In this document: in pieces, positions 1-50,552 of the stretch
Layout of the letters: the number at the start of each line of letters is the position of its first letter
Numbering within the stretch: position 1 is the stretch's first letter
From: Candidatus Caenarcanales bacterium
Lineage (GTDB): Bacteria; Cyanobacteriota; Vampirovibrionia; LMEP-6097
DNA length: 50,552 bases
Direction of reading: 5' to 3'
Assembly: GCA_947459525.1 (NCBI GenBank)
Contig: CANHDW010000002.1
Location: 1-50,552 of the forward strand
The notes under the pieces: model-generated
Databases searched by the model: none
Seen by the model: only the letters and a program-made list of their open reading frames with translations
Told to the model about the DNA's origin: nothing
Program-made: the position numbers and the translations under genes

Positions 1-150
1 ACCCACAACTGAATCACCCTCGAAATCACCAATGCGACTTCTTTGATTCGCTGCCTCTGGACGTTTATGAATACTCTTACGGTTTGGTATATTGCAGCCT
101 TTTCGTTTTAAACCACGCTGACTCTTCTTTTTACGCTTCGGGCGAGATTC
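1..150 (-). mobile_element. IS30-family transposase fragment; 5'-truncated, continues past the left window edge
   Basis: Minus-strand translation gives ...RPKRKKKSQRGLKRKGCNIPNRKSIHKRPEAANQRSRIGDFEGDSVVG. This matches the IS30-family signature I-x-x-RP-x(5)-R-x(3)-G-x-(W/F)-E-G-D that precedes the DDE core. The N-terminal HTH part is absent because the region upstream (above about 160) is occupied by another gene remnant. Confidence 0.5.
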
Positions 151-353
151 TAGGACGAGACGAATCCTGAAAAAAATGTTGAAGAATTTATCAATTTCCT
201 TCCAGTATTAGCCTATGATGGCAGCTCAATGAAGCAAATAGATGCAGCTGGAATTCTAGATATTGCAATGAGTGGTACTACTGCGACTCTTTTGGCGAGA
301 AGATGGGAAAGTGCTTTACTTGTTAACGTAGATAACAACACACTGGAAGACTG

Positions 354-878
354 ATGGCAAACCAAGATGCAATGAATGCATTAATGAATATTGAAGGATT
401 TAGAACTTTAAATCAAGAGATTGAAACTATTATTAATAAATCTGAAGCGGTCAAAAAAATAAAAAAAGATGCAAACAGCCAAGAATTTAGCGAAAAAGAA
501 AAAAAAGAGTTATCAACGGAAGAAAAAGAGTATAAAAGCCTTAGAAAGCAAATACAAGATAAATTAATTAAATTCGCTACTCGCATACCAGTGTTTATGT
601 ATCTTACAGATTATAGAGAAAAAAGCTTGAAAGATGTTATTACTCAAATTGAGCCTGGGCTTTTTAAAAAAGTGACTGGCTTGATGGTAAAAGACTTTCA
701 ACTGTTGGTCAGTCTTGGTGTTTTCAATTCTGCACTAATGAATGATGCTGTTTATAAATTTAAACGCTATGAAGATGCTAGTTTAGAATATATTGGAATT
801 AATAAACGTGAAGGAGAAGACATAGGACTTTATGATACAGTCCTTAGTCATGAAGACTACACAAATACAAAATTATAA
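354..878 (+). CDS. Hypothetical protein, probably the C-terminal remnant of a larger helicase/restriction-associated protein
   Basis: The ORF is 174 aa and Lys/Glu-rich. A second open frame (154..351, ...NVEEFINFLPVLAYDGSSMKQIDAAGILDIAMSGTTATLLARRWESALLVNVDNNTLED*) ends in TGATG overlapping this ATG. It abuts the IS30 fragment, so the gene looks split or decayed. The family assignment is from memory only. Confidence 0.35.
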   Translation: MANQDAMNALMNIEGFRTLNQEIETIINKSEAVKKIKKDANSQEFSEKEKKELSTEEKEYKSLRKQIQDKLIKFATRIPVFMYLTDYREKSLKDVITQIEPGLFKKVTGLMVKDFQLLVSLGVFNSALMNDAVYKFKRYEDASLEYIGINKREGEDIGLYDTVLSHEDYTNTKL

Positions 879-881
879 ACC

Positions 882-1874
882 CTAAAAACAAAAAGCCGAC
901 AGCGAAGCAATAACCACAACCGAAATAACCGTCAAGTAAATAGCAGCCTTTAAACCAAATGCCTGCTTATAAACAAAAACCGTAGTTAAATTCACAGAAG
1001 GACTAGCCGTCATAAAAGCAAGCACAGCTCCTATAGGCACTCCCATATTTAAAAATTCTTGGCTCATAGGAATATCCGCACCTGCACAAAAATAAAAAGG
1101 AAATGCGATCAGTGAGAAAATCCACGGCGATAAATATTTATTAGTTATCACAGCTCGAAAAGCAGTCAGGGATTCATAATTAAAATGAAGCAAGCTTGCA
1201 AGAGATACAGACAAAAGTATCCACGGTAAAAACTGTTTTATCGCAGCGACCAGATCCTCTCGTATATGTGCGAGGACTTCCGTCATCCCTAGTTTATGCT
1301 GATGGGACTGATCACCATCTTCAATTTCTACATTTCCATGATGATGATCAGTTTCACAACAATGTTCCTTGGACGATCCACCTGGAACTAATCTCAACGC
1401 AATAAAATCTGCAATTTTAGCTTCTCCGAAGAAAATGAAAACGTATGTAACTAAAACAGCAAAAGCTATCGCCATTAATAAACGATAGACACTAATCTCC
1501 AAGCCAAAAATTCCATAATTAAGGATTAAAGCTGGAACACTACAAGCATTTCCAGCAAGCAAAAAAGCTAAAATTATTTTCCAGTCAAGCTGCTTACGAT
1601 ACAGTCCTAGAGCAAGTGGAATCATTCCACAGGTGCAAATAGGAATTAATGCACCGAGAAAAGCTGAAACTAATATCATCAAAAAAAGACGTAATTGATA
1701 GCTTAAAAACCGTAAAATTTCCCAAGAAGAATTAGCTCCAGCTAAAGTAACTAATCCTATCTTTTCAAAATACCCATCTGGTAAATAAACTTCTATTAAA
1801 GATGAACAAATAACCGCAACAAAGAATACTGGAAGTATCTCAAGCAATATATGAATAAAATGCTCTATAAACAC
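882..1874 (-). CDS. Predicted permease (DUF318/ArsP-like family) with a His/Cys-rich loop
   Basis: Polytopic membrane protein with the motif LGALIPICTCGMIPLALGL typical of the PF03773-type permeases. The central loop is KEHCCETDHHHGNVEIEDGDQSHQHK. Confidence 0.6.
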   Translation of the reverse strand: MFIEHFIHILLEILPVFFVAVICSSLIEVYLPDGYFEKIGLVTLAGANSSWEILRFLSYQLRLFLMILVSAFLGALIPICTCGMIPLALGLYRKQLDWKIILAFLLAGNACSVPALILNYGIFGLEISVYRLLMAIAFAVLVTYVFIFFGEAKIADFIALRLVPGGSSKEHCCETDHHHGNVEIEDGDQSHQHKLGMTEVLAHIREDLVAAIKQFLPWILLSVSLASLLHFNYESLTAFRAVITNKYLSPWIFSLIAFPFYFCAGADIPMSQEFLNMGVPIGAVLAFMTASPSVNLTTVFVYKQAFGLKAAIYLTVISVVVIASLSAFCF

Positions 1875-1877
1875 GAA

Positions 1878-2663
1878 TTAATGATGTTCTGCATCATGTA
1901 CAAGATGCTCAGCATGCTGAACTGCGCCACCAATATAGACACAGGTAAGAATAGCAAATAGAAAAGCCTGTAATAAACCTACAAACATTTCAAAACCAAG
2001 AACTACTATGGGAATAACTAACGCTACTAAACCAATAAAAGTAGCGAGCAAAGTCTCACCAGCAACGGTATTTGCAAAAAGTCGCAGTGTTAAAGTAAGC
2101 GGGCGAATTAAAAGATCCATAAGCTCAATCAAACACATTAAATTTAAACTCAAACCTTTTTCTTTAGAAAAGTTAATCGGCAAGAACATTTGAATATACT
2201 TCCAACCACCGATCATGGCTCCAGCAGCAAAATAAATCACAACCACCAAGATAGAAATCGCAGCAGGAACATTAATATCAGCACAGGTACTAGCTCCATG
2301 CCAAATATGAGCATGTTCTTCACCATGACTTGGCAAGGTAGGCCACCAGTGGAAAAACTTACCTAACTGCCACGGTAGTAAACCAGCATAATAATTAACC
2401 AGAATAAAAATAAAAATACTTCCGATCAAAGGCACGAACTGATCGCCTCGTTTGCCAATTTGACCAGTAGTTAAAATTCTAAAAAAAGATACAACTGACT
2501 CTGCAAGATGCTCTTTCATGCCATATTTCGCAACTTCCTTCTGCAAAGAAGATCCTAGATAAGCTGCTACTACTAAAACCAAAGCCATCGTACCCCAAGC
2601 ATAATAGAGAGTGTCAAGATTGACCTGCTGTCCGAATATTTCACCTGTTATATGTTGAGTCAT
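1878..2663 (-). CDS. atpB: F-type ATP synthase F0 subunit a (chloroplast/cyanobacterial AtpI-like), orphan
   Basis: Contains LTLRLFANTVAGETLL, the essential Arg motif R-L-F-x-N-x-x-A-G-E. Also LLPW...ADINVPAAISILV, resembling cyanobacterial LLPWK...APTSDINTT. No c, b, delta, alpha, gamma, beta or epsilon subunit genes are adjacent. Confidence 0.8.
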   Translation of the reverse strand: MTQHITGEIFGQQVNLDTLYYAWGTMALVLVVAAYLGSSLQKEVAKYGMKEHLAESVVSFFRILTTGQIGKRGDQFVPLIGSIFIFILVNYYAGLLPWQLGKFFHWWPTLPSHGEEHAHIWHGASTCADINVPAAISILVVVIYFAAGAMIGGWKYIQMFLPINFSKEKGLSLNLMCLIELMDLLIRPLTLTLRLFANTVAGETLLATFIGLVALVIPIVVLGFEMFVGLLQAFLFAILTCVYIGGAVQHAEHLVHDAEHH

Positions 2664-2710
2664 AATAGTTTAAAGCGAGAGATAATTCAAAATATCTGAA
2701 AATCCCGAAA

Positions 2711-3742
2711 TCAGAATAAGATTATAGCAACTAGATATAGCAAATACAAAAAGCCCAGAAAAGTAAGTGTCGCAGCATGAACACGCTTAAATACTTTCAG
2801 AGAGAGCAAAAGAATAAAGGCTGAAAGTAAAGCTAAAACAAAACAGAACATAGTATGTGAATCCAAATTCCATGGAGTCAAACTTACACCTACGGCACAA
2901 GGAATAGCCGACTGGAAGACCATAGCTCCAGTGATATTTCCCATCGCAAGGCCATCTTTACCAGAACTCGCCCAGAACCAACTATTCACTTTTTCAGGAA
3001 GCTCAGTCGCTATAGGAGCAATAATTAAACTTAAAACAAGTGGACTTACATTCATCATCACCGAGGCTTCCTCTATAGAAATAATAAATCTGTGAGCAAA
3101 ATAAACTATGCCGAGTAATGAAAGTAGTACTTGAGCGATCATCCAAAATAAGTTCGATGGCAAACGAAAGCCCGCAACCGCAACACTAGAAATATACAAG
3201 GCATCAACTCCATCAGCATCTTCCTCACTATGATGATGGTTAGCCCCCTCTCTTAAAGTAGTCACAAAATATGTCACATAAATTCCTAGAAGTATTACCG
3301 TAAAAACTATTTTAGATGTCGCATCTGGAAAAAGAGTAGCTAACATGGCTACAGATAAAGCGATTATAAAATACATCAAATCTTTACTAATATGACCATG
3401 AGCTGCTCTTAGATTTAAGTCTTGTCTTTTTTTATAATTTACTAATATTGCTAAGCCTAAAAGAGCCATAGCTAAGGTAGATAAGAGAAAAGGTGCACCA
3501 ACAATAGATCCTATAGCTATATCAGTCTTCGGATCACCATGAGCAGAGCCTGCTAAAAATATAGCGATAATAGGTAAAAGCGTTTCAGGTAAAGCTGTTC
3601 CAATAGCAGCAAGTAAACTTCCAACAACTTGTTCACCTAATTTCAGGCGAACTCCAATATTTTCTACTGCATTAGTGAACCACAAGCAGACAAATAAAAT
3701 AGCTGCAAGCAGCAGAATAATTTTTCCAATAACAATGATCAT
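2711..3742 (-). CDS. Ca2+/Na+ antiporter (CaCA / YrbG family)
   Basis: Two alpha-repeat motifs (AIGTALPETL and IATELPEKV) in a protein with about 10 TM segments. Central hydrophilic loop REGANHHHSEEDADGVD. Confidence 0.8.
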   Translation of the reverse strand: MIIVIGKIILLLAAILFVCLWFTNAVENIGVRLKLGEQVVGSLLAAIGTALPETLLPIIAIFLAGSAHGDPKTDIAIGSIVGAPFLLSTLAMALLGLAILVNYKKRQDLNLRAAHGHISKDLMYFIIALSVAMLATLFPDATSKIVFTVILLGIYVTYFVTTLREGANHHHSEEDADGVDALYISSVAVAGFRLPSNLFWMIAQVLLSLLGIVYFAHRFIISIEEASVMMNVSPLVLSLIIAPIATELPEKVNSWFWASSGKDGLAMGNITGAMVFQSAIPCAVGVSLTPWNLDSHTMFCFVLALLSAFILLLSLKVFKRVHAATLTFLGFLYLLYLVAIILF

Positions 3743-3744
3743 AT

Positions 3745-4545
3745 TTAATTACCTTTCTCAGAAACCTCTAGTAGAGACTCTTTCTCTAATTCTTCAAAGC
3801 ACTCCACAGCCACTGGAAAAACTCTTTTAACTAGCTGCATTCCAGCTTTAGCATACTGCTGTATCTCCCACTGAGCTTCTTTTGGAGCTCTAAGATTATA
3901 CCAATGCATAAAATTTCTTAAATTAACCGTAGTAATAAACTCCGTATGTGAACCCACTGGAAGCACTCCACGAGCCTGCTCCCTACATACTCCTAGCTCT
4001 ATTAATTTATTATATGCATCTATAGCCGTTTTAGCAGCGTTATCGTATATTTCACCTGCAAAAGCCTGATCTAGGCTATCACTAGCTTTTACGCTGGCCT
4101 GTTTATTCGTCTCAGCCTGCTCTCTAAATTCATCTGGTCTATAAATAGTGTTATCAAATTTCGTGTATCTCGCACTGATTTCATTGAAAACCCAGCATCT
4201 ATGCTTCATCCACTGACGAGCAATATAGATAGGACACTTAACTCTAAAAGTAATGGAATTTTGCTCGAATGGCGTCCAATGTCTATGCTTCGCTAAAAAT
4301 TTTATTAGCTTTTTATCTTTTTCCTCAAATTCCGCAGAATACTTATTATAAGAGACTCTTGCTGAGTTCACGATAGATAAATCACCACCCATCGAATCCA
4401 TAAGCTCCATATAGCCAAGCGAGCCTAAATCAGCTTTATCCTCAACAATAACAATATTATCTTTTTCAAGAGTGTCTGCCATAAAGAAACATTCTAACAA
4501 GTGATAGCCCTGCAGGAAGGTAAAAATTTTCCAAAATGATATCAA
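3745..4545 (-). CDS. thyX: FAD-dependent thymidylate synthase ThyX
   Basis: ThyX motif region WMKHRCWVFNEISARY (RHR...S.RY). The true start is probably the internal Met at 4482 (MADTLEKDN...). Confidence 0.9.
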   Translation of the reverse strand: MISFWKIFTFLQGYHLLECFFMADTLEKDNIVIVEDKADLGSLGYMELMDSMGGDLSIVNSARVSYNKYSAEFEEKDKKLIKFLAKHRHWTPFEQNSITFRVKCPIYIARQWMKHRCWVFNEISARYTKFDNTIYRPDEFREQAETNKQASVKASDSLDQAFAGEIYDNAAKTAIDAYNKLIELGVCREQARGVLPVGSHTEFITTVNLRNFMHWYNLRAPKEAQWEIQQYAKAGMQLVKRVFPVAVECFEELEKESLLEVSEKGN

Positions 4546-4588
4546 TTTACAGAAATAATAAGAAAAAAATTAAACTCACTCGATACCA

Positions 4589-4617
4589 TTGCAGAAGCAT
4601 AGGGAGCTTGCTAAGAT
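4589..4617 (+). promoter_or_regulatory. Putative sigma70-type promoter for the 5S rRNA
   Basis: TTGCAG (4589-4594), a 17-nt spacer, then TAAGAT (4612-4617). The predicted start is about 7 nt downstream and coincides with the first base of 5S helix I. Confidence 0.4.
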
Positions 4618-4623
4618 ATTAAA

Positions 4624-4739
4624 TCTAGCGTTCCAAGCGACTGAATCACACTCGTTCCCATCCCGAACACGACAGTTAAGGCAGTTTGCGGTGACAATAC
4701 TTGGCTGGAGACGGCCTGGAAAGATAGCTAAACGCTAGA
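4624..4739 (+). rRNA. rrf: 5S ribosomal RNA, not linked to a 23S gene
   Basis: 116 nt. Helix I pairs TCTAGCGTT (5' end) with AACGCTAGA (3' end). Contains the universal 5S core GTTCCCATCCCGAACACGACAGTTAAG. Confidence 0.9.
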
Positions 4740-4752
4740 CTCTATTTTAATG

Positions 4753-4785
4753 AAAAAAGGAAGCACTGTTGCTTCCTTTTTTTTC
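4753..4785 (+). terminator. Rho-independent terminator after the 5S rRNA
   Basis: Stem GGAAGCA / TGCTTCC with loop CTGT, followed by T8. Confidence 0.75.
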
Positions 4786-4836
4786 ACTTTATTCTAAAGC
4801 CAGCTAGAGAAGCCGCTTTCTATATGATTTCAAAAT

Positions 4837-4875
4837 GGGATTGTTCACGATCTTTTATTTCTGCGTTTTCGTCCC
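4837..4875 (+). repeat. Solo head fragment of the dispersed repeat family
   Basis: GGGATTGTTCACGATCTTTTATTTCTGCGTTTTCGTCCC. Compare GGGACTGCCCACAATCTTCAATTTCTGCGTTTTCGTCGTCC at 20023. Confidence 0.6.
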
Positions 4876-4882
4876 ATTGAAT

Positions 4883-4913
4883 AAAAAAGGAGATTGTCTC
4901 AAAGACAATCTCC
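4883..4913 (-). terminator. Rho-independent terminator after pnp
   Basis: Minus strand reads GGAGATTGTC-TTTGA-GACAATCTCC followed by TTTTTT. Confidence 0.75.
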
Positions 4914-4942
4914 TACCTTCTTTAAATATTAATATCTTTAAT

Positions 4943-7087
4943 CTAAGCCACTGGCTCTTCAGCTCTCTGAGTATTTTCCAGTAAAGCCTTGATTGATAAA
5001 GACATTCTACCTTTAAAATCTAGACCTTGAACTAAAACTTTAGTCTTATCTCCAACCTTAAAGAATTCATGAACATCATCAACTCTCTCAAGTGCGATCT
5101 GAGAAATATGAACTAAACCACTAACGCCTGGTATTAACTCAACGATAACGCCAACACCATCTAGGACTTTAACGACTTCGCCTTCCCATATTTCACCCTG
5201 CTTAGCACCCTCGGCATTTACCGTAACGTACTTTTTCGCAAGATTCGCAGCTTCTTCAGACACACAGTAAACACAGACAGTTCCATCATCAGTGATATTG
5301 ATCTCAGTACCAGTAACTTCTGTAATCCACTTAATGTTTTTACCACCAGAGCCGATAACTGCACCGATTTTATCTGGATCAATTTTAAATGAAACGATTC
5401 TCGGAGCATTCGCTCTAAGAACCTCTCTTGGAGCTGCTATCACCGCTGTCATCGCAGATAAAATATGTAATCTACCTTCTCTTGCTTGTTTAATAGCTGT
5501 TCTAATGATTTCTAGTGATATTCCTTTAATCTTAATATCCATTTGTAAAGCCGAGATACCCTTATCATTACCCGCTACTTTAAAGTCCATATCGCCAAGG
5601 AAGTCCTCTAATTCATGAATATCAGTAAGAACCACAGTGCTCGCTTCCTCTTTAATAAGACCCATAGCGATACCTGCTACTGGAGTAGTTACTGGAACGC
5701 CAGCATCCATTAAAGCAAGTGAACTTGCGCAGGTAGCTGCCATAGAAGTAGATCCACTAGATTCAAGGACTTCTGAAACGACTCTCATCGCATAAGGGAA
5801 ATCTTCTCTCTTTGGTAGTGATGGCTGGACAGCCCTTTCAGCAAGAGCACCGTGACCTATTTCTCTACGACCAGGTCCTCTGTTTGGCTTAGCCTCTCCT
5901 ACTGACCAACCTGGGAAATTATAGTTATGCATATAGAATTTCTGTGTCTCTGAATCTATACCATCTAATGATCTCGCTAATTTTTCTGTACCTAAAACAA
6001 GTAAAGCCAGAACTTGAGTATTACCTCTTGTGAAAAGACCATCACCATGAACTCCTGGATAAGAACCCACCTCGATGTCGAGTTGTCTTATCTCTGTATT
6101 TTTTCTAGCATCGGCTCTCACACCAGTTTCCGTGATCTGCTTGCGTAAAAGTTTTTTCTCTAATTTTTTCAATTGTGCAGATAGTTCATGCGGGTTATCT
6201 AAAAGATATTCATGAAGCTCATCATCTTCTGCTAAAGCGTCTAACGCTGCATCTACCTTCTCTTGAGCTTTAGCTACCCACGCTCTTCTAGATTCTTTAT
6301 TAGCATTCTGCATAGATTCAATTAAATCTTTTTTAGCGTGCGTTTCAAGTATCTCTATCAATTTAGAATTAGGTTCTGGATTAATAAATTCTTCTTTAGT
6401 CACACCAACTTCTTTGGCAAATTCCCTAATTACTGCAACTTGTTCTTGAATACGAGCGTGAGCATAAGCTATAGCATCAACCACTTTATCGTCTTCAACG
6501 AAATTAGCCCCAGCCTCTACCATCATTACAGAATCCTCTGTACCAGCGACGACTATATCCAAAGGAGAGCTAAGAGTCTCTTCCTCAGATGGATTCACAA
6601 TAAAATTAGCATCCGCGTCTAGAGATATTCTCACAGCACCAACCTCACCAGCAACAGGCAAACCAGACAATTCTAAAGCAAAACCAACACCTAACATCGC
6701 AAGGGTATCTGGCGGGCATAACTGATCAACAGATAAAGTCATTACGTTTACTTGAACTTCATACCTGTAAGCATCTGGGAAAAGGGGTCTTATCGGTCTA
6801 TCTATTAGACGAGAGGTAAGAACCGCTTTATCACTAGCTCTTCCTTCTCTTCTGTTATAACTACCAGGTATTCTACCTACTGAATAAATTTTCTCTTCAA
6901 AGTCAACCATTAAAGGGAAGTAATCTAATTCTTTTTTAGCTTTCTCAGATTTAGTTACAGTAACAAGAAGAATAGTATTTCCACTTCTGATCTGCACTGC
7001 TGCTGTCGCTTGGCGAGCAAGCTTACCAGTCGAGACCTCTATCTCTTTTCCAGCTATAGTAAATTTTTTCTTCTTCTCATTAAACAT
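4943..7087 (-). CDS. pnp: Polyribonucleotide nucleotidyltransferase (PNPase)
   Basis: 714 aa with two RNase PH domains, then KH and S1 domains. Typical motifs FPLMVDFEEK and GDMDFKVAG. Confidence 0.97.
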   Translation of the reverse strand: MFNEKKKKFTIAGKEIEVSTGKLARQATAAVQIRSGNTILLVTVTKSEKAKKELDYFPLMVDFEEKIYSVGRIPGSYNRREGRASDKAVLTSRLIDRPIRPLFPDAYRYEVQVNVMTLSVDQLCPPDTLAMLGVGFALELSGLPVAGEVGAVRISLDADANFIVNPSEEETLSSPLDIVVAGTEDSVMMVEAGANFVEDDKVVDAIAYAHARIQEQVAVIREFAKEVGVTKEEFINPEPNSKLIEILETHAKKDLIESMQNANKESRRAWVAKAQEKVDAALDALAEDDELHEYLLDNPHELSAQLKKLEKKLLRKQITETGVRADARKNTEIRQLDIEVGSYPGVHGDGLFTRGNTQVLALLVLGTEKLARSLDGIDSETQKFYMHNYNFPGWSVGEAKPNRGPGRREIGHGALAERAVQPSLPKREDFPYAMRVVSEVLESSGSTSMAATCASSLALMDAGVPVTTPVAGIAMGLIKEEASTVVLTDIHELEDFLGDMDFKVAGNDKGISALQMDIKIKGISLEIIRTAIKQAREGRLHILSAMTAVIAAPREVLRANAPRIVSFKIDPDKIGAVIGSGGKNIKWITEVTGTEINITDDGTVCVYCVSEEAANLAKKYVTVNAEGAKQGEIWEGEVVKVLDGVGVIVELIPGVSGLVHISQIALERVDDVHEFFKVGDKTKVLVQGLDFKGRMSLSIKALLENTQRAEEPVA

Positions 7088-7305
7088 ATATTATTCCTTC
7101 TCTCTTGATTATTTTCTGATTTTACCTATCTTTGAAACAGGCATTCACAAAAACCATAGCAAGTCTAGAAAACAAGAATCAAGAAAAGCACATGGCTCAA
7201 TGCTAAAGCCTCATTAAATAATAACCCATAAGTATCTCACAGATTAAGGAGATTTTCTAAACTCTGTATTTTAAAGCTAGAAACAAAAAATAAACGATAA
7301 ACAAA

Positions 7306-7572
7306 TTATTTACGTAAGTTAAGCTCAGCGATTAATTCACGATATCTCTTAACATCTCTTCTCTCTATGTACGAAAGAAGCCTTTTCCTACGTCCAACAA
7401 GCTTAAGTAGTCCTCTTTTAGTGGAATAGTCTTTTTTATTAGCCTTCAGATGCTCTGTAAGGCCAATGATTCTTGTCGTCAATAGAGCTACTTGTACCGC
7501 ATCTCTACCAGTGTCAGTCTCATTAAGACCGAATTTCACTACAATATTTTTCTTTTCTTCTTTGTTAGACAT
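7306..7572 (-). CDS. rpsO: 30S ribosomal protein S15
   Basis: 88 aa with TEHLKANKKDYSTKRGLLKLVGRRKRLLSYI. Shows the classic rpsO-pnp linkage. Confidence 0.95.
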   Translation of the reverse strand: MSNKEEKKNIVVKFGLNETDTGRDAVQVALLTTRIIGLTEHLKANKKDYSTKRGLLKLVGRRKRLLSYIERRDVKRYRELIAELNLRK

Positions 7573-7658
7573 TATATGGAATCATCCCTATTTTTAAAAC
7601 AGACGAATTAATATGATAGCACATGAATGCCAATAAATGTTAAGATTTAATATAAGCA

Positions 7659-9065
7659 TTGCAAAAAGCAGACACTAATTTCAAAGAACTACTGAGGAAA
7701 TACGGTGGAGCAATACCTCGTTACACGAGCTATCCTACAGCTCCAGAGTGGAAAACGCCTTATACTAGAACCGCCTTTGAGACTGCGATTGAAGCTTCAA
7801 ATATCGGAAATAATAATTATTCTTTATACCTTCACCTACCTTTCTGCGAAAGTCAGTGTTATTACTGTGCTTGCAATATCATCATAAGCAAGAAGCATGA
7901 AATCAGTAAATCTTACATAAAGCGCATCAAAGAAGAGATTGAGTATATAGGTGAAAAAATCTCACCTGAACGAAAAGTCATACAAATGGCTTGGGGCGGG
8001 GGTACTCCAACATTTCTGCACCCTGATGAGTTAGAAGAAATTTATGAACACCTTGCTAAATATTTTAATCTTTTAGATAAAGCTGATGAGCCATTTTTTA
8101 ACCACGAATATTCTATTGAGATAGACCCAAGAGTCACAAGCAATGAGCACCTAAAAACTCTATCCAGGCTAGGTTTTAATCGACTCAGCATGGGAGTACA
8201 AGATTTTAATGAAAAAACTCAAGAAGCTATCAATCGTATTCAGACATATGAATCAGTAGAAAATATGCTAAACATTGCTCGTGATAATAATTTCAGTAGC
8301 GTTAATTTTGATTTAATTTATGGCTTACCACATCAGAATTTAGAAACATTTAAAAAAACTATTGAGCAAGTCATAAAACTATCACCAGAAAGAATTGCGC
8401 TCTTTAATTATGCTCACATACCAGATTTTTTCCCGTTTCAGAAAAAATACATTGAAGAAGAGACACTGCCAGACCAAAAAACCAAATTAGAGATATTTGA
8501 ATTTGCGATGAGATCTTTTATTGCAGAAGGTTATGAATTCATAGGCTTAGATCATTTTGCAAGACCCGAAGATGAACTCTCTAAAGCTCACAAGAACAAA
8601 AAACTTTATCGCAATTTTCAGGGTTACACCACTCATGATGGCTGCGATCTATTCGGCATAGGACTAACTGCCATATCCTCTGTCCAAGGAACTTACAAGC
8701 AAAATAAAAAAAAATTAAGTGAATATTACAATGACGAAGAGCCTTTTGCCGCAGAAAAATTTTTCATTTCCGATATGCAAGATATTGAACGCAAAGAAAT
8801 TATTAAAGAGATAATGTGCCATTTTTATACTGAACTAGATTATGAAAAATATAAAGAAGAATATTATTTATTAGAATCTTTTACTCAAGATGGCTTAATT
8901 GAACTTAATCATGTCGTACCTAACGAAAATCATCTTGACAGTAATAAAAAGTTTTCCATTACCGTAACTGAGCTTGGACGCCTATTTGTGCGTAATATCG
9001 CAAGTGTTTTTGACTATTACCTAAAGCAAAAAAATGCCCATAAGCTTTTCTCTAAATCACTTTAA
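7659..9065 (+). CDS. hemN: Oxygen-independent coproporphyrinogen III oxidase (radical SAM, HemN)
   Basis: Motifs PRYTSYPTAPEW, CESQCYYCAC (CxxxCxxC) and a HemN C-terminal domain. Confidence 0.9.
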   Translation: MQKADTNFKELLRKYGGAIPRYTSYPTAPEWKTPYTRTAFETAIEASNIGNNNYSLYLHLPFCESQCYYCACNIIISKKHEISKSYIKRIKEEIEYIGEKISPERKVIQMAWGGGTPTFLHPDELEEIYEHLAKYFNLLDKADEPFFNHEYSIEIDPRVTSNEHLKTLSRLGFNRLSMGVQDFNEKTQEAINRIQTYESVENMLNIARDNNFSSVNFDLIYGLPHQNLETFKKTIEQVIKLSPERIALFNYAHIPDFFPFQKKYIEEETLPDQKTKLEIFEFAMRSFIAEGYEFIGLDHFARPEDELSKAHKNKKLYRNFQGYTTHDGCDLFGIGLTAISSVQGTYKQNKKKLSEYYNDEEPFAAEKFFISDMQDIERKEIIKEIMCHFYTELDYEKYKEEYYLLESFTQDGLIELNHVVPNENHLDSNKKFSITVTELGRLFVRNIASVFDYYLKQKNAHKLFSKSL

Positions 9066-9075
9066 GATGACAAAA

Positions 9076-10404
9076 TTAAATCTTGACCGCAGCCTTAGCT
9101 TCAGAATTAATAGAATTATCAGAAACCCTTTCAATAATCGCCCCAAGCGATCTAAATTTATCTTCTAACTCTTCATAACCCCTATCTAGGTGTATCAGCC
9201 CTCTAACTTCACTAGTACCTTCAGCAGCAAGAGCTGCGACAACCAATGCAGCAGTAGCCCTCAGGTCACGACCCTCTACTTGAGTAGCTTTTAATTTATC
9301 TACACCAGTAATTACCGCTACTTCACCATTTACATCAGCCCTAGAACCCATCTTTTGTAATTCTTCAATGTGTTGAAATCTTGAATTATAAATATTCTCA
9401 ACTACAGTACTAGTACCATCACATAATGCAAGCAAAACTGAGAAAATTGGCTGAATATCAGTAGAGAAACCTGGATACCACATAGTTTTCACATCCGTAG
9501 CTTTCAAGATTCTATTTTCAGCAGATACCTCTATATCCACCAAGCCCTCTATCTCTGATTTAAAAATAGTTATATCAACTCCAACATCCTCAAGCTTACT
9601 TAAGAGTGCTTGTAAATCTTCCTCAACCACAGAATTAGCTCTAACTCGCCCCCTAGTCATCGCTCCTGCAATTAAGTAGGTCGCAGCCTCTATTCGGTCT
9701 GGTAAGCACCTGAAATCTGAGCCATGTAATTCATCTGGAGCGACCCCCTGTATATGAATATTACTAGTACCAGCCCCCGCGATCTTACAACCAAGTGAAT
9801 TTAAAAATTTAGCTAGATCCACTATCTCTGGATCCCTCGCAGCATTTTCTATAATAGTCTCACCCTCTGCCATAACTGCAGCTATCATAATATTTTCTGT
9901 AGCTCCGTTACTTGGCAGATCTAAATAAATTTTAGTACCAACAAGCTTATCAGCACTAGCAAAGACATAACCATGCTCCTCTGTAATCTTCACTCCTAAG
10001 GCTTTTAATCCTTTAAGGTGTAAGTCAACTTTTCTTGCACCTAGGTCACAACCACCTGGGAGAGCGACTTGGGCATTTTTAAACCTTGCAACCAAAGCCC
10101 CTAAACAAACAAAACTTGCTCTTAATTTACGCGCCAATTCAATAGGCACCATATCACTAGACAAATTAGTACTATCTATCTCTAACACTTTATCTTTAAA
10201 ACTAATCTCCGCTCCGAGTAGTGCTAGTATATCTATCATCGCGTAGACATCTGATAATTCTGGGACGTTCGATAATCTAACTTTTGATTTCGGTAAAATT
10301 AAAGCAGCGGCCATTTGTTTCAGTACTGCATTTTTAGCACCTGAAACTAGAATCTCGCCATGGAGAGCATTTGAACCTTTTATTTTTAATTTTTCTTGAG
10401 GCAA
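9076..10404 (-). CDS. murA: UDP-N-acetylglucosamine 1-carboxyvinyltransferase
   Basis: 442 aa with the active-site region LPGGCDLGARKVDLH. Confidence 0.95.
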   Translation of the reverse strand: MPQEKLKIKGSNALHGEILVSGAKNAVLKQMAAALILPKSKVRLSNVPELSDVYAMIDILALLGAEISFKDKVLEIDSTNLSSDMVPIELARKLRASFVCLGALVARFKNAQVALPGGCDLGARKVDLHLKGLKALGVKITEEHGYVFASADKLVGTKIYLDLPSNGATENIMIAAVMAEGETIIENAARDPEIVDLAKFLNSLGCKIAGAGTSNIHIQGVAPDELHGSDFRCLPDRIEAATYLIAGAMTRGRVRANSVVEEDLQALLSKLEDVGVDITIFKSEIEGLVDIEVSAENRILKATDVKTMWYPGFSTDIQPIFSVLLALCDGTSTVVENIYNSRFQHIEELQKMGSRADVNGEVAVITGVDKLKATQVEGRDLRATAALVVAALAAEGTSEVRGLIHLDRGYEELEDKFRSLGAIIERVSDNSINSEAKAAVKI

Positions 10405-10515
10405 TCGTGTTTCCTTTTAAAGTTGGGAGGGCCAACTATCACATAATAGCCTAAATCCCAATATTTGGGGGGTTATAACTAACATAAACAAGTCCAAAAT
10501 GTCGATTTTTTTTTA

Positions 10516-11817
10516 TTAAGTAGTCAAAGAACCTGCACGATCATTGGTATAAAAATTCAACCCCGTGGTAAGCCTCTTCACTTCAGCTTTAACAAAGCTC
10601 TCAGTTTCACTATCCAAAGCAAGATTATTTACGGCCATCGACTTAATAAATCTTGCAATCAAAAGAGCTAAATCCTCAAAATCTTTCTCTTTAAAACCTC
10701 TACGAGTCATAGCTGGAGTACCAACTCTAATGCCACTAGTAACAAAAGGACTCTGAGGATCTTTTGGGATGCCATTCTTATTAACGGTAATCTTGTACTG
10801 ATCTAAAAGATTTGCTAAATCTTTACCAGTAATACCATACTTAACTAAGCTAATTAAAACTAAATGATTATCACTGCCACCGCTTACTATCTCTATCCCT
10901 TCTTTAACTAGGCTTTCAGCAAATATACTTGAATTTTTTATAACTTGAGTTTGATATTGTTTAAATTCTTGACTTAAAGCCTCACAAAAACAAACAGCCT
11001 TAGCTGCAATCACGTGCATTAAAGGTCCACCTTGAGAACCTGGAAAAATAGCAGAATCTATTTTTTTAAAAAGCTCTTCATTATTAGATAAAATTATGCC
11101 GCCTCTTGGACCACCGAGTGTTTTATGAGTCGTAGAAGTTACTATATCTGCATAGGGTAGAGGATTAGGGTGTAAACCAGCCGCTACCAAACCCGCAATG
11201 TGAGCCATGTCTACAAGAAGATAAGCGCCAACACTATCAGCTATCTCGCGAAATCTTTTAAAATCAATGATTCGAGGATAGGCAGAGGCTCCTGCGATAA
11301 TCAACTGTGGCTTTTCTTGTTTAGCTATTCTTTCAACTGCAGCGTAATCAAGAAAACCATTGTCATCAACACCATACTCAAAGGCTTGATAAAACTTACC
11401 TGAAAAATTTACAGAAGTTCCATGAGTAAGGTGGCCACCTTCTTTAAGGCTCATGCCAAGAATCTTGTCACCTGGTTTTAATATCGCCATGAAAGCAGCA
11501 ATATTAGCATTAGCGCCAGAATGAGCTTGTACATTAGCATATTTAGCAGAGAAAAGTTTTTTAACTCTTTCAATAGCAAGGCTTTCCACACCATCACAGT
11601 TTTCACAACCGTTATAGTATCTTTTACCAGGGTAACCTTCTGCATATTTATTAGTAAAACAAGAGCCCATAACTTGCATAACAGCCTTACTAGTGAAGTT
11701 TTCACTTGCAATAAGCTCGATGTTCTCAGATTGTCTTTCTAATTCCTTCTGAATAAAGTTATAGACTTCTTGGTCTGAAGTTTGGAGATCGTTGTTTAAA
11801 TCAAAGAATGCCATCAA
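10516..11817 (-). CDS. glyA: Serine hydroxymethyltransferase
   Basis: Contains the PLP-Lys motif [14 protein letters not shown]. The probable start is the ATG at 11814. Confidence 0.97.
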
Positions 11818-11853
11818 TTATTTATTGTAGCAATTCACTTTTCAGTAAGTGTC

Positions 11854-11870
11854 AACTCAATGATTGAGTT
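11854..11870. promoter_or_regulatory. Inverted repeat in the glyA / 11939 divergent promoter region (candidate operator)
   Basis: AACTCAA-TGA-TTGAGTT is a 7-bp perfect inverted repeat. An extra half-site AATTGAGTT lies at 11921-11929. Confidence 0.25.
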
Positions 11871-11938
11871 AATTTAATCGAGATACATCAAATATATAAA
11901 TCATACAAATTAAATTAAATAATTGAGTTCCAGTTACC

Positions 11939-12559
11939 ATGGAGAAAAAAATGCAAAATACCAACCCTACCAGTACTAGTAAAAGAGCTTTAGATACCAT
12001 TAAACTTATAGGCTCTCAGATTATAGAGATTAGAGAAATTTTAAACAGACAAGTAGATACTATACAAATGCTTGAACAGGAAGTAAAAAAATTAAGAAGC
12101 CTCGGTAGAGATAATGAGCAGAATATTAAAATTCTACAAATCGATCAAAGAGATATAGTTAAGCAACTAAGAAAAGTTCGCGAAAGCTCAAGTCAAATGG
12201 GGCAAGTCATAGATTCAGTTGAAATAACGCACGAAGACGCTACTGATATGCTGTTTGGCAAAAAACTAGATTTAGGCGATGAAGGAAAACTTTCTCGCGG
12301 TCATGTCGATCAGCTTTTAAGTTATGACGAAAAAGAGGTCGCAGAAAGGTTTTATCCTAACTATAAAAACAGTAAAATTATCGAAAAACACGAGCGAAAT
12401 CAACCACAATCAAATTCAATTAAACAAAAAATCAATAAAAAAGAACTATCTCAAAGAGTAGATTCTCGTTTAGAAATGCTGGAAAAAGAAGCAATGGAAA
12501 GAAAAAAATCAGAGCGTTTTTCTTTTGATAGAATTCCAAGGTTATTAAACTTAGACTAA
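11939..12559 (+). CDS. Hypothetical coiled-coil protein
   Basis: 206 aa, Lys/Glu/Gln-rich, with no recognisable family motif. Confidence 0.5.
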   Translation: MEKKMQNTNPTSTSKRALDTIKLIGSQIIEIREILNRQVDTIQMLEQEVKKLRSLGRDNEQNIKILQIDQRDIVKQLRKVRESSSQMGQVIDSVEITHEDATDMLFGKKLDLGDEGKLSRGHVDQLLSYDEKEVAERFYPNYKNSKIIEKHERNQPQSNSIKQKINKKELSQRVDSRLEMLEKEAMERKKSERFSFDRIPRLLNLD

Positions 12560-12605
12560 TGAACTCTCCAAACTATCCTAGCTAAAAATAGTGGAGTCAT
12601 TAAAT

Positions 12606-12636
12606 AAAAAAAGAGGGCTTTAAAGCCCTCTTTTTT
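12606..12636. terminator. Bidirectional rho-independent terminator between convergent genes
   Basis: An A-run, then AGAGGGCTT / AAGCCCTCT stem, then T6. Confidence 0.75.
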
Positions 12637-12663
12637 AGTTTCCCCTCTCTAAATTTTCAAAAA

Positions 12664-12867
12664 TTACTTTTGAGTTGTAGTTGCAGCAGGAGCTTTAGCA
12701 GCTGGAGCAGCTGTGTTAGCTTTAGCAGCAGGAGCTTTAGCTTCTGTTTTTTGTTCAGCTTTAGCTGATTTTTGCTCAGTTTTAGCTGGTTTTTGCTCAG
12801 CTAAATTAGCGTTAGCAGATAGAGTAGCTACAACTAGTAAAGCGAATAATGCAGACATTTTTTTCAT
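12664..12867 (-). CDS. Small secreted low-complexity (Ala/Lys/Gln-rich) protein
   Basis: Signal peptide MKKMSALFALLVVATLSANA followed by AEQK/AKAPAAK-type repeats. Confidence 0.55.
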   Translation of the reverse strand: MKKMSALFALLVVATLSANANLAEQKPAKTEQKSAKAEQKTEAKAPAAKANTAAPAAKAPAATTTQK

Positions 12868-13009
12868 TTGATATTTTCCTTTTACAAAGTTAATTAATTT
12901 ACGAACCTTGCAACTCTACATCATAGAAAAAAAAAGCAAAAAAAACTTCACGAAAAAGCCCAGAAAGATTAAATATTCCTTAAATTTGTTTTAAGGCTAC
13001 AATTCTTTT

Positions 13010-14671
13010 TTGGGTAGAACCATGGCTCAAAGCGAATTTAATATATTGTCCGTGATCACTTTGCTTGGAGGTGCGTCGTTACTACTCTTTGGCTTAGATT
13101 TAATTTGCCTAAATTTAAAAAGCTTAGCTGGGCCTATTTTCAAAACCATCGTAGAAAAAGCTACGAAAACCACTTTTCATGGAATTTTCTTAGGGACCGC
13201 CCTTACGGGCTTAGTGCAAAGCAGCACTGCTGTAACATCAATCCTAGTCTCACTTGTGCAAGCCAATATTGTGAGTTTTGAAAGAACCATAGGTGTAATG
13301 TTAGGAGCTAATATTGGAACCACTGTCACAGCCCATATTATGGCTTTTAATATTATCAAATGGTCTCTAGCAATAGTCTGTATAGGTTTTCTAATACAAG
13401 TCACCGCAGCTAAAGATAAAGTTCTTTACATAGGAAACTCTATTCTTGGATCAGGAATTATGCTTTTTGGCTTACAGCTGATGTCTGAATCTATGAAACC
13501 GCTACAGCATTCTCAACTATTCTTAGATATGATGCAGAATTTTCAAGATCCTCTCATCGGAATCTTAGTAGGGACTGTCTTCACAGCAGTAATTCATTCA
13601 AGTAGTGGCGCTTTAGGCGTAATGATAGGACTAGCTTTACAAGGATTAATTACCCCAATGGCAGTAATACCATTAATGTTAGGAGCTAATATTGGTACTT
13701 GTTTTACTGCTGTTATAGTTTCACTCAATACATCTTTTCAAGCCCGTAGAGTAGCTGCTTCTCATATACTTTTCAATATTTTAGGTGTATTACCTTTCGT
13801 ATTCTTCATTCCAGAATTTACTAATTTCGTACAACAGTTTACACCCCAAGATAATGTACCGCAGTTCATAGCTAATGCCCAGACTATCTTCAATATAATC
13901 ACAGTATTAATTGCCATTCCTTTTGTGAAACAACTTGCTTGGCTGTCTTGTCTTTGCGTACCTGATTCTAACAAGGGGAAATATCAAAAATATGCGATAC
14001 CTGAAATAGAAAAATTTTCCAAAGATATAGATGTCGCTCTAGCTGAATCAAGAAATGCTTTAAGATCAATGCGAAATATAATCAGAGAGATGCTTCTAGT
14101 AGCTGGTAAATATTTCGTCAAAAGACAAAACCTTGATGAGAAAAAAATCAGAAAACTAATAGAAGATCATCATGATTTACGCTTAGGCTTAGTTAAGTTT
14201 TTACGTCAATTGAAATCTTCTCACCGTAAAACTTTCACCGTAGATGAAGTCACTGAACTTTTGGATATACTTTTGATCATAAATGAATGTGAACAAGTAG
14301 TCCACACTCTCAAAGTTGGACTTGATCATATGGATGGGAAAATTCCTGATTTTGATGAGGGTTTTAATGATCTTGATAAATATTTAATCGGTACCATAAG
14401 ATCATTCAATGCATCCTTAGGCTCTTTTATTAAAGATACTCAATGCAATGCCCAAATAGTGAAACAAAAACTTGAGAAAGCAAGTTCTTTTTACGAAAAA
14501 TTTCGCATGCGTGCAATTGAGGATATTTGCAAAATCAATGAACAGGAAAGAGATAGACTAAACCTCGAAGTTTTAGACACCCTCAAGTCTATTAATGGCA
14601 TCTCAGAAAGAATTTGCGAAATCAGTATCGGAACTAGAAATTATATTCAGAACCCACTGGAAAATGCTTGA
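13010..14671 (+). CDS. Na+/phosphate cotransporter family protein with a PhoU-like C-terminal domain
   Basis: Duplicated Na_Pi_cotrans motifs (QSSTAVTSILVSL and HSSSGALGVMIGLA) and a helical C-terminal half. The start may be the ATG at 13022. Confidence 0.85.
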   Translation: MGRTMAQSEFNILSVITLLGGASLLLFGLDLICLNLKSLAGPIFKTIVEKATKTTFHGIFLGTALTGLVQSSTAVTSILVSLVQANIVSFERTIGVMLGANIGTTVTAHIMAFNIIKWSLAIVCIGFLIQVTAAKDKVLYIGNSILGSGIMLFGLQLMSESMKPLQHSQLFLDMMQNFQDPLIGILVGTVFTAVIHSSSGALGVMIGLALQGLITPMAVIPLMLGANIGTCFTAVIVSLNTSFQARRVAASHILFNILGVLPFVFFIPEFTNFVQQFTPQDNVPQFIANAQTIFNIITVLIAIPFVKQLAWLSCLCVPDSNKGKYQKYAIPEIEKFSKDIDVALAESRNALRSMRNIIREMLLVAGKYFVKRQNLDEKKIRKLIEDHHDLRLGLVKFLRQLKSSHRKTFTVDEVTELLDILLIINECEQVVHTLKVGLDHMDGKIPDFDEGFNDLDKYLIGTIRSFNASLGSFIKDTQCNAQIVKQKLEKASSFYEKFRMRAIEDICKINEQERDRLNLEVLDTLKSINGISERICEISIGTRNYIQNPLENA

Positions 14672-15101
14672 AATAACACTTCTAGACCATGACTGAGGAA
14701 TCTTGAATAATTCACAAATTATGTGTTACAATTTTTTTTCATGCAAGTTCTGCAAGAAAATTTAAAAGTTTCAGAACCTTCTTCAGATTCGATGGGGGCT
14801 GCTCAGCAGAACCGTCTTTGTTGTTGATGAGAAAAAAAATTCATCTATAGATTCAGATATTAAACTGTCTTCAGCTCAAGAAAATATTCAAGAGACTAAT
14901 CGAACTCAAAGCTCTCTCTTAGCTAAACTTGAGAGTAATTATAAAGCCTCACAATCTTTTGATGGATTAGAGGGTCTTCCGCTAGAAATAATTCCAGCAA
15001 CTGATTCCAAAGATTCAATTTCGGATTTCATTCGCAATACGCTGCCCGTAATCGGCTATGCGGCAGCTTCACTAGGTCACTTAACTGCTGGAGCTGGAGG
15101 G

Positions 15102-15875
15102 ATGTCAAAATTTATTCCTGAACCACTTGCAAAGTTTCTAGATCAAAATATACTTGGCTTTTCTAAATTAGTTAACGTCGCAAATTATACCCATAAGGGC
15201 ATAGAAGCCGTGCTTGGTAACCGCGCTTGGGAAGGTTTATCTAGACTGGCTTATTCAGCAGTAGTGCCATTTATGCCACTAGAATCAGTGTTTACGGCAT
15301 CCGGTATTAGCAGTGGTCCTACTATGTTCGAGCAAGCTCAAAGACATAAAGTTAAATTTTCCAATGCGACGAAAGAAAATCCACAGGGTACGCCAAGTTC
15401 AGCTCTGGAAGATTTACAAGAAAACGGCAAAGCCTTTTTAAGCATGTGCCAAGAGACCTTCGGTAATTTATTCGGGTCTAATAGAAAGGTTTTCATTCAT
15501 CCAGATAAAGAACAAGGACATACAATGTTTCTATGCGCTTGGGGGAATTTTCTCGGTGCTATAGGTGGCATGCTAGCTGGCTCTAATCATCACAGCCCTC
15601 TCGGTAAAGCTTCTTCAATAATACGTAATGTAGGAGGAATAGGCTGCGACTGGGCTAAGTTTATTCACCCTGATATTAATAATAAATTATCAGCTATTTT
15701 CTATGGTGTAGTCTCTATCTGTGATGTAGCTAAATCATTTACACCAAAGCATGTCTCACACATACTTTCACACTTCAGCATGGCTATGAATAATTTCGCT
15801 AATTATTATTATGTGAATACGACTAAAGCCACTACTGATAAGACTTTTAAAGATTATGCTGCGATTAGTGCGTAA
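15102..15875 (+). CDS. Hypothetical protein with an uncertain 5' end
   Basis: 257-aa ORF. The same frame is open upstream to 14766 with no ATG, GTG or TTG. Confidence 0.5.
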   Translation: MSKFIPEPLAKFLDQNILGFSKLVNVANYTHKGIEAVLGNRAWEGLSRLAYSAVVPFMPLESVFTASGISSGPTMFEQAQRHKVKFSNATKENPQGTPSSALEDLQENGKAFLSMCQETFGNLFGSNRKVFIHPDKEQGHTMFLCAWGNFLGAIGGMLAGSNHHSPLGKASSIIRNVGGIGCDWAKFIHPDINNKLSAIFYGVVSICDVAKSFTPKHVSHILSHFSMAMNNFANYYYVNTTKATTDKTFKDYAAISA

Positions 15876-15880
15876 TGCAG

Positions 15881-15912
15881 AGAATTTGCTTTTTGCGTTT
15901 TCGTCTTCTTCA
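15881..15912 (+). repeat. Possible degenerate head fragment of the dispersed repeat
   Basis: AGAATTTGCTTTTTGCGTTTTCGTCTTCTTCA versus the consensus CCAATTTCTGCGTTTTCGTCGTCCTCA. Lies between convergent genes and overlaps the mgtA stop. Confidence 0.3.
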
Positions 15913-18438
15913 GTGCAGTCTCAATCTCTTATAAAATATTCTCTTCACCAACTCATTTGTGAAAACATAAAGGGAAACGATTCCTATTAATACTAAAAGA
16001 AAATATGCTGGCATAGCTGTAAAACCGAGTAAGGGAGCTATCGGTGTAACTGGGATAATTAATGCTGTTGAAGTGCAGATAAAGGTAATTATGAGTAAAG
16101 TCTTACTAGGTTTGCTTTTATAGAAAGGTCTCTGAGTCCTTATCGCAAAGAAAATTAAAGCTTCTGAAAGGACTGATTCTAAAAACCAGCCTGTTCTGAA
16201 CATCTCTGGAGAAGAATTCAGAATTAGAAAAAGAGCCATAAAAGTTATGAAATCAAATACTGAGCTAAGGCTACCAAAAGTCAGCATAAAATCCTTAATA
16301 AATTTTGTATCCCAGCGCCTAGGTACACTAATCGCCTCTTCATCGACATTATCGCTGCCAATCGCCATCTGCGGGAAATCTGTAAGGAAATTTACCAGTA
16401 GGATCTGCTTAGGGAGAAGGGGTAAAAATGGTAGAAACAAAGAAGCTCCAGCGACACTCAGCATGTTACCAAAATTAGCACTGGCTGCCATAAAGATATA
16501 TTTTAAGGTGTTAGTGAATGTGACTCGTCCTTCTCGAACGGCTTCCACTAAAACACTGAGATCTTTCTTTAATAAAACGATGTCTGCTGCTTCTTTTGCG
16601 ACATCAGCAGCTCCATTTACTGAAATACCGACATTAGCTGTATGCAAGGATGGTACATCATTGATTCCATCACCCATGTAGCCAACTATGTTTCCTGATT
16701 TTTTTAAGGCATTGATAATTCTTTCTTTCTGATTGGGTTCGACTTCTGCAAAAATATCTACATCATTTACTAATTTTAATAAGGCTTCATCACTGATTTT
16801 ATTTAATGCTAGACCAGTAAGAATTTTCTTGGTACGTAAACCTACTTGTTCTCCTACGTAGGATGAAGCTAGCTGATTATCCCCAGTAATCATTTTCAAT
16901 GAAACCCCCATGGCTTTTAACTTGTGTATAACTTCAATAGTGCCAGGTTTGATCGGAGCAAAAAAGACTAGAATACCAAGAAAAATCATCTCAGCTTCAT
17001 CTTCTTTTGCTATCAACTTTTTATTAATATTTTTATAAGCGATTCCTAGAACACGAAAGCCTTGGTTACTTAATTTTTGAAACTGTTTTTCTATTTTATC
17101 TTGTACCGTATTAATATCTACCTTCGTACCATCACTGAGTTCAGCTTGCTTGCAGGTAGATAGAATGTTTATTAAAGCGCCCTTGCTTATCATTAAACTT
17201 GAATCACTATGCGGATTTAAGCTTAGAATACTTAATCTTTTACGAATGAAATCATAAGGTATTTCATCCAGCTTTTCAAAGCCAGATATATCTATATCTT
17301 TCAAATTACGAATAGCCTCATCAATGGGGTTTACAAAAGAGCTTTCATATTGAGCATTTAAGTATGCAAATCGTAGTGCTTTGCTGCTTTTGTTATCATT
17401 GAAATCATAAGCACCCTGTAACTCCATTTCAGATTCAGTAAGCGTTCCAGTCTTATCTGAACAGAGAATATTCATGCTGCCAAAATCCTGAATAGAGGAC
17501 AGTTTTTTAACTATTACCTGCTTCTCTGCCATTCTCACTGCTCCTTGTGAAAGGTTTATAGTGATTATGGCTGGTAATAACTGTGGTGTCATCCCTACTG
17601 CAAGAGCTAGTGAAAATAATAGAGATTCTATAACTGGATGATGAAAGTAAACGTTAATTATAAAAACAGCGATCAATAAAATTAAAGTTACGATTACAAG
17701 CAAGTTCCCAAATTGAGTCACTCCTCGCTCAAATTCAGTCTCTGCTACTCTTAATTTAAGATGTTCTGATATTTTGCCAAATTCCGTATCCTTGCCGATG
17801 CTTACTACCAGAACTTTTGCGTAACCACTTACAACGTGAGTTCCCATAAAGACGCTATTTATACATTTACTAAGTGGTGAATTAGCCTCAACGGCTGAAA
17901 CCGACTTAGCCGCTGGGTAAGTCTCTCCAGTTAAGCTCGCTTCATTTATAAATAGATCTTTACTTTCTAAAATTCGACAGTCGGCTGGAATCATCGCTCC
18001 AGCTTTAAGAATCAAAATGTCTCCAGGAACTACTTCTGCACTAGGGATTTCTTGTTCTGTGCCGTCACGTAAAGCTGTAATTTTCACTTTAACTATTTCT
18101 AGTAGTTTAGCTATAATATTTTCAGCTTTATTCTCTTGCCAGAATTGAAGAAAGCCACTGAATATAACTATAGTGAACATAATTATTGCATCTGTTCGCT
18201 GATGGAGTAAGCCAGAGAGAGTCGCTGCAAATAAAATTAAAAGAATTATTGGCTTGGTGAACTGCGCTAAGAGTAGAAGAAGAATATTTTTATTTTTGCT
18301 TTGATTTAAAAATTTTGATTTATACTGGATTTGCCTTTTAGTAGACTGTTCTTTTGTTAAACCATTAGCGCTTGTCTCTAACTGATTAATTAGTAAGTTA
18401 ATTGAAGTATTCCAGAAATTTTGAAAAGCCTCTTGCAT
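15910..18438 (-). CDS. mgtA: Mg2+-importing P-type ATPase (MgtA-like)
   Basis: Motifs CSDKTGTLT, MITGDN and GDGINDVPSL. Also the MgtA-type FLTDFPQMAIGSDNVDEEAISVPRRWD. Confidence 0.85.
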   Translation of the reverse strand: MQEAFQNFWNTSINLLINQLETSANGLTKEQSTKRQIQYKSKFLNQSKNKNILLLLLAQFTKPIILLILFAATLSGLLHQRTDAIIMFTIVIFSGFLQFWQENKAENIIAKLLEIVKVKITALRDGTEQEIPSAEVVPGDILILKAGAMIPADCRILESKDLFINEASLTGETYPAAKSVSAVEANSPLSKCINSVFMGTHVVSGYAKVLVVSIGKDTEFGKISEHLKLRVAETEFERGVTQFGNLLVIVTLILLIAVFIINVYFHHPVIESLLFSLALAVGMTPQLLPAIITINLSQGAVRMAEKQVIVKKLSSIQDFGSMNILCSDKTGTLTESEMELQGAYDFNDNKSSKALRFAYLNAQYESSFVNPIDEAIRNLKDIDISGFEKLDEIPYDFIRKRLSILSLNPHSDSSLMISKGALINILSTCKQAELSDGTKVDINTVQDKIEKQFQKLSNQGFRVLGIAYKNINKKLIAKEDEAEMIFLGILVFFAPIKPGTIEVIHKLKAMGVSLKMITGDNQLASSYVGEQVGLRTKKILTGLALNKISDEALLKLVNDVDIFAEVEPNQKERIINALKKSGNIVGYMGDGINDVPSLHTANVGISVNGAADVAKEAADIVLLKKDLSVLVEAVREGRVTFTNTLKYIFMAASANFGNMLSVAGASLFLPFLPLLPKQILLVNFLTDFPQMAIGSDNVDEEAISVPRRWDTKFIKDFMLTFGSLSSVFDFITFMALFLILNSSPEMFRTGWFLESVLSEALIFFAIRTQRPFYKSKPSKTLLIITFICTSTALIIPVTPIAPLLGFTAMPAYFLLVLIGIVSLYVFTNELVKRIFYKRLRLH

Positions 18439-18601
18439 GGATTAATTCTACTCTACCTGTGGCTTTTGGCTTGATCTTTCAGATCTTCTAGAGCGAGATG
18501 TTGATGTAGCAACCGAGAAGTCTTTAAAAGCAAGATATAGAGAGAAGGTGCTTGCGGAGGCTTTACCATTGTGAGGGATGACAAAGTAATCTTTTATTTT
18601 A

Positions 18602-19486
18602 TTAAACTATTTTTTGAATTTGATTCACAGGTGTACGTAAAACAAATATAGGTTCTAATGAATTGAGATCATTTGAAATTCTAGAATATTGGATAAGATC
18701 TGGTAACTTTTTATTTAAGCAAGAAAGGTATAGAGTATCTTCAAATAAAATGACCAGATTATGGATAATCGCTTCACAATCAACAAGTATTCCTGTTGGC
18801 TGATGATTTACTTCTTTGTGTACTCTATACCAAAATGGGTGAATAATTTGATTATTTTTGATCTCAAAATCTTTTATCTCAAGTAGACCCTTGTATCCAC
18901 CTGGATGTTCCACGGAGTGCCGCTTACACTTCAATTCAAATAACCATTCAAAATGCTGCTCAATACACTGAACTGATAAATCATCTTCTCCATACTTTCC
19001 TTTTAAATGGTTTACAAAATCTGACTTATTGTTGGTAGCATCAAAAAATGAAGATTTACTGATGTCAAAGTTAAACTCAGGATAAAAATAGCTGTATGTC
19101 TGTAAAAAAAATTTCAAACAATAATCAACTCCACTAATAAAAGTTTGAGCCCTTCCTTTCAAATCTGTAATTCCTGGTAAAACTGGAATACCATTAGTAT
19201 CATTGGTAAACCGTTGAATCTCTGATTCGTGATCTAATTTAAGTGATTCATATAAAGTGCATAAATAATCTAAAGCTTTTATCACTTCCTGAAAGGAATC
19301 AAACACAAGATCCTTGCAGATATCACTTATAAGCCAATTCCGAAAAATAGGCAAGGAGCGTCCAGCAAGCGGTCCACTGATGGTTTCATTGTTAGTTATT
19401 TTTTTCAAGACTAAATCCACGTCAATAAATAATCCCAATCTGCTTAATATATCAAATTGATAAATCAATTTTTCGGAAAAACGCAA
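18602..19486 (-). CDS. Hypothetical protein with an Rx4H motif (possible HEPN-like)
   Basis: 294 aa with a TTG start and no family recognised. Contains KCKRHSVEHPGG (R-x4-H) and YRVHKEVNH (R-x6-H). Confidence 0.45.
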   Translation of the reverse strand: MRFSEKLIYQFDILSRLGLFIDVDLVLKKITNNETISGPLAGRSLPIFRNWLISDICKDLVFDSFQEVIKALDYLCTLYESLKLDHESEIQRFTNDTNGIPVLPGITDLKGRAQTFISGVDYCLKFFLQTYSYFYPEFNFDISKSSFFDATNNKSDFVNHLKGKYGEDDLSVQCIEQHFEWLFELKCKRHSVEHPGGYKGLLEIKDFEIKNNQIIHPFWYRVHKEVNHQPTGILVDCEAIIHNLVILFEDTLYLSCLNKKLPDLIQYSRISNDLNSLEPIFVLRTPVNQIQKIV

Positions 19487-19527
19487 ACTGTAAATTTTCG
19501 CTATGACAATGTTTCATACTAGATTTT

Positions 19528-19776
19528 ATGTCTGATTTTGAGCAAGTTAATAAATTTAGAAGAGATTTGATTAAATCCCTTGCTTATTGGTGTTTTAGTC
19601 CGCTTGGAATATTAATTTTAATGTTTATTTTTGATCGCTCCAGTTGTTTAAATAAAATTGAAGTAAGCGACATTGTTCTCATATTGCTTTTTTCTTTGAT
19701 TGGATTAGAATGTATAAATAAAGTCTATAAAATCAGCTTAGAGATTGATTTTAGGAAATATCATGATAGTCATTAG
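19528..19776 (+). CDS. Small membrane protein (2 predicted TM segments)
   Basis: 82 aa with hydrophobic stretches LAYWCFSPLGILILMFIF and IVLILLFSLIGL. Confidence 0.45.
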   Translation: MSDFEQVNKFRRDLIKSLAYWCFSPLGILILMFIFDRSSCLNKIEVSDIVLILLFSLIGLECINKVYKISLEIDFRKYHDSH

Positions 19777-19915
19777 CCAAGAAGTAGAAGAAGCCATAAA
19801 ATCATCAGTGATTATTATCATGACAATCACGGTCTACTACTCAATTCTGTATATAGTCAGAGACGGAAGAGCAGAAGATTTAGAACGCGAAAAACATAGC
19901 GATTTGAAAAAATAG
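19763..19915 (+). CDS. Very small membrane protein (50 aa, 1 TM), overlapping the end of the previous ORF
   Basis: MIVISQEVEEAIKSSVIIIMTITVYYSILYIVRDGRAEDLEREKHSDLKK. Its ATG lies inside the last codons of 19528..19776. It is not in the ORF track because it is under 60 aa. Confidence 0.3.
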   Translation: MIVISQEVEEAIKSSVIIIMTITVYYSILYIVRDGRAEDLEREKHSDLKK

Positions 19916-19936
19916 TACCAAAGGTTTATTAAAAAA

Positions 19937-20013
19937 CGACAGAGACGAAGATCTGTAAAAGCGCCAGCTTTTACAATGAAAAAGGCAACCCTCAAGCTCA
20001 AGTCCCTTCGTCG
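19937..20013 (-). repeat. Decayed copy of the tRNA-Asp-derived tRNA-like hairpin unit (unit 1)
   Basis: CGACAGAGACGAAGATCTGTAAAAGCGCCAGCTTTTACAATGAAAAAGGCAACCCTCAAGCTCAAGTCCCTTCGTCG aligns along its whole length with unit 2. Confidence 0.7.
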
Positions 20014-20020
20014 ATGCTAA

Positions 20021-20144
20021 TAGGGACTGCCCACAATCTTCAATTTCTGCGTTTTCGTCGTCCTCATGACCTCATGTACCTTCAGTACACTGCGGTCATT
20101 CGTCCTCCTCAGCCTTGAACTTGTGCGTTTGTGAACAGTCCCTA
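20021..20144 (+). mobile_element. Full-length MITE-like copy of the dispersed repeat (variant arms)
   Basis: Terminal inverted arms TAGGGACTGCCCACAA and TTGTGAACAGTCCCTA flank the conserved core. It sits between two paralogous units, one of which provides an empty site. Confidence 0.85.
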
Positions 20145-20160
20145 ATTTAATTTTAAAAAA

Positions 20161-20241
20161 TGGCGGAGACGAAGATCTGTAAAAGCGCCAGCTTTTACAA
20201 TGAAAAAGTAAACCCTTAGGGTTCAAGTCCCTTCGTCTCCG
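20161..20241 (-). ncRNA. tRNA-Asp-derived tRNA-like hairpin unit (unit 2); function unknown
   Basis: It starts with TGGCGGAGACGAAG, identical to 20262-20275 under the tRNA 3' end. It ends with GGGTTCAAGTCCCTTCGTCTCCG, an inverted copy of the tRNA T-arm plus acceptor. On the minus strand it ends ...CTTCGTCTCC-G-CCA followed by a T-run. Confidence 0.45.
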
Positions 20242-20261
20242 TTATTTTAATTTATTAAAAA

Positions 20262-20338
20262 TGGCGGAGACGAAGGGACTTGAACCCTCGACCCCCTGCG
20301 TGACAGACAGGTGCTCTAACCAACTGAGCTACGCCTCC
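20262..20338 (-). tRNA. tRNA-Asp (anticodon GUC), CCA encoded
   Basis: Cloverleaf folded by hand. Acceptor GGAGGCG/CGTCTCC, D-arm GCTC-AGTTGGTTA-GAGC, anticodon arm CCTGT-CTGTCAC-GCAGG, T-arm GAGGG-TTCAAGT-CCCTT, discriminator G, then CCA. Confidence 0.92.
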
Positions 20339-20436
20339 GCGAGTCGACTTTTTAAAGAGAGATCACCTCTTGCGCATCGAATGCGTTTAAAAATCCTAGC
20401 ATAAAAAATCTAAATTCGTGCCAAGATTAAACTAGC

Positions 20437-21582
20437 TTGCGAATCAATTTCACAAATAATTTAAGATTCCTTAGTTCGCTTCTATTATTACAGGGCTTGT
20501 CTTTTTCTACCGTAAATGCCTCTCTAGAAGTTTACAATAGCTTTACAGATCCATCTAATATACAAGTCTTAGATTCTGCTTCTAAGTTAATTAATAAGAT
20601 AGAAGGATCTTCTGTATTAAAAGGCTATGCCTCCGTTGAAGAGGAGTTTAAGCTTGAAGATGAACCCCTGTATCTCATTAGTGTTGAGAGCTTCGACCCA
20701 CGTTTAATTTTAAGTGGTGATAGTTTAATTTTCAGAGCTACACCTGAAGTAGGGGAACTTTTTAAAATTCCAGTGAACACTTATCTAAAAGCGTCAGTAG
20801 AAGGAGACTCTACGAATAATAGGAATTTTCTTTTTAGAATTACCGATCTTATTTCTGAAAATGGCTCTAGCACAGCAGCTTCAGGACTTTTTAAAATAGA
20901 CACTAAAGAGCAAGATAAAAGCTTAGAAGATAAAATTAGTGAAAATGCTTTTCTTAGAACTAGCTCTAATATGGTTCTTGGAAGTTTAAGTGGTAGTTTG
21001 AAAACTTTAAAATATGGTGGTCTACCTTTAATTATGTTAACTGATGGCTTTTCAGTAGTAGCTGGAGCTGGGCTAGGAGCTGTTTCAGGGATAGTAAATT
21101 CGTTTGTGGCTACCCCACAGCCATTTTATTCAGAGCCTAGTGATTCACAGCTTAAGGTGAAATTTATTGAACCGATAAAAGCTGACCTGTATTCTTTTAT
21201 AAAATCTGCGCATGAGTTTCCTCAGCCCCTGCTTGCTCGTGACATTAATCTTGAAGTAAAAATTACTCAGTCGAAAAAGTTTTATTCTTATAATTTTGGT
21301 GATTCTATATTTCTGGAATTAGAAATAGAAAATGCCTCAGAGAAAGACTTTGATTTGCAAGATTTTATTTTAGTAGATAAAACTAACTATCAGGAATTTT
21401 TACCAAATCCATTTTTATTTAATTTTAATTCTGAAGAGCTTTCTGAGATTAATTCAGATACGACACGTACACTTAAGCTCTGCTACTCGCTCGGTAAATT
21501 TTCTGATTTAGATAATTACAATTTAAGAATTTTAGATCCTGTAACTGCAAAGCATTTATATTATGTGCCTATACAGATTTAA
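20437..21582 (+). CDS. Secreted hypothetical protein
   Basis: 381 aa with signal-like N-terminus LRFLSSLLLLQGLSFSTVNA. No recognised domain. Confidence 0.55.
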   Translation: MRINFTNNLRFLSSLLLLQGLSFSTVNASLEVYNSFTDPSNIQVLDSASKLINKIEGSSVLKGYASVEEEFKLEDEPLYLISVESFDPRLILSGDSLIFRATPEVGELFKIPVNTYLKASVEGDSTNNRNFLFRITDLISENGSSTAASGLFKIDTKEQDKSLEDKISENAFLRTSSNMVLGSLSGSLKTLKYGGLPLIMLTDGFSVVAGAGLGAVSGIVNSFVATPQPFYSEPSDSQLKVKFIEPIKADLYSFIKSAHEFPQPLLARDINLEVKITQSKKFYSYNFGDSIFLELEIENASEKDFDLQDFILVDKTNYQEFLPNPFLFNFNSEELSEINSDTTRTLKLCYSLGKFSDLDNYNLRILDPVTAKHLYYVPIQI

Positions 21583-21670
21583 AGAGACTAAAACATATCA
21601 AAAATTTTTTAATAATTTAGTTTTAAGGTTTTAGAAACCTCGCCATAAAGTGTTAGAATAACTCTAGTTT

Positions 21671-22237
21671 ATGTACACACCTACTGATTTCAAAAATGGC
21701 TTAACCCTAGAATGGAAGGGAAATTTATACCAAGTCGTGGAATTTCTTCACGTCAAACCTGGTAAGGGAGCAGCTTTCGTTAGAACTAAATTCAGAAATT
21801 TAACAACCAAGAAAATTTTAGAAGAATCTTTCAGAATGAATGAACAGTTTAAACCAGCTCACGTAGAAAGAAAAGAAATGCAGTATCTTTACCAGAGTGG
21901 TGATAATTATGCTTTTATGGATATGAAATCCTATGAACAAGTTGAATTATCTAAAAATGATTTAGGTGATAACGTTACTGATTTCCTAAAAGAAGAAATG
22001 GTCTGTTCAATTATGTCTTGTGATGGAAAAATCTTAAGTGCAGAATTACCTAATTCCATTGAACTCATCGTACAAGATACAGCACCAAATGAAAAAGGGA
22101 ACACATCATCTGGCGGTTCAAAGCCAGCGGTTCTTGAAACTGGAGCGACCATTGACATACCTTTCTTTGTTAATATCGGAGATAAAATTCGATTAAATCC
22201 TCAAACGAGAGAATATCAAGACAGGGTGAAAGTATAA
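21671..22237 (+). CDS. efp: Elongation factor P
   Basis: FKNGLTLEWKGNLYQVVEFLHVKPGKGAAFVRTKFRNL. Confidence 0.96.
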   Translation: MYTPTDFKNGLTLEWKGNLYQVVEFLHVKPGKGAAFVRTKFRNLTTKKILEESFRMNEQFKPAHVERKEMQYLYQSGDNYAFMDMKSYEQVELSKNDLGDNVTDFLKEEMVCSIMSCDGKILSAELPNSIELIVQDTAPNEKGNTSSGGSKPAVLETGATIDIPFFVNIGDKIRLNPQTREYQDRVKV

Positions 22238-22737
22238 TGAAAACCATTGATAAGGCAGAAAAGAATATGAATAATATAGAAGTTCCTTTAATAGCTATAA
22301 ATCAATTAGCTGAAATTCTTAAGACTCAAGAGCTGAGCGAGATAGAGCTTGAATTTGAAGGACAATACCGCATTAAAGTAAAAAAAGAAATTACTGGGGC
22401 TGTATTTAATAGCGTATCAGCACCAGCCGTGCATCCCGTGGGAAATGCACCTACAGAAGCCAGCCCCCTAAAAGCTACTGTAGTTAATAAAAATCTTTTC
22501 GAAGTTAAGTCACCAATGGTTGGTACTTATTATGCATCTCCATCTCCAGATGCTGACCCCTTTATAAAAGTCGGAGATAGAGTTAAGAAGGGTGATACCC
22601 TATGTATTATCGAAGCTATGAAACTAATGAATGAGCTTCCTTCCGAAGTTTCAGGCATAGTAAAAGAGATTTCAGTAGATAATGCTCAAGCTATATCTTT
22701 TGGTGAAGTAATTATTAAAATCGAAAAAGATGCCTAA
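22237..22737 (+). CDS. accB: Biotin carboxyl carrier protein of acetyl-CoA carboxylase
   Basis: Biotinyl-Lys motif CIIEAMKLMNE. The start overlaps the efp stop (TAATG). Confidence 0.93.
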   Translation: MKTIDKAEKNMNNIEVPLIAINQLAEILKTQELSEIELEFEGQYRIKVKKEITGAVFNSVSAPAVHPVGNAPTEASPLKATVVNKNLFEVKSPMVGTYYASPSPDADPFIKVGDRVKKGDTLCIIEAMKLMNELPSEVSGIVKEISVDNAQAISFGEVIIKIEKDA

Positions 22738-23416
22738 GCAGGTTTTTTCTTTAACTTCTTTCTTAAATCAGTTAAATTTATCATCCAGTAAGCTTCTAGG
22801 ACAGGCTTTGACTCATAAATCCTGTTCCAAAGATGATCCCAGCATTCTAAATAACGAAAGATTAGAATTTCTCGGCGATGCCGTCTTGAAACTAGTCTTC
22901 AGTGAATACCTGTCTGATAATTTCCCCGATGAAGATGAAGGAAATTTATCTAAATTCAGAGCTAGACTCATTTCTGACGACTTACTTGAAGAACTTGCTA
23001 TGGAAATGGACTTAGGAAAACTTTTACGCATAGGGAGAATGCTTAAAGGACAAAAAACGCTACCCAGTTCTATTTATGGAAATGCCTTAGAAGCCTTAAT
23101 AGCAGTTATATACAAAGAAGCTGGTTATGATAAAGCTCGTGAATTTATTTTAAATGCTTGGGAGAATCATATTCAAAGAGCCATAACTGAGTCTATTGCT
23201 CATAACTATAAAGCCTTGTTAATAGAAAAATTTCAAGCTAAATATTCTAAAGCACCAGTCTTTGAAACAGTTATGACAAGTGGAGAAGCTCACGAAAGAA
23301 ATTTTGAAATAGCTGTACTCTTTGATGGTAAAGAGCTGGGTAAAGGTACTGGTAAATCTAAAAAAGAAGCTGGACAAAAGGCGGCCAAAGCTGCTTTAGA
23401 CAGGTTATCATTTTAA
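22730..23416 (+). CDS. rnc: Ribonuclease III
   Basis: Signature NERLEFLGDAVL and a C-terminal dsRBD (GKGTGKSKKEAGQKAAKAAL). Confidence 0.93.
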   Translation: MPKQVFSLTSFLNQLNLSSSKLLGQALTHKSCSKDDPSILNNERLEFLGDAVLKLVFSEYLSDNFPDEDEGNLSKFRARLISDDLLEELAMEMDLGKLLRIGRMLKGQKTLPSSIYGNALEALIAVIYKEAGYDKAREFILNAWENHIQRAITESIAHNYKALLIEKFQAKYSKAPVFETVMTSGEAHERNFEIAVLFDGKELGKGTGKSKKEAGQKAAKAALDRLSF

Positions 23417-23419
23417 GTC

Positions 23420-24283
23420 ATGCCCGATTATGCTAACACCGATAGAGTAAAAATTCTTTCTGAAGCTCTACCCTATATTCAAAAATTTCACTCCAAAATA
23501 TTTGTTATTAAATATGGCGGTTCAGCTCTAACTAACCCTGATATAGAGAAGAGTACCATTAAGGATTTAGTACTGTTAAATAGTGTCGGTATAAAAGTCG
23601 TGCTGACTCATGGTGGCGGCCCTGAAATTAATCAAATGCTCACTAAAATAGGTAAAGAAATTAAATTTGAAAATGGTCTAAGGCACACTGATGCAGAAAC
23701 TATGGAAATAGTCGAGATGGTTTTACACGGTAAAATACAAAGACGTATAGTAAGTTCTATCAACTGTGCTGGAGCAAGAGCCATAGGACTTTCTGGGCGT
23801 GACGGCAGAATCATGGTCGCTGAGAGAGATTCACGTATCGCTGAAGGCAATATGGTAGGTGAAATTAAAACTACTAATCTAGCTTTAATTCATGAAGTTT
23901 TTAAATTAGGCTTAATTCCAGTAATCAGTTCTATTGCACCCAATGAAGCTGGTGAGGCTTTTAATATTAACGCTGATACGATGGCAGCTGAGCTTGCTAT
24001 AGGACTTCAAGCTGATAAATTAATTCTTATGACAGATATACAGGGTATACTTGCAGATAAAAATGATCCTCTATCTTTAATAAAAGAAATGAATCTAGAA
24101 ACAGCTAAGGGCTTAGAGTCTAAGGGAATTATTCAAGGCGGCATGATTCCAAAGACTGACTGTTGTATTAAGGCTATAGAGCATGGAGTTAAAGAAGCGA
24201 TTATTCTTAATGGATTAAAAGAGCATAGTTTACTCTTAGAGACCTTTACCAATGAGGGATCTGGGACTTTGATTAGAAACTGA
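23420..24283 (+). CDS. argB: Acetylglutamate kinase
   Basis: Motifs IKYGGSA, VLTHGGGP and NINADTMAAELA. Confidence 0.93.
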   Translation: MPDYANTDRVKILSEALPYIQKFHSKIFVIKYGGSALTNPDIEKSTIKDLVLLNSVGIKVVLTHGGGPEINQMLTKIGKEIKFENGLRHTDAETMEIVEMVLHGKIQRRIVSSINCAGARAIGLSGRDGRIMVAERDSRIAEGNMVGEIKTTNLALIHEVFKLGLIPVISSIAPNEAGEAFNINADTMAAELAIGLQADKLILMTDIQGILADKNDPLSLIKEMNLETAKGLESKGIIQGGMIPKTDCCIKAIEHGVKEAIILNGLKEHSLLLETFTNEGSGTLIRN

Positions 24284-24284
24284 T

Positions 24285-24635
24285 TTATCTCAATTCAAAA
24301 ACCAAAGCTTTAACTTCTTTTATATAATCTTGCGCGAAATCCTTGCGCCCATGCATATCACTATTAGCAGAACTAATAGCTTGATTTAAAAGATTCAGTA
24401 ACTCTATTTTACGAAACTGTAATTCATTTGCTAGAGCAGAATGTTTCACCCCAACTATTAATTTCATATCTTTAGTAACTCTGTGGGCGAAAGTTCTTTT
24501 CTTAATAGAATCTGGCATTTCTAATTCTTGCCAGAGCTGAAAAATAGAGTAATGTCTCTGCTTATCAATATTGCGCGCAACACTATCAAAAAGTTTTTTT
24601 ATTGGTAAAAGATCTTCTTGTTTAGCTCTTTGCAT
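24285..24635 (-). CDS. DUF721 (DciA-like) protein
   Basis: 116 aa immediately downstream of recF and overlapping it. Contains LIVGVKHSALANELQFRKIELLNLLN, typical of DUF721. Confidence 0.65.
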   Translation of the reverse strand: MQRAKQEDLLPIKKLFDSVARNIDKQRHYSIFQLWQELEMPDSIKKRTFAHRVTKDMKLIVGVKHSALANELQFRKIELLNLLNQAISSANSDMHGRKDFAQDYIKEVKALVFELR

Positions 24636-25731
24636 ATTCGACTAAGGCTCCAGCTTTAATATTTATAATTTGAGCATTTTCGCTCCATTTTTGCAAATGC
24701 TTACCTAAATGGGTCGTAGTAATTATGACCTGCGTATCATCTGAAATGGCTTCTAGTAAATGATCTTGCCTTGCTTCATCTAATTCCGCAAGGACATCAT
24801 CTAATAAAAGAATGGGCTTTAATCTATGCTCTTCCTTTAATAGCTCTATTTCTGTAAGCTTAAGGGCTAGCACTATACTTCTCTTTTCTCCTTGGCTTGC
24901 AAAATCACTAGCTAACTGTTCTTTAAGCATAAAATCAATATCATCTCGCTGCGGTCCATGGCTAGTACAGGCTCTGATAAAATCTAATTTATGATCTGCT
25001 TTTAAATCTTCAGGGCTTAGCACTTTACCTAAATACTCTAATCTTAATGAAAGTGCCTCTCCTGCGATATCTTGGTAATATTTTTCTACCAAAGGACTAA
25101 TTTTAGTCACTAACTCGTGCCTATATTTAGTAAGCTCATTTGCAGCATTTATAAACAGTTCATCCCATATCGAAAGCTGTTCTTGGAAAGCTTCTGGTAG
25201 ATTATTATAAAAAAAATCTTTCTCTAAACAGGACTTAATAAAGCTATTACGCTGACTTAAAGATTTTTCAAATTTAGTTAATATCTCAGCATAAGGTAAA
25301 TAAAGCTGTTCTAGAATAGTATCTAGCCAGTCTCGACGAGAACTCGGGCTGCCAGAGACTATATTTAAATCATCTACCATAAAAGATACAGAATAAAGCT
25401 TATGATGAATATCTTTGGGCTTCATATTAACCTCATTAATTTTCAGAGTCCTTCTACCAGAACGTCTTATCATCATCGCTATATTTAAATCATTAGCATT
25501 TTCGCGTAAAATTTTAGCGTGTATAACAGCATTTTCAGCATTAAAATTGACGAGCTGAGCATCTTTAGCAGCTCTTTTAGATTTACCTGTACTGAATATC
25601 TGCACTACTTCTAATAAATTAGTTTTGCCTTGCGAATTATCCCCAAGAATAATAAGCTTAGGACGCTCAATATTTAAAAAGAGTTCTTGATAATTTCTAA
25701 AATTTATTAAATTTATGGTTTTCAAGAACAT
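24622..25731 (-). CDS. recF: DNA replication and repair protein RecF
   Basis: Walker A GDNSQGKTNLLE, signature FASQGEKRSIVLALKL and Walker B ILLLDDVLAELD. Confidence 0.95.
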   Translation of the reverse strand: MFLKTINLINFRNYQELFLNIERPKLIILGDNSQGKTNLLEVVQIFSTGKSKRAAKDAQLVNFNAENAVIHAKILRENANDLNIAMMIRRSGRRTLKINEVNMKPKDIHHKLYSVSFMVDDLNIVSGSPSSRRDWLDTILEQLYLPYAEILTKFEKSLSQRNSFIKSCLEKDFFYNNLPEAFQEQLSIWDELFINAANELTKYRHELVTKISPLVEKYYQDIAGEALSLRLEYLGKVLSPEDLKADHKLDFIRACTSHGPQRDDIDFMLKEQLASDFASQGEKRSIVLALKLTEIELLKEEHRLKPILLLDDVLAELDEARQDHLLEAISDDTQVIITTTHLGKHLQKWSENAQIINIKAGALVEYAKS

Positions 25732-25797
25732 AGGATTTTAAGGTCGAGAATTTTATAAGTATAGCGGGATTTTTTTAGTATATGATTATTCTAGCTA

Positions 25798-27732
25798 GTG
25801 AACCTGCGATTAAAAGATCTTTTTAAAAAAATTTTTTTGCTATTTATTGTAGTAAATTTTTGTGTTTTGGAAATCGAGGCGAAAAAAAAATCTGACGAGC
25901 CTGTCAATAGAAAAGATAAAAAAAATCACGAAGTTAAACTCTTAGAAGTTAATCCAGATGAATCTGCTATGGATTCTAGCCCTAAGTCTGATTTAATAGT
26001 AAATCCAACTAACCCCTCCATTTTTACAGAAGCATCCTCGCTCAGCGAAGATGTACTTCAGGAAACTGAAAATCCTCCAGAGAATGAAACATTCGTAGAA
26101 ATAATCGCAGATGAACTACGCTATAACGAAACTCAAGATTTTTACGAAGCAGTTGGAGAGGCTATCGCCACTTTCCCGGAGAAAAATATAATAGTCACTG
26201 CTGATCAAATGAATTTTGATGGGCTAAAAAAACTTTTAATCGCAGAGGGAAATGTAAAAGTCACCCAGAATGATACTACTGCCTTTGGTGAGTATGTAGT
26301 CTTTCATACTGATACGAAAACCTATAGCATGGAAGAACCGAAAATATTCAGCCCCGGTATACGCCTTAAAGCCCGCAGCAGTACTTCTGAATTTAAAGAA
26401 CGAAGAAAGCCAGACGAAAAGGATAAAGTCACTGTAAATTTCAAAGATGGTTTTATCGCATTAGATAAACCAGTCGGTGTTTACTTTTCAGGTAATCATG
26501 AATGGACCAGATATACTCGTGAGCGCAAACTCTACTATCAGAACCGTGAACTCAGATGGAAGGATATTCCACCTTTACAGAGCGATATTAAATATAGCGC
26601 CAAACGCATTACCTACGATCAAAACAAAAGAATGAACAACCTGAAGATTCAGGGTGCAAGGCTTTGGCTAAATGATAAATTAAGTATCCCTTCTCCAATA
26701 GAACTCACTACTAGTGTAGGGGAGGCTGCAAACACCAGATTCAGGGGACCAGTTTTAGGCCAGCAAGAGCGTATCGGCGGCTTTGCTGTTGGTCCTAGAT
26801 TCTTTAAATCTTATAAGAACTCCACTTTTGCATTAGCTCCAATAGTTCAGATCGGTAATGATGGCGGCTTCGGAGCTGGATCTATAGTCAGCTATAATAC
26901 ACCAGGCGATACTACTGCCGTTATGGCAGGCTACGGCTCTCTCTATAATAGGTTTATATTAAATGCCCATCAAGAACTTCCATATAATTTTGAAGCGAAT
27001 GCACTGGTTAATCAGTTTAACCGTAATCTCTTATTTGGTTCGAGCCAAGTTGGTCAAAATTATGAAATAGCTCACAAATTTAGATTAAAACATGAATGGT
27101 TCGACAGGCGTGGCGTTCAGTTTAGAACTATTATGGGATATGCTGCGGATAATTTAGATCTATTTACAGCAAGGAATAAAGAACTTCTTTTTCAAGCAAG
27201 AAGAGATAGAGGCGACAATAGTACTGATGAGCATAGCGGTTTTAGATTCGAAGAAAACATATCTTTCTATACGAAGCCCTTATATCGAGTTGGAAATGAA
27301 GCTTATAATCTAACTCTAAGATTCAGAGAAGCTGGTTCATTGGCTTTTTATGATACTGGTGATTCCTATCTTGTTAATCGTATAGGTCCAGCTATAGAGG
27401 CGACTTTTGATAGGCTTAGCTTTGAGGTAGATTATTTATATGCTCTAATAAGCGGTGAATCACCATTTGTCTTTGACCAGTTTATAGATGGCTCTAGTGC
27501 TATAGTCTTTGACGGTGATTTAGCAATTAACAAGTGGCTTTCCGTAGGCACTTTCGTAAATTTCAATATCAATGATAGTGAGATTACAAGGAATCAAATA
27601 AGAGCTGAAGTTGGACCACCTGATTTTAAGTTCAGAGCGAGTTATGACACCGTAAGAAATCAAGTCGGCTTCGGCGTTAATATGATATTCGGTGAACCTA
27701 TTCGTTATGAGCAACTCAAGGTGAATCTCTAA
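25798..27732 (+). CDS. OstA/LptD-like outer-membrane protein
   Basis: Signal peptide followed by an OstA_N-like segment (IIADELRYNE...AEGNVKVTQNDTTAFGEYVVFH). The long C-terminal region is rich in beta-strands and aromatics. Confidence 0.5.
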   Translation: MNLRLKDLFKKIFLLFIVVNFCVLEIEAKKKSDEPVNRKDKKNHEVKLLEVNPDESAMDSSPKSDLIVNPTNPSIFTEASSLSEDVLQETENPPENETFVEIIADELRYNETQDFYEAVGEAIATFPEKNIIVTADQMNFDGLKKLLIAEGNVKVTQNDTTAFGEYVVFHTDTKTYSMEEPKIFSPGIRLKARSSTSEFKERRKPDEKDKVTVNFKDGFIALDKPVGVYFSGNHEWTRYTRERKLYYQNRELRWKDIPPLQSDIKYSAKRITYDQNKRMNNLKIQGARLWLNDKLSIPSPIELTTSVGEAANTRFRGPVLGQQERIGGFAVGPRFFKSYKNSTFALAPIVQIGNDGGFGAGSIVSYNTPGDTTAVMAGYGSLYNRFILNAHQELPYNFEANALVNQFNRNLLFGSSQVGQNYEIAHKFRLKHEWFDRRGVQFRTIMGYAADNLDLFTARNKELLFQARRDRGDNSTDEHSGFRFEENISFYTKPLYRVGNEAYNLTLRFREAGSLAFYDTGDSYLVNRIGPAIEATFDRLSFEVDYLYALISGESPFVFDQFIDGSSAIVFDGDLAINKWLSVGTFVNFNINDSEITRNQIRAEVGPPDFKFRASYDTVRNQVGFGVNMIFGEPIRYEQLKVNL

Positions 27733-27852
27733 ATAATACCCCCCCATCTAGCTTGAAGCTCCAAGCCCCGCAAGGCTTTTAGCCTAGTGACTTATCTTGA
27801 AATTAATATTTTCTCATGAATTAATGAGAGCTTAACTTGATATTAATTTTGT

Positions 27853-28794
27853 TTGTCTCTAATGGGTTTATACATGAAAGAAAGGACTCTAAAACTTAGC
27901 CTTGATAGCATTCTTGCTCTTGATACTCATACTGAGAAAAAATCATTCTTTGATGAGGTTTCTTCAAGTTCAGCTAAAGTAGGCACTTATAGTGATGGTG
28001 CTGATTTTAATTTAACTCGAATCAATCAAGTAATTCCGAGACCTAGTACAGATAATTTCCTTGAACCTTGGACTAATATATCCAAAGAAAAAAAAGCAAA
28101 AATGATTTCTGAATATTTTAGGAAGAATCCTTTTGCACATTTGAAAAATTTCCCTAAGGCAAAAAAAATCTTTTTAGATTTTTTTGATAACATCGAAAAT
28201 ATATCAAGAGATGTTGAATTTTTACGTGAAGAATTAGATAAATCTACAGCAAGTGGCGATCAATACGGCAAAGTTATCATTAATTTCTTTCGCGATAAAG
28301 ACAACTCAGCTAAGTTTAAATTACAGTTTTTCAGACCAATGATGGAAGAAATAAAACAGTTTTTTGTTTTCGATTTAAGTAAGCCTAAAGATAGTCATGA
28401 AAGATTTCATACTGTCACCCAGAATGAAAAGTCTAAAAAATTAATCATTAATCGTTCACTAAAAAATACTAATAAAGCAATTAGGAATTCACTAAAATCG
28501 ATAGCTTTTGATGCTGAGGTCTGGAAAGGTTTTATCCAAGGAAAGATAGAACCAAGTCAATATGATATGGTCATGGACTGTCTTGAAAGAAATCACATTA
28601 ACTTTGAAGATTTCGTTAAATTAGTTAATAGTAGGGATAATAAATACTTGAAATTTTTACATAAAGATTTCTTAAAAAATATTTCCATTAGAACTAACAG
28701 TAAAGATACTAGCTTTATTAACTTTAAAACAGAGTCGAATCAACAGGTTGAGCTTAAATTAAATAAATATGCTTTAAGTTTACAGCTTTCCTAG
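27853..28794 (+). CDS. Hypothetical protein (Lys/Phe-rich)
   Basis: 313-aa ORF with no recognised motif. Confidence 0.45.
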   Translation: MSLMGLYMKERTLKLSLDSILALDTHTEKKSFFDEVSSSSAKVGTYSDGADFNLTRINQVIPRPSTDNFLEPWTNISKEKKAKMISEYFRKNPFAHLKNFPKAKKIFLDFFDNIENISRDVEFLREELDKSTASGDQYGKVIINFFRDKDNSAKFKLQFFRPMMEEIKQFFVFDLSKPKDSHERFHTVTQNEKSKKLIINRSLKNTNKAIRNSLKSIAFDAEVWKGFIQGKIEPSQYDMVMDCLERNHINFEDFVKLVNSRDNKYLKFLHKDFLKNISIRTNSKDTSFINFKTESNQQVELKLNKYALSLQLS

Positions 28795-28807
28795 CTATAA
28801 TCAAGCA

Positions 28808-29587
28808 TTGATGCAAGCTAATTTAAAACGAGCATTTGCTGAAATATCGCAAGTATTAGGACTTATCGCTAAATTTGTTGTAAATTTTTTTGAAACTCTA
28901 GGCTATCTTTTTAAAAACAAAATTTTCCAGCCTAACTTAGTTAGTTATGGAGCAAGATTCATTAGCTCTGTAACCCTACCAACCATAGTAATCGCTATCG
29001 CACTAGGCGTGGTAATCGGTGTACAACTAGGACCACAATTCGTTAGTAAAGGCGTTGGTTCTAAACTAGGTATACTTGCGCTTTTAACTATGAGTCGTGA
29101 ATTAGTACCGATCATGGGTGGTTTCATGATAGCAACTCAATATGGTACTGCCATTACCGCAGAAATTGCAAATATGCAAATTACTGAACAGTTAGATGCT
29201 CTAAAAATTTTAAAAATTAACCCTATCTATTATTTAGTTTTACCCGCAATGCTAGCTGGGCTAGTTTTAGCACCATTGGTTTTTTGGCTTGCGGTAATAT
29301 TCGGAACTTATAGTACCTTCCTTACTGTCTGGATTAATGAAGGACTGGTGTGGAGCAGCTTTCAATCTGGCATAATGAATTTTTTTCATATAAGTGACTT
29401 GCTACTTTGCTTAATAAAAGCTTGCCTATTTACAGTTCTTCTAGTTATTCTATCTGCGACCATCGGCATGAATGTTGGCAAGGGTGGAGCAAGAGAAGTT
29501 GGAACCGCTACTACTACTACGGTTATAGCTGGCTTCATTACCGTTATAATTTGTGATTTGATTTGCACGATGGTTTATCTTGAATAA
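28808..29587 (+). CDS. mlaE: MlaE-family ABC transporter permease
   Basis: SRELVPIMGGFMIATQYGTAITAEIANMQITEQLDALKILKINPIYYLVLPAMLAG matches the MlaE/YrbE signature region. Confidence 0.85.
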   Translation: MMQANLKRAFAEISQVLGLIAKFVVNFFETLGYLFKNKIFQPNLVSYGARFISSVTLPTIVIAIALGVVIGVQLGPQFVSKGVGSKLGILALLTMSRELVPIMGGFMIATQYGTAITAEIANMQITEQLDALKILKINPIYYLVLPAMLAGLVLAPLVFWLAVIFGTYSTFLTVWINEGLVWSSFQSGIMNFFHISDLLLCLIKACLFTVLLVILSATIGMNVGKGGAREVGTATTTTVIAGFITVIICDLICTMVYLE

Positions 29588-30260
29588 TTTAGAACTTATA
29601 AATAAATACTCTGATGATTTTGAGAAGCTTTACAAGCTTTACAGTGACTTTATTTCACACACAAACATCTCTGCAATTACTAATGAAGGAGATGTCTATC
29701 ATAAACACTTTGAAGACTCATTAATCACTTATCCATTTATTGCCGCTCAATTAAAAGTAAATCCGTCCCTAGCCATTATTGATATCGGTACCGGAGGAGG
29801 TTTCCCAACCTTACCTTTAGCTTTAGTCGCAGAGCGAGAAGAGTTAAATCTTCATTTTACGGCTTTAGACTCTACAGCTAAAAAGCTTAAATTTATTGAC
29901 ATAGTAAAAGAAAACTTAGCTTTAAAAAATTTAGATACCCTCGCTGCTAGAGCCGAAGAAATCGCAGAAAATAAAAGAGAATCTTATGACATCGCTCTAT
30001 GCCGTTCGGTAGCAAGCTTACCAATAATTTTAGAGATCTGCACCCCACTAATCAAACTTGGAGGCTATTTCCTTGCCTACAAGCAGTGTGGAACAGAGTC
30101 CGAGAGAGCAGCTTCAGCCATGCAAGAATTAGGAGTTGAGCTAATGGACAGAATTATTTATTTTAATAACGAGAGAGAAATACTAGTTTTTAAGAAAAGT
30201 CAGAGTACGAAAAAGGTTTACCCACGCAGTTATTCACTAATTAAAAAATCACCATTATGA
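29580..30260 (+). CDS. rsmG: 16S rRNA (guanine527-N7)-methyltransferase RsmG
   Basis: SAM motif IDIGTGGGFPTLPLAL, with GidB-like length and layout. Confidence 0.85.
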   Translation: MNNLELINKYSDDFEKLYKLYSDFISHTNISAITNEGDVYHKHFEDSLITYPFIAAQLKVNPSLAIIDIGTGGGFPTLPLALVAEREELNLHFTALDSTAKKLKFIDIVKENLALKNLDTLAARAEEIAENKRESYDIALCRSVASLPIILEICTPLIKLGGYFLAYKQCGTESERAASAMQELGVELMDRIIYFNNEREILVFKKSQSTKKVYPRSYSLIKKSPL

Positions 30261-30318
30261 GATAAATTATGACTCAATATTTTAGCCCCATTCACCATAT
30301 TTAAAATATAATTAAAAC

Positions 30319-31704
30319 ATGGCTAAAAACACTCTTCTCTCTAATGCAAAAATTATTAACGAAGGGGAAATTTATTCAGGAGAAATTATTCTCGAAGGAG
30401 ATTTAATTAAAAGCATCATCAGGCACGACTCCAAGGATTATCAAGAATTTCGTAATCATGCGATGAAAGACCAAATGGAGATTCATGATCTGAAATTCAA
30501 GTACGTGATGCCTGGAATGATAGATGGGCAAGTGCATTTCAGAGAACCAGGTCTTACTCACAAAGGTGACTTAGAAACTGAATCCAGGGCTGCTGTCGCT
30601 GGCGGTATAACCTCATTTATGGAAATGCCCAATACGCACCCACGAGCTCTTACACAGGAACTTTTAGCTGAGAAGTTTGAGCTAGCTAGTCAGAAGTCAC
30701 ATGCCAATTACTCTTTCTACATGGGAACTTCAAATGACAATCTAGCAGAGGTTTTAAAGACAGACCCTAAAACTGTGTGTGGCGTTAAAATATTTATGGG
30801 AGCCTCTACTGGAAACATGCTGGTAGATAACGACAAAACTTTAAATGATGTTTTTTCTCAAAGCCCAATGTTAATAGCAACTCACTGTGAAGATGAAGCA
30901 ACTATTAATGCAAATGCCAAAAAGTTTATAGAGTTGCACGGTGAAGATCTCTCCGTGGATTATCACCCATTAATCCGTAATCATGAAGCCTGTTTTCGTT
31001 CGTCCGAAAAAGCTGTTAATTTAGCTAAAAAATATGGCACTCGCCTTCATGTGCTACATCTCACGACCGCAGATGAATTAAAGCTATTTGATAATAAGTT
31101 ACCGATTCGAGAAAAAAGAATAACAGCAGAAGTTTGCTGCCATCATCTCTGGTTTTCAGATGAAGATTATGAATCCAAAGGTGCTTTAATTAAATGGAAT
31201 CCTGCTGTTAAAACGAAAGGAGACAGAGAAGCGTTGCAGAAAGCTGTCAGAGAAAACATCTTGGACATAATCGCGACAGATCATTCACCACATACATTAG
31301 AAGAGAAGAATAATCCTTATTTTAAATCCCCAGCTGGAGCACCAATGGTGCAACACGCTCTGAATGTATTATTCGAATTGCATATACAAGGAAAATTAAG
31401 CCTTGAAAAAATAGTCGAGAAAGTGGCTCACAGTCCAGCTCATTGCTTTCAAGTGGAGAATCGAGGCTTTATTAGAAAGGGTTACAAAGCAGATTTAACC
31501 GTGTTTAGCTTAGATAAATCAGAAAGAGCTCCGAGTTGGACTGTAGATAAATCTAATATTCTCTATAAATGTGGCTGGTCACCACTTGAAGGAACTAAAT
31601 TTCACTCTAAAATTCATCAGACTTTTATTAATGGTGTTTTAGTTTATGATAACGGTGTATTTAATGAGGATTTCAGGGGCGAAAGATTAACTTTCGCAAG
31701 ATAG
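30319..31704 (+). CDS. pyrC: Dihydroorotase (cyclic amidohydrolase superfamily)
   Basis: DGQVHFREPGLTHKGDLETESRAAVAGGITSFMEMPNT and IATDHSPH. Confidence 0.8.
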   Translation: MAKNTLLSNAKIINEGEIYSGEIILEGDLIKSIIRHDSKDYQEFRNHAMKDQMEIHDLKFKYVMPGMIDGQVHFREPGLTHKGDLETESRAAVAGGITSFMEMPNTHPRALTQELLAEKFELASQKSHANYSFYMGTSNDNLAEVLKTDPKTVCGVKIFMGASTGNMLVDNDKTLNDVFSQSPMLIATHCEDEATINANAKKFIELHGEDLSVDYHPLIRNHEACFRSSEKAVNLAKKYGTRLHVLHLTTADELKLFDNKLPIREKRITAEVCCHHLWFSDEDYESKGALIKWNPAVKTKGDREALQKAVRENILDIIATDHSPHTLEEKNNPYFKSPAGAPMVQHALNVLFELHIQGKLSLEKIVEKVAHSPAHCFQVENRGFIRKGYKADLTVFSLDKSERAPSWTVDKSNILYKCGWSPLEGTKFHSKIHQTFINGVLVYDNGVFNEDFRGERLTFAR

Positions 31705-31818
31705 ACTAAATTTTTGGGGAAAAATGACCCCTTATAATTTTTATTCCTACTAGATAAATTTAATAAAGGACTTAGGGATTAAGACTGAGTCCTCTATTAA
31801 AACAAGGAGTAAAACTAA

Positions 31819-32190
31819 ATGTTAAAGTACGATACAGAGAATCTTCCACGCATTACCTTTAAAGGAAAAAGGCTTACCGAAAAGCAAATCGCAGTCCTAG
31901 AATTTCTAGCACAGGGGCAGACGAATACAGAAATAGCCGAAAATCTTTTCCTCTCTGTAAGAACTGTAGAATCACACATCTCTAGAATTAGAAGTATTAT
32001 AAGCGAACATATGCCCCAGTCACAGAGAATCAGTGATAGACAGCTCGTTTTATTCGCAAAAGATCTAATCGATGGCTTTAAAATTTTCGACATACTGAAA
32101 AGCGGCATGAATGAAGGCTTTGAGCTGTCAGAATTTAAAACTTATCAAAAAACAGTAAGCCTGAATAATGATAGATATTATATTCAATGA
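31819..32190 (+). CDS. LuxR/FixJ-type HTH transcriptional regulator (stand-alone; HTH is N-terminal)
   Basis: LTEKQIAVLEFLAQGQTNTEIAENLFLSVRTVESHISRIRSII. Confidence 0.75.
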   Translation: MLKYDTENLPRITFKGKRLTEKQIAVLEFLAQGQTNTEIAENLFLSVRTVESHISRIRSIISEHMPQSQRISDRQLVLFAKDLIDGFKIFDILKSGMNEGFELSEFKTYQKTVSLNNDRYYIQ

Positions 32191-32358
32191 GGCGGGCGAA
32201 AACGCAGAAATTGGAGTTGTGCAGCGGTCTCTTTTGGGCGTGTAGCCAAACGAACAAGTTCAAGGTCTGAGGAGGATGAATGACCGCAATGTATCAAGCA
32301 TACATGAGGATCATGAGGACAACGAAAACGCAGAAATTGGAGTTTCGCTACACGCCCC
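32187..32358 (-). mobile_element. Full-length repeat copy (32236-32357) plus an adjacent partial head (32187-32232)
   Basis: Arms GGGCGTGTAGCCAAAC and GTTTCGCTACACGCCC flank a reverse-complemented core. The element fills the whole spacer between the luxR-type stop and the argS stop. Confidence 0.9.
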
Positions 32359-32360
32359 TG

Positions 32361-34256
32361 TTACATTTTCTCTGGTGCAGAGATCGCAAGTATACTAAGA
32401 GCATTTTTTATAACTATCTTAGAAGCTGCCACCAGAGATAACCTAGCCTTCATAACCTCTTCGTTTTCACCTATAATACGATTTTCATTATAGAACTGAT
32501 GAAATAAGCTAGCTAAATTCTTTAAGTAGACTGAGATTTTATAAGGTGCCCTGATATCAGCAGCATCAATAACAAGCTTAGGTAATTCAATCAATTCTAA
32601 AACTAAGCTTCTGATAGTTTTCAACTGCTCTTCACTATGATATTCATCAGAAAAGAGTTTCTTGAAATTTGCAGAAAATGTTTTAAACTCTTCATTTAAT
32701 AAACGTTCTAGCTCATCTACTTCAAAAATAGCAGCTTCTTCCGTATTATCAACTATATTGATACGAGGGCTTACTAAATTACGAAATATACTTGCCGAGC
32801 GGGCATGTGCATACTGTATGTAGTAAACTGGATTATCTTTATCATGTTTTTGCGCTAAAGCTAAATCAAAAACCATGCGATTATTGGCTTGGCTATCCAC
32901 CAGAAAGAATCTCAGGGCATCTTTACCGACTTCAGCTAAAAGCTCATCAACGTTAACTATAGTGCCTTTGCGCTTAGACATTTTTTTCTCAACGCCATCT
33001 TCTTTAACGGAAACCAATTGAATAAAAATCAACTCTAGCTGATCAGGATTATAGCCAATAGCTTGAATCGCCCCACGAATGCCAAGCTCTTGACCATGAT
33101 GATCGCTGCCCCAAACATTAATTAACTTATCAAAGCCTCTGTCAAATTTATCTTTATGATAGGCGATATCACCAGCTAAATAAGTGAACATGCCTTGAGA
33201 TTTTCTAAGGACTCTATCTCGCTCATCACCAAAGGATTTCGCTCTAAACCATAGAGCCGAGTCTTCTTCATACACAGCAGAGACCTCATGGGCGTGGAGC
33301 GGAACTCCAATTTCTGCGTTTTCACCCGCCTCATGATGCTCCGTCACATCTTCTTGCTTTACTTTTACTGCTTTCAGTGTTTCACAGATTAACTCAATTT
33401 TATTTTTATCATTAATTTTCACTTGATGTAGATTCTCGTTCTCCGAGTACCACGTATCGAAATGAACTTCTATGTCAGCTAAAACTTTCTTCTGTAAATC
33501 AAGAAAAAGACTTTTCGCTAATTTACCAGCTATTTCTTTTGCTTGATCACCAGCAAGGGAAGCCGCATCCAAATAGCCTTTTAGCTTAGCTTTATAAATC
33601 TCCGGCTTTAAAACATCTAACATGGAATCCAGTGGATAAGCATCCACTGGATAATTTTCCTTAGTGATGTGACCCTCTTGAATTTGAATTGCAGCTTGAG
33701 CAGAGAGTGAAAGCTTTTCTATCTGCACACCAGCGTCATTAATATAAAATTCACTAGATACATCGTAACCAGCCCAGTCAAGTAATCTTGCAAGAGAATT
33801 ACCCAGAACTGCTTGCCTGCCATGACCTAAATGTAGATTACCAGTAGGATTCGCTGAAACATACTCTATAAGAAAGCGATGCGGCTCCATATCAGCCCGA
33901 GCTTCTTTAGATAAACGCCCATAATTATCTTTCTCTTGATGAATCTCTACTAGAGCAGATTCTAAAAAATCCCAATTCAAACGAATATTAATAAACCCTG
34001 GACCAGCGATAGATATATCACCAATGGCAACTACATCCAAATGTTTTACTATACTTTGAGCTATCTTTACTGGTGCTAGTTTCGCCTCACGAGACAGCTT
34101 TAGGGCTATACTTACGGCGATATCGCCATGATCAGGGTTTTTACATCTCTCCACATCTATATAATCAGAAAAACTTTTCAGCTCACCTAAGTCAGATGCC
34201 GCAATAGCTTTATTTATAGCTATTTGGAATAAATTACGAATCTTGCTGCTTAACAT
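32361..34256 (-). CDS. argS: Arginine--tRNA ligase
   Basis: HIGH-type motif NPTGNLHLGHGR, MSKRKG (KMSKS) and a C-terminal DALR domain. At 631 aa it is longer than typical and carries an internal repeat-derived segment. Confidence 0.95.
   Translation of the reverse strand: MLSSKIRNLFQIAINKAIAASDLGELKSFSDYIDVERCKNPDHGDIAVSIALKLSREAKLAPVKIAQSIVKHLDVVAIGDISIAGPGFINIRLNWDFLESALVEIHQEKDNYGRLSKEARADMEPHRFLIEYVSANPTGNLHLGHGRQAVLGNSLARLLDWAGYDVSSEFYINDAGVQIEKLSLSAQAAIQIQEGHITKENYPVDAYPLDSMLDVLKPEIYKAKLKGYLDAASLAGDQAKEIAGKLAKSLFLDLQKKVLADIEVHFDTWYSENENLHQVKINDKNKIELICETLKAVKVKQEDVTEHHEAGENAEIGVPLHAHEVSAVYEEDSALWFRAKSFGDERDRVLRKSQGMFTYLAGDIAYHKDKFDRGFDKLINVWGSDHHGQELGIRGAIQAIGYNPDQLELIFIQLVSVKEDGVEKKMSKRKGTIVNVDELLAEVGKDALRFFLVDSQANNRMVFDLALAQKHDKDNPVYYIQYAHARSASIFRNLVSPRINIVDNTEEAAIFEVDELERLLNEEFKTFSANFKKLFSDEYHSEEQLKTIRSLVLELIELPKLVIDAADIRAPYKISVYLKNLASLFHQFYNENRIIGENEEVMKARLSLVAASKIVIKNALSILAISAPEKM
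33291..33341 (+). repeat. In-frame intragenic copy of the repeat head inside argS
   Basis: GGCGTGGAGCGGAACTCCAATTTCTGCGTTTTCACCCGCCTCATGATGCTC versus 47872-47922 GGCGTGTAGCGAAACTCCAATTTCTGCGTTTTCGTCGTCCTCATGATCCTC (44 of 51 nt identical by hand alignment). Confidence 0.8.
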
Positions 34257-35424
34257 TATAATCTTCTAATTTTTGAGCGAGAATACTGATCGGATTCACG
34301 AAGGATTTTAAAGGCTGATTAAGAGCAATAGACAATGGACTGAAATAATCATCCATATAGTTTACAGCTATTTGATCAACGAATCTAGATCCTCTCGCAA
34401 AAGATAATAGTCCCGCACTCAAGGCTCTAATAATAGCAGAATGATCAGCTTCTTTATGTCTCTTCTTCGCATAGGCAAATACTTCAGAAAAACTATTATG
34501 TTTCAAAAGCATGTAGCTAAAATTTGGTGACTCCGAAACACTTAGGTCAACAACGAAGAGAGGTTTATTTTTTTCAAACTCTGGTATATGCGTTAAAAGA
34601 TCTAAGTCATTAATTAGAATTATAAAATCAGAATTATTTGAATCTGTTTCAGTAATATCTAAGTGATGTAATATTAATTTGACATCTAATAGGACTTCCG
34701 AGCTCAGTTTTTTTGAATTAGAGATTATACTTCCCCTAAGGTTTTTAAGCTTATAGTCAGAGATAATATCTTTCGCTAGAAAGAATAAAGCACTAGTTAG
34801 GCAAGAAGGTGAAATTGAGCAAATATTGTGTGCATGATGATCTTTGATAACTTTATTTAAGTAAATCTCCTCCGCAACATCAAAGCCAAATTCACCAATC
34901 AAAGGATTATCCTTACGATTACTTGCAAAAATAATACGATTAAAATATGTATGATTTTTAATAATATTGAGATAAACAGATAAATTAATTTCACGCCGCG
35001 CCTTAAATTCTGCTAATTTATTCACATCTAATTTATCTTCAAATTTATGCCACTCATCTAGTGCTTTAATGTCAGCACCTTTAGAAGCCGTATATTTATG
35101 ACTATAATATGACCAATAAAATAAATCCTCATCTACTGTCGATTTTATATCTACCAAATTAATTCGCAAAATTCTATATTGCTTTTCTCGATTGGGTTTA
35201 GCATCTATATCGCCTAAAGTTTTCAGCAATTCATTTAGTTTAAACATTAAATCTTGGATTGGGTAAGGATGATTACTTTGATTAAGCTTCAAATTACTTG
35301 AAAACAACAATGTGTCCAAGTCAATATAAATATTTTTAGCACCCTGCAATTTTGTTGTTTGAGGCAGCTGCAAATACTCTAGATAAGAGTCAAATTCTTT
35401 TTTTTGAAAATTGGTATAATACAT
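34234..35424 (-). CDS. Hypothetical protein
   Basis: 396-aa ORF whose 3' end overlaps the argS start by 23 nt. No family recognised. Confidence 0.5.
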   Translation of the reverse strand: MYYTNFQKKEFDSYLEYLQLPQTTKLQGAKNIYIDLDTLLFSSNLKLNQSNHPYPIQDLMFKLNELLKTLGDIDAKPNREKQYRILRINLVDIKSTVDEDLFYWSYYSHKYTASKGADIKALDEWHKFEDKLDVNKLAEFKARREINLSVYLNIIKNHTYFNRIIFASNRKDNPLIGEFGFDVAEEIYLNKVIKDHHAHNICSISPSCLTSALFFLAKDIISDYKLKNLRGSIISNSKKLSSEVLLDVKLILHHLDITETDSNNSDFIILINDLDLLTHIPEFEKNKPLFVVDLSVSESPNFSYMLLKHNSFSEVFAYAKKRHKEADHSAIIRALSAGLLSFARGSRFVDQIAVNYMDDYFSPLSIALNQPLKSFVNPISILAQKLEDYNVKQQDS

Positions 35425-35482
35425 TCATTAATTTAAGTTATAGTTCTTAGTATAGAGATAAGGATATCTCATTTGTGTTCCA

Positions 35483-36172
35483 ATGCCTAGTATAGCCACT
35501 AGCTCCGACATCGAAGTCAAAGCAGCTTCTATTTATCTAGATGACTATTCTGCTCCAGCTAACAATAATTTTCTTTTTTGCTACAGAATCGAAATTAAAA
35601 ATAAAAGCCCTAAAGAAGTGCAATTACTTAACAGATACTGGCTCATTATTGATTCTGATTCAGATAAGTCGGAAGTTTCTGGAGAGGGTGTTGTAGGCAA
35701 AAAACCTACTCTTGCTCCTGGAGAAACGCATGTATATTTTAGTTTTTCTAACCTTAAAACTAATTTCGGAACAATGGAAGGTACTTACGGCTTTGTTGAC
35801 CAAGATGGTAATAGCTTTAATGTTGAGATCCCAAGATTCTATCTATCCGTAAACCTTAATGAATTTCCTAAAAATCGCTTCAATAAAGGTCAAGTGCTTA
35901 AACATAAAGAAGAAGAATATTATGGACTAGTTGTTGACTTCGACATGTATTTTCTAAGCAATGCCGATCTAGACACAAGTAAATTTGATAAAAATTTTGA
36001 AAACAAGCCTTGGTACTATGTTTTAGTGCATGATACAGATTTAATGCTTTATGTGCCGGAAGAGTTTATGCTCCCGATAGAAGATGATTTCATTATCAAT
36101 CATCCTTTAGTAGAGGTTTTCTTCGACAAAAAAAATGGACATTATCTTAGGAAAGCTAATTCAGATGAATAA
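35483..36172 (+). CDS. ApaG (DUF525) domain fused to a YccV/HspQ-like hemimethylated-DNA-binding domain
   Basis: The N-terminal half (FCYRIEIKNKSPKEVQLLNRYWLIIDSD...GEGVVGKKPTLAPGE) is ApaG-like. The C-terminal half (GQVLKHKEEEYYGLVVDFD...KPWYYVLVHD) is YccV-like. Confidence 0.6.
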   Translation: MPSIATSSDIEVKAASIYLDDYSAPANNNFLFCYRIEIKNKSPKEVQLLNRYWLIIDSDSDKSEVSGEGVVGKKPTLAPGETHVYFSFSNLKTNFGTMEGTYGFVDQDGNSFNVEIPRFYLSVNLNEFPKNRFNKGQVLKHKEEEYYGLVVDFDMYFLSNADLDTSKFDKNFENKPWYYVLVHDTDLMLYVPEEFMLPIEDDFIINHPLVEVFFDKKNGHYLRKANSDE

Positions 36173-36208
36173 GCTCGCCAGTAAATAGTTTTTTGCTATT
36201 ATAAAACC

Positions 36209-37579
36209 ATGATTAAATCTGTTGTACTTGCAGCAGGCAAGGGTTCTAGATTAAAGTCTAGTAATGCTAAAGTCCTGCATCGAATATTCGATAAACCAAT
36301 CCTAGCTTGGGTTTTGGATTCACTCGCAGAAGTTGACCAAGATGAAATTATAGTAGTTTGTGGTCACCAAGGAGAAAAAGTAAGAAGTTTTTTACATGCA
36401 TACCCCGTCACAATTGTAGATCAAGCTGTACAAATGGGCACAGGACATGCACTCATGTGTGTCCAAGATGAACTTGATGATTTTGAAGGAACTGTTTTAG
36501 TGGTAAATGGTGACTCTCCCCTAATCCGCTCAGAGACGCTAAATGACATGCTTAATTATCACGAGCAAAGGGAACATCAGATAACTCTACTAACAAGTCT
36601 GGTGGACTGTGCCGATGGCTACGGACGCATAGTAAGAAGAAATAATACGATAATTGGCATAAAAGAAGATAAAGACTGCTCCGAAGCAGAAAAGACGATC
36701 AAAGAAGTTAATGCCGGTGTTTACTGTTTTGAATGGCAATTTATTAAAGAAGGCTTAGGCAAACTTAAAAGCAATAATGCCCAAGAGGAATTTTATTTAA
36801 CTGATTTAGTGGCTTGGGCTTACAGTCAAGGTCTTAGTATCGGTAATTTTATTTTACAGAATCCGAATGAAGCCTTAGGTATTAATAGCCGTGCTGATCT
36901 AGCAGCGGTTTCAAGATTAAAAAATCAAGAAGCCTTAGAATCTCTTATGGATGCAGGTGTGACCATTATAGATACTAACAGTACTGTCATTAGTCCAGAA
37001 GTAGATATCGGACCAGACACTGTAATATACCCTGGCACTTACATACATCGTCGCGTAACTATAGGTTCGAACTGTTCTATTGGGCCTAATACCTCTATAT
37101 TTGGACCAGCTGAAATAGGTTCTCATAGTACAGTGATTCAGTCTCATATAAATAGAAGCTCCATCGGTGAACACTGTAATATTGGTCCTTTTGCACACAT
37201 TAGAGATGGCAGCGACGTCTACAATAAAGCACGGGTAGGATGTTTTGTTGAAGTAAAAAATAGCACTATAGGTGAAGCCTCTTCGGCAGCCCACTTAAGC
37301 TATCTTGGCGATGCCCAGATTAAATCTAATGTAAATATTGGAGCGGGTACTATTACGGCTAACTATAATTCCTTTACTGGTGAAAAATCCACGACTGTCA
37401 TCTGCCAAGGAGCTAGTACTGGAGCGAACTCCGTCCTGGTGGCTCCGATAACCATACATGAAGGAGCCTCTGTAGCAGCAGGCTCTGTAGTAACCCAAGA
37501 CATACCAGCTCAAATGCTAGGTATCGCAAGACCTAGACAAGAAATTAGAGGTTTACCAGTAGCGAAAAAAGTGAGCTAA
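36209..37579 (+). CDS. glmU: Bifunctional UDP-GlcNAc pyrophosphorylase / GlcN-1-P acetyltransferase
   Basis: N-terminal LAAGKGSRL and C-terminal left-handed beta-helix hexapeptide repeats. Confidence 0.93.
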   Translation: MIKSVVLAAGKGSRLKSSNAKVLHRIFDKPILAWVLDSLAEVDQDEIIVVCGHQGEKVRSFLHAYPVTIVDQAVQMGTGHALMCVQDELDDFEGTVLVVNGDSPLIRSETLNDMLNYHEQREHQITLLTSLVDCADGYGRIVRRNNTIIGIKEDKDCSEAEKTIKEVNAGVYCFEWQFIKEGLGKLKSNNAQEEFYLTDLVAWAYSQGLSIGNFILQNPNEALGINSRADLAAVSRLKNQEALESLMDAGVTIIDTNSTVISPEVDIGPDTVIYPGTYIHRRVTIGSNCSIGPNTSIFGPAEIGSHSTVIQSHINRSSIGEHCNIGPFAHIRDGSDVYNKARVGCFVEVKNSTIGEASSAAHLSYLGDAQIKSNVNIGAGTITANYNSFTGEKSTTVICQGASTGANSVLVAPITIHEGASVAAGSVVTQDIPAQMLGIARPRQEIRGLPVAKKVS

Positions 37580-37581
37580 TA

Positions 37582-38115
37582 ATGTTCTATCGATTACTCT
37601 ACATTCTTTCAGCTTTAATCCTTATGCAGACATCGGTTCAAGCCGATATAATTTCTGTTAAAAAAAACAAAGCCATCGAACTTAAAAATGGGCAGATGAA
37701 TATGCTGTTCAAAGTTGACTTTCGTGAATTCGATAAAGATAGAATTCTAGAGTTTCGCTTTTATGATCAGCCTTTTGTAAACATCACCGTCCTTCATGAT
37801 CCAGGAAAAAATAATCCTAAATTTACTAGTTTTTCTTCTAAAATAGTCAGCCTTGATAAAAATCAAATCGCTGCTATAAGCAAGATTCATGACCAATTAA
37901 AGGTTTTAAAATTTAAAAACACCTTTCCGTGGAAAGAAAACTTTAATAAAAGGGGTGATATCTATTACATCCACAGCCTGCAAGAGTATCTCCCAGTAAC
38001 CGATTCAGCATCCAAGTCGATTTCGGTGCCACAAGTTTTCATTTTCTATAAAGGGTTTAAAGATGAATACCCTGCTGTTTATGCAGAAATCGTTGATCTA
38101 ATAAATAGTTTCTAA
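37582..38115 (+). CDS. Secreted hypothetical protein
   Basis: 177 aa with signal peptide MFYRLLYILSALILMQTSVQA. Confidence 0.5.
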   Translation: MFYRLLYILSALILMQTSVQADIISVKKNKAIELKNGQMNMLFKVDFREFDKDRILEFRFYDQPFVNITVLHDPGKNNPKFTSFSSKIVSLDKNQIAAISKIHDQLKVLKFKNTFPWKENFNKRGDIYYIHSLQEYLPVTDSASKSISVPQVFIFYKGFKDEYPAVYAEIVDLINSF

Positions 38116-38138
38116 GCTCCATGCCTCACCAATGGTTC

Positions 38139-39341
38139 TTAGAGTTTTTTTATTAATGCAAAGATATCTCTGCTGCTTTCAGGTCTTGCAAAGCGATACA
38201 AATTTTTCTTCATCGCCGATATTTTCTCAGGGTTCTTCGCTAAGTCGAAAAGCAAATCAGCAATCTCCTTTTGCGGAGAGTATCGCACAATTCCATTTTC
38301 TGCATTTTCACCACCAGAAAAGGCATCTTGGCGAATCATGAAACCACAACCAGCCTTAACTAAAGCCTCTGCATTTTTAGTCTGATGATCATGAGCAGCC
38401 CAAGGTAAAGGAATTAATATTGGTACTATCAGCGACACTGCCATTTCAGCACAAGTCATAGCACCAGCCCTGCAAATAGCTATATCAACGGTTTTAGAAA
38501 TATTTGCCATCTCATGGGTATAACTTAAAACCTTATAGTTAGAGTATTTATTCGGATCAGCATTTAAATATTTACTTACATGCTCATCAAAAAGCTTAGA
38601 ACCTGTAATGTGAATAATAGATATTCTTTTACCTTCAAGAGCTAATCTCTGATTAAAATCCTCAAAATCTTTAAGTAAAATGCCTATACTATCATTAACG
38701 AACTGGGAACCCTGACTACCACCAGTTACCAAAACCCTCAAATGATTTTCATCACGACTAGCAGCAGCCCCATCAGCGGCTTCCCTATAAATATTTATAA
38801 AATCTTGTGAGACTGGATTACCCGTGTAACGATATTTATCATTAAAATTTACATTTATCGGAAAGCCTAAGCTCACACGACTCGCAAATATTTTAAATAA
38901 TTTATTTACCAATCCAAAATTACTATCAAGATTATGAATTAGGAACTTTGTTTTCGTTATCACACAGGCAAGAAACACTGGCGCTGCCACGTAACCACCC
39001 GTACCCATCACTACGTCAATTTTATTTTCTCTCAGGTAGTTCACAGAGCATTTATAAGCTTTAAAAAAAATACCAAACCATTCTAAGTTTTCTTTAAAAG
39101 AATTATTTCGAGATGGCAGCTTTGGAGCATTAATAGGAAGAAACTGGATATATTCTTTTCTTAGACACAGTTCCTGCTCCAGTTTTCCTTCACCACCAAT
39201 ATAGTAAAGAAAGTTTTTTTCAGCCCCAGCTCGATTACTTTCATCTTCAAATAGCTCAGCTACAGCAAGACATGGATAAATATGTCCTCCAGTGCCTCCT
39301 CCCGTAAACGCAACTCGCACAAGAATATCCTCTATCAACAA
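38139..39341 (-). CDS. murG: UDP-GlcNAc--undecaprenyl-PP-MurNAc-pentapeptide GlcNAc transferase
   Basis: N-terminal FTGGGTGGHIYP and C-terminal CRAGAMTCAEM...AHDHQTKNA. Confidence 0.92.
   Translation of the reverse strand: MLIEDILVRVAFTGGGTGGHIYPCLAVAELFEDESNRAGAEKNFLYYIGGEGKLEQELCLRKEYIQFLPINAPKLPSRNNSFKENLEWFGIFFKAYKCSVNYLRENKIDVVMGTGGYVAAPVFLACVITKTKFLIHNLDSNFGLVNKLFKIFASRVSLGFPINVNFNDKYRYTGNPVSQDFINIYREAADGAAASRDENHLRVLVTGGSQGSQFVNDSIGILLKDFEDFNQRLALEGKRISIIHITGSKLFDEHVSKYLNADPNKYSNYKVLSYTHEMANISKTVDIAICRAGAMTCAEMAVSLIVPILIPLPWAAHDHQTKNAEALVKAGCGFMIRQDAFSGGENAENGIVRYSPQKEIADLLFDLAKNPEKISAMKKNLYRFARPESSRDIFALIKKL
38285..38318 (+). repeat. In-frame intragenic copy of the repeat head inside murG
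   Basis: GCACAATTCCATTTTCTGCATTTTCACCACCAG. Its reverse complement aligns with 32191-32231 (GGCGGGCGAAAACGCAGAAATTGGAGTTGTGCAGCGGTCTC). It encodes GGENAENGIV. Confidence 0.65.
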
Positions 39342-39442
39342 GAGCTAAAAGCCTGTCAATAATTACTAAAAACATGATAGCAGCTAAAATTAAACATTTT
39401 AAGCTTAGCTTATTTTTTTTATGAGATAATGTTCTTATAAGT

Positions 39443-40384
39443 ATGACAAATCGAGTTTCAAGCGAAAAGATAAATTGGGGTAATACCATTTATCTAATAA
39501 TCAGTCCTATCATTTCAGCTTTAGCCGTCAGCTACTGGTTCTACAAAGGATGGTTTAACTGGGGGACTGTAATCCTATTCGTAGTCTTAACTTCACTAAT
39601 AGAAATTAGCATTACCGCTGGCTATCATCGATTGTTTTCACACAGAACTTATAAGGCAAATCCGATTGTTAGCATATTCTTTTTATTTTTCGGGGCTGGA
39701 GCTCTTCAGAGCTCTGCCCTTTTATGGTCATTAGATCACAGAGTTCATCATCAATTCGTAGATCACAAAGATAAAGATCCCTACAGTATAAGTAGAGGGT
39801 TTATGTGGGCTCATATTACTTGGTTATTTTATAAATTTGATGATCAAGTTAAGGATATTAAACCAGCTGATCTTTATCAGGATAAATTGGTTGTTTTCCA
39901 AGATAAATATTGGGGGTATATCGCGGTTTTATCTGGATTTATTTTACCTACATTAATCGCACATTTCGCTTGGGGTGATGCTTTTGGTGGTTTTTTCGTA
40001 GCTGGTGTATTCAGATCAGTAGTTAATCATCATGCTACTTTCCTCATTAATTCTGTTTCACATTGTATTGGAAAACAGACTTATTCTGACACTCACAGTG
40101 CAAGAGATAATTGGTTTACAGCTTTACTAACTTTTGGAGAAGGTTATCATAATTTCCACCATGAGTTTCCTTCCGATTATAGGAATGGTGTTAGATACTA
40201 TCAATACGATCCAAGTAAGTGGCTTATTTATGGATTATCCCTTATCGGCTGGACTTATGATCTAAAAAGAGTTAGCCATAATCTTATTGAAAGAAAACGC
40301 TCAGCTATGACTAAAAAAAGAGCAGCTCAACAATTGCAAATTGCTACTCAATCAAAAATCCCTCAACTTCAGCCTGCATGTTAA
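39443..40384 (+). CDS. Membrane fatty-acid (delta-9 type) desaturase
   Basis: Three His boxes: HRLFSHRTY, HRVHHQFVDH and HNFHHEFP. Confidence 0.9.
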   Translation: MTNRVSSEKINWGNTIYLIISPIISALAVSYWFYKGWFNWGTVILFVVLTSLIEISITAGYHRLFSHRTYKANPIVSIFFLFFGAGALQSSALLWSLDHRVHHQFVDHKDKDPYSISRGFMWAHITWLFYKFDDQVKDIKPADLYQDKLVVFQDKYWGYIAVLSGFILPTLIAHFAWGDAFGGFFVAGVFRSVVNHHATFLINSVSHCIGKQTYSDTHSARDNWFTALLTFGEGYHNFHHEFPSDYRNGVRYYQYDPSKWLIYGLSLIGWTYDLKRVSHNLIERKRSAMTKKRAAQQLQIATQSKIPQLQPAC

Positions 40385-40665
40385 GTCCTGAAGAAAAGAC
40401 TGAACTCACTCATTTTTTAAATCGCCTTCAAGGCAAAGAAGTCAGAGTAGAACTTAGTTCTAGGTTTAATGTCGGCTATAGGATATCCTTTGCCGTTAAA
40501 GTCGAAGCATTGGGTGGGAAAACCTATAGCTTCGTGAGCGATAGCGGTAACGCCTCTGTATTTATAGATCCTAGCGAAGCAGAGGCTTTCAGTGCTGATA
40601 GCAGCTCAATTAGCTTAGTTTATGGCGATGATCTCATAACAATTCGTTATGGGAGAATTCGATAA
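40378..40665 (+). CDS. Hypothetical small protein, translationally coupled to the desaturase
   Basis: 95 aa. Its ATG overlaps the desaturase stop. No motif recognised. Confidence 0.45.
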   Translation: MLSPEEKTELTHFLNRLQGKEVRVELSSRFNVGYRISFAVKVEALGGKTYSFVSDSGNASVFIDPSEAEAFSADSSSISLVYGDDLITIRYGRIR

Positions 40666-40683
40666 AAAATGCTAGAATTATAA

Positions 40684-42726
<2,043 letters not shown>

Positions 42727-42852
42727 CTGCTTTAGAAATATAAACTAGAATCTGCCTGTATGATTTCGATCATTTGACCTATATTCTTTAAAATGAATAA
42801 GAAATTAAGTATCCTTAACTGATTCTTAACTGTTAATCTAGATATAGTATAT

Positions 42853-43134
42853 ATGGGTTTAGGTGGATTACCTTCAATTGGCGGACAAGGACCAAATATA
42901 GGTCCGGGTAATAACGGTGCTTCGCAAAATAAAGGTGGAGCAGAGTTTTCACTTGAGCAACAGAAGTCTAATTTAGCCCAAGCTCAAGCCGCACAAGATA
43001 AAGCTAATTCAGCACTTTCTGGTGCTAAATTAATGAAGATTATAGATAAGAAAAAGAAAAACCGTAAAGGTGCTCCCCGCACCATGCTTATAGACGGCGA
43101 AATTTACGAAGTTTATCTTCTAGCGATAGCTTAA
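42853..43134 (+). CDS. Hypothetical small Gly/Gln-rich protein
   Basis: 93-aa ORF with a low-complexity N-terminus. Confidence 0.35.
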   Translation: MGLGGLPSIGGQGPNIGPGNNGASQNKGGAEFSLEQQKSNLAQAQAAQDKANSALSGAKLMKIIDKKKKNRKGAPRTMLIDGEIYEVYLLAIA

Positions 43135-43147
43135 AACTGCACGTTAG

Positions 43148-43180
43148 GCAGCGGTCTTTTAAATTGTGCACCAGTCTCTA
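43148..43180 (-). repeat. Possible degenerate fragment of the repeat arm motif
   Basis: GCAGCGGTCTTTT and TTGTGCACCAGTCTCTA resemble TTGTGCAGCGGTCTCTTTT at 32217-32235. Lies between convergent genes. Confidence 0.3.
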
Positions 43181-43182
43181 AA

Positions 43183-43404
43183 TCACCACTGTATCGGCAC
43201 ATAATTTCGAGAATTACATTTAGGGCAGACATAAACTGGGTCATTTCGCTGCGGTAACATCTTTCGGGTAAAATCACCCTTACAATGCCCGCAAATTAAC
43301 TGCACATAATGCCCGCGAATCCCAAACTGTGACGGCAATATAGCCCTACGCTGCTCTGCATTAATCTGCCACTCTCTTAATTCTTCTGGGTCTGGCTTCT
43401 GCAT
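43183..43404 (-). CDS. Small zinc-ribbon protein
   Basis: 73 aa with CGHC...CPKC (two CxxC pairs). Confidence 0.5.
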   Translation of the reverse strand: MQKPDPEELREWQINAEQRRAILPSQFGIRGHYVQLICGHCKGDFTRKMLPQRNDPVYVCPKCNSRNYVPIQW

Positions 43405-43449
43405 AAACCTTAATATCTACACCTTATATGTTTGGGAGCAGTCTCATCT

Positions 43450-44898
43450 TTAATATGCTTTAGCTATAAGTATTTCACGATTCTGAGGAGAAACTGTACC
43501 CGAAATAATACAAGGATGATCACTTGGCAACTCTGGTCTGAGTGGGATACAGCGAATACTTGCACTGAATTTTTCTTTTAAAATTCTCTCTAACTCTACA
43601 TCACCGTTCCACATCGCTCTAGCAAAGCCTAATGATTTAGAATCTAAAACTGAATCTAATTCAGCAATATTTTTTACTATTTTTGTATTCTCTTTTCTGT
43701 ATTCTAATGCACGAGTGAAAAGTCCAGACTGGATTTCATCTAAAAGTCTTACAATGCTTTCTATTAAACCTGCTATCTGAATATCCTTATCTTTACTACG
43801 AATATCACGGCGATGGAGTTCCACGCAGCCATTCTCTAAATCACGCTCACCGATTACTAATCTTAAAGGCACGCCCTTCTGTTCATATTCATTAAACTTA
43901 ATCCCCTGGCTAATCTGCTCCCTGTCATCTAACTTCACTCTTAGACCTAAATCAGTGAGTTCCTTATGAAATAATTTAGCTTGATTAAGTACTTTCGTAT
44001 TATCAAGATTCTTTTTCAGAATAGGGATTATAACTACCTGATAAGGAGCTATTTTCGGAGGTAATATCAGCCCAACTTCATCATGGTGACCCATAATCAC
44101 AGCACCGATAAGCCTAGTACTCACTCCCCAAGAAGTCTGCCAAACATGAGCTAATTTATTCTCTGAATCTGTAAAAGTAGTATCAAAGGCTTTAGCAAAA
44201 TTCTGACCTAAATCATGTGAAGTTCCAGCCTGCAAAGCCTTACCATCACGCATCAAAGCTTCTATCGAAAATGTAGAAACCGCTCCAGCAAACCTCTCTG
44301 ACTCAGTCTTTTCACCTATATGTATCGGCAGGGCTAAGTAATTATGCAAAAGATCTTCATAGACATGGATCATCTTAATTACCTCTTCTTTAGCTTCTTC
44401 GTGAGTCGCATGACAAGTATGGCCTTCTTGCCATAGAAACTCTGAAGTCCTTAAAAATAGACGGGTACGCATCTCCCAACGCATAACATTCGCCCACTGA
44501 TTTAGTTTCATCGGCAGGTCTCTATAAGAGTTAATCCATTTAGAAAACATATGATTAATAATCGTTTCAGAGGTCGGTCTGATTACATATCTCTCTGAAA
44601 GCTCTTTTCCACCAGCATGAGTCACTACAGCACACTCTGGCGCAAAGCCTTCTACGTGCTCAGCTTCTTTCTGTAAAAAGCTTTCTGGAACCAGTAAGGG
44701 GAAATAAGCATTCTCATGCCCAGTATCTTTAATCATCTTATCGAGTATTCTCTGAATATTTTCCCAGATAGCATAACCATAAGGTCGAATAACCATACAG
44801 CCTTTAACAGGGCTATAATCTGCAAGCTCAGCTGTGATAGCTATATCAGCAAGTAAACTCTCTGCATTATTCTCTTTAACTGCATTATCAATAGACAT
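43450..44898 (-). CDS. proS: Proline--tRNA ligase (archaeal/eukaryote-like type without an editing insertion)
   Basis: 482 aa with class II motifs (RPTSET, FLRTSEFLWQEGH, GTSHDLGQNFAKAF) and a C-terminal ProRS-C domain ending in ...KAY. Confidence 0.93.
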   Translation of the reverse strand: MSIDNAVKENNAESLLADIAITAELADYSPVKGCMVIRPYGYAIWENIQRILDKMIKDTGHENAYFPLLVPESFLQKEAEHVEGFAPECAVVTHAGGKELSERYVIRPTSETIINHMFSKWINSYRDLPMKLNQWANVMRWEMRTRLFLRTSEFLWQEGHTCHATHEEAKEEVIKMIHVYEDLLHNYLALPIHIGEKTESERFAGAVSTFSIEALMRDGKALQAGTSHDLGQNFAKAFDTTFTDSENKLAHVWQTSWGVSTRLIGAVIMGHHDEVGLILPPKIAPYQVVIIPILKKNLDNTKVLNQAKLFHKELTDLGLRVKLDDREQISQGIKFNEYEQKGVPLRLVIGERDLENGCVELHRRDIRSKDKDIQIAGLIESIVRLLDEIQSGLFTRALEYRKENTKIVKNIAELDSVLDSKSLGFARAMWNGDVELERILKEKFSASIRCIPLRPELPSDHPCIISGTVSPQNREILIAKAY

Positions 44899-44955
44899 AT
44901 ATATAATCCTAACTCGTTTTATAAGGAAATAAAACCAAGAAAACTAAATGGTACC

Positions 44956-45945
44956 CTATTCTTGACTAGGCTGACTCTTAGCCCTTAGCTTAGCCCCTAA
45001 ACTTGATCTAGAAACCTTTCTACCAGCGGAACTGCGATTACCCGTAATAGTAGTATTTAAAGGACTATTTGCAGTCGTAACTACTTGAGCCGTAGCTTTT
45101 CTTTCCTCTGGGATTATAGTCGTATCAGCCAACCTCTCTGGATTCATAGAGCCATTAAATAATTCTTGGAGAGCAGCTGTAGCCTTTTTTAATCTCCTAG
45201 AAACTTGCATCTGAGAGATACCTAGAATATTAGCGACATCAGACTGTGGCGTATCTTGGAAATATATTAAATCTATAATTTCAGCTAAAGGCTCTTTTAG
45301 CTTAGTAATCATCTCCTTAACAGTCATAAAATCCTCACGAACATCATTCCTGCGATACTCACGCATATCAGCCAAAGTATCAACAAGAGAAGTATCATTC
45401 TCAGAAGGATTTGGGCTTATAGTCTGATCCAAAGAAACTAATGTTTTTCTTCTATCTACTTCATAGGCTTCTTTTATCTTCGTCTCTTTAACATCAGTAA
45501 GCACGCTTGCGATTTCTAAATCAGTCGGATCTCTACCAAATTCAGCTCTTAACTTCTGTACTACCTTGTTAATCCTAAAACTTAATTCCTGAAGCTCTCT
45601 TGGAGCTCTAATCATCGAAGTTTTATCGCGAAGATAATGGCGAATCTCACCAGTAATTAAGTGAGTCGCGTAAGTAGTAAATCTAGCTCCAGCGTCTGGA
45701 TTAAAATAATCTATAGCTTTAATAAGACCGATAGAGCCTATCTGTATCAAATCATCTACAGGGTCAGTGCTTCTTCGAGCAAGACCGTGGGCGATCTTTT
45801 TAACAAGAACAAAGTTAATATTGACAAGCTTGTCTCTAACCTTCTTGTCTTTAGTTTTGGCATAATCAGCTAGAAGCTTATGAATTTCTTCAGTCTTTTC
45901 TTTTTTCTGCTTTTGCTTTTCCATTGATAAACACTCTGAGTTCAA
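44956..45945 (-). CDS. Group-3 sigma-70 family factor (SigF/SigB-like) with a long C-terminal tail
   Basis: Region 2 LIQIGSIGLIKAIDYFNPDAGARFTTYATHLITGEIRHYLRD and region 4 HTH DVANILGISQMQVSRRLKKA. These are followed by about 70 extra residues rich in Ser, Thr and Ala. Confidence 0.85.
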   Translation of the reverse strand: MNSECLSMEKQKQKKEKTEEIHKLLADYAKTKDKKVRDKLVNINFVLVKKIAHGLARRSTDPVDDLIQIGSIGLIKAIDYFNPDAGARFTTYATHLITGEIRHYLRDKTSMIRAPRELQELSFRINKVVQKLRAEFGRDPTDLEIASVLTDVKETKIKEAYEVDRRKTLVSLDQTISPNPSENDTSLVDTLADMREYRRNDVREDFMTVKEMITKLKEPLAEIIDLIYFQDTPQSDVANILGISQMQVSRRLKKATAALQELFNGSMNPERLADTTIIPEERKATAQVVTTANSPLNTTITGNRSSAGRKVSRSSLGAKLRAKSQPSQE

Positions 45946-46000
45946 AAAGTACCTTAAAAACAGTGTATCATCAAGTTATTTCTTTGGGGAGTATAAAAAT

Positions 46001-46042
46001 ATGACACAATTATCAGTTTTTTATGACAAAGATGTCAGTTTA
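46001..46042. promoter_or_regulatory. Two direct 20-nt repeats in the sigma / fabH divergent promoter region (candidate operator)
   Basis: ATGACACAATTATCAGTTTT (46001-46020) and ATGACAAAGATGTCAGTTTA (46023-46042), spaced 22 bp start to start. Confidence 0.25.
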
Positions 46043-46071
46043 TTGGTATATTTATATTCAGTAAACTTATT

Positions 46072-47094
46072 ATGAATATTGGATCAAAAATACTGGCCTT
46101 TGGAAAGGCTCTACCAAAGAAGGTAGTAACTAACTTTGATTTAGAATCACTGATGGATACTTCCGATGATTGGATAACTCAACGCACTGGCATTAAAGAA
46201 CGTCGTGTCGCCGATGAATCTATCGGTGAAAACTCCACGACCTTAGCTGCGGCCGCAGCTAAATCCTGCTTTGAACAGGCTAAAAAATTAAACCCCGAAT
46301 TCGATATCAAGCCTAGCGATATAGATTTAATCATCTGCTCCACAGCTACTAGCGATAATCTTTTTCCATCTACAGCATGTATGGTACAGCCATTACTTGG
46401 AATAGAATCCTGCGCAGGGTTTGATATCTCTGCTGCTTGCACTGGTTTTATCTACGCACTAAACATCGCTGACACCTTTATTAAAAGCGGCCAATATAAA
46501 AACGTTTTAGTTCTTTCCGTGGATCTAATGTCTAGGTATGTAGATTGGTCAGATAGAAGAACCGCTGTGATCTTCGGAGATGGTGCTGGAGCCGTACTCT
46601 TAACTGCTGTACCCGAGGCAGATGCATCATTTAAAGGTTTTTACCTAAACGCTAAAGCAGATAAGGATCAGGCTCTTTATCTAAAAAATACTCGTTCACA
46701 TTATCCAGTAAAAGCTGAAGACATTGACACTAAACCAGAAATGGTCAGTATGAACGGTCAAGCCGTCTATCAGTTCGCCGTAAAAGCTCTCCCAGAGTCA
46801 ATTGAGCAAGCTTGCGCTAAAGCAAATGTAGACCCATCCACTATAGACTGGGTAGTACCGCATCAAGCTAACTATAGAATTCTTGAAAGTGCTGCTAAAC
46901 GCTTTAATCTACCGATGGAAAAATTCATCTGTAATATAGAAAAATATGGGAATACCAGCTCTGCTAGCATTCCGATTGCTTTTCACGAAGCCATAGAAGA
47001 AGGACGTATCGTCAAAAATGGTAAAAAACAAACTATCGCCATGGCTGGTTTTGGAGCTGGAATGACTTGGGGTGCGGCGGTTATTGAATTCTAG
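46072..47094 (+). CDS. fabH: 3-oxoacyl-ACP synthase III
   Basis: Active-site DISAACTGFIYAL, plus VPHQANYRI and GNTSSASIP. Confidence 0.95.
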   Translation: MNIGSKILAFGKALPKKVVTNFDLESLMDTSDDWITQRTGIKERRVADESIGENSTTLAAAAAKSCFEQAKKLNPEFDIKPSDIDLIICSTATSDNLFPSTACMVQPLLGIESCAGFDISAACTGFIYALNIADTFIKSGQYKNVLVLSVDLMSRYVDWSDRRTAVIFGDGAGAVLLTAVPEADASFKGFYLNAKADKDQALYLKNTRSHYPVKAEDIDTKPEMVSMNGQAVYQFAVKALPESIEQACAKANVDPSTIDWVVPHQANYRILESAAKRFNLPMEKFICNIEKYGNTSSASIPIAFHEAIEEGRIVKNGKKQTIAMAGFGAGMTWGAAVIEF

Positions 47095-47155
47095 AGAACA
47101 TCCTTGATTAGCGTTTTTCAGCGAGCTATTAAGACTTAGCTCTATAATTATCACT

Positions 47156-47869
47156 ATGGTAGAAATGAATCGTAGAAATTTTCTTAACGCGGCCGCATTT
47201 ACTGGCTTAGGTCTTGGACTCAGTAATGTACTTGGCGCTTGCTCTAAAGGAGGAAAGTTTAATATAAACGAACTCTATCCCATTTATAAAGACGGTCAAT
47301 ATCAAGAAAAAAACTTTGAGCACCTGACTAAAAACGATAAACTCGGCTTAAGCCCAGAAATTATAAAAAACCATCTAGGACTATATTCTAATTACATTAA
47401 AAATGTAAACCAAGCTGAAGCTGAGATGTCAGTAGGGAATATTACAGAATTCGGGATGAAGCATCTAGCCTTCTCTCTAAATGGCATGGCTTTACATGAT
47501 ATCTATTTTACGAACATGAGCACAGAAGAATCTAAGCGTAGTTCTAGCCTGAATAGAGCTATTGATAAAACCTTTGGGTCCTTCGATGCCTACATGAAAA
47601 ATTTAACAGAACTCGCGATGAAAGTAGAAGGCTGGTCAGTAACGGGTCTTAATCTACTTAACGGTAAAATTTTCAATTACGCTCTGCAAGACCACTCTGC
47701 TAATTTCCCTAATTTTATAGTTCCGATATTAGCCCTAGATGTTTATGAACATGCTTATGTAGCCGATTTCAAGAAAGAAGGTAAAGCGAAGTATCTTGAA
47801 GCTTTTACGAAAATTATTGATTGGGATATAGTGAGCCGCAGGCTTGACCTTGTTAAAAACTTAGTCTAA
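47156..47869 (+). CDS. Divergent Fe/Mn-type superoxide dismutase family protein with a Tat signal and lipobox
   Basis: Tat motif NRRNFL and lipobox LGAC. C-terminal LDVYEHAYVADF (compare D-x-W-E-H-A-Y-Y). The His ligand positions are conserved in NHLGLY and LHDIYF. Confidence 0.65.
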   Translation: MVEMNRRNFLNAAAFTGLGLGLSNVLGACSKGGKFNINELYPIYKDGQYQEKNFEHLTKNDKLGLSPEIIKNHLGLYSNYIKNVNQAEAEMSVGNITEFGMKHLAFSLNGMALHDIYFTNMSTEESKRSSSLNRAIDKTFGSFDAYMKNLTELAMKVEGWSVTGLNLLNGKIFNYALQDHSANFPNFIVPILALDVYEHAYVADFKKEGKAKYLEAFTKIIDWDIVSRRLDLVKNLV

Positions 47870-47871
47870 GT

Positions 47872-48110
47872 GGCGTGTAGCGAAACTCCAATTTCTGCGT
47901 TTTCGTCGTCCTCATGATCCTCATGTAAGCTTGATGAATCAAGCTTGTATTTCCGCTTGCTCGCATATGAGACTTGTCTCGCATGCTCGGCATCGCCGGA
48001 AATTACCCGCAGTACACTGCGGTCATTCGTCCTCCTCGGCCTTGAACTTGTTCGTTTGGCTACACGCCCCTAAGAGACCGCTGAACAACTCCATCTTCTG
48101 CGTTCATGAC
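47872..48110 (+). mobile_element. Longest full-length repeat copy (47872-48068) plus an adjacent partial head (48069-48110)
   Basis: Arms GGCGTGTAGCGAAAC and GTTTGGCTACACGCC, the conserved core, and an 84-nt extra central segment. It fills the spacer between two convergent genes. Confidence 0.9.
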
Positions 48111-48928
48111 TTAATCGTAAAGTCACCGCTCCAGCATATTCTATAGACTAGATTAGTAGCAAGCTCACTTGCTATATCCATGATATTTTCACGAACATCT
48201 TGACTCAGTAAGGCTTCCAGCCCTAAATTACCGAGAGAATCACGATCTTCTTGAACATAATCTATAAATTCCTCTCTCTTCTCTTCACTTAAATTTAAAG
48301 CAGCAGCATCTTTAATATAAATAGTCGTCAGCTGATGCTCTGCACTTAATTTCTTTAGATAATTAAAAATCTGAATATTGATCTCTACTAAATGCCCAAG
48401 CTGATAATTCAACAAGGCATTCATGCCGATTAAGGTTTGTACTGGATTAAGAATAGTTAAAACTAGCGTTTTTTCACTATCGATTTCCTCTATACTCAGA
48501 CTCTGTTCAGGTAGCTGGTTTAAATTCGCTTGATAATATAACTGTTCTCTTTCTATGACCTCTAAACGATTTTCAACAGTTAGCCTATATTCTTCAACGA
48601 AATCCAGAAGCTCATCTGGTTCGTCTAAATTATCAATAATAAAAGCTTTTAATTCAGAGCCTTTGAGTTTAAGCTTCTTAAATTCAGCAATAACTTTCTC
48701 TACATCTAGAATAGATGGGGCTAACTGAATTACCTTAAAGAAACTAGAAAAATAATCAGATACCTTATCGGTAATGATTTTACCGAAAGGTTTACAGGAT
48801 TCTTTTATCTCCGTGCAGGTCTTTAAATATTGAGCGTTTAAGTCCTCGACTAAAGCTGACTTTTCTTCTTCTAAAAGAGATTTTTGGAATATTTCGATTA
48901 AGGTTTCCTCATCCATGTCTTTACTCAC
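48104..48928 (-). CDS. Hypothetical acidic protein
   Basis: 274-aa ORF, Glu/Leu-rich, with no recognised motif. Its stop codon lies in the repeat tail. Confidence 0.5.
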   Translation of the reverse strand: MSKDMDEETLIEIFQKSLLEEEKSALVEDLNAQYLKTCTEIKESCKPFGKIITDKVSDYFSSFFKVIQLAPSILDVEKVIAEFKKLKLKGSELKAFIIDNLDEPDELLDFVEEYRLTVENRLEVIEREQLYYQANLNQLPEQSLSIEEIDSEKTLVLTILNPVQTLIGMNALLNYQLGHLVEINIQIFNYLKKLSAEHQLTTIYIKDAAALNLSEEKREEFIDYVQEDRDSLGNLGLEALLSQDVRENIMDIASELATNLVYRICWSGDFTIKS

Positions 48929-49014
48929 TAAGCCTTTAATAGATTTTTACAAATCACTAAAAATACACAACATCTTTCATTATAAGCTCATATCAAAAGG
49001 TGGTGAAAAAGTGA

Positions 49015-49944
49015 TTAAGAAATTATTTTATGAACTCTAAAGTAATTGGCTCCAGCTTCATAACAGAGTTCATTATATCTTTGCGTTAATAAATCCAAAT
49101 CCATATTACGCTCTGCAAGAGTGCTATTACTTTCACACTGCTCACGAACTCCATTTTCTGCGTTTAAAGCAGCGCCTAAAAAAGACTTACGACTAGCTCC
49201 TATAAGTATTTCAGGATTAAACTCCCGAGACCGCCACATGATTTTATTTTCTGCATTTTTAAGTTTCGGCAAAATCTCAATTAAATCATAGCTGTGATTA
49301 TAATTTTTACCAAAACCTAATCCTGGATCAAGAATTACCCTAGCTAAGTCAATACCATAATTTTCACATAAATCTAAAAATCGAGAAAAAAAATCTATTA
49401 AATGCATTTCAAAAGCGGCTTTCTCATTTTTAGCCTGAGGATAATCACTTAAATAGTAATCTTCTGGAACCTCTAAAGCCTTTAAACTTGGTGGCACACC
49501 ACCTTTCGAGTGCATCGCTATAAGTTTAATCTTCTGTTCTTTATCATACTTAGAAATAAGCTCAAGCTTACGCTCATCAGTAAAGCCTTCTACATCATTT
49601 AAAAAAGATATTTTTTCCTTAAAGAAAGGCTCTAATAGTAAGGCTTCCATGATTTCATATTTGCGAGTATCTATAGATAAAGGGAAATCATATTTACTAC
49701 AAAAAATTTTTAAAAAATTTTCCAAACGCTGATATTCTTCAATCGCTGATACAGGCTCCGCATCAGGGCGAGTAGATTCTGCCCCTACATCTAAAGCGTA
49801 AGCTCCACTTTCCATAAGCTTCTCTGCTTTATCTAAAAGCCAGCCAAGATCACAAAAATCCTTAGAACCATCTGAAAATGAGTCTGGAGTTATATTTAAT
49901 ATCGCTAAATACTTAGCACTTTTCATATTTCCAAATCTAGGCAC
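49015..49944 (-). CDS. folP: Dihydropteroate synthase
   Basis: ILNITPDSFSDGS, DVGAESTRP, DPGLGFGK, GASRKSF and RVHKI. The likely true start is the ATG at 49926 (MKSAKYLAILN...). Confidence 0.92.
   Translation of the reverse strand: MPRFGNMKSAKYLAILNITPDSFSDGSKDFCDLGWLLDKAEKLMESGAYALDVGAESTRPDAEPVSAIEEYQRLENFLKIFCSKYDFPLSIDTRKYEIMEALLLEPFFKEKISFLNDVEGFTDERKLELISKYDKEQKIKLIAMHSKGGVPPSLKALEVPEDYYLSDYPQAKNEKAAFEMHLIDFFSRFLDLCENYGIDLARVILDPGLGFGKNYNHSYDLIEILPKLKNAENKIMWRSREFNPEILIGASRKSFLGAALNAENGVREQCESNSTLAERNMDLDLLTQRYNELCYEAGANYFRVHKIIS
49145..49165 (+). repeat. Short in-frame copy of the repeat head inside folP
   Basis: CGAACTCCATTTTCTGCGTTT versus the consensus CGAAACTCCAATTTCTGCGTTT. It encodes NAENGV in the same frame as the argS and murG copies. 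Confidence 0.45.
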
Positions 49945-50016
49945 GGTTACCGAACTCCGATTTCTGCGTTAGTGCCATCTCTGGGGACTGCTTACAATCT
50001 TCAATTTCTGCGTTTT
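49945..50016 (+). repeat. Two tandem head fragments of the repeat between folP and the next gene
   Basis: GGTTACCGAACTCCGATTTCTGCGTT (49945-49970) and GGGGACTGCTTACAATCTTCAATTTCTGCGTTTTTT (49983-50016). Confidence 0.7.
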
Positions 50017-50201
50017 TTATAGCCACCTAAAAAAAAGAATAGCACTGCTGTAAAGAAACTTATGGGATGCTTTTTAATAAAAGTTAATATATTGGAACCA
50101 AGTTCAGATATATTATGCTTAGTGCTGCGAATATAGATGAGTTCTCTTAATTGCTTAAGATTACCATTTTTATCATCATCTTCAAAGATAGGATTATACA
50201 T
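50001..50201 (-). CDS. Small membrane protein (hypothetical)
   Basis: 66 aa with a C-terminal TM segment HPISFFTAVLFFFLGG. The stop codon lies inside the repeat head. Confidence 0.35.
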   Translation of the reverse strand: MYNPIFEDDDKNGNLKQLRELIYIRSTKHNISELGSNILTFIKKHPISFFTAVLFFFLGGYKKRRN

Positions 50202-50339
50202 AGCTTATATATTTTTTTGCCACTTTTATTAAAATTTAAAACAAAATCTGATTACCCATTAGCTTAAGCTTTTTGAAATTGGATCTTGTTTGTCATACCC
50301 CAATGATGCCTTACATAGGTAAGCGTGGCTAGCACTTAA

Positions 50340-50552
50340 GCTGTTTTTTGGGCATCTTCATCGGTAATCAAAAATGCTAATGAATCCAATGCTGCAAATA
50401 TTCTTCCGAATGTTGCTTTTGACGGTGTTCCATTGGACAGGCTTACTTCTGCATGGTATTTATCACACTTTTAGAATGATTTTGCCCTCGGTAAGACCAC
50501 TTATAAGCGAGCTCTGGCATTATTCAAAATTCATCTATTTTCAATAATGCGC
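50340..50552 (-). pseudogene. ISAs1-family transposase N-terminal fragment; frameshifted, runs off the right window edge
   Basis: Minus-strand frames give ...SSLISGLTEGK... and ...KYHAEVSLSNGTPSKATFGRIFAALDSLAF... These resemble the ISAs1 N-terminal block (...L.GA..W..I..FG......L......NGIPSHDTFGRVF..LDP..F). Stops and frame changes interrupt it, and no DDE part follows. Confidence 0.4.

Follow-up and report, generated by a model that had tools for sequence, protein, structure and literature searches.

The repeat copy found in a spacer of the 50,552-nucleotide stretch of DNA analysed here (the window, whose positions are used throughout) belongs to a non-autonomous MITE that occurs in large numbers in one clade of freshwater Vampirovibrionia, the non-photosynthetic relatives of cyanobacteria, and that works in this new lineage much as the palindromic elements do in Rickettsia. 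The terminal repeats of this element are unusual in that pairing, and not sequence, constrains them.

The core pattern was found by a genome-wide pattern scan in five Vampirovibrionia/Melainabacteria MAGs (JBMOEX01, JBJTTW01, JAGWWP01, RFQS01 and DUDT01), and the scan returned no Rickettsiales. Our family set comprises 113 related loci from these five MAGs, and HMM searches of 0.86 Mb gave 202 left-end and 102 right-end hits, with 82 paired copies and about 80 complete ones. Arm and target site duplication (TSD) statistics were calculated on 71 copies, after exclusion of 9 of 80 with badly paired arms, most of which resemble chimeras of two copies, and covariation was analysed in an alignment of 55 distinct short-form copies. 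The element measures 121 nt in its short form and about 200 nt in its long form, and it is bounded by 16-nt inverted arms followed by a 7-bp inner helix. Its only open frames, of 40-69 codons, code for a low-complexity peptide, and transposase coding capacity is absent. A search with this peptide in a set of 5.8 billion proteins listed only short ORFs called on copies of the element in Melainabacteria/Vampirovibrionia MAGs, with no long host proteins. No match to the element was present in plasmid and phage collections, Rfam 15 gave none over it at gathering thresholds and none at E up to 10 (19900-20360), and our literature search found no link between Melainabacteria or Vampirovibrio and MITEs or palindromic elements. 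The 78-nt central module that distinguishes the long form was considered as an independent repeat and rejected, as it has no occurrence outside the element; it would specifically colonise the central hairpin, and this is part of a second layer of novelty.

Table 1. Copies, remnants and associated sites of the element in the window
Feature	Position	Strand	Remarks
Element copy, short form	20023-20142	+	120 nt (family standard 121); full-length nhmmer match
Left arm of this copy	20023-20038	+	arm pairing
Inner helix half CAATTTC	20041-20047	+	
Central hairpin	20073-20092	+	
Inner helix half GAACTTG	20117-20123	+	
Right arm of this copy	20127-20142	+	
Left TSD TAATA	20018-20022		flanks the 20023 copy
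Right TSD TAATT	20143-20147		flanks the 20023 copy; family-wide TSD statistics
Paralogous empty site	20243-20261		spacer after second tRNA-like unit; MAFFT alignment
Short-form copy, arm class GGGCGTGTAGCG	32236-32357	-	122 nt; nhmmer, arm pairing
Right-truncated older copy	32187-32231	-	left arm GAGACCGCTGCACAAC and left box
Long-form copy	47871-48069	+	199 nt; perfect TSD CTAAG (47866-47870 and 48070-48074)
Nested 78-nt module of the 47871 copy	47928-48005		
Right-truncated older copy (GAGACCGCTGAACAAC...)	48074-48104	+	directly after the long copy
Left-end remnant in argS (ORF 32361-34256, minus)	33290-33341	+	antisense, family frame; translation EHHEAGENAEIGVPLHAH
Left-end remnant in ArsP-type permease gene (882-1874, minus)	1304-1335	+	translation GNVEIEDGDQSH
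Left-end remnant in dihydropteroate synthase-like gene (49015-49944, minus)	49137-49165	+	translation GAALNAENGVREQCE
Internally deleted mini copy (GGGATTGTTCAC...TCCC)	4837-4875	+	downstream of 5S rRNA gene
Two adjacent degenerate left-end or mini copies	49941-49976, 49984-50016	+	upstream of DHPS-like gene
Weak left-end remnant in murG (38139-39341, minus)	38276-38309	+	E = 5.6e-4; antisense like all other genic copies

Insertion site and target duplication

The sequence-only reading had recognised the element in the spacer but placed it at 20021-20144, with AAT or TA as its target duplication. The sequences that it had described as arms, TAGGGACTGCCCACAA (20021-20036) and TTGTGAACAGTCCCTA (20129-20144), are present, and the perfect inverted repeat is broken at two adjacent positions (GG vs AA). 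The element proper is 20023-20142, the TA at either outer edge being part of the target duplication. Within these limits 13 of the 16 arm pairs are Watson-Crick, and this copy is a resident, slightly decayed one. The duplication is in fact 5 bp long and reads TAATA/TAATT here; in L015, the orthologue from MAG DUDT01, it is TAATT/TAATT without a mismatch. The site is also filled in a second orthologue (L034). When the element and one TAATT are removed, the site becomes collinear in a MAFFT alignment with the empty paralogous site and with the equivalent L015 and L034 sites, with indels of just 1-3 nt, so that the earlier comparison of the two spacers survives proper alignment. The copy entered the spacer after a tRNA-like unit adjoining tRNA-Asp, and this insertion predates the split of the window's organism from two sequenced relatives.

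Across the family, the 5-bp duplication was perfect in 20 of the 71 copies, and 40 copies had at least 4 matching positions out of 5, while shuffled flank pairs gave a mean of 0.9 perfect duplications and a maximum of 4. Among TSD lengths of 3-9 only 5 bp gave a signal, and the duplications are A/T-rich, position 4 being A or T in all 40. An insertion can also be seen in a conserved enzyme, since in the CysN-like protein of RFQS residues 18-213 and 257-477 align with 20-217 and 216-432 of PDB 1zun_B, and the 43 residues between the aligned blocks have no counterpart there; the orthologous DUDT site (L113) lacks the full copy that the RFQS site (L085) carries. Arrival by insertion, as first proposed from the paralogous spacer, is thus borne out by the TSD statistics, the empty site and this clean insertion.

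The core shared with the copies at 32236 and 47871 was also described correctly, with 87-93% identity in the interior, and the arms of the 20023 copy do differ from those at 32236-32357 and 47871-48069 and pair with each other. A third arm type occurs, (G)AGACCGCTGCACAAC at 32216-32231 (minus), with a variant, GAGACCGCTGAACAAC, at 48074-48089. The 32236 copy sits between a LuxR-type gene and argS, whose 3' ends converge on it, with AACAG/AAAAG as its duplication (32358-32362 and 32231-32235, + strand), and is inserted exactly into the flanking 5-mer of the older copy at 32187-32231; at the site orthologous to this older copy, JAGWWP01 (L005) has a complete copy of the GAGACC class. The CTAAG duplication of the 47871 copy includes the TAA with which a superoxide dismutase gene stops. 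New copies of the family insert head-to-tail beside resident ends. Minis orthologous to the 4837-4875 copy are found at two other loci (L010 and L027), and the degenerate copies at 49941-50016 have an orthologue, L050_2598. Neighbouring ORFs of the window copies that have no Pfam hits gave no NCBIfam match either.

Arm covariation and proposed mobilisation

The 71 copies carry 48 distinct left arms, and the 16-nt arms are 89% Watson-Crick paired, with the helix running on into the 7-bp inner repeat. Changes on both sides were observed in 15 of the 16 arm pairs, also within arm classes, with up to 4-5 pair types per arm column, in counts that are inflated by relatedness among copies. Paired cells amounted to 91.6% and slid registers reached just 24-39%, while the observed arm covariation was above 500 of 500 column shuffles and every slid-register control. 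Within classes, the both-sided variants GAGACCGCTGCACAAC, GAGACGCCTGCACAAC, GAGACCCCTACACAAC and GAGACTGCTGTATAAC are each perfectly paired, so that the classes are not discrete sets devoid of compensatory change. The central hairpin, which is not at an end, covaries too: 2 of its 7 stem pairs have both-sided changes, and its variants GTAC/GTAC, GTAT/ATAC and GCAC/GTGC occur with no unpaired intermediates. Its 5-nt loop has 31 variants in 55 copies, which assort independently of arm class. These results support the conclusion that what is constrained in the terminal arms is their complementarity, not their sequence. Pairing is not needed at every position, however, since a G-G mismatch at arm position 12 is fixed throughout the GGGCGTGTAGCG class.

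The interior varies nearly nowhere, almost every unpaired position being invariant or nearly so. Substitution rates by codon position are flat in it (6.5%, 6.9% and 8.6%), which rules out protein-level constraint and shows that conservation acts at the nucleotide level. In the orthologous trio formed by the 20023 copy, L034 and L015, interiors differed at 2 of 265 positions and left flanks at 27 of 294 (p = 3e-6); the interior thus stays intact in resident copies, even intergenic ones, the other part of the second layer of novelty. The arms of the trio differed at 10 of 96 positions with uncompensated changes, and since resident copies lose arm pairing, the constraint must act on source copies at mobilisation. 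Copies with perfect duplications, which are the younger ones, were not better arm-paired (rho = 0.10). At other orthologous sites the arms are identical or nearly so (29-32/32), but the interior has been swapped in patches or a short form stands in place of a long one, as at the DUDT01 site (L050) orthologous to the long 47871 copy, which holds a short form (29/32); these differences indicate gene conversion.

The sequence-only reading had offered selection on a hairpin or several subfamilies as explanations; both hold, and they are not alternatives, as the arms fall into four main classes that mosaics connect. It had also called the pattern the opposite of classical MITEs, which is right in that the arms are variable and the interior conserved, but the element is still a MITE, as it ends in inverted repeats and makes a target duplication of constant length (5 bp). 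Both strands of the 20023 copy are predicted to fold into arm helix, inner helix and central hairpin, and folding z-scores ranged from -2.4 to -7.6. An RNA-level hairpin in particular is not indicated: G-T and A-C arm mismatches numbered 27 and 44 (p = 0.057), with no clear strand preference and no one-strand preference for G-U pairs.

We consider it probable that the copy at 20023 is that of a MITE moved in trans, which needs its arms and stem as paired structure and its unpaired tracts as sequence. The enzyme acting in trans would make 5-bp staggered target cuts (DDE-type, judging from the TSD alone) and would recognise the invariant unpaired tracts by their sequence, while it would need the outer arms and central stem only in base-paired form, in a cruciform or a folded single strand. 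In the lineage of active copies, arms and stem would drift in a compensatory manner and the hairpin loop freely, resident copies would then decay, and ectopic gene conversion between copies may reinforce the near-identity of the interior. A search for an autonomous partner in the window and in 8-kb blocks around the copies (ends up to 3 kb apart, arm-like inverted repeats of 0.4-4 kb) gave spurious pairs only, and no transposase with matching ends was found in the same sequences. That mobilisation passes through a folded single-stranded or cruciform intermediate, with the unpaired tracts read by sequence and the arms and central stem seen by the enzyme just as helices, and yet leaves a staggered-cut duplication of 5 bp is a tentative proposal that we hold to be rather unlikely; if true, it would explain terminal repeats that resemble RNA stems together with a frozen interior. 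We know of no bacterial MITE or insertion sequence that combines such an intermediate with staggered-cut duplication.

There could also be no selection on pairing, one arm being copied from the other by panhandle or hairpin-templated repair or by quasi-palindrome template switching, and the core being kept by gene conversion. Copying by end repair or template switching is familiar from parvovirus and adenovirus terminal repeats. The persistent arm mismatches lie at inner positions 11, 12 and 15 and the outer ten positions are almost always paired, as end-in repair would give; mosaic arms are mirrored on both sides (L039 combines a class-1 inner mismatch with class-3 outer arms), and the evidence of interior gene conversion is good. 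However, resident orthologues gain uncompensated arm changes at about the flank rate, which speaks against correction in situ, and the copying presupposes a putative single-stranded transposition intermediate, so we regard it as unlikely. A folded intermediate is needed both by arm copying and by mobilisation in trans, and the two overlap in this respect.

If the arm classes were plain subfamilies, each with the terminal repeat of a different parent insertion sequence, read alike at both ends by its cognate transposase, complementarity would be a trivial by-product and no hairpin would play a part. The four main classes have diagnostic inner-helix changes (CATTTTC/GAAACTG with GAGACC arms), all of them occur in all five genomes, and the mismatch types are roughly symmetric, as duplex DNA predicts. 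This explanation is nevertheless distinctly improbable, because the left arms form a mosaic continuum, single- and double-position changes within a class are perfectly paired, the covarying central hairpin is not an end, and the 4-5 pair types per column would need dozens of transposase specificities in small genomes, of which none were seen in the window or the 8-kb blocks. A structured RNA with a host function (cis-regulatory, small RNA or transcript stabiliser), repeated by chance, would account for covarying stems, a free loop and invariant single-stranded tracts, and RNA of the antisense strand folds very stably (z = -7), with the interior kept in situ even in an intergenic copy. We consider it very unlikely, though, as Rfam gave no match, intergenic copies are mixed in orientation relative to neighbouring genes, the one-strand G-U excess is not significant, the arms decay in situ, a scan of the 20023 copy found no promoter-like or terminator-like signal inside the element, and a 5-bp TSD, copies nested in one another and in-frame insertion into genes are what characterises a mobile element.

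Reading frame and host genes

The length of the short form and its duplication (121 + 5) add up to 126 bases or 42 codons, and those of the long form to 207 (202 + 5), so that every insertion leaves the reading frame in register. Genes hold about 40% of the complete copies, with carB, cysN-like, galE, glpD and recJ among their host genes, and the Pfam domains of the carB, galE, glpD and recJ hosts are broken at the insert. All 32 complete copies in long ORFs are antisense to the element in phase 0, and 58 of 59 genic left-end remnants agree with them in strand and phase. Of the six frames, two tend to be open, the antisense one in 47 of 57 copies and the sense one in 39 of 57, but no genic copy uses the sense frame. 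The antisense frame gives a strongly charged, hydrophilic predicted peptide (…RTSSRLRRTNDRSV..HEDHEDDENAEIGV…), with a GRAVY of -1.34 vs -0.26 for the sense frame. As far as sequence allows us to judge, the element is tolerated inside housekeeping genes because exactly 42 whole codons are added.

Remnants are 54% genic and in frame, which fits in-frame trimming under selection; the one in argS replaces a region and adds no length relative to PDB 3fnr. The internally deleted minis do not obey the 3n rule, 6 of 8 lengths leaving a remainder of 2, and are deletion products in non-coding DNA. Left-only remnants outnumber right-only ones by 120 to 20 across loci, a ratio biased by the fetching of loci with a left-end pattern, and by at least 9 to 1 weak match in the window. 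This asymmetry would suit a retroelement using target-primed reverse transcription, in which the end kept is the 3' end of an antisense RNA, but that origin is hardly credible, given that complete copies have a fixed 5-bp TSD and terminal inverted repeats, truncated copies lack a flanking duplication (3 matching 5-mers vs 4.8 expected), over half of the remnants are genic and in frame, and the same cysN orthologous site has a truncated copy in one genome and a complete copy in another, so that truncation came after insertion. Removal or skipping of genic copies, in the RNA or during translation, might also leave host proteins unaltered, for instance by ribosome bypassing as in the mitochondrial 'byp' elements and T4 gene 60, and a strong hairpin between identical 5-mers would suit such bypassing, but it is extremely improbable here, as 90 of 91 genic copies keep a 3n length, an open frame, one strand and one phase, all needless if skipped, and in-frame trimmed remnants persist as ordinary coding sequence.

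Thanks to whole-codon arithmetic and a single benign frame, the way in which selfish DNA becomes protein sequence can be analysed directly. In practice, gene callers produce dozens of spurious 'hypothetical proteins' of 33-70 residues on intergenic copies, and inserts of 42 or 69 residues in housekeeping proteins of these MAGs can mislead alignments and phylogenies.

Comparison with known systems

Protein-coding palindromic repeats have hitherto been treated as a peculiarity of Rickettsia. The Rickettsia palindromic elements RPE-1 to RPE-10 (Ogata et al. 2000, 2002) are, according to the summaries in PMC10969869 and PMC2229807, palindromes of about 100-150 bp with a long stem-loop that are intergenic and often in frame in conserved housekeeping genes, where they add a conserved peptide to an apparently tolerant host protein and encode no transposase, all of which resembles the element described here. 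The hosts here are Vampirovibrionia and not Rickettsia, and the two were compared by description, with no evidence of a sequence relation. The target duplication of the Rickettsia elements is listed as '?' in the summary of PMC2229807, whereas the Vampirovibrionia element has a clear 5-bp TSD, an explicit rule of length plus TSD equal to 3n, arms that are hypervariable but complementary around a nearly invariant interior, a nested 78-nt module and head-to-tail insertion beside resident ends. The same phenomenon is seen here in an unrelated, free-living or predatory lineage, at a density comparable to or higher than that in Rickettsia.

Classical MITEs with open frames, namely Correia/NEMIS in its 107-bp form, ERIC and YPAL (Delihas 2008, PMC2229807), are likewise small, with terminal inverted repeats, a target duplication, stem-loop transcripts and occasional in-frame ORF fusion. 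They typically have TA termini or TSD, conserved repeats that define the family and only exceptional genic copies, unlike the present element, with its large genic share of complete copies and outer terminal repeats that are its least conserved part. REP/REPIN sequences mobilised by RAYT transposases, with their GTAG/CGTC classes (PMC3733652), are hairpin repeats in which pairing apparently weighs more than sequence, and one of our arm classes contains GTAG. However, REPs are 20-40 bp long, extragenic and devoid of TSD, with a conserved tetranucleotide tag, while our element makes a target duplication, conserves a 90-nt interior and is genic in 40-54% of its copies; membership in REP/REPIN is rejected by the TSD, the genic copies and the absence of the tag from most arm classes.

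Tn3-derived miniature elements (TIMEs) and other transposons with 5-bp duplications produce A/T-rich ones, as does our element, whose ends also start with G-rich triplets (GGG, GGC or GAG). Judged by eye, these ends lack the conserved 38-bp GGGG...TAAG end of Tn3 and have no TAAG at the inner edge, and insertion directly beside resident ends runs counter to the target immunity of Tn3; the window and the 8-kb blocks around the copies showed no Tn3-type transposase. In integron attC sites and IS200/IS605 ends, the recombination enzymes recognise a folded single strand, whose stems vary in sequence but hold their structure. By analogy, the Vampirovibrionia element may follow the same recognition logic, but those systems have no target duplication, use a tyrosine recombinase or HUH transposase, and lack a long conserved interior and in-frame genic insertion. 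Terminal repeats held by complementarity only, together with a covarying central stem, constitute a natural mutational data set suited to asking whether a very short element must fold to join its ends for transposition.

Repeat family and its copies in the window

The copy that a sequence-only reading had placed at 20021-20144 was confirmed as an element with the arms given there, TAGGGACTGCCCACAA and TTGTGAACAGTCCCTA, and its limits and target-site duplication (TSD) were corrected. It lies on a 50.5-kb metagenome contig (ENA ERZ27263728, k141_2002310; G+C ~36%) and, as described, shares its interior with two other copies (87-93% identity), both of which carry GGCGTGTAGCG-type arms. The third arm type, (G)AGACCGCTGCACAAC, is present as well, together with a variant, GAGACCGCTGAACAAC. 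The left arm and adjoining conserved box are all that remains of at least nine partial copies in the window, four of which are intragenic (in an ArsP-type permease gene, argS, a dihydropteroate-synthase-like gene and murG).

Element copies and neighbouring features in the window
Feature	Position	Strand	Remark
Copy in question	20023-20142		120 nt, corrected limits
Copy with GGCGTGTAGCG-type arms	32236-32357	-
Long copy with GGCGTGTAGCG-type arms	47871-48069
Central module of the long copy	47928-48005
Third arm type	32216-32231	-
Variant of third arm type	48074-48089
New copy beside older copy	32187-32357	-
New copy beside older copy	47871-48104	+
Duplicated CTAAG, SOD gene	47866-47870		holds TAA stop
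Flanking 5-mer of the 32236-32357 copy	32358-32362
argS	32361-34256	-
Element remnant in argS	33290-33341
5S rRNA gene	4624-4740	+	4.6 kb upstream without 23S rRNA, holds minus-strand protein genes
Mini element copy	4837-4875		downstream of 5S rRNA gene
Tandem GCAGCAGGAGCTTTAGCAGCTG-like units	12683-12746
tRNA-like unit 1	19936-20015	+
tRNA-like unit 2	20160-20242	+
tRNA-Asp	20262-20338	-

The argS remnant adds about one residue net relative to PDB 3fnr, so the protein is not lengthened; by this sequence comparison, a native ArgS segment appears to have been replaced by element-derived sequence. The 5S rRNA gene appears to be unlinked. The short, overlapping tandem units detected by a repeat finder form an alanine-rich coding repeat with no relation to the element.

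Relatives were sought via the core CTYCAATTTCTGCGTTTTC in a scan of one genome per species, where matches were concentrated in five MAGs carrying the labels Vampirovibrionia, Melainabacteria or Cyanobacteria, with Proteobacteria as the label of one, and a few single chance matches fell in Bacteroidota and other phyla. RFQS01 (MAG WB4_1_1465; loci L007-L114), labelled 'Proteobacteria bacterium', has near-identical or orthologous loci in common with Melainabacteria/Vampirovibrionia MAGs and the window, with flank identities mostly of 83-100%, and its public label is probably wrong. Profile searches of the window and 113 fetched loci (0.86 Mb) returned 202 left and 102 right ends, which gave 82 left/right pairs; 80 were extracted as complete copies, ~60 of the short form (121 nt) and ~19 of the long form (190-202 nt), beyond which there were internally deleted minis and many right-truncated copies. 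A search of 5.8 billion proteins with the encoded peptide matched only short ORFs of Melainabacteria/Vampirovibrionia MAGs. Plasmid and phage collections and Rfam held no match to the element, and a literature search found no publication tying the Vampirovibrionia/Melainabacteria lineage to such repeats.

Insertion, target duplication and reading frame

With element limits set at the arm ends (GGG...CCC), flanking 5-mers were identical in 20 of the 71 copies used for the arm and TSD statistics, and 40 of the 71 had no more than one mismatch. From these statistics nine of the 80 complete copies were excluded because their arms pair badly, and the majority of the nine resemble chimeras of two elements. 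Shuffling the partner flanks left 0.9 perfect matches on average and never more than 4, and lengths of 3, 4 and 6-9 showed no signal in the same 71 copies. The duplicated 5-mers are A/T-rich, with A or T at position 4 in every case. In the copy in question, the duplication previously given as AAT or TA is 5 bp, TAATA/TAATT, and its orthologue in the MAG DUDT01 has a perfect TAATT/TAATT. The paralogous empty site was upheld: minus the element and one TAATT, the spacer after tRNA-like unit 1 is collinear with the empty spacer after unit 2, and also with the corresponding sites in two relatives, with indels of 1-3 nt only. The TSD and the collinear empty site establish that this copy arrived by insertion, an event common to the window, RFQS01 and DUDT01 and therefore older than their divergence. 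Retro-insertion is disfavoured, as truncated copies are not flanked by a duplication.

The two tandem tRNA-like hairpin units adjoin tRNA-Asp; each starts with the reverse complement of the tRNA-Asp 3' end (TGGCGGAGACGAAG) and ends with a copy of the tRNA T-arm and acceptor 3' strand, and one gives a sub-threshold Rfam tRNA match (22.4 bits). Among relatives' loci, L034 has one unit and L015 (in DUDT01) has two and a remnant, compared with two in the window.

The most notable property of the element, which the sequence-only reading did not see, is its frame-preserving insertion into housekeeping genes. Complete copies are intragenic in 24 of 60 short and 8 of 19 long cases, in ORFs of 0.7-2.6 kb, and all 32 are antisense to the element orientation in one common codon phase, a strand and phase shared by 58 of the 59 truncated left-end copies in long ORFs. 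The single strand and phase follow from the lengths, since element plus 5-nt TSD makes whole codons in the short form (121 + 5 = 126 nt, 42 codons), the short variant (130 + 5 = 135 nt, 45 codons), the long variant (199 + 5 = 204 nt, 68 codons) and the long form (202 + 5 = 207 nt, 69 codons). The conserved encoded insert reads G-x-x-A-[KE]-R-x-SSRLRRTNDRSV-x(3)-HEDHEDDENAEIGV-x(5-6). As a rule two of the six frames are open, antisense in 47 and sense in 39 of 57 copies; no copy within a gene uses the sense one, whose peptide would be more hydrophobic (GRAVY -0.26 vs -1.34 for antisense). Intergenic copies, often with a stop codon a few bases away, take both orientations relative to their neighbours, and the genic bias therefore reflects survival of insertions and not the mode of inserting.

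Among the host genes are carB, a cysN-like GTPase gene, galE, glpD and recJ, and their Pfam domains are broken at the insert. The CysN-like protein aligns with PDB 1zun_B without loss on both sides of the insert, leaving 43 residues without counterpart; the same site in a sister MAG holds a ~14-residue remnant only, so truncation comes after insertion.

In 15 of 41 intergenic copies, the upstream gene is co-oriented and its stop codon lies within ~0-9 nt of the left end, and in the SOD gene the TAA stop falls inside the duplicated CTAAG. This suggests that stop-containing A/T-rich 5-mers are favoured or best-tolerated targets.

Hairpin constraint, conserved interior and variable arms

The structure tested on 55 distinct short copies comprised three helices: the arms (16 pairs), the inner helix CAATTTC/GAACTTG (7 pairs) and a central hairpin (7 pairs). 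Pairing reached 91.6% of cells; column shuffles gave 78.6% and slid registers 24-39%, and none of 500 column shuffles attained any observed measure. Both-sided changes were found in 15 of 16 arm pairs, where a single position can show as many as four or five pair types; in two central-stem pairs U-A/C-G alternates with C-G/U-A (eight copies each), and unpaired intermediates are absent. Kinship among copies inflates counts of this kind. The 71 copies have 48 distinct left arms, which group into four main classes linked by mosaics, and one class has a G-G mismatch fixed at arm position 12. Discrete classes without internal compensation do not describe the arms, because both-sided changes also occur within a class; the proposed hairpin constraint is real at the family level, and subfamilies exist too. 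Both strands fold into the same architecture (z-scores -2.4 to -7.6) and the asymmetry between G-T and A-C arm mismatches is not significant (27 vs 44, p = 0.057), so no strand, nor RNA over DNA, is singled out.

Copies differ mostly in two regions, the arms and the 5-nt loop. At most of positions 1-13, 10-60% of copies depart from the consensus, and in the right arm ~10-50% do; the loop has 31 variants among 55 copies, and these are distributed independently of arm class. Unpaired interior positions are nearly all invariant or close to it. Interior substitutions had no codon-position bias, and the constraint is therefore on nucleotides, not peptide. In the trio of window, L034 and L015, differences number 2/265 in the interior, 27/294 in the left flank (Fisher p = 3e-6 vs interior) and 10/96 in the arms, and two of three arm changes in the copy in question break pairs. 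Differing patches in some orthologous pairs match variants of other copies; in other pairs the whole 78-nt central module is present or absent, with arms identical or nearly so (29-32/32).

This structured module of 78-84 nt, with TA on both flanks, lies inside the central GTAC hairpin of the window's long copy and of copies in L095, L040, L076, L035, L012, L079, L062 and others. It takes one of two alternative positions, in the left or right stem half, is duplicated in tandem in L062, and was not seen anywhere outside the element; it may be a second mobile element targeting the first, or gene conversion may have spread it. It is common for a new copy to sit upstream of an older right-truncated copy of another arm class, at exactly 5 nt from the older copy's left end (two cases in the window and many further loci, e.g. 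L085, L092, L042, L055), a spacing which places the insertion in the older copy's own flanking 5-mer and suggests that resident left ends attract insertion. Tandem copies appear to have been collapsed by recombination (L085 vs L113).

In the mechanism we propose, arm and central-stem pairing and the sequence of the unpaired tracts would be requirements for being copied, so that both would be preserved in the source-copy lineage; resident interiors would additionally be homogenised through ectopic gene conversion, and resident arms would merely decay. Mainly from the covariation in a stem away from the ends, we infer that the mobilising enzyme may recognise a folded or cruciform substrate. No transposase was found within the window and the fetched blocks around copies. 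The mechanism of this structure-only constraint on terminal repeats is the most interesting part of the system.

Comparison with known systems

Comparison also covered REP/REPIN elements, integron attC sites, IS200/IS605 ends, retroelements and curated RNA families, and for each of them the element lacks a defining feature. It fits the structural definition of a bacterial MITE, apart from a parent insertion sequence; the contrast with MITEs drawn earlier thus does not stand, unlike the hairpin constraint, the subfamilies and the insertion. Rickettsia palindromic elements (RPEs) are palindromic repeats of ~100-150 bp that many conserved genes carry in frame (PMC10969869, PMC2229807). The element falls outside that group, with another host lineage and no evident homology, RPEs being compared by description. 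Its 5-bp TSD is definite, whereas that of RPEs is given as '?' (PMC2229807), and neither an explicit 3n length rule nor a frozen interior between hypervariable yet complementary terminal repeats, as seen here, is established for RPEs. In function, RPEs are the nearest known system.

What the first reader, a model, noticed from the sequence alone, without database searches (positions are those of the whole stretch)
33291..33341. Repeat head embedded in frame inside argS, an essential gene
A 51-nt segment of argS matches the left arm plus head of the intergenic element (44 of 51 nt against 47872-47922). On the coding strand it reads ...VTEHHEAGENAEIGVPLHAHE... It lies just upstream of the conserved ArgS block ...ALWFRAKSFGDERDRV, in a protein that is long (631 aa) for the family. 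In addition, 32 nt of it (ATGAGGCGGGTGAAAACGCAGAAATTGGAGTT on the coding strand) recur with one mismatch at 32187-32218, about 1.1 kb away beyond the 3' end of the same gene. This resembles the in-frame Rickettsia palindromic elements (RPEs), where a selfish repeat adds a peptide segment to housekeeping proteins.
Basis: partly seen in the sequence, partly recalled or inferred. Interest (0 to 1): 0.8.

Follow-up and report, generated by a model that had tools for sequence, protein, structure and literature searches.

The report
Mobile repeat translated inside argS gene
A 60-base remnant of a small mobile DNA repeat sits in frame inside the essential arginyl-tRNA synthetase gene of a freshwater Vampirovibrionia (non-photosynthetic cyanobacterial relative) and adds a 20-residue floppy loop, one case among at least 90 in-frame gene insertions of a repeat family not found in the papers searched.

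Summary

**The argS segment.** Window 33288-33347 is the arm-plus-head end of a dispersed repeat. It is translated as ArgS residues 304-323 (VTEHHEAGENAEIGVPLHAH).
- All orthologues at 62% identity or less lack the segment.
- Orthologues at 91-99% identity carry at least six different in-frame remnants at this one site, or none (protein lengths 601-631 aa).
- In an AlphaFold model (mean pLDDT 90) the only segment below pLDDT 50 is residues 305-320.

- The body is 121 nt, with covarying terminal inverted arms of about 16 nt and a 5-bp target-site duplication.
- Four clean filled/empty site pairs exist between related MAGs.
- 121 + 5 = 126 nt = 42 codons, so an insertion never shifts the frame.
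- In the window plus 109 loci from five related MAGs, 92 independent genic sites were found. 91 use one frame (…HEDHEDDENAEIGV…), although a second frame is equally open.
- Genic copies keep a length that is a multiple of three (36/37); intergenic copies do so less often (31/46).
- Hosts include RecJ, ArgJ, HemN, DabA and an SNF2 helicase.

No transposase partner was found, and translation of the insert is inferred, not shown. It is a new member of a known kind.

The parts
33288..33347 (-). In-frame MITE remnant in argS. It keeps the left arm (GGGCGTGGAGCGG), the conserved head and CCTCATGATGCTC, and has lost the rest of the element. It encodes ArgS residues 304-323, VTEHHEAGENAEIGVPLHAH. CTCAT at 33285-33289 resembles the frequent target duplication.
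   Evidence: DNA alignment with seven other alleles; protein alignment; pLDDT below 50 at residues 305-320.
32361..34256 (-). argS (arginine-tRNA ligase, 631 aa), the host gene.
   Evidence: (PDB 3fnr, E = 2.7e-77). (Foldseek hit to ArgRS 3fnr, TM-score 0.92 normalised to the target).
32236..32357 (-). Full-length copy B (122 nt, arm type GGGCGTGTAGCG). It starts 3 nt after the argS stop codon. Its flanks are AACAG / AAAAG.
   Evidence: It folds as a long DNA hairpin, -19.5 kcal/mol, z = -3.95.
32187..32231 (-). Partial copy (arm GAGACCGCTGCAC + head + CCTCAT) abutting copy B. Its end supplies the TGA stop codon of the convergent GerE/LuxR-type ORF 31819..32190; alleles with an empty spacer have TAA there.
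   Evidence: (D7, I6).
47871..48069 (+). Copy A (199 nt): a full element carrying a 78-nt nested insert in its inner hairpin loop. It is flanked by a perfect 5-bp duplication, CTAAG, at 47866-47870 and 48070-48074. It fills the spacer between convergent genes (SodFe-like 47156..47869 and ORF 48104..48928).
48074..48107 (+). Degenerate partial copy (arm GAGACCGCTGAAC + head) next to copy A. It overlaps the stop codon of ORF 48104..48928.
20023..20142 (+). Copy C (120 nt, arm type GGGACTGCCCACA / TGTGAACAGTCCC), intergenic near tRNA-Asp. Its flanks are TAATA / TAATT.
1304..1349 (-). Degenerate in-frame remnant (…DHHHGNVEIEDGDQSH…) in an ArsP_1-family permease, ORF 882..1874.
   Evidence: (D1).
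38276..38309 (-). Probable degenerate in-frame remnant (…GGENAENGIV…) in MurG, ORF 38139..39341. The head has 3 mismatches and the arm matches 9 of 13.
   Evidence: The PDB alignment stops before this segment, so insertion status is unproven.
49134..49167 (-). Degenerate in-frame remnant (…LNAENGVREQC…) in FolP, ORF 49015..49944.
   Evidence: (D1). The PDB alignment is not decisive.
49940..50017 (+). Two short degenerate copies in tandem (heads at 49953 and 49997). The first overlaps the first 5 nt of the folP ORF; the rest lies upstream of its start.
4837..4876 (+). Short degenerate copy (arm + head closed by TGGGA…TCCCA) between the 5S rRNA gene and pnp.
   Evidence: (D1).

Best explanation
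**What the segment is.** It is the eroded remnant of a non-autonomous DNA transposon (MITE) that landed in argS and is now translated as part of the enzyme.

**The intact element**
- It is 121 nt long.
- Its terminal arms of about 16 nt pair with each other. They come in at least four sequence types.
- It has an invariant 'head' (AACTCCAATTTCTGCGTTTTCGTCGTCCTCATGATCCTCATG), a small inner hairpin with a variable 5-nt loop, and a conserved right half (…CTGCGGTCATTCGTCCTCCTCAGCCTTGAACTTG…).

**How it inserts.** Insertion duplicates 5 bp of target, so each event adds 126 nt, exactly 42 codons, and never shifts the reading frame.

**Which insertions survive.** Two of the six ways of reading the element have no stop codon. 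Only one is found in genes: the reverse-complement frame, which encodes G(T/R)VA(E/K)RTSSRLRRTNDRSVLxVHEDHEDDENAEIGV plus four arm-coded residues. The likely reason is that this peptide is very hydrophilic and can hang out of a surface loop.

**What happens afterwards.** In-frame internal deletions, often between short repeats such as TCAT, trim the insert.

**In argS.** The insert sits at the tip of a beta-hairpin in the catalytic domain. In the window 20 residues remain. Closely related genomes carry other remnants, with other arm types, or none. So the site has been hit or converted repeatedly.

**Shown here**
- Repeat family, terminal inverted repeats, 5-bp duplications and filled/empty sites.
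- The 126-nt increment.
- One-frame usage and the length constraint in genes.
- Lineage-specific, polymorphic insertion in ArgS.
- A low-confidence loop in the structure model.

**Inferred**
- A transposase acting in trans (not found).
- Translation of the insert (no proteomic data).
- Hydrophilicity as the reason for the frame bias.
- Microhomology as the deletion mechanism.
For: **The family is real and large**
- The 21-nt head gives more than 109 loci in five related Vampirovibrionia MAGs.
- There are 260 head copies in the sequence held.

**It has MITE anatomy**
- Of the 83 copies with both arms, 54 are exactly 121 nt.
- Flanking 5-mers are identical in 23 of 79 copies and differ at one base in 18. 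The adjacent control 5-mers are identical in 0.
- Shifting the assumed boundary by one base in either direction abolishes the signal.
- Four clean filled/empty pairs, with a single copy of the 5-mer in the empty allele: L034/L109, L049/L101 (genic), L051/L070 and L069/L003.
- The outer stem has 15 pairs, 13 with compensatory changes, and is 96% paired. Two pairs of the inner hairpin also covary. None of 500 shuffles reaches the observed values.

**Copies in genes are under a coding constraint**
- 130 of the 131 genic copies use one frame.
- After collapsing orthologous sites: 91 of 92, binomial p = 4e-26.
- The element is equally open in a second frame, 45 versus 44 of 54 copies.
- Copies between tandem genes show no comparable orientation bias, 19 versus 14.
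- Genic lengths are congruent to 1 mod 3 in 36 of 37 copies, against 31 of 46 nongenic; Fisher p = 5e-4.
- Stop codons in the used frame occur in 0 of 25 genic and 9 of 29 nongenic full copies.
- Mean hydropathy (GRAVY) is -1.28 for the used frame and -0.27 for the unused one.

**Hosts are ordinary genes**
- SNF2 helicase, DabA, PanE, a cytochrome c assembly protein, FtsX, a DAO-family FAD oxidoreductase, RecJ, ArgJ.
- HemN.

**The argS site**
- Protein alignment and DNA alignment.
- The spacer just 3' of argS is 2 nt in L113 and L115 but 41-174 nt elsewhere, filled with elements of different arm types.
- AlphaFold: mean pLDDT 90, below 50 only at residues 305-320, flanked by strands 298-301 and 323-326.
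Against: - No autonomous insertion sequence with matching ends was found in about 0.8 Mb of related DNA.
- The arms vary while the interior is invariant, the opposite of most MITE families. Orthologous copies can carry different arm types. So gene conversion, or a mobilisation route that depends on a hairpin, cannot be excluded.
- Only 41 of 79 copies have duplications that are perfect or differ at one base.
- Translation of the insert rests on sequence constraints alone.
- The 91:1 frame bias is not explained by stop codons. Its attribution to peptide properties is untested.
- All sequences come from metagenome assemblies, where repeats can be misassembled. Against this, the argS allele recurs in independent assemblies (P0002-P0005, up to 13 contigs).
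Confidence: 0.85

Rival explanations
1. The inserted peptide is a domesticated, useful module rather than tolerated selfish DNA. The His/Asp/Glu-rich stretch could be a metal-binding or interaction loop, and its spread into many proteins would then be driven by selection on the host.
For: - One frame is used in 91 of 92 genic sites although another frame is open.
- The peptide sequence is strongly conserved between copies.
- The insert persists in an essential gene across several MAG species.
Against: - In ArgS the segment is the most variable part of the protein. It is absent, shortened or replaced in genomes 91-97% identical elsewhere.
- Copies decay by varied deletions.
- Identical sequence fills intergenic spacers.
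- The segment is modelled without confident structure.
- Conservation between copies is as expected for recent transposition.
Confidence: 0.07
2. The element is removed after transcription or translation, like an intron or an intein, so the mature ArgS lacks the segment.
For: - Full elements fold into a long hairpin that would bring the two flanks together.
Against: - Genic copies obey coding constraints that a spliced element would not need: no stops in the frame used, length a multiple of three, a single orientation.
- The argS remnant has lost the palindrome and does not fold unusually (z = -1.16).
- At 20-42 residues the insert is far too short for an intein.
- There is no Rfam match at the elements.
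Confidence: 0.03
3. The copies spread by homologous recombination or gene conversion between pre-existing repeats, or by a REP-type mechanism that depends on a hairpin. No cut-and-paste or copy-and-paste transposase would be involved.
For: - Alleles at the argS site and in the argS 3' spacer are mosaics with different arm types.
- The arms covary while the core is fixed.
- No transposase was found.
Against: - 5-bp duplications of unrelated target sequences and clean empty sites are the signature of staggered-cut insertion.
- Conversion can reshape existing copies but does not create new sites with duplications.
Confidence: 0.04
4. The peptide is an ancestral feature of ArgS, and the intergenic copies are fragments copied out of argS.
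For: None found beyond the sequence match itself.
Against: - All orthologues at 62% identity or less lack the segment, as do several near-identical ones.
- The repeat occurs in more than 90 unrelated gene sites with its own ends and duplications.
Confidence: 0.01

Closest known systems
Rickettsia palindromic elements (RPE-1 to RPE-10; Ogata et al. 2000, 2002) and the related protein-coding palindromes of Wolbachia
   Same: - Palindromic repeats of about 105-146 bp with an open frame.
- Found both between genes and fused in frame inside conserved housekeeping genes. 19 of 44 RPE-1 copies in R. conorii are in ORFs (PMC2229807, PMC10969869).
- Each family encodes a conserved peptide.
- In the one case tested (gmk) the insert is translated and the enzyme stays active (PMC2229807).
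   Different: - The host is an unrelated phylum: free-living freshwater Vampirovibrionia rather than obligate intracellular Rickettsiales.
- A clear 5-bp target duplication and filled/empty polymorphism are seen here. For RPEs the duplication is listed as '?' (PMC2229807, Table 1).
- Here element plus duplication is exactly 42 codons.
- The arms are hypervariable and covary.
- Sequence similarity to RPE consensus sequences was not tested.
Classical bacterial MITEs, for example Nezha and the Anabaena MITEs (cyanobacteria), Correia (Neisseria), ERIC (enterobacteria), QMITE2 (Coxiella)
   Same: - Small size, terminal inverted repeats, target duplication and many copies.
- A stable hairpin fold and empty/filled sites in relatives.
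- Occasional in-frame fusions with host ORFs and C-terminal extensions (PMC3184786, PMC5896051).
   Different: - In those families the intragenic in-frame copies are a minority. Here about half of all copies are in frame in genes.
- Those families usually share their ends with a known insertion sequence. No partner was found here.
- Here the ends vary and the interior is fixed.
Small dispersed repeats of heterocystous cyanobacteria (Elhai et al. 2008; recalled from memory, not read here)
   Same: - Very small, structured, apparently mobile repeats in the cyanobacterial phylum.
- They insert next to or inside one another.
   Different: - They are 21-27 nt long and have no described target duplication or coding role.
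- This comparison was not tested here.

Membership tests
[quoted passage not shown] | Small size with no room for a transposase gene. | tested here: met
   The modal length is 121 nt; variants range from 52 to 202 nt.
[quoted passage not shown] | Terminal inverted repeats. | tested here: met
   The outer stem has 15 pairs and is 96% paired across 54 distinct copies.
[quoted passage not shown] | Target-site duplication of fixed length. | tested here: met
   - The duplication is 5 bp.
- It is perfect in 23 of 79 copies and one base off in 18. The control 5-mers are perfect in 0.
- The signal is lost when the boundary is shifted by one base.
[quoted passage not shown] | Many dispersed copies, with insertion polymorphism between relatives. 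| tested here: met
   - More than 109 loci in five MAGs.
- Four clean filled/empty pairs.
- The spacer 3' of argS is empty in L113 and L115.
[quoted passage not shown] | A cognate autonomous insertion sequence with the same ends and the same duplication length. | tested here: inconclusive
   None was found in the roughly 0.8 Mb held. Whole genomes could not be scanned.
Rickettsia palindromic elements (RPE families) | Sequence membership in RPE-1 to RPE-10, confined to Rickettsia and close relatives. | tested here: not met
   - The head 21-mer was found only in Vampirovibrionia/Melainabacteria MAGs; two of these MAGs carry other labels ('Proteobacteria', 'bacterium') but share the same repeat.
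- The peptide matched only proteins from MAGs of the same group, where a source name is given.
- Direct comparison with RPE consensus sequences was not possible.
Rickettsia palindromic elements (RPE families) | A palindromic repeat with an open frame, inserted in frame in conserved protein genes. | tested here: met
Rickettsia palindromic elements (RPE families) | The insert lies at the protein surface and is compatible with the fold. | tested here: inconclusive
   - Tested for ArgS only, and only on a predicted model.
- The insert is the sole region below pLDDT 50, at a hairpin tip.
- No solvent-exposure calculation or experiment was done.
Intein or self-splicing intron | A splicing domain (intein blocks, at least about 130 aa) or a group I/II intron RNA structure. 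| tested here: not met
   - The insert is 20-42 residues.
- There is no Rfam match at gathering threshold in the window, nor at E-value 1 or below on two element-bearing loci.
- Coding constraints are present.

The most novel reading that the evidence does not exclude
The family may be adapted to live inside genes.
- Its body length (121 nt) plus its duplication (5 bp) is tuned to 42 codons.
- It carries a stop-free, hydrophilic reading frame, so most in-frame landings are survivable. That would make it a standing generator of hypervariable surface loops in essential proteins.

In addition, the fixed core with freely covarying arms may mean that it is mobilised through a hairpin (single-stranded DNA or RNA) intermediate, by an enzyme that reads the core and not the ends. 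That would be unlike ordinary MITEs.
Probability: 0.2. Interest if true: 0.8.

Novelty: new member of a known kind. Interest (0 to 1): 0.62.

Why it matters
**Why the class is of interest.** Protein-coding palindromic repeats have been treated as a peculiarity of Rickettsia and Wolbachia. How they insert, and why proteins tolerate them, has stayed open since 2000.

**What this family adds**
- It occurs in a different phylum.
- It has unambiguous insertion signatures: a 5-bp duplication and empty sites.
- It has been active recently.
- It has at least about 90 independent in-frame sites, with natural present/absent/trimmed alleles in genomes that are otherwise nearly identical.

**Questions that become testable by comparison**
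- Where inserts are tolerated in proteins.
- How fast they are trimmed.
- Whether they change enzymes such as ArgS.

**A practical point for annotation**
- Gene callers turn intergenic copies into 33-70-aa 'hypothetical proteins'.
- Length differences between orthologues in this clade are largely repeat-driven.

Tried and rejected
- **Autonomous element.** I searched for arm pairs up to 4 kb apart. The hits were separate small copies flanking ordinary genes (HemN, S15, PNPase). An all-against-all megablast for multi-copy segments of 0.5-4 kb found only orthologous synteny broken at polymorphic repeats.
- **Known RNA families.** There was no match at the elements, either at gathering threshold on the window or at E-value 1 or below on two loci.
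- **Terminator role for intergenic copies.** No terminator-like site was found in 31800-33500.
- **A small protein encoded by the element.** The consensus-peptide search returned only short ORFs whose start codons lie in unrelated flanks. They are therefore incidental.
- **Orientation bias caused by the insertion mechanism.** Copies between tandem genes are 19 versus 14, so this was rejected as the main cause of the 91:1 bias in genes.
- **Insertion status of the degenerate copies in FolP and MurG.** The PDB alignments end at or before the segments, so this stays undecided.
- **Fuzzy-regex search for empty sites.** It timed out and was replaced by BLAST of reconstructed empty sites.
Full report
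**Observation**

The 51 nt at 33291-33341 match 47872-47922 at 44/51 (D2). Their core 32 nt are complementary, with one mismatch, to 32187-32218 (I6).

The 21-nt core AACTCCAATTTCTGCGTTTTC occurs four times exactly in the window. Four more copies have 3 mismatches or fewer, against 0.00 expected from shuffles. With looser matching there are 12 copies, each preceded by an arm-like sequence.

The segment lies in ORF 32361..34256 (-), a 631-aa arginine-tRNA ligase. It reads VTEHHEAGENAEIGVPLHAHE on the coding strand.

**Source organism**

The exact head 21-mer was found in more than 109 stretches of the GTDB representative genomes. All are in five related MAGs of Vampirovibrionia/Melainabacteria: LMEP_6097, REEB446, Deming_bin.154, samp_4445_VAMB_679 and WB4_1_1465 (the last is labelled Proteobacteria). 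The window's ArgS is identical to one annotated in a Candidatus Melainabacteria MAG.

**Is the peptide an insertion?**

Yes. I aligned 27 ArgS sequences.
- Every orthologue at 62% identity or less goes straight from ...ICxxLK to ...YExxxALWF.
- Among sequences 91-99% identical to the window protein, the site carries:
  - VTE(H/D)HEAGENAEIGVPLHAH (631 aa);
  - VTEDHEAGENADQQKCL (628 aa);
  - SEQSHEGTVAENADPLHAN (630 aa);
  - EPEAIVAEGVSEQSQ (626 aa);
  - SESIEQSI (618 aa);
  - two extra residues (614 aa);
  - nothing (612 aa);
  - a deletion that also removes an older 11-residue stalk (601 aa).

I fetched the DNA for eight of these alleles and aligned it. The variants are differently deleted pieces of the same repeat, with different arm types.

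Relative to the 612-aa allele, the window has 60 nt (33288-33347) in place of 3 nt.

An AlphaFold model built on this alignment has mean pLDDT 90. Its only segment below 50 is residues 305-320, between strands 298-301 and 323-326. The model superposes on solved ArgRS structures.

**What the repeat is**

I collected 260 head copies from the window and 109 loci and looked for the matching right arm. 83 copies had both arms, and 54 of them are exactly 121 nt.

The anatomy, from left to right, is:
- an arm of about 16 nt;
- the invariant head;
- an inner hairpin with a variable 5-nt loop;
- a conserved right half;
- the complementary arm.

The arms come in at least four types: GGGCGTGTAGCGA, GGCACTGTTGCCG, GGGACTGCTCGCA and GAGACCGCTGCAC. 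They always pair within a copy.
- 13 of the 15 outer pairs show compensatory changes and 96% of cells are paired.
- Two pairs of the inner hairpin also covary.
- No shuffle reaches these values.
- This does not tell DNA-level inverted repeats from a folded intermediate.

The 5 nt on each side are identical in 23 of 79 copies and one base off in 18. The next 5 nt out are identical in 0. The signal disappears if the boundary is moved by one base.

Four site pairs in related MAGs are filled in one genome and empty in the other, with a single copy of the 5-mer in the empty allele. One of them lies inside a gene.

The spacer just 3' of argS varies between alleles (spacer lengths):
- it is 2 nt long in two alleles;
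- elsewhere it holds an arms-only hairpin, or one element, or one and a half elements;
- these elements have three different arm types.

So this is a MITE with a 5-bp target duplication that has moved since these MAG lineages split.

**The coding aspect**

121 + 5 = 126 nt = 42 codons, and tandem copies are spaced 126 nt apart.

Of the 260 head copies, 131 lie in long open frames, with at least 150 codons in total and at least 25 on each side. 130 of these use the same frame, GAA AAC GCA GAA ATT GGA GTT. Collapsing orthologous sites gives 92 independent sites, 91 in that frame (p = 4e-26).

Stop codons do not explain this. Full copies are as often open in one frame of the other strand (44 versus 45 of 54).

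An insertion bias does not explain it either. Copies between tandem genes are 19 versus 14.

The frame used encodes G(T/R)VA(E/K)RTSSRLRRTNDRSVLxVHEDHEDDENAEIGV plus four arm-coded residues. Its mean hydropathy is -1.28; the unused frame scores -0.27. I infer selection at the peptide level.

Further signs of translation:
- Genic copies have lengths congruent to 1 mod 3 in 36 of 37 cases, against 31 of 46 outside genes; Fisher p = 5e-4.
- No genic full copy has a stop in the used frame (0 of 25), whereas 9 of 29 nongenic full copies do.

Hosts include an SNF2 helicase (three copies), DabA, PanE, a cytochrome c assembly protein, FtsX, a DAO-family FAD oxidoreductase, RecJ, ArgJ and a periplasmic binding protein, and HemN.

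In the window itself, an ArsP-type permease, FolP and probably MurG carry degenerate remnants.

**The argS copy in detail**

On the + strand it reads CTCAT|GGGCGTGGAGCGG-AACTCCAATTTCTGCGTTTTC-ACCCGCCTCATGATGCTC-CGTCAC. That is a TSD-like CTCAT, then the left arm, the head and the start of the inner region. The inner hairpin, right half and right arm are gone.

The remnant no longer folds unusually (z = -1.16). A full copy does (z = -3.95).

The alleles are mosaic:
- the window and L115 share the left part but differ in arm type;
- L114 and L115 share a 9-nt deletion but differ in arm type.

So there has been either repeated insertion at a hot spot or conversion from other copies.

**Comparison with known systems**

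Functionally this is the RPE situation: 19 of 44 RPE-1 copies in R. conorii lie in ORFs, each family encodes a conserved peptide, and the gmk insert is translated and tolerated (PMC2229807, PMC10969869).

It is not a member of the RPE families. It was found only in Vampirovibrionia, and unlike RPEs it has a clear target duplication.

It meets the structural definition of a MITE, except that no parent insertion sequence was found.

In-frame MITE fusions are known in Anabaena, enterobacteria, pneumococcus and Coxiella (PMC3184786, PMC5896051), but there they are a minority of copies.

I found no paper describing repeats of this kind in Melainabacteria or Vampirovibrionia.

**Verdict**

- The thing is a new member of a known kind.
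- Three features are unusual: an exact 42-codon increment, near-exclusive use of one frame, and variable covarying arms around a fixed core.
- Untested: translation of the insert, the identity of the mobilising enzyme, and the cause of the frame bias.

Noticed in passing
window 19929-20338: Two 64-nt direct repeats (92% identical) at 19929-19992 and 20153-20216 bracket MITE copy C. Each contains a fragment resembling the 3' end of tRNA-Asp (GACGAAG…). A 31-nt inverted duplicate of the tRNA 3' half lies at 20218-20248, next to the real tRNA-Asp gene (20262-20338, -). This looks like repeated integration or duplication at a tRNA gene.
   Followed up: no
window 47926-48005 (inside copy A); also L001, L006, L044, L059, L080: A 78-81-nt insert occupies the inner hairpin loop of some copies. 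It has its own palindromes (AAGCTTGATnAATCAAGCTT; GAGCCA…TGGCTC). Its length is a multiple of three and it is open in the frame used in genes, so genic copies carrying it stay in frame (elements of 199 and 202 nt). It may be a second, nested small element.
   Followed up: partly
window 32187-32190, compared with L113 and L115: The stop codon of the GerE/LuxR-type ORF 31819..32190 is TGA and is supplied by the end of a partial repeat copy (…CAATGAGGCGGG…). Alleles with an empty spacer end …ATGCAATAA. The insertion therefore rebuilt the stop codon and changed the penultimate codon (YYIQ* versus YYMQ*).
   Followed up: partly
proteins P0121-P0170: Public annotations contain dozens of 33-70-aa 'hypothetical proteins' from Melainabacteria MAGs. 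They are simply the open frame of intergenic repeat copies, with start codons in unrelated flanks.
   Followed up: yes
window 4624-4740: A 5S rRNA gene stands alone. The upstream neighbour is thyX (3745..4545, -) and the downstream neighbour is pnp (4943..7087, -), with no 23S rRNA gene next to it. A degenerate repeat copy follows at 4837-4876.
   Followed up: no
L007, L027, L056, L079/L087, L100; window 32187-32357: Copies often lie head to tail at exactly 126-nt spacing and share the 5-mer between them. Their arm types are sometimes different (new insertion beside an old copy) and sometimes identical (tandem duplication). The boundary of an existing copy appears to be a preferred target.
   Followed up: partly
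window 34234-35424 (-): A 396-aa ORF with no Pfam match overlaps the start of argS by 23 nt. It is conserved upstream of argS in all related loci fetched.
   Followed up: no

Follow-up and report, generated by a model that had tools for sequence, protein, structure and literature searches.

The RPEs of the Rickettsiales are small palindromic repeats that occur in many copies and carry no transposase gene (Ogata et al. 2000, as summarised in PMC10969869 and PMC3184786), and the literature summarised there predicts that their insertions are compatible with the conformation and function of the proteins that receive them. Large-scale colonisation of housekeeping genes by in-frame palindromic repeats has hitherto been seen as a peculiarity of Rickettsia, and a recent review called a similar process in other prokaryotes only "conceivable" (PMC10969869). 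The bcr1 repeat of the Bacillus cereus group is mobile, non-autonomous and about 155 bp long, with direct repeats of 5 bp on either side (PMC3184786, citing Okstad 2004 and Klevan 2007); that review treats bcr1 as a transcribed genomic repeat, and bcr1 is absent from its list of repeats inside protein genes. Duplications of 5 bp are also made by the IMU element (PMC3184786). REPs and REPINs are mobilised by RAYT transposases (PMC3116915, PMC3733652), and a GTAG/CGTC end tag divides most REPs into two super-families (PMC3733652).

This study focused on a 50.5-kb stretch of DNA, referred to as the window, which contains 13 copies or remnants of one palindromic repeat family (Table 1). The copy of central interest lies in murG. 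With a probability of about 0.88, it is a decayed, in-frame leftover of a mobile element of about 121 nt that was fixed in a surface loop of MurG in an ancestor of a Vampirovibrionia (Melainabacteria) clade.

Table 1. Repeat copies and remnants in the window, with the murG host gene (E-values are from the family profile unless another model is named)
Feature	Coordinates	Strand	Match or sequence
Decayed in-frame remnant in a permease gene (..HGNVEIEDGDQS..)	1304..1339	-	E = 1.1 alone
Mini copy with the 5S rRNA gene on one side and the pnp 3' end on the other, GGGACGAAAACGCAGAAATAAAAGATCGTGAACAATCCC	4837..4874	-	E = 0.33 alone
Full-length element, arms GGGACTGTTCAC / GTGGGCAGTCCC	20023..20142	-	E = 1e-33
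3' unit ('partial head plus arm'), reference copy of the first-pass annotation	32187..32231	+	E = 5e-7, model positions 77-121
Full-length element, arms GGGCGTGTAGC / GCTACACGCCC	32236..32357	+	E = 4e-32
In-frame 3' unit in argS (..EHHEAGENAEIGVPLHAH..), comparison copy of the first-pass annotation	33290..33341	-	E = 7e-9
Host gene murG, 393 aa, GTG start (MRVAF...)	38139..39320, stop included	-	TIGR01133 E = 5.8e-61
In-frame remnant of the element 3' part in murG	38276..38318	-	codons S335-S348, SGGENAENGIVRYS
Second murG remnant (site 1), residues 180-188, EAADGAAAS	38757..38783	-	leftover 5' arm GGGGCTGCTGC
Long variant of ~200 nt, full element with a ~70-nt nested palindromic module in the central loop	47872..48068	-	
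3' unit adjoining the stop codon of ORF 48104-48928	48074..48105	-	model positions 90-121, E = 0.31 alone
In-frame folP remnant (..LNAENGVREQC..)	49137..49165	-	E = 0.033
Two neighbouring 3' units at or upstream of the folP start	49940..50016 (49940-49971, 49984-50016)	-	E = 0.014, 0.012

The repeat remnants of murG

On the coding strand, positions 38276-38315 read GGTGGTGAAAATGCAGAAAATGGAATTGTGCGATACTCTC, and with TCT (38316-38318) added they are translated in the murG frame to the peptide given in Table 1; the makeup is a 'head', GAAAAYGCAGAAAWTGGA, followed by the 3' arm GTGCGATACTCTC. The first-pass annotation had recognised a second intragenic copy of the repeat here, lying in the same orientation and frame as the one in argS, and both points held. 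In an alignment made by eye, 32191-32231 and the murG segment are identical at 30 of 41 positions with one gap, and when the 45-nt unit 32187-32231 is aligned locally with murG, the top alignment has 24 identities in 28 positions (score 20). Among 2000 dinucleotide-preserving shuffles of murG, scored on both strands, none reached 20 (10.3 +/- 1.3, maximum 16), so the nucleotide similarity is significant against a shuffled background, and the 21-mer core GAAAACGCAGAAATTGGAGTT has eight matches at up to three mismatches in the window versus none in 100 shuffles. A family profile built from 62 full copies, searched against 861 kb of DNA, matches the murG site at model positions 85-121 (38312-38276) with E = 0.096, which rescales to about 0.006 for the window alone, while the orthologous site of a relative (L116), nearer the consensus, gives E = 0.0036. 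By coordinate arithmetic, argS and murG read the unit in one frame, the first base of each codon falling on model positions equal to 1 mod 3. The location first annotated was right but its start coordinate, 38285, omitted the last 9 nt of the arm, and the scale was underestimated, given a second remnant in murG, further ones in folP and the permease gene, and hundreds of copies in the clade.

The exact 393-aa MurG product is on record for the source contig; the TTG start listed for the gene was rejected, having no exact protein match, and the product on record begins seven codons later. Alignment of orthologues places the segment in a normally short linker past the HQTKNAEALVKAG block, as had been annotated, and shows a lineage-specific insertion: the 10-20 extra residues are confined to MurG proteins at least 85% identical to that of the window, and within that range (85-100%) the insertion is variably decayed. 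Neither the nearest outgroup (P0037, 62% identity) nor any MurG protein beyond it has the insertion. Within the clade, P0032 and P0035 also lack it, through a larger deletion that removed ancestral codons as well, and the MurG alignment holds no clean empty site preserved among close relatives. The orthologous segment of L116 (MurG P0012), nearer the family consensus, is GGCGAAAACGCAGAAAATGTAGTTGAGCATTCCTCT, and the site can be arranged as a decay series from L116 (GGCGAAAACGCAGAAAATGTAGTT...) to the window (GGTGAAAATGCAGAAAATGGAATT...) and to L115, which is longer and more diverged; the murG copy would originally have been a longer one. In the AlphaFold model of MurG (pLDDT 89.7), residues 336-346 (GGENAENGIVR) are the sole segment with pLDDT below 50, and the insertion is predicted to occupy the only disordered loop of the protein. 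Its sole present effect in MurG, as modelled, would be a longer disordered loop from the last beta-strand of the C-terminal domain to helix 349-362.

At site 1, relatives carry a 3' unit, GGACGACGAAAACGCAGAAATTGAAGTTTGGCAGCAGCCCC, at the same codon position (E 1e-6 to 1e-8), and the 5' arm left over in the window is the exact complement of their arm, GCAGCAGCCCC. In P0035 a whole element lies in frame at this site (...DGAAAKRASSRLRRTNDRSVLGVHEDHEDDENAEIEVWQQP).

A hairpin-forming element and its insertion

The murG unit is the 3' 'head plus arm' of a hairpin-forming MITE of about 121 nt. The 861 kb, which come from at least five species-level genomes of Vampirovibrionia (Melainabacteria), contain 345 profile matches, 252 of them at E < 0.001, and 62 near-full distinct copies. 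A genome scan with the 21-mer found more than 112 loci in at least five such genomes; among the matches listed, nearly all genome loci are in five Vampirovibrionia/Melainabacteria MAGs and none is in a Rickettsia genome. The element has spread in the genomes, and in many essential genes, of these non-photosynthetic relatives of cyanobacteria.

The element is an imperfect hairpin and non-coding. Its terminal helix spans 11-16 bp and is followed by a further helix, CAAGTTC/GAAATTG, and by a stem-loop at the centre; almost every one of 40 copies keeps the outer helix paired (columns 1-11 / 112-122 and 13-16 / 107-110). The RNAalifold consensus has compensatory changes at 18 of 37 pairs, with 10-19 double changes per pair for most of the outer helix, and the arms and central stem covary among copies. 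At least four covarying classes of arm surround a nearly constant interior; between subfamilies, 5-6 of 12 outer-arm positions differ while complementarity is kept. A length below 500 bp, terminal inverted repeats, a target-site duplication, filled and empty sites and many dispersed copies are all present, as is typical of MITEs, and only sense frame 0 of the 121 nt is commonly open (51 of 62 copies), its 40-aa peptide being far too short for a transposase. No Rfam family corresponds to the element at the gathering threshold, nor does one when E-values as high as 10 are admitted.

Of 64 full copies, 20 are bounded by exact 5-bp repeats (21 score 5 bp when small offsets are allowed), compared with 1.2 expected. 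A filled site (L072) and its empty counterpart (L098) differ by 121 + 5 nt with duplication of AAAAT, and 126 nt equal 42 codons. AT-rich 5-bp targets are duplicated on insertion, and the target-site duplications suggest mobilisation in trans, presumably with cutting and pasting by a transposase that may be of the DDE type. The 861 kb yielded no autonomous partner, which would show as a transposase lying between a 5' half and a 3' half of the element; MAG assemblies are prone to losing insertion-sequence copies. One locus (L047) considered as an autonomous copy was rejected, the enclosed ORFs looking ordinary when their translations were judged by eye. Phage carriage was considered for an IMG/VR contig with several copies (L118), but this contig has no phage hallmark and probably derives from a host; among its products are SNF2 helicases, AAA proteins and the R subunit of a type I restriction system.

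The full-length element at 20023-20142 lies just downstream of tRNA-Asp, an insertion that L013 and L029 have as well; that at 32236-32357 has a predicted RNA fold of -40.6 kcal/mol (z = -5.2). The two halves of the long variant are matched separately by the profile (E = 5e-16 and 4e-15), and its architecture recurs about 15 times in other loci. Most of the neighbouring unit at 48074-48105 lies in an inverted-repeat pair, I2 (32201-32265 / 48040-48104, 92% complementary). The mini copy at 4837-4874 belongs to repeat families D1/D2, as does the permease remnant, which is 82% identical to the reference copy at 32187-32231. The latter remnant has the poorest support of all window copies; its host resembles the SO_0444 Cu/Zn efflux family at a score below threshold. 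By coordinate arithmetic, both it and the folP remnant are in the family frame.

Divergence of the arms with complementarity retained would be unexpected if a sequence-specific transposase bound those arm bases. An alternative to an ordinary transposase-driven MITE, which we consider quite unlikely, is that an enzyme reading structure and not sequence mobilises a folded intermediate of single-stranded DNA or RNA, and that the resulting insertions are truncated at the 5' side or joined through microhomology. Arms that change yet stay complementary around an almost invariant interior fit such an enzyme. Copies also often land directly beside the 3' arm of older copies, and the commonest form is a 3'-only unit, bordered in argS by microhomology to the element interior; both observations fit it too. 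If true, this would be a mode of spread undescribed for bacterial MITEs, at the scale of RPEs, in free-living relatives of cyanobacteria. Composites of a unit followed by a full copy might be attributed to homologous recombination of a circular copy into a resident unit, but this is ruled out because the 3' arm of the unit is not complementary to the next 5' arm (for example GTGCAGCGGTCTC beside GGGCGTGTAGCC, 32187-32247).

Copies within genes and the origin of short units

About half of the copies in a DNA-profile census (137 of 292) lie inside ORFs of at least 600 nt; 134 of these share the sense orientation and a single frame (…HEDHEDDENAEIGV…), and none of the 137 is antisense. Among the hosts, 59 non-redundant ORFs were compared with Pfam and match 105 families. 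A search of 5.8 billion proteins with the 41-mer peptide was unusable for counting hosts because it returned no large host protein, only 50 small spurious ORFs on element copies. One sense frame of the element is stop-free and would encode a hydrophilic, acidic peptide, GTVAERTSSRLRRTNDRSVLGVHEDHEDDENAEIGVRQQS; with a length of 42 codons, an in-frame sense insertion therefore leaves the protein untruncated. Such an insertion could persist where the landing loop is permissive, and selection would purge every other intragenic insertion. Exclusion of antisense copies by stop codons is only partly true, one antisense frame being open in 42 of 62 full copies yet never found inside ORFs, and selection presumably acts against the antisense-frame peptide. 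The one-orientation rule could also have come from transcription-coupled insertion, but this is not supported, since among intergenic copies with co-directional neighbouring genes 23 are sense and 12 antisense. Synonymous and nonsynonymous changes number 96:278 in ORF copies versus 118:285 in intergenic ones (p = 0.26); purifying selection at the peptide level was not detected in this comparison, and the inserted copies appear to be selectively neutral.

These data bear on what the murG segment could otherwise be. Coincidence, in which an AT-rich, purine-rich coding stretch happens to resemble the repeat and the MurG linker is merely variable, can be given practically no weight: the linker does vary in length and the window copy taken alone is marginal in the profile search, but the shuffles never attained the observed alignment score, the L116 site is closer to the consensus, frame and orientation agree with those of the family, and another remnant is present within the same gene. 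It is highly unlikely that the common peptide (…DENAEIGV…) is a functional module, such as a tag, a binding motif or a flexible acidic linker, retained in murG as useful. The single frame of nearly all intragenic copies, the keeping of the murG insertion across proteins 85-100% identical, and the near invariance of E, N and A of the ENA motif across the 59 host ORFs all speak for such a module, but the ratio of synonymous to nonsynonymous changes is equal inside and outside genes, about half of the copies are intergenic, and the murG peptide drifts freely (GENAENGIVRY, GENAENVVEHS, TVQSTENGAVDG, AQGVENGAVDC), is deleted in two clade members and is predicted to be disordered. The strong covariation of arms and central stem, the stable fold, and a Shine-Dalgarno-like GAGGAGGA followed by ATG would suit structured RNAs (regulatory hairpins or small RNAs), with the murG copy acting at the mRNA level. 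This is very improbable indeed: the murG remnant has no 5' arm and no family hairpin (z = -2.3, an unrelated structure), Rfam gave no match, the target-site duplications show arrival by transposition, and compensatory changes have been reported for mobile bcr1 repeats too (PMC3184786).

Short direct repeats within the element (TGAGGA/ATGAGG, AAACG), together with the doubled 'heads' of adjoining copies, would be the end points of in-frame deletions by which inserted copies shrink; such deletions would often spare just the 3' unit, and the copies would drift afterwards. Orthologous sites with a composite of unit and full copy versus a single unit fit a deletion origin, as does murG site 1 compared across P0035, P0023, P0012 and the window. 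The unit at 32187-32231 begins at the stop codon of a LuxR-type ORF (31819-32190) and, because the version at the orthologous locus of L052 is about 43 nt longer, it is a deletion derivative that arose between ATGAGG repeats. The argS unit is a 51-nt (17-codon) insertion bordered by CATGAGG on the left and right; L004 carries argS without the insertion, with flanks 93% identical and CATGAAG at the empty site. These CATGAGG and CATGA(A)G flanks hint at a microhomology-dependent route for at least some short units.

It is rather unlikely that the short 3' units, that of murG included, were already short on arrival, through truncation or a process that depends on microhomology, instead of being trimmed from full copies; candidate processes are abortive or one-ended transposition, template switching, and illegitimate recombination with another copy. 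The clean 51-nt presence or absence in argS favours this, as do the recurrence of its bordering CATGAGG inside the element at the 5' edge of the unit, the ratio of about 9 to 3 between 3' units and full copies in the window, and the many units that start at or near ATGAGG (model positions 77-80); some 'units' also retain a 5' terminus of 5-7 nt (GGGACTG-ACGAAAAC...) and are possibly mobilisable mini-MITEs. Against it, three orthologous comparisons, and murG site 1 likewise, show units derived from longer copies by deletion, the 5' boundaries of units are scattered from model position 55 to 91, and an identical argS structure would result if a full element entered a CATGA target and the stretch from the left duplication to the internal CATGAGG were then deleted.

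Relation to known systems

The repeats affect annotation, in that HMM matches are split or weakened (the argS match is broken into three stretches, and MurG falls short of its TIGRFAM cut-off) and spurious 'hypothetical proteins' of 33-71 aa arise from element copies. Many element matches are at contig ends, and so the element probably breaks MAG assemblies.

Ends of the Tn3 family have a 38-bp GGGG...TAAG form. Tn3-derived inverted-repeat miniature elements and IMU share 5-bp AT-rich target duplications and G-rich ends (GGG/GGC/GAG here) with the present family, but its inverted repeat is only 11-16 bp plus an imperfect extension and its ends vary among copies. In a weak comparison, made by eye against the Tn3 consensus, the two ends share only about 16 nt, not the ~38 bp of Tn3-type terminal repeats, and the right end has no such motif; the likeness of the left end (…AAACGAACAAGTTCAAGG) is suggestive only. 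No Tn3-family transposase was seen in the DNA examined. REPs and REPINs are likewise hairpin-forming and highly repeated, with structure-preserving variation. They are far shorter, however (20-40 bp; ~35 bp in PMC3184786), and extragenic by definition, whereas about half of the present copies enter ORFs and, by eye, their ends have no GTAG/CGTC tag. REP/REPINs are not known to make a target-site duplication, whereas the present family makes one of 5 bp. With bcr1, compared by description, the family shares 5-bp flanking repeats and compensatory base-pair changes by which a long stem is maintained; the hosts of bcr1 are Firmicutes, those of the present family Vampirovibrionia.

The relation to RPEs is one of analogy and not of membership, drawn from descriptions and not from sequence. 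Both are palindromic, ~105-150 bp long, multicopy and without a transposase gene, and both have a large fraction of copies in frame in unrelated housekeeping genes, to which they add a conserved peptide; frequent insertion in one frame of unrelated genes, an RPE trait, is seen here in 134 of 137 copies and 105 Pfam families. The murG insertion, in a predicted disordered surface loop, is in line with the conformation prediction made for RPEs. The present family differs in its host lineage, unrelated to the Rickettsiales, in its clear 5-bp duplications with demonstrated filled and empty sites, in its covarying arm classes (at least four), and in the exact 42 codons of element plus duplication. 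The family represents a palindromic, in-frame colonisation of genes in Vampirovibrionia that works like that of the RPEs. It appears to be an independent instance with clearer signatures (5-bp duplications, filled and empty sites, a frame-preserving length) and a visible path of decay from 42-codon inserts to remnants of 12-15 codons, and, beside the RPEs, a second natural system for how selfish DNA extends protein loops.

An in-frame remnant of the element in murG

The stretch of murG designated site 2 is a genuine in-frame remnant of a lineage-specific MITE, a hairpin-forming element of about 121 nt, and the interpretation offered by the first-pass annotation was correct. The segment that it placed at 38285-38318 is present, although the final 9 nt of the arm had been left off. 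On the minus strand, 38276-38315 reads GGTGGTGAAAATGCAGAAAATGGAATTGTGCGATACTCTC and, with the serine codon before it, gives the peptide SGGENAENGIVRYS; the copy with which it had been compared, a 3' unit (the head and 3' arm alone) at 32187-32231 (+), reads ATGAGGCGGGCGAAAACGCAGAAATTGGAGTTGTGCAGCGGTCTC. That a copy of the repeat lies within murG is borne out by the best local alignment of this unit with the gene (24/28 identities, score 20), since dinucleotide-preserving shuffles of murG scored 10.3 ± 1.3 with a maximum of 16 and 0/2000 attained 20, and by a 21-nt core that has eight matches in the window at ≤3 mismatches and none in 100 shuffles. In an 861-kb search with a profile HMM derived from 62 full copies, the window copy has E = 0.096 and the orthologous copy at L116, the locus of MurG protein P0012, has E = 0.0036.

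A lineage-specific insertion had also been proposed, and an alignment of 32 MurG orthologues, retrieved as a series of graded identity, agrees: 10-20 extra residues follow the HDHQTKNAEALVKAGxxFMIRQD block only in proteins 85-100% identical to that of the window. P0037, the nearest outgroup at 62% identity, reads RQDQTNN-QKRQAEIFDL without the extra segment, and typical MurG proteins have still fewer residues there. Within the clade the segment drifts: GENAENGIVRY is common to the window, P0002 and P0005, with GENAENGIPRY in P0009, GENAENVVEHS in P0012, and TVQSTENGAVDG, AQGVENGAVDC and similar peptides across P0015-P0023. It has been lost by deletion in two members, P0032 and P0035, the deletion in P0032 (locus L114) spanning 54 nt and removing the ancestral QQREI codons too. 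The DNA of L116 (GGCGAAAACGCAGAAAATGTAGTTGAGCATTCCTCT) is nearer the repeat consensus than the window copy, and at L115 (the locus of P0018) the version is longer and has diverged further, yet still starts with GATGAGG. In the AlphaFold2 model of the window MurG (mean pLDDT 89.7), the single segment with pLDDT <50 is residues 336-346 (GGENAENGIVR), between helix 349-362 and the last strand of the C-terminal domain, of which DSSP marks residues 327-328 only, too short for the tool's strand list. On the strength of the alignment, the L116 and L115 DNA, the profile scores and this model, the insertion is real, older than the divergence of the clade and decaying, and is predicted to occupy a disordered surface loop.

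The true murG product has 393 aa, begins MRVAF and starts at 39320; an identical protein is on record from the source contig, ENA metagenome assembly contig ERZ27263728 k141_2002310. MurG scores 206 bits against NCBIfam (curated cut-off 250) and the argS match is split in three stretches, and the insertions in these genes may have contributed to degraded automatic annotation.

Features of the window (a cell is empty where no value applies)
Feature	Coordinates	Strand	Remarks
murG ORF	38139-39341	-	TIGR01133 murG match, 5.8e-61
murG site-2 remnant	38276-38318	-	
murG site-1 remnant	38757-38783	-	Window retains only GGAAGCCGCTGATGGGGCTGCTGCTAGT, EAADGAAAS
Full copy	~20023-20142	-	Repeat finding
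Full copy	32236-32357	+	Repeat finding
Long-variant full copy	47872-48068	-	Repeat finding
argS in-frame remnant			Peptide EHHEAGENAEIGVPLHAH
folP in-frame remnant	49137-49165		Peptide LNAENGVREQC
Permease in-frame remnant	1304-1339		Weak; peptide HGNVEIEDGDQS; permease matches the SO_0444 efflux family below threshold
5S rRNA gene	4624-4740	+	Solitary, no adjoining 23S rRNA; - strand ORF 3745-4545 on one side, element mini copy and pnp 3' end on the other
tRNA-Asp	20262-20338	-	
tRNA-Asp-derived units	19929-20018, 20153-20250		~90 nt each
Nested module	47936-48003	-	In the central loop of the long variant
Repeat family D5	12683-12746		Short overlapping GCAGCAGGAGCTTTAGC-type repeats, alanine-rich if translated; unrelated to the element

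Anatomy, abundance and transposition

In the orientation of 32236-32357, the element consists of a 5' arm of 12-13 nt (classes include GGGCGTGTAGCC, GGGACTGCTCAC, GGCACTGTTGCC and GAGACCGCTGCAC), AAACGAACAAGTTCAAGG, CTGAGGAGGACGAATGACCGCAGTGTAC, a 5-nt loop, GTACATGAGGATCATGAGGACGACGAAAACGCAGAAATTGGAGTT and a 3' arm that is the complement of the 5' arm. The consensus fold of 40 copies (RNAalifold) is a single long imperfect hairpin with compensatory changes at 18/37 pairs. Most pairs of the outer helix have undergone 10-19 double changes, and the central stem covaries as well (six UA to CG changes, seven CG to UA). Folded alone, one copy reaches -40.6 kcal/mol (z = -5.2). Rfam had no match to the element. 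Every full copy carries GAGGAGGA at model positions ~33-47 (e.g., 32268-32283), followed 5 nt on by an ATG in a frame other than the intragenic one (MTAVYWGYMRIMRTTKTQKLEF...); upstream of this ATG, its frame contains a stop. Intergenic copies figure in automatic gene calls as 33-71-aa hypothetical proteins.

An exact scan with a degenerate 21-mer, using one genome per species, found >112 loci among the matches listed, nearly all of them in five MAGs (labelled Vampirovibrionia, Candidatus Melainabacteria or Cyanobacteria, with one Proteobacteria and one just "bacterium") and three of them single matches elsewhere, at chance level. In the window and fetched loci (861 kb), nhmmer gave 345 hits, 252 with E <0.001, and 62 distinct near-full copies. 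Several copies lie on L118 (IMGVR_UViG_3300042866_002883; 3613-3668, 3941-3977 and 10184-10279), a contig catalogued as viral that encodes a type I restriction R subunit, a YgjP-like peptidase, two SNF2 helicases and AAA/AbiEii-like ATPases; no phage hallmark was found among its proteins, and it is probably a misfiled host defence island.

The element is transposable. Exact 5-bp direct repeats (e.g., TTGAA, TAGAA, ATTTA, ATAAT, AAAAT and CTAAT) stand precisely at the boundaries of 20/64 full copies, and with small offsets allowed, 21 copies score 5 bp against 1.2 expected from mismatched flanks. When the flanks of each copy were joined and sought in other genomes, orthologous empty sites were found: locus L072 carries a 121-nt copy and L098 is empty. 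The two differ by 121 + 5 nt; AAAAT is the duplicated target, and one of its duplicates has since mutated. Element plus duplication makes 126 nt, exactly 42 codons. In the available DNA, element halves neither contain nor enclose a transposase ORF, and we can therefore only infer mobilisation in trans. Full copies tend to sit directly after the 3' arm of an older copy (at least 10/62 left flanks, by eye). Arms that covary round a near-constant interior, this landing preference and the missing transposase leave a small chance, which we regard as low, that the mechanism of spread is unusual.

At two loci (L105, 1742-2118; L036, 2515-2761), two or three full elements stand head to tail in tandem, and part of the 3' arm of one element has given way to the flank of its neighbour. 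These arrays are consistent with insertion beside existing arms or local duplication. The full copy at ~20023-20142 lies between two hairpin-forming units, each a truncated tRNA-Asp 3' end plus an inverted T-arm/acceptor copy, which follow the tRNA-Asp gene; the arrangement is repeated in L013 and L029, and these units may be integration-site remnants or a tRNA-derived repeat. The nested module of the long variant, palindromic and of ~70 nt (ATTTCCGGCG...GCGGAAAT plus AAGCTTGATTCATCAAGCTT), has counterparts of 60-80 nt at the equivalent place in ~15 other copies, and may represent another small mobile element, with this loop as its target.

Short units and the in-frame bias

Repeat finding in the window gave many short units besides the three full copies, and 3' units outnumber full copies. 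Units adjoin the stop codons of two ORFs: that of 31819-32190 is the TGA within the ATGAGG of the element, and in 48104-48928 the unit's ACGCAG directly follows the stop TGA. Three lines of evidence show that 3' units arise by deletion. At 32187-32360, the orthologous locus L052 is ~43 nt longer from an identical ATGAGG, and L004 has a full copy of the same arm class in that place. At two other loci, a composite of a unit and a full copy in one genome has as its counterpart in another a single unit with the arm of the full copy (L072 vs L098, L037 vs L003), a change due to recombination between the duplicated heads. At murG site 1, relatives have GGACGACGAAAACGCAGAAATTGAAGTTTGGCAGCAGCCCC after ...NPVSQDFINIYR (E 1e-6 to 1e-8), P0035 has a unit and a whole element in frame (DGENDENAEIGVWEATDGAAAKRASSRLRRTNDRSVLGVHEDHEDDENAEIEVWQQP), and the GGGGCTGCTGC of the window is the 5' arm, whose complement is the GCAGCAGCCCC of the relatives. 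A series of internal deletions also runs down to mini-hairpins of ~45 nt (arm-AAACGCAGAAATTGGAGTT-arm), with breakpoints in the short repeats AAACG and TGAGGA. Direct, microhomology-assisted insertion of short units is an unlikely alternative for which the argS unit speaks: compared with L004 (flanks 93% identical), 51 nt are cleanly inserted, bordered on both sides by CATGAGG, one of which reads CATGAAG in the empty site, but such a structure would be obtained equally from full insertion followed by deletion. At murG site 2, where close relatives offer no clean empty site, either route may have been taken.

Among 292 copies with E <0.1, 137 are intragenic (within a stop-free frame of ≥600 nt continuing ≥60 nt on either side), and 134 of the 137 are in sense and in one frame, reading GTVAERTSSRLRRTNDRSVLGVHEDHEDDENAEIGVRQQS, with none in antisense. 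That frame is open in 51/62 full copies and the other two sense frames have stops; one antisense frame, encoding a hydrophobic, Pro/Cys-rich peptide, is open in 42/62. Between co-directional genes the orientation of intergenic copies is mixed (23 sense, 12 antisense), so the best explanation of the strict intragenic rule is selection after insertion, in preference to oriented insertion. The 59 non-redundant host ORFs matched 105 Pfam families, including ATP synthase alpha/beta, carbamoyl-phosphate synthase, glutamate synthase, TrmD, Sua5, ArgJ, UvrD, SNF2 helicases and ABC transporters. Synonymous and nonsynonymous changes from the consensus number 96:278 in intragenic and 118:285 in intergenic copies (p = 0.26), a comparison with no sign of selection on the peptide.

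Relation to known repeat families

Full-text literature searches turned up no account of comparable elements from Melainabacteria or Vampirovibrionia. Identity with REP/REPIN sequences is ruled out by the target duplications and intragenic copies. The Tn3-type terminal repeat is 38 bp long, and the ends of the present family, compared by eye, do not conform to it, although the 5-bp duplication is alike. The latter is known from IMU, a Tn3-type miniature element (PMC3184786), and the bcr1 repeats of the Bacillus cereus group, with 5-bp direct repeats and compensatory base changes, are a precedent for that combination (PMC3184786). Functionally, the phenomenon is the same as that of the Rickettsia palindromic elements (RPEs), palindromic repeats of ~105-150 bp of which nearly half of the first-reported copies lie in frame in unrelated genes (PMC10969869; PMC3184786). 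The family is not filed with the RPEs, as the host is unrelated and the likeness drawn is one of analogy; a second, independent system on the scale of the RPEs would be noteworthy to specialists, if not astonishing.

What the first reader, a model, noticed from the sequence alone, without database searches (positions are those of the whole stretch)
47872..48110. Dispersed, structured repeat family at about 10 loci in 50 kb (longest copy here)
The same core recurs at 4837, 20021, 32187-32358 (reverse-complemented), 33291, 38285, 47872, 49145, 49945 and 49983, and weakly at 15881 and 43148. The core reads AACTCCAATTTCTGCGTTTTCGTCGTCCTCATGA(T/C)C(C)TCATGTA, then a variable hairpin, then CTGCGGTCATTCGTCCTCCTC(A/G)GCCTTGAACTTGT(T/G)CGTTT. 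Three copies are full length with terminal inverted arms: 20021-20144, 32236-32357 and 47872-48068. Two of them are directly followed by a second partial head (...AAGAGACCGCTG.ACAACTCCA..TTCTGCGTT), which gives a BIME-like tandem layout. Five of the intergenic loci lie in spacers between convergent genes. No transposase is adjacent to any copy. I cannot assign the sequence to any named repeat or MITE family from memory.
Basis: seen in the sequence. Interest (0 to 1): 0.8.

Follow-up and report, generated by a model that had tools for sequence, protein, structure and literature searches.

The report
Gene-invading miniature transposon in Melainabacteria
The repeat is real: it is a previously undescribed 121-bp miniature transposon of uncultured Melainabacteria (non-photosynthetic relatives of cyanobacteria) that duplicates 5 bp on insertion, so each copy adds exactly 42 codons and many sit in frame inside essential genes, as the palindromic elements of Rickettsia do.

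Summary
The window is a Melainabacteria (Vampirovibrionia) contig. The same family fills five related MAG species: 236 profile hits in 771 kb.

The interpretation needs changing. This is not a BIME-like or RNA-type repeat. It is a MITE of 121 bp with 13-16-bp terminal inverted repeats in four co-varying tip subfamilies, and it makes a 5-bp target-site duplication. Flanking pentamers match 5/5 in 24 and 4/5 in 23 of 103 copies, against 0.9 and 5.6 expected. Filled and empty orthologous sites exist.

Element plus duplication is 126 bp, or 42 codons. Of 105 full-length copies, 38 lie inside long ORFs, as do 56 of 95 head-only copies. All are antisense to the head-to-tail orientation. All but one ambiguous copy use the single frame ...RTSSRLRRTNDRSVLxVHEDHEDDENAEIGV.... 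Host genes include RadA-, MurE- and GlpD-like genes and, in the window, ArgRS, MurG, FolP and a permease.

The "variable hairpin" of the 47871-48069 copy is a nested 78-bp insert with a TA duplication. No transposase partner was found. No Rfam, plasmid, phage or literature match exists. Verdict: a new member of a known kind, a MITE that behaves like Rickettsia RPEs.

The parts
47871..48069 (+). Full-length copy, long form (199 nt), tip subfamily a (TGGCGTGTAGC...GCTACACGCCC). It lies between the SOD gene (47156-47869, +) and ORF 48104-48928 (-).
   Evidence: The orthologous copy L046 (DUDT01000014) is the 121-nt form.
47866..47870 (.). Left copy of the 5-bp target-site duplication CTAAG. It contains the TAA stop codon of the SOD gene.
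48070..48074 (.). Right copy of the target-site duplication CTAAG.
47928..48005 (+). Nested 78-bp micro-element (variant V1, AGCTTGATGAATCAAGCTTGTATTTCCGCTTGCTCG...GGAAATTA) inserted at GTA^C of the apical hairpin. The TA at 47926-47927 is repeated at 48004-48005.
   Evidence: It is absent from the orthologous copy in L046.
48074..48106 (+). Partial head of a second, subfamily-c copy (GAGACCGCTGAACAACTCCATCTTCTGCGTTCATGA). It abuts the duplication of the first copy and ends in the TGA stop codon (TCA on + at 48104-48106) of ORF 48104-48928 (-).
32237..32357 (-). Full-length canonical copy (121 nt, subfamily a) starting 2 nt after the ArgRS stop codon. Flanking pentamers are AACAG/AAAAG (4 of 5).
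32187..32231 (-). Partial head (subfamily c) in tandem after the previous copy. Its far end supplies the TGA stop codon (32188-32190) of the LuxR-type gene 31819-32190 (+).
20023..20142 (+). Full-length copy (120 nt, subfamily d, GGGACTGCCCAC...GTGAACAGTCCC) next to tRNA-Asp. Flanking pentamers are TAATA (20018-20022) and TAATT (20143-20147).
33291..33341 (+). Head-only copy (51 nt, 17 codons) inside the ArgRS gene (32361-34256, -), read antisense as EHHEAGENAEIGVPLHAHE. Close relatives lack it or carry decayed versions.
38276..38310 (+). Degenerate head inside murG (38139-39341, -), read as GGENAENGIVRYS.
49137..49165 (+). Degenerate head inside folP (49015-49944, -), read as LNAENGVREQC.
1304..1339 (+). 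Degenerate head inside the ArsP-type permease gene (882-1874, -), read as HGNVEIEDGDQSH. The profile score is weak (E 0.42).
4837..4873 (+). Mini-copy (head with a collapsed stem, ATGGGA...TCCCAT) between 5S rRNA and the PNPase gene.
49941..49970 (+). Internally deleted mini-copy (GGCACGGTTACCGAACTCCGATTTCTGCGTTAGTGCC) just upstream of folP. It is absent at the orthologous site in L046 and L068.
49984..50016 (+). Head-only copy (subfamily d). It overlaps the 3' end of a small minus-strand ORF that ends ...GGYKKRRN*.
15889..15912 (+). Weak core fragment at the 3' end of the P-type ATPase gene (E 0.27). Membership is uncertain.
43130..43156 (+). Weak tail fragment (E 0.82). Membership is uncertain.

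Best explanation
It is a non-autonomous DNA transposon (a MITE).

Anatomy. The canonical unit is 121 bp. The outer 13 nt of its 13-16-bp terminal inverted repeats (the tips) are variable and come in four co-varying types: GGGCGTGTAGCG, GGCACTGTTGCC, GAGACCGCTGCAC and GGGACTGCTCGC. The interior is almost invariant. An apical hairpin reads CATGTAC-N5-GTACACTG.

Insertion. It inserts at G-poor pentamers and duplicates 5 bp. This implies a staggered cut by a transposase supplied in trans, which was not found; that step is inferred.

Why it survives in genes. Element plus duplication is 126 bp, or 42 codons. One antisense frame is stop-free and encodes a hydrophilic peptide with a basic half and an acidic, His-rich half (GRVAKRTSSRLRRTNDRSVLKVHEDHEDDENAEIGVSLHA). 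Insertions inside genes in that orientation and frame therefore leave the gene's frame intact and persist. Copies in other phases survive only in spacers, typically right after stop codons and between convergent genes.

Partial copies. Head-only copies are remnants of full copies that lost the tail side by deletion, often at microhomologies, and then decay. This is inferred.

The copy in the finding. The long copy at the finding's coordinates additionally hosts a 78-bp nested micro-element that targets the GTAC of the apical hairpin and duplicates TA.
For: Target duplication:
- With boundaries fixed from the motifs, 24 of 103 full copies have identical flanking pentamers and 23 have 4 of 5. 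Shuffled pairing gives 0.9 and 5.6.
- The signal exists only for length 5 and falls off when the two boundaries are moved out of step.
- In the window: CTAAG/CTAAG at 47871-48069 and TAATA/TAATT at 20023-20142.

Filled versus empty orthologous sites:
- L072 vs L089, L088 vs L008, and L034 vs L109 (the last keeps a 16-nt stub).
- The ArgRS head is 51 nt longer than in L005. ArgRS proteins 94-97% identical lack 17-19 residues there or carry decayed versions.

Family size: 236 profile hits in 771 kb from the window and five MAG species.

Frame:
- (length+5) is a multiple of 3 in 100 of 105 full copies.
- Antisense frame r1 is stop-free in 84 copies and sense frame f1 in 66, yet all 38 in-ORF full copies use r1 (binomial 7e-12).
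- All 56 in-ORF head copies lie on that strand, 55 of them in r1.
- Pfam domains of RadA-like, MurE and GlpD proteins are split into two stretches around the insert.

DNA rather than RNA constraint: in the outer stem there are 1095 Watson-Crick pairs, 41 G-T and 55 A-C, so there is no strand asymmetry.

No other identity: no Rfam family and no terminator-like site.
Against: - No autonomous partner or transposase with matching ends was found in the window. No repeated transposase-like gene was seen in the 0.77 Mb sampled; only multi-copy ORFs were read, and by eye.
- The extreme tips, which are normally the most conserved part of DDE-transposon ends, are the most variable part here and co-vary between the two ends.
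- Interiors of orthologous copies are more conserved (93%) than their flanks (80%), based on 8 pairs. This needs an extra constraint or gene conversion.
- The excess of head-only over tail-only copies (about 90 versus a few) is only explained by inference.
Confidence: 0.8

Rival explanations
1. It is a structured non-coding RNA or a REP/BIME-like regulatory palindrome (terminator, mRNA stabiliser) that is kept for its RNA or DNA hairpin.
For: Full copies fold into long hairpins with z-scores of -4.2 to -6.8 on both strands. Many copies sit just after stop codons in convergent spacers. The outer stem shows compensatory changes at 13 of 16 positions.
Against: - A 5-bp target duplication of variable sequence flanks the copies.
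- G-T and A-C mismatches are equally frequent, so neither strand is favoured.
- There is no Rfam hit even at E<=10.
- There is no T-run or terminator-like site.
- 94 sampled copies lie inside ORFs.
- Tandem copies are direct, not alternating.
Confidence: 0.05
2. The element is primarily a mobile protein module. Its 42-residue peptide (basic half plus acidic/His-rich half) has a function, for example metal binding, regulation or localisation, and selection for that function drives its spread and conservation.
For: Only one of two open frames is ever used. The interior is about 99% conserved across copies. In orthologous copies it is more conserved than the flanks. The nested inserts are also multiples of 3: 78, 81 and 69 nt.
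Against: - Intergenic copies are just as conserved, so the constraint is not at the peptide level.
- The peptide matches no Pfam family.
- The ArgRS insert decays or is lost in close relatives.
- Exclusive use of one frame is also expected if the other open frame's hydrophobic, Cys-rich peptide is simply deleterious.
Confidence: 0.1
3. Mobilisation depends on a single-strand hairpin (REPIN/RAYT or IS200/IS605-like HUH enzyme), or on reverse transcription that leaves truncated copies.
For: The tips keep pairing rather than sequence. Subfamily a carries a GTAG. Partial copies nearly always keep the same end: 111 head parts against 29 tail parts, most of the latter being halves of long forms.
Against: From my knowledge of these families, HUH/RAYT elements and IS200/IS605 make no target duplication; here there is a fixed 5-bp one. 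GTAG is absent from three of the four subfamilies. No RAYT or RT-like gene was noticed in the window or among the multi-copy ORFs of the loci, although the loci were not scanned systematically. There is no A-tail.
Confidence: 0.05

Closest known systems
Rickettsia palindromic elements (RPE; Ogata et al. 2000, as summarised in PMC10969869 and PMC3184786)
   Same: Both are palindromic repeats of about 105-150 bp that are dispersed through the genome. A large share is inserted in frame into unrelated housekeeping genes and adds a conserved peptide. No transposase is associated with either.
   Different: The host is an unrelated phylum (Melainabacteria). This family shows clear terminal inverted repeats and a 5-bp target duplication, so that the unit is exactly 42 codons. 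I could not test sequence similarity to RPE consensus sequences because they were not available to me.
Classical bacterial MITEs (Correia/NEMIS, RUP, ERIC, and cyanobacterial Nezha and MaeMITE; PMC3184786)
   Same: Small size, terminal inverted repeats, flanking direct repeats, stable hairpin, high copy number, filled and empty orthologous sites, and occasional ORF fusions.
   Different: No partner IS is known here, whereas Nezha shares its ends with ISNpu3. The duplication is 5 bp; from my own knowledge Correia and RUP duplicate TA. Intragenic in-frame copies are much more frequent here. There are four tip subfamilies around one shared interior. blastn found nothing similar in the plasmid collection.
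Tn3-derived inverted-repeat miniature elements (TIMEs) and other elements with a 5-bp duplication
   Same: A 5-bp duplication at A+T-rich targets and ends that begin with GGG. This comparison rests on my own knowledge of the Tn3 family.
   Different: From memory, Tn3-family ends are about 38 bp, start with GGGG and end with TAAG. Here pairing stops after 16 nt and there is no TAAG. No TnpA was found.
REP/BIME
   Same: Extragenic palindromes that often lie between convergent genes and are sometimes clustered.
   Different: REPs are about 35 nt, GC-rich, tagged with GTAG or CGTC, arranged in alternating orientation and linked to RAYT (PMC3733652). This element is 121 nt, makes a target duplication, forms direct tandems and invades genes.

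Membership tests
MITE (non-autonomous DNA transposon) | Small size (<~300 bp) with no coding capacity for a transposase | tested here: met
   The element is 121 bp (199-202 bp with the nested insert). Its longest frame encodes 40 residues with no Pfam hit.
MITE (non-autonomous DNA transposon) | Terminal inverted repeats | tested here: met
   The 16 outer positions pair in 1095 of 1280 cells. The 5' and 3' tip types agree in 92 of 105 copies.
MITE (non-autonomous DNA transposon) | Target-site duplication of fixed length and variable sequence | tested here: met
   The duplication is 5 bp. 47 of 103 copies have at least 4 of 5 matches, against 6.5 expected, and the signal exists only for length 5.
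MITE (non-autonomous DNA transposon) | High copy number, with presence/absence polymorphism at orthologous sites | tested here: met
   There are 236 hits in 771 kb. Filled and empty pairs are shown, and the ArgRS insertion/deletion series.
MITE (non-autonomous DNA transposon) | An autonomous IS with the same ends that supplies the transposase | tested here: inconclusive
   None was found in the window or in the sampled loci. Only fragments of draft MAGs were available and ISfinder was not. Similarity to IS1 ends was not significant.
RPE-type protein-coding palindromic repeat | Recurrent in-frame insertion into unrelated protein genes that adds one conserved peptide | tested here: met
   94 copies lie in ORFs, and all but one ambiguous copy use one frame. 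Pfam domains of RadA-like, MurE and GlpD proteins are split around the insert. In the window the hosts are ArgRS, MurG, FolP and a permease.
RPE-type protein-coding palindromic repeat | Sequence homology to RPE-1 to RPE-10 and a Rickettsia host | not testable with these tools
   RPE consensus sequences were not at hand. The host is Melainabacteria, so homology is unlikely.
REP/BIME | ~35-nt GC-rich palindromic units tagged with GTAG or CGTC, in alternating orientation, and without target duplication | tested here: not met
   The unit is 121 nt. GTAG occurs in only one of four subfamilies. Tandems are direct with 5-nt spacers. A target duplication is present.
Known structured RNA family (Rfam 15) | A match to a covariance model | tested here: not met
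   In the whole window only 5S rRNA and tRNA reach gathering score. At E<=10 on two copies the only hit is sX9, at 13.6 bits against a cut-off of 44.

The most novel reading that the evidence does not exclude
The element could be more than a tolerated parasite. In this reading it is a mobile 42-residue protein cassette (a basic RTSSRLRRTNDRS half plus an acidic, His-rich HEDHEDDENAE half) whose peptide, or whose conserved interior DNA, is under selection, and it moves by a mechanism that recognises end pairing rather than end sequence. That would explain three things together: tips that co-vary, an interior that is more conserved than the flanking genes, and exclusive use of one frame.
Probability: 0.1. 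Interest if true: 0.85.

Novelty: new member of a known kind. Interest (0 to 1): 0.55.

Why it matters
Wholesale in-frame colonisation of housekeeping genes by a palindromic repeat has so far been best documented in Rickettsia. A 2024 review only speculates that it may happen elsewhere (PMC10969869). This family is an independent and very dense case in a different phylum.

Unlike what I know of RPEs, it has a clear insertion signature: inverted ends and a 5-bp duplication that together give exactly 42 codons. That makes it possible to date, count and reconstruct insertions, and to ask how proteins such as ArgRS, MurE, RadA and GlpD absorb 42 extra residues.

There is also a practical side. Gene callers annotate intergenic copies as 33-70-residue hypothetical proteins, and the repeats can be expected to fragment the MAG assemblies. 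A model of the family would improve annotation of Vampirovibrionia genomes.

Tried and rejected
- Rfam at gathering score on the whole window and at E<=10 on two copies: nothing relevant.
- blastn in distant mode against plasmids and phages, and a pattern scan of viral contigs: no match.
- Search for an autonomous parent, i.e. a head and a tail 0.4-7 kb apart: two cases only. One holds a LexA-like gene (identified by eye) and the other is 498 bp.
- Multi-copy ORFs in the sampled loci: they read by eye as AAA-ATPase/DUF4143-like and ABC-ATPase paralogues, not transposases. Pfam was not run on them.
- Similarity of the ends to IS1, an idea from memory (GGnnnTG ends): not significant, with 12-481 of 500 shuffles scoring as well.
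- RNA-strand test by G-U versus A-C counts: no asymmetry, so the RNA-helix reading was dropped.
- AlphaFold2 model of the window ArgRS, to see whether the insert lies in a surface loop: mean pLDDT 52, unusable. The closest solved ArgRS (3fnr) aligns poorly over the insert, so the site could not be placed on a structure.
- Peptide search of the protein database: it returned only tiny 'hypothetical proteins' from the same lineage and missed the large host proteins, so it says little about host range.
- Literature searches for a Melainabacteria/Vampirovibrionia MITE or palindromic repeat: nothing found.

Full report
**Observation.** The 13-nt core TTTCTGCGTTTTC occurs 15 times (up to 2 mismatches) against 2.5 expected. 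The two tail motifs each occur three times against about zero expected. A profile built only from copies in other genomes finds three full-length copies in the window: 20023-20142 (+), 32237-32357 (-) and 47871-48069 (+). It also finds eight clear partial copies and three weak fragments. The inverted terminal arms, the partial 'head' that follows two full copies, and the location in spacers between convergent genes are all as described.

**Host and distribution.** The ArgRS encoded at 32361-34256 is 100% identical to a protein from a 'Candidatus Melainabacteria bacterium' MAG. Its nearest named relatives are Melainabacteria/Vampirovibrionia, with Caenarcaniphilales at about 62% identity. The window has about 36% G+C. 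It holds ordinary housekeeping genes and no transposase. Nearly all come from five related MAGs: DUDT01, JAGWWP01, JBJTTW01, JBMOEX01, and RFQS01, which is labelled 'Proteobacteria' but is 84-96% identical to the window in DNA. About eight hits in unrelated taxa are chance matches. In 771 kb of these loci plus the window the profile finds 236 matches: 85 canonical full copies, about 20 long forms, about 90 head-only copies and few tail-only ones.

**Anatomy.** The canonical unit is 121 nt. Positions 14-108 are about 99% conserved between copies. The outer 13 nt on each side are variable, and so is a 5-nt apical loop. The outer 16 positions of the two ends are complementary (1095 of 1280 cells), and 13 of these positions show two or more Watson-Crick pair types. 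The tips fall into four types: (a) GGGCGTGTAGCG, (b) GGCACTGTTGCC, (c) GAGACCGCTGCAC and (d) GGGACTGCTCGC. Every type occurs in every one of the five MAGs. The 5' and 3' tips are of the same type in 92 of 105 copies. G-T (41) and A-C (55) mismatches are equally common, so neither strand is favoured. This points to double-stranded inverted repeats rather than an RNA helix. The copies fold stably on both strands (z -4.2 to -6.8), which is expected of any long inverted repeat.

**It transposes.** I fixed the boundaries from the internal motifs: the start is 20 nt before ATTTCTGCGTTTTC and the end is 32 nt after ...TCGTCCTCCTC. With these boundaries the five bases before and after the element are identical in 24 of 103 copies and differ at one position in 23 more. 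Shuffled pairing predicts 0.9 and 5.6. The excess is seen only at length 5, not at 3, 4, 6, 7 or 8, and it falls off when the two boundaries are moved out of step. The pentamers differ from site to site (CTAAG, TAATT, ATATT, TTCAA, CTCAT and others), so they are target duplications and not a recombination core. They are G-poor and are often preceded by C. Orthologous filled and empty sites exist: L072 vs L089, L088 vs L008, and L034 vs L109, where a 16-nt stub remains. In the window, the 47871-48069 copy is flanked by CTAAG/CTAAG, and the left copy of that pentamer contains the SOD stop codon. The 20023 copy is flanked by TAATA/TAATT. Where copies are tandem they are head-to-tail, and the commonest spacer is exactly 5 nt (13 of 23). 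This suggests re-use of the duplicated target or duplication of the 126-nt unit. The layout is therefore not BIME-like.

**It lives inside genes.** 121 + 5 = 126 nt is 42 codons, and (length + 5) is a multiple of three in 100 of 105 full copies, long forms included. Two of the six frames are usually stop-free: sense frame 1 in 66 copies and antisense frame 1 in 84 copies. I called a copy 'in an ORF' when it lay inside a stop-free span with at least 450 nt beyond the element and at least 60 nt on each side. By this test 38 of 105 full copies and 56 of 95 head-only copies are in ORFs. All 94 are antisense to the head-to-tail orientation. All but one ambiguous case read the same frame...G(R/T)(V/A)A(K/E)RTSSRLRRTNDRSVLxVHEDHEDDENAEIGV(S/P/R)(L/Q)(H/Q)(A/C)... 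(binomial 7e-12 for the full copies alone). The hosts are real genes. RadA-like, MurE and GlpD proteins have their Pfam domains split into two matched stretches around the insert. Some genes carry two or three copies in tandem, still in frame (L037, L040). In the window, four genes carry in-frame head remnants:
- ArgRS: EHHEAGENAEIGVPLHAHE
- MurG: GGENAENGIVRYS
- FolP: LNAENGVREQC
- ArsP-type permease: GNVEIEDGDQSH

. For ArgRS, proteins 94-97% identical either lack 17-19 residues at that point or carry decayed versions, and more distant homologues have nothing there. At the DNA level the window has 51 extra bases relative to REEB446, with CCTCATG microhomology at the junction. This is the behaviour described for Rickettsia palindromic elements (PMC10969869, PMC3184786).

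**The 'variable hairpin'.** The longest copy (47871-48069) differs from its 121-nt orthologue in DUDT01 (L046) by a 78-nt insert at 47928-48005. The insert sits at GTA^C of the apical hairpin, and the TA is duplicated. The same insert occurs in 23 copies, in two variants and at two mirror-image positions of the hairpin. It was never seen outside the MITE. Its lengths (78, 81 and 69 nt) also keep the reading frame. The 5-nt loop is only 34% identical between orthologous copies. Some loops (TGCTTGATA) resemble the start of the insert. This suggests repeated insertion and imprecise loss at this spot, which is an inference.

**What remains unexplained.**
- No partner transposase or longer element with these ends was found. 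A remembered resemblance to IS1 ends did not hold up.
- The most terminal bases vary and co-vary between the two ends while the interior is shared. This is unusual for DDE-type ends. It could reflect several related transposases, gene conversion within a hairpin, or recognition of structure.
- In eight orthologous pairs the interior is more conserved (93%) than the flanks (80%). Because intergenic copies are as conserved as genic ones, I attribute this to a DNA-level constraint or concerted evolution rather than to the peptide.
- Head-only copies far outnumber tail-only ones. I infer deletions, some at internal direct repeats such as TTCGTC(G/C)TCCTCA or CGTTT, and possibly counter-selection of the basic half of the peptide.

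**Comparison and verdict.** The element meets every testable criterion of a MITE except a known partner. It shares the defining behaviour of RPEs, although I could not test sequence relatedness. It fails the REP/BIME criteria and matches no Rfam family, no plasmid, phage or viral sequence and no paper that I could find. I classify it as a new member of a known kind. Interest is moderate to high for mobile-DNA and protein-evolution specialists, because it is a second, mechanistically more legible case of massive in-frame colonisation of essential genes.

Noticed in passing
window 19929-20260 (next to tRNA-Asp, 20262-20338 on the minus strand): Two 64-nt direct repeats (19929-19992 and 20153-20216, 92% identical) begin with a copy of the tRNA-Asp 3' acceptor strand. 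An inverted copy of the T-arm plus acceptor lies at 20218-20248. On the + strand, about 20165-20241 reads as an acceptor-like stem, a 9-bp hairpin and a T-arm. It could be a tRNA-like RNA or old att-site relics. The MITE copy at 20023 sits between the two repeats. Orthologues in L014 and L028 keep at least part of the arrangement (the second repeat starts right after their copies).
   Followed up: no
window 47928-48005; 22 further copies in L002, L011, L013, L021, L026, L029, L031, L034, L035, L040, L042, L045, L050, L052, L062, L063, L064, L067, L076 and L098: A second, nested micro-element (67-79 nt plus a TA duplication, in two variants) occurs only inside the apical GTAC hairpin of the MITE. 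It is tandemly duplicated in L052. Its lengths are multiples of 3.
   Followed up: partly
L004 (minus strand, about 7620-7755); a related fragment in L040 (minus strand, about 3893): A third, 135-nt insert with its own hairpins occupies the same apical loop. It is flanked by CTAAG and CTTAAG, which suggests another small mobile element that uses this hotspot.
   Followed up: no
loci from RFQS01 (for example L028 and L068): The MAG labelled 'Proteobacteria bacterium WB4_1_1465' shares 84-96% DNA identity and the MITE family with the Melainabacteria window, so its taxonomic label is probably wrong.
   Followed up: partly
apical loop, element positions 59-63, in all copies: The 5-nt loop is hypervariable. 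It is 34% identical between orthologous copies, against 93% for the rest of the interior and 80% for the flanks.
   Followed up: partly
proteins P0121-P0173: Public annotations call intergenic MITE copies as 33-70-residue 'hypothetical proteins'. The antisense strand of the tail also carries a strong Shine-Dalgarno-like sequence plus ATG (GAGGAGGACGAATG).
   Followed up: no
L016, L026, L063, L070, L080, L007, L045, L021: A multi-copy family of 385-430-residue proteins recurs in the sampled loci. By eye they look like AAA-ATPases of the DUF4143 type (GARQVGKSTLL motif). One of them (in L037) carries three tandem MITE copies in frame.
   Followed up: no
window 32188-32190 and 48104-48106: Two genes, the LuxR-type gene 31819-32190 (+) and ORF 48104-48928 (-), end in a TGA that lies within the CCTCATGA part of a truncated MITE head. 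The element may therefore have redefined their C-termini.
   Followed up: no
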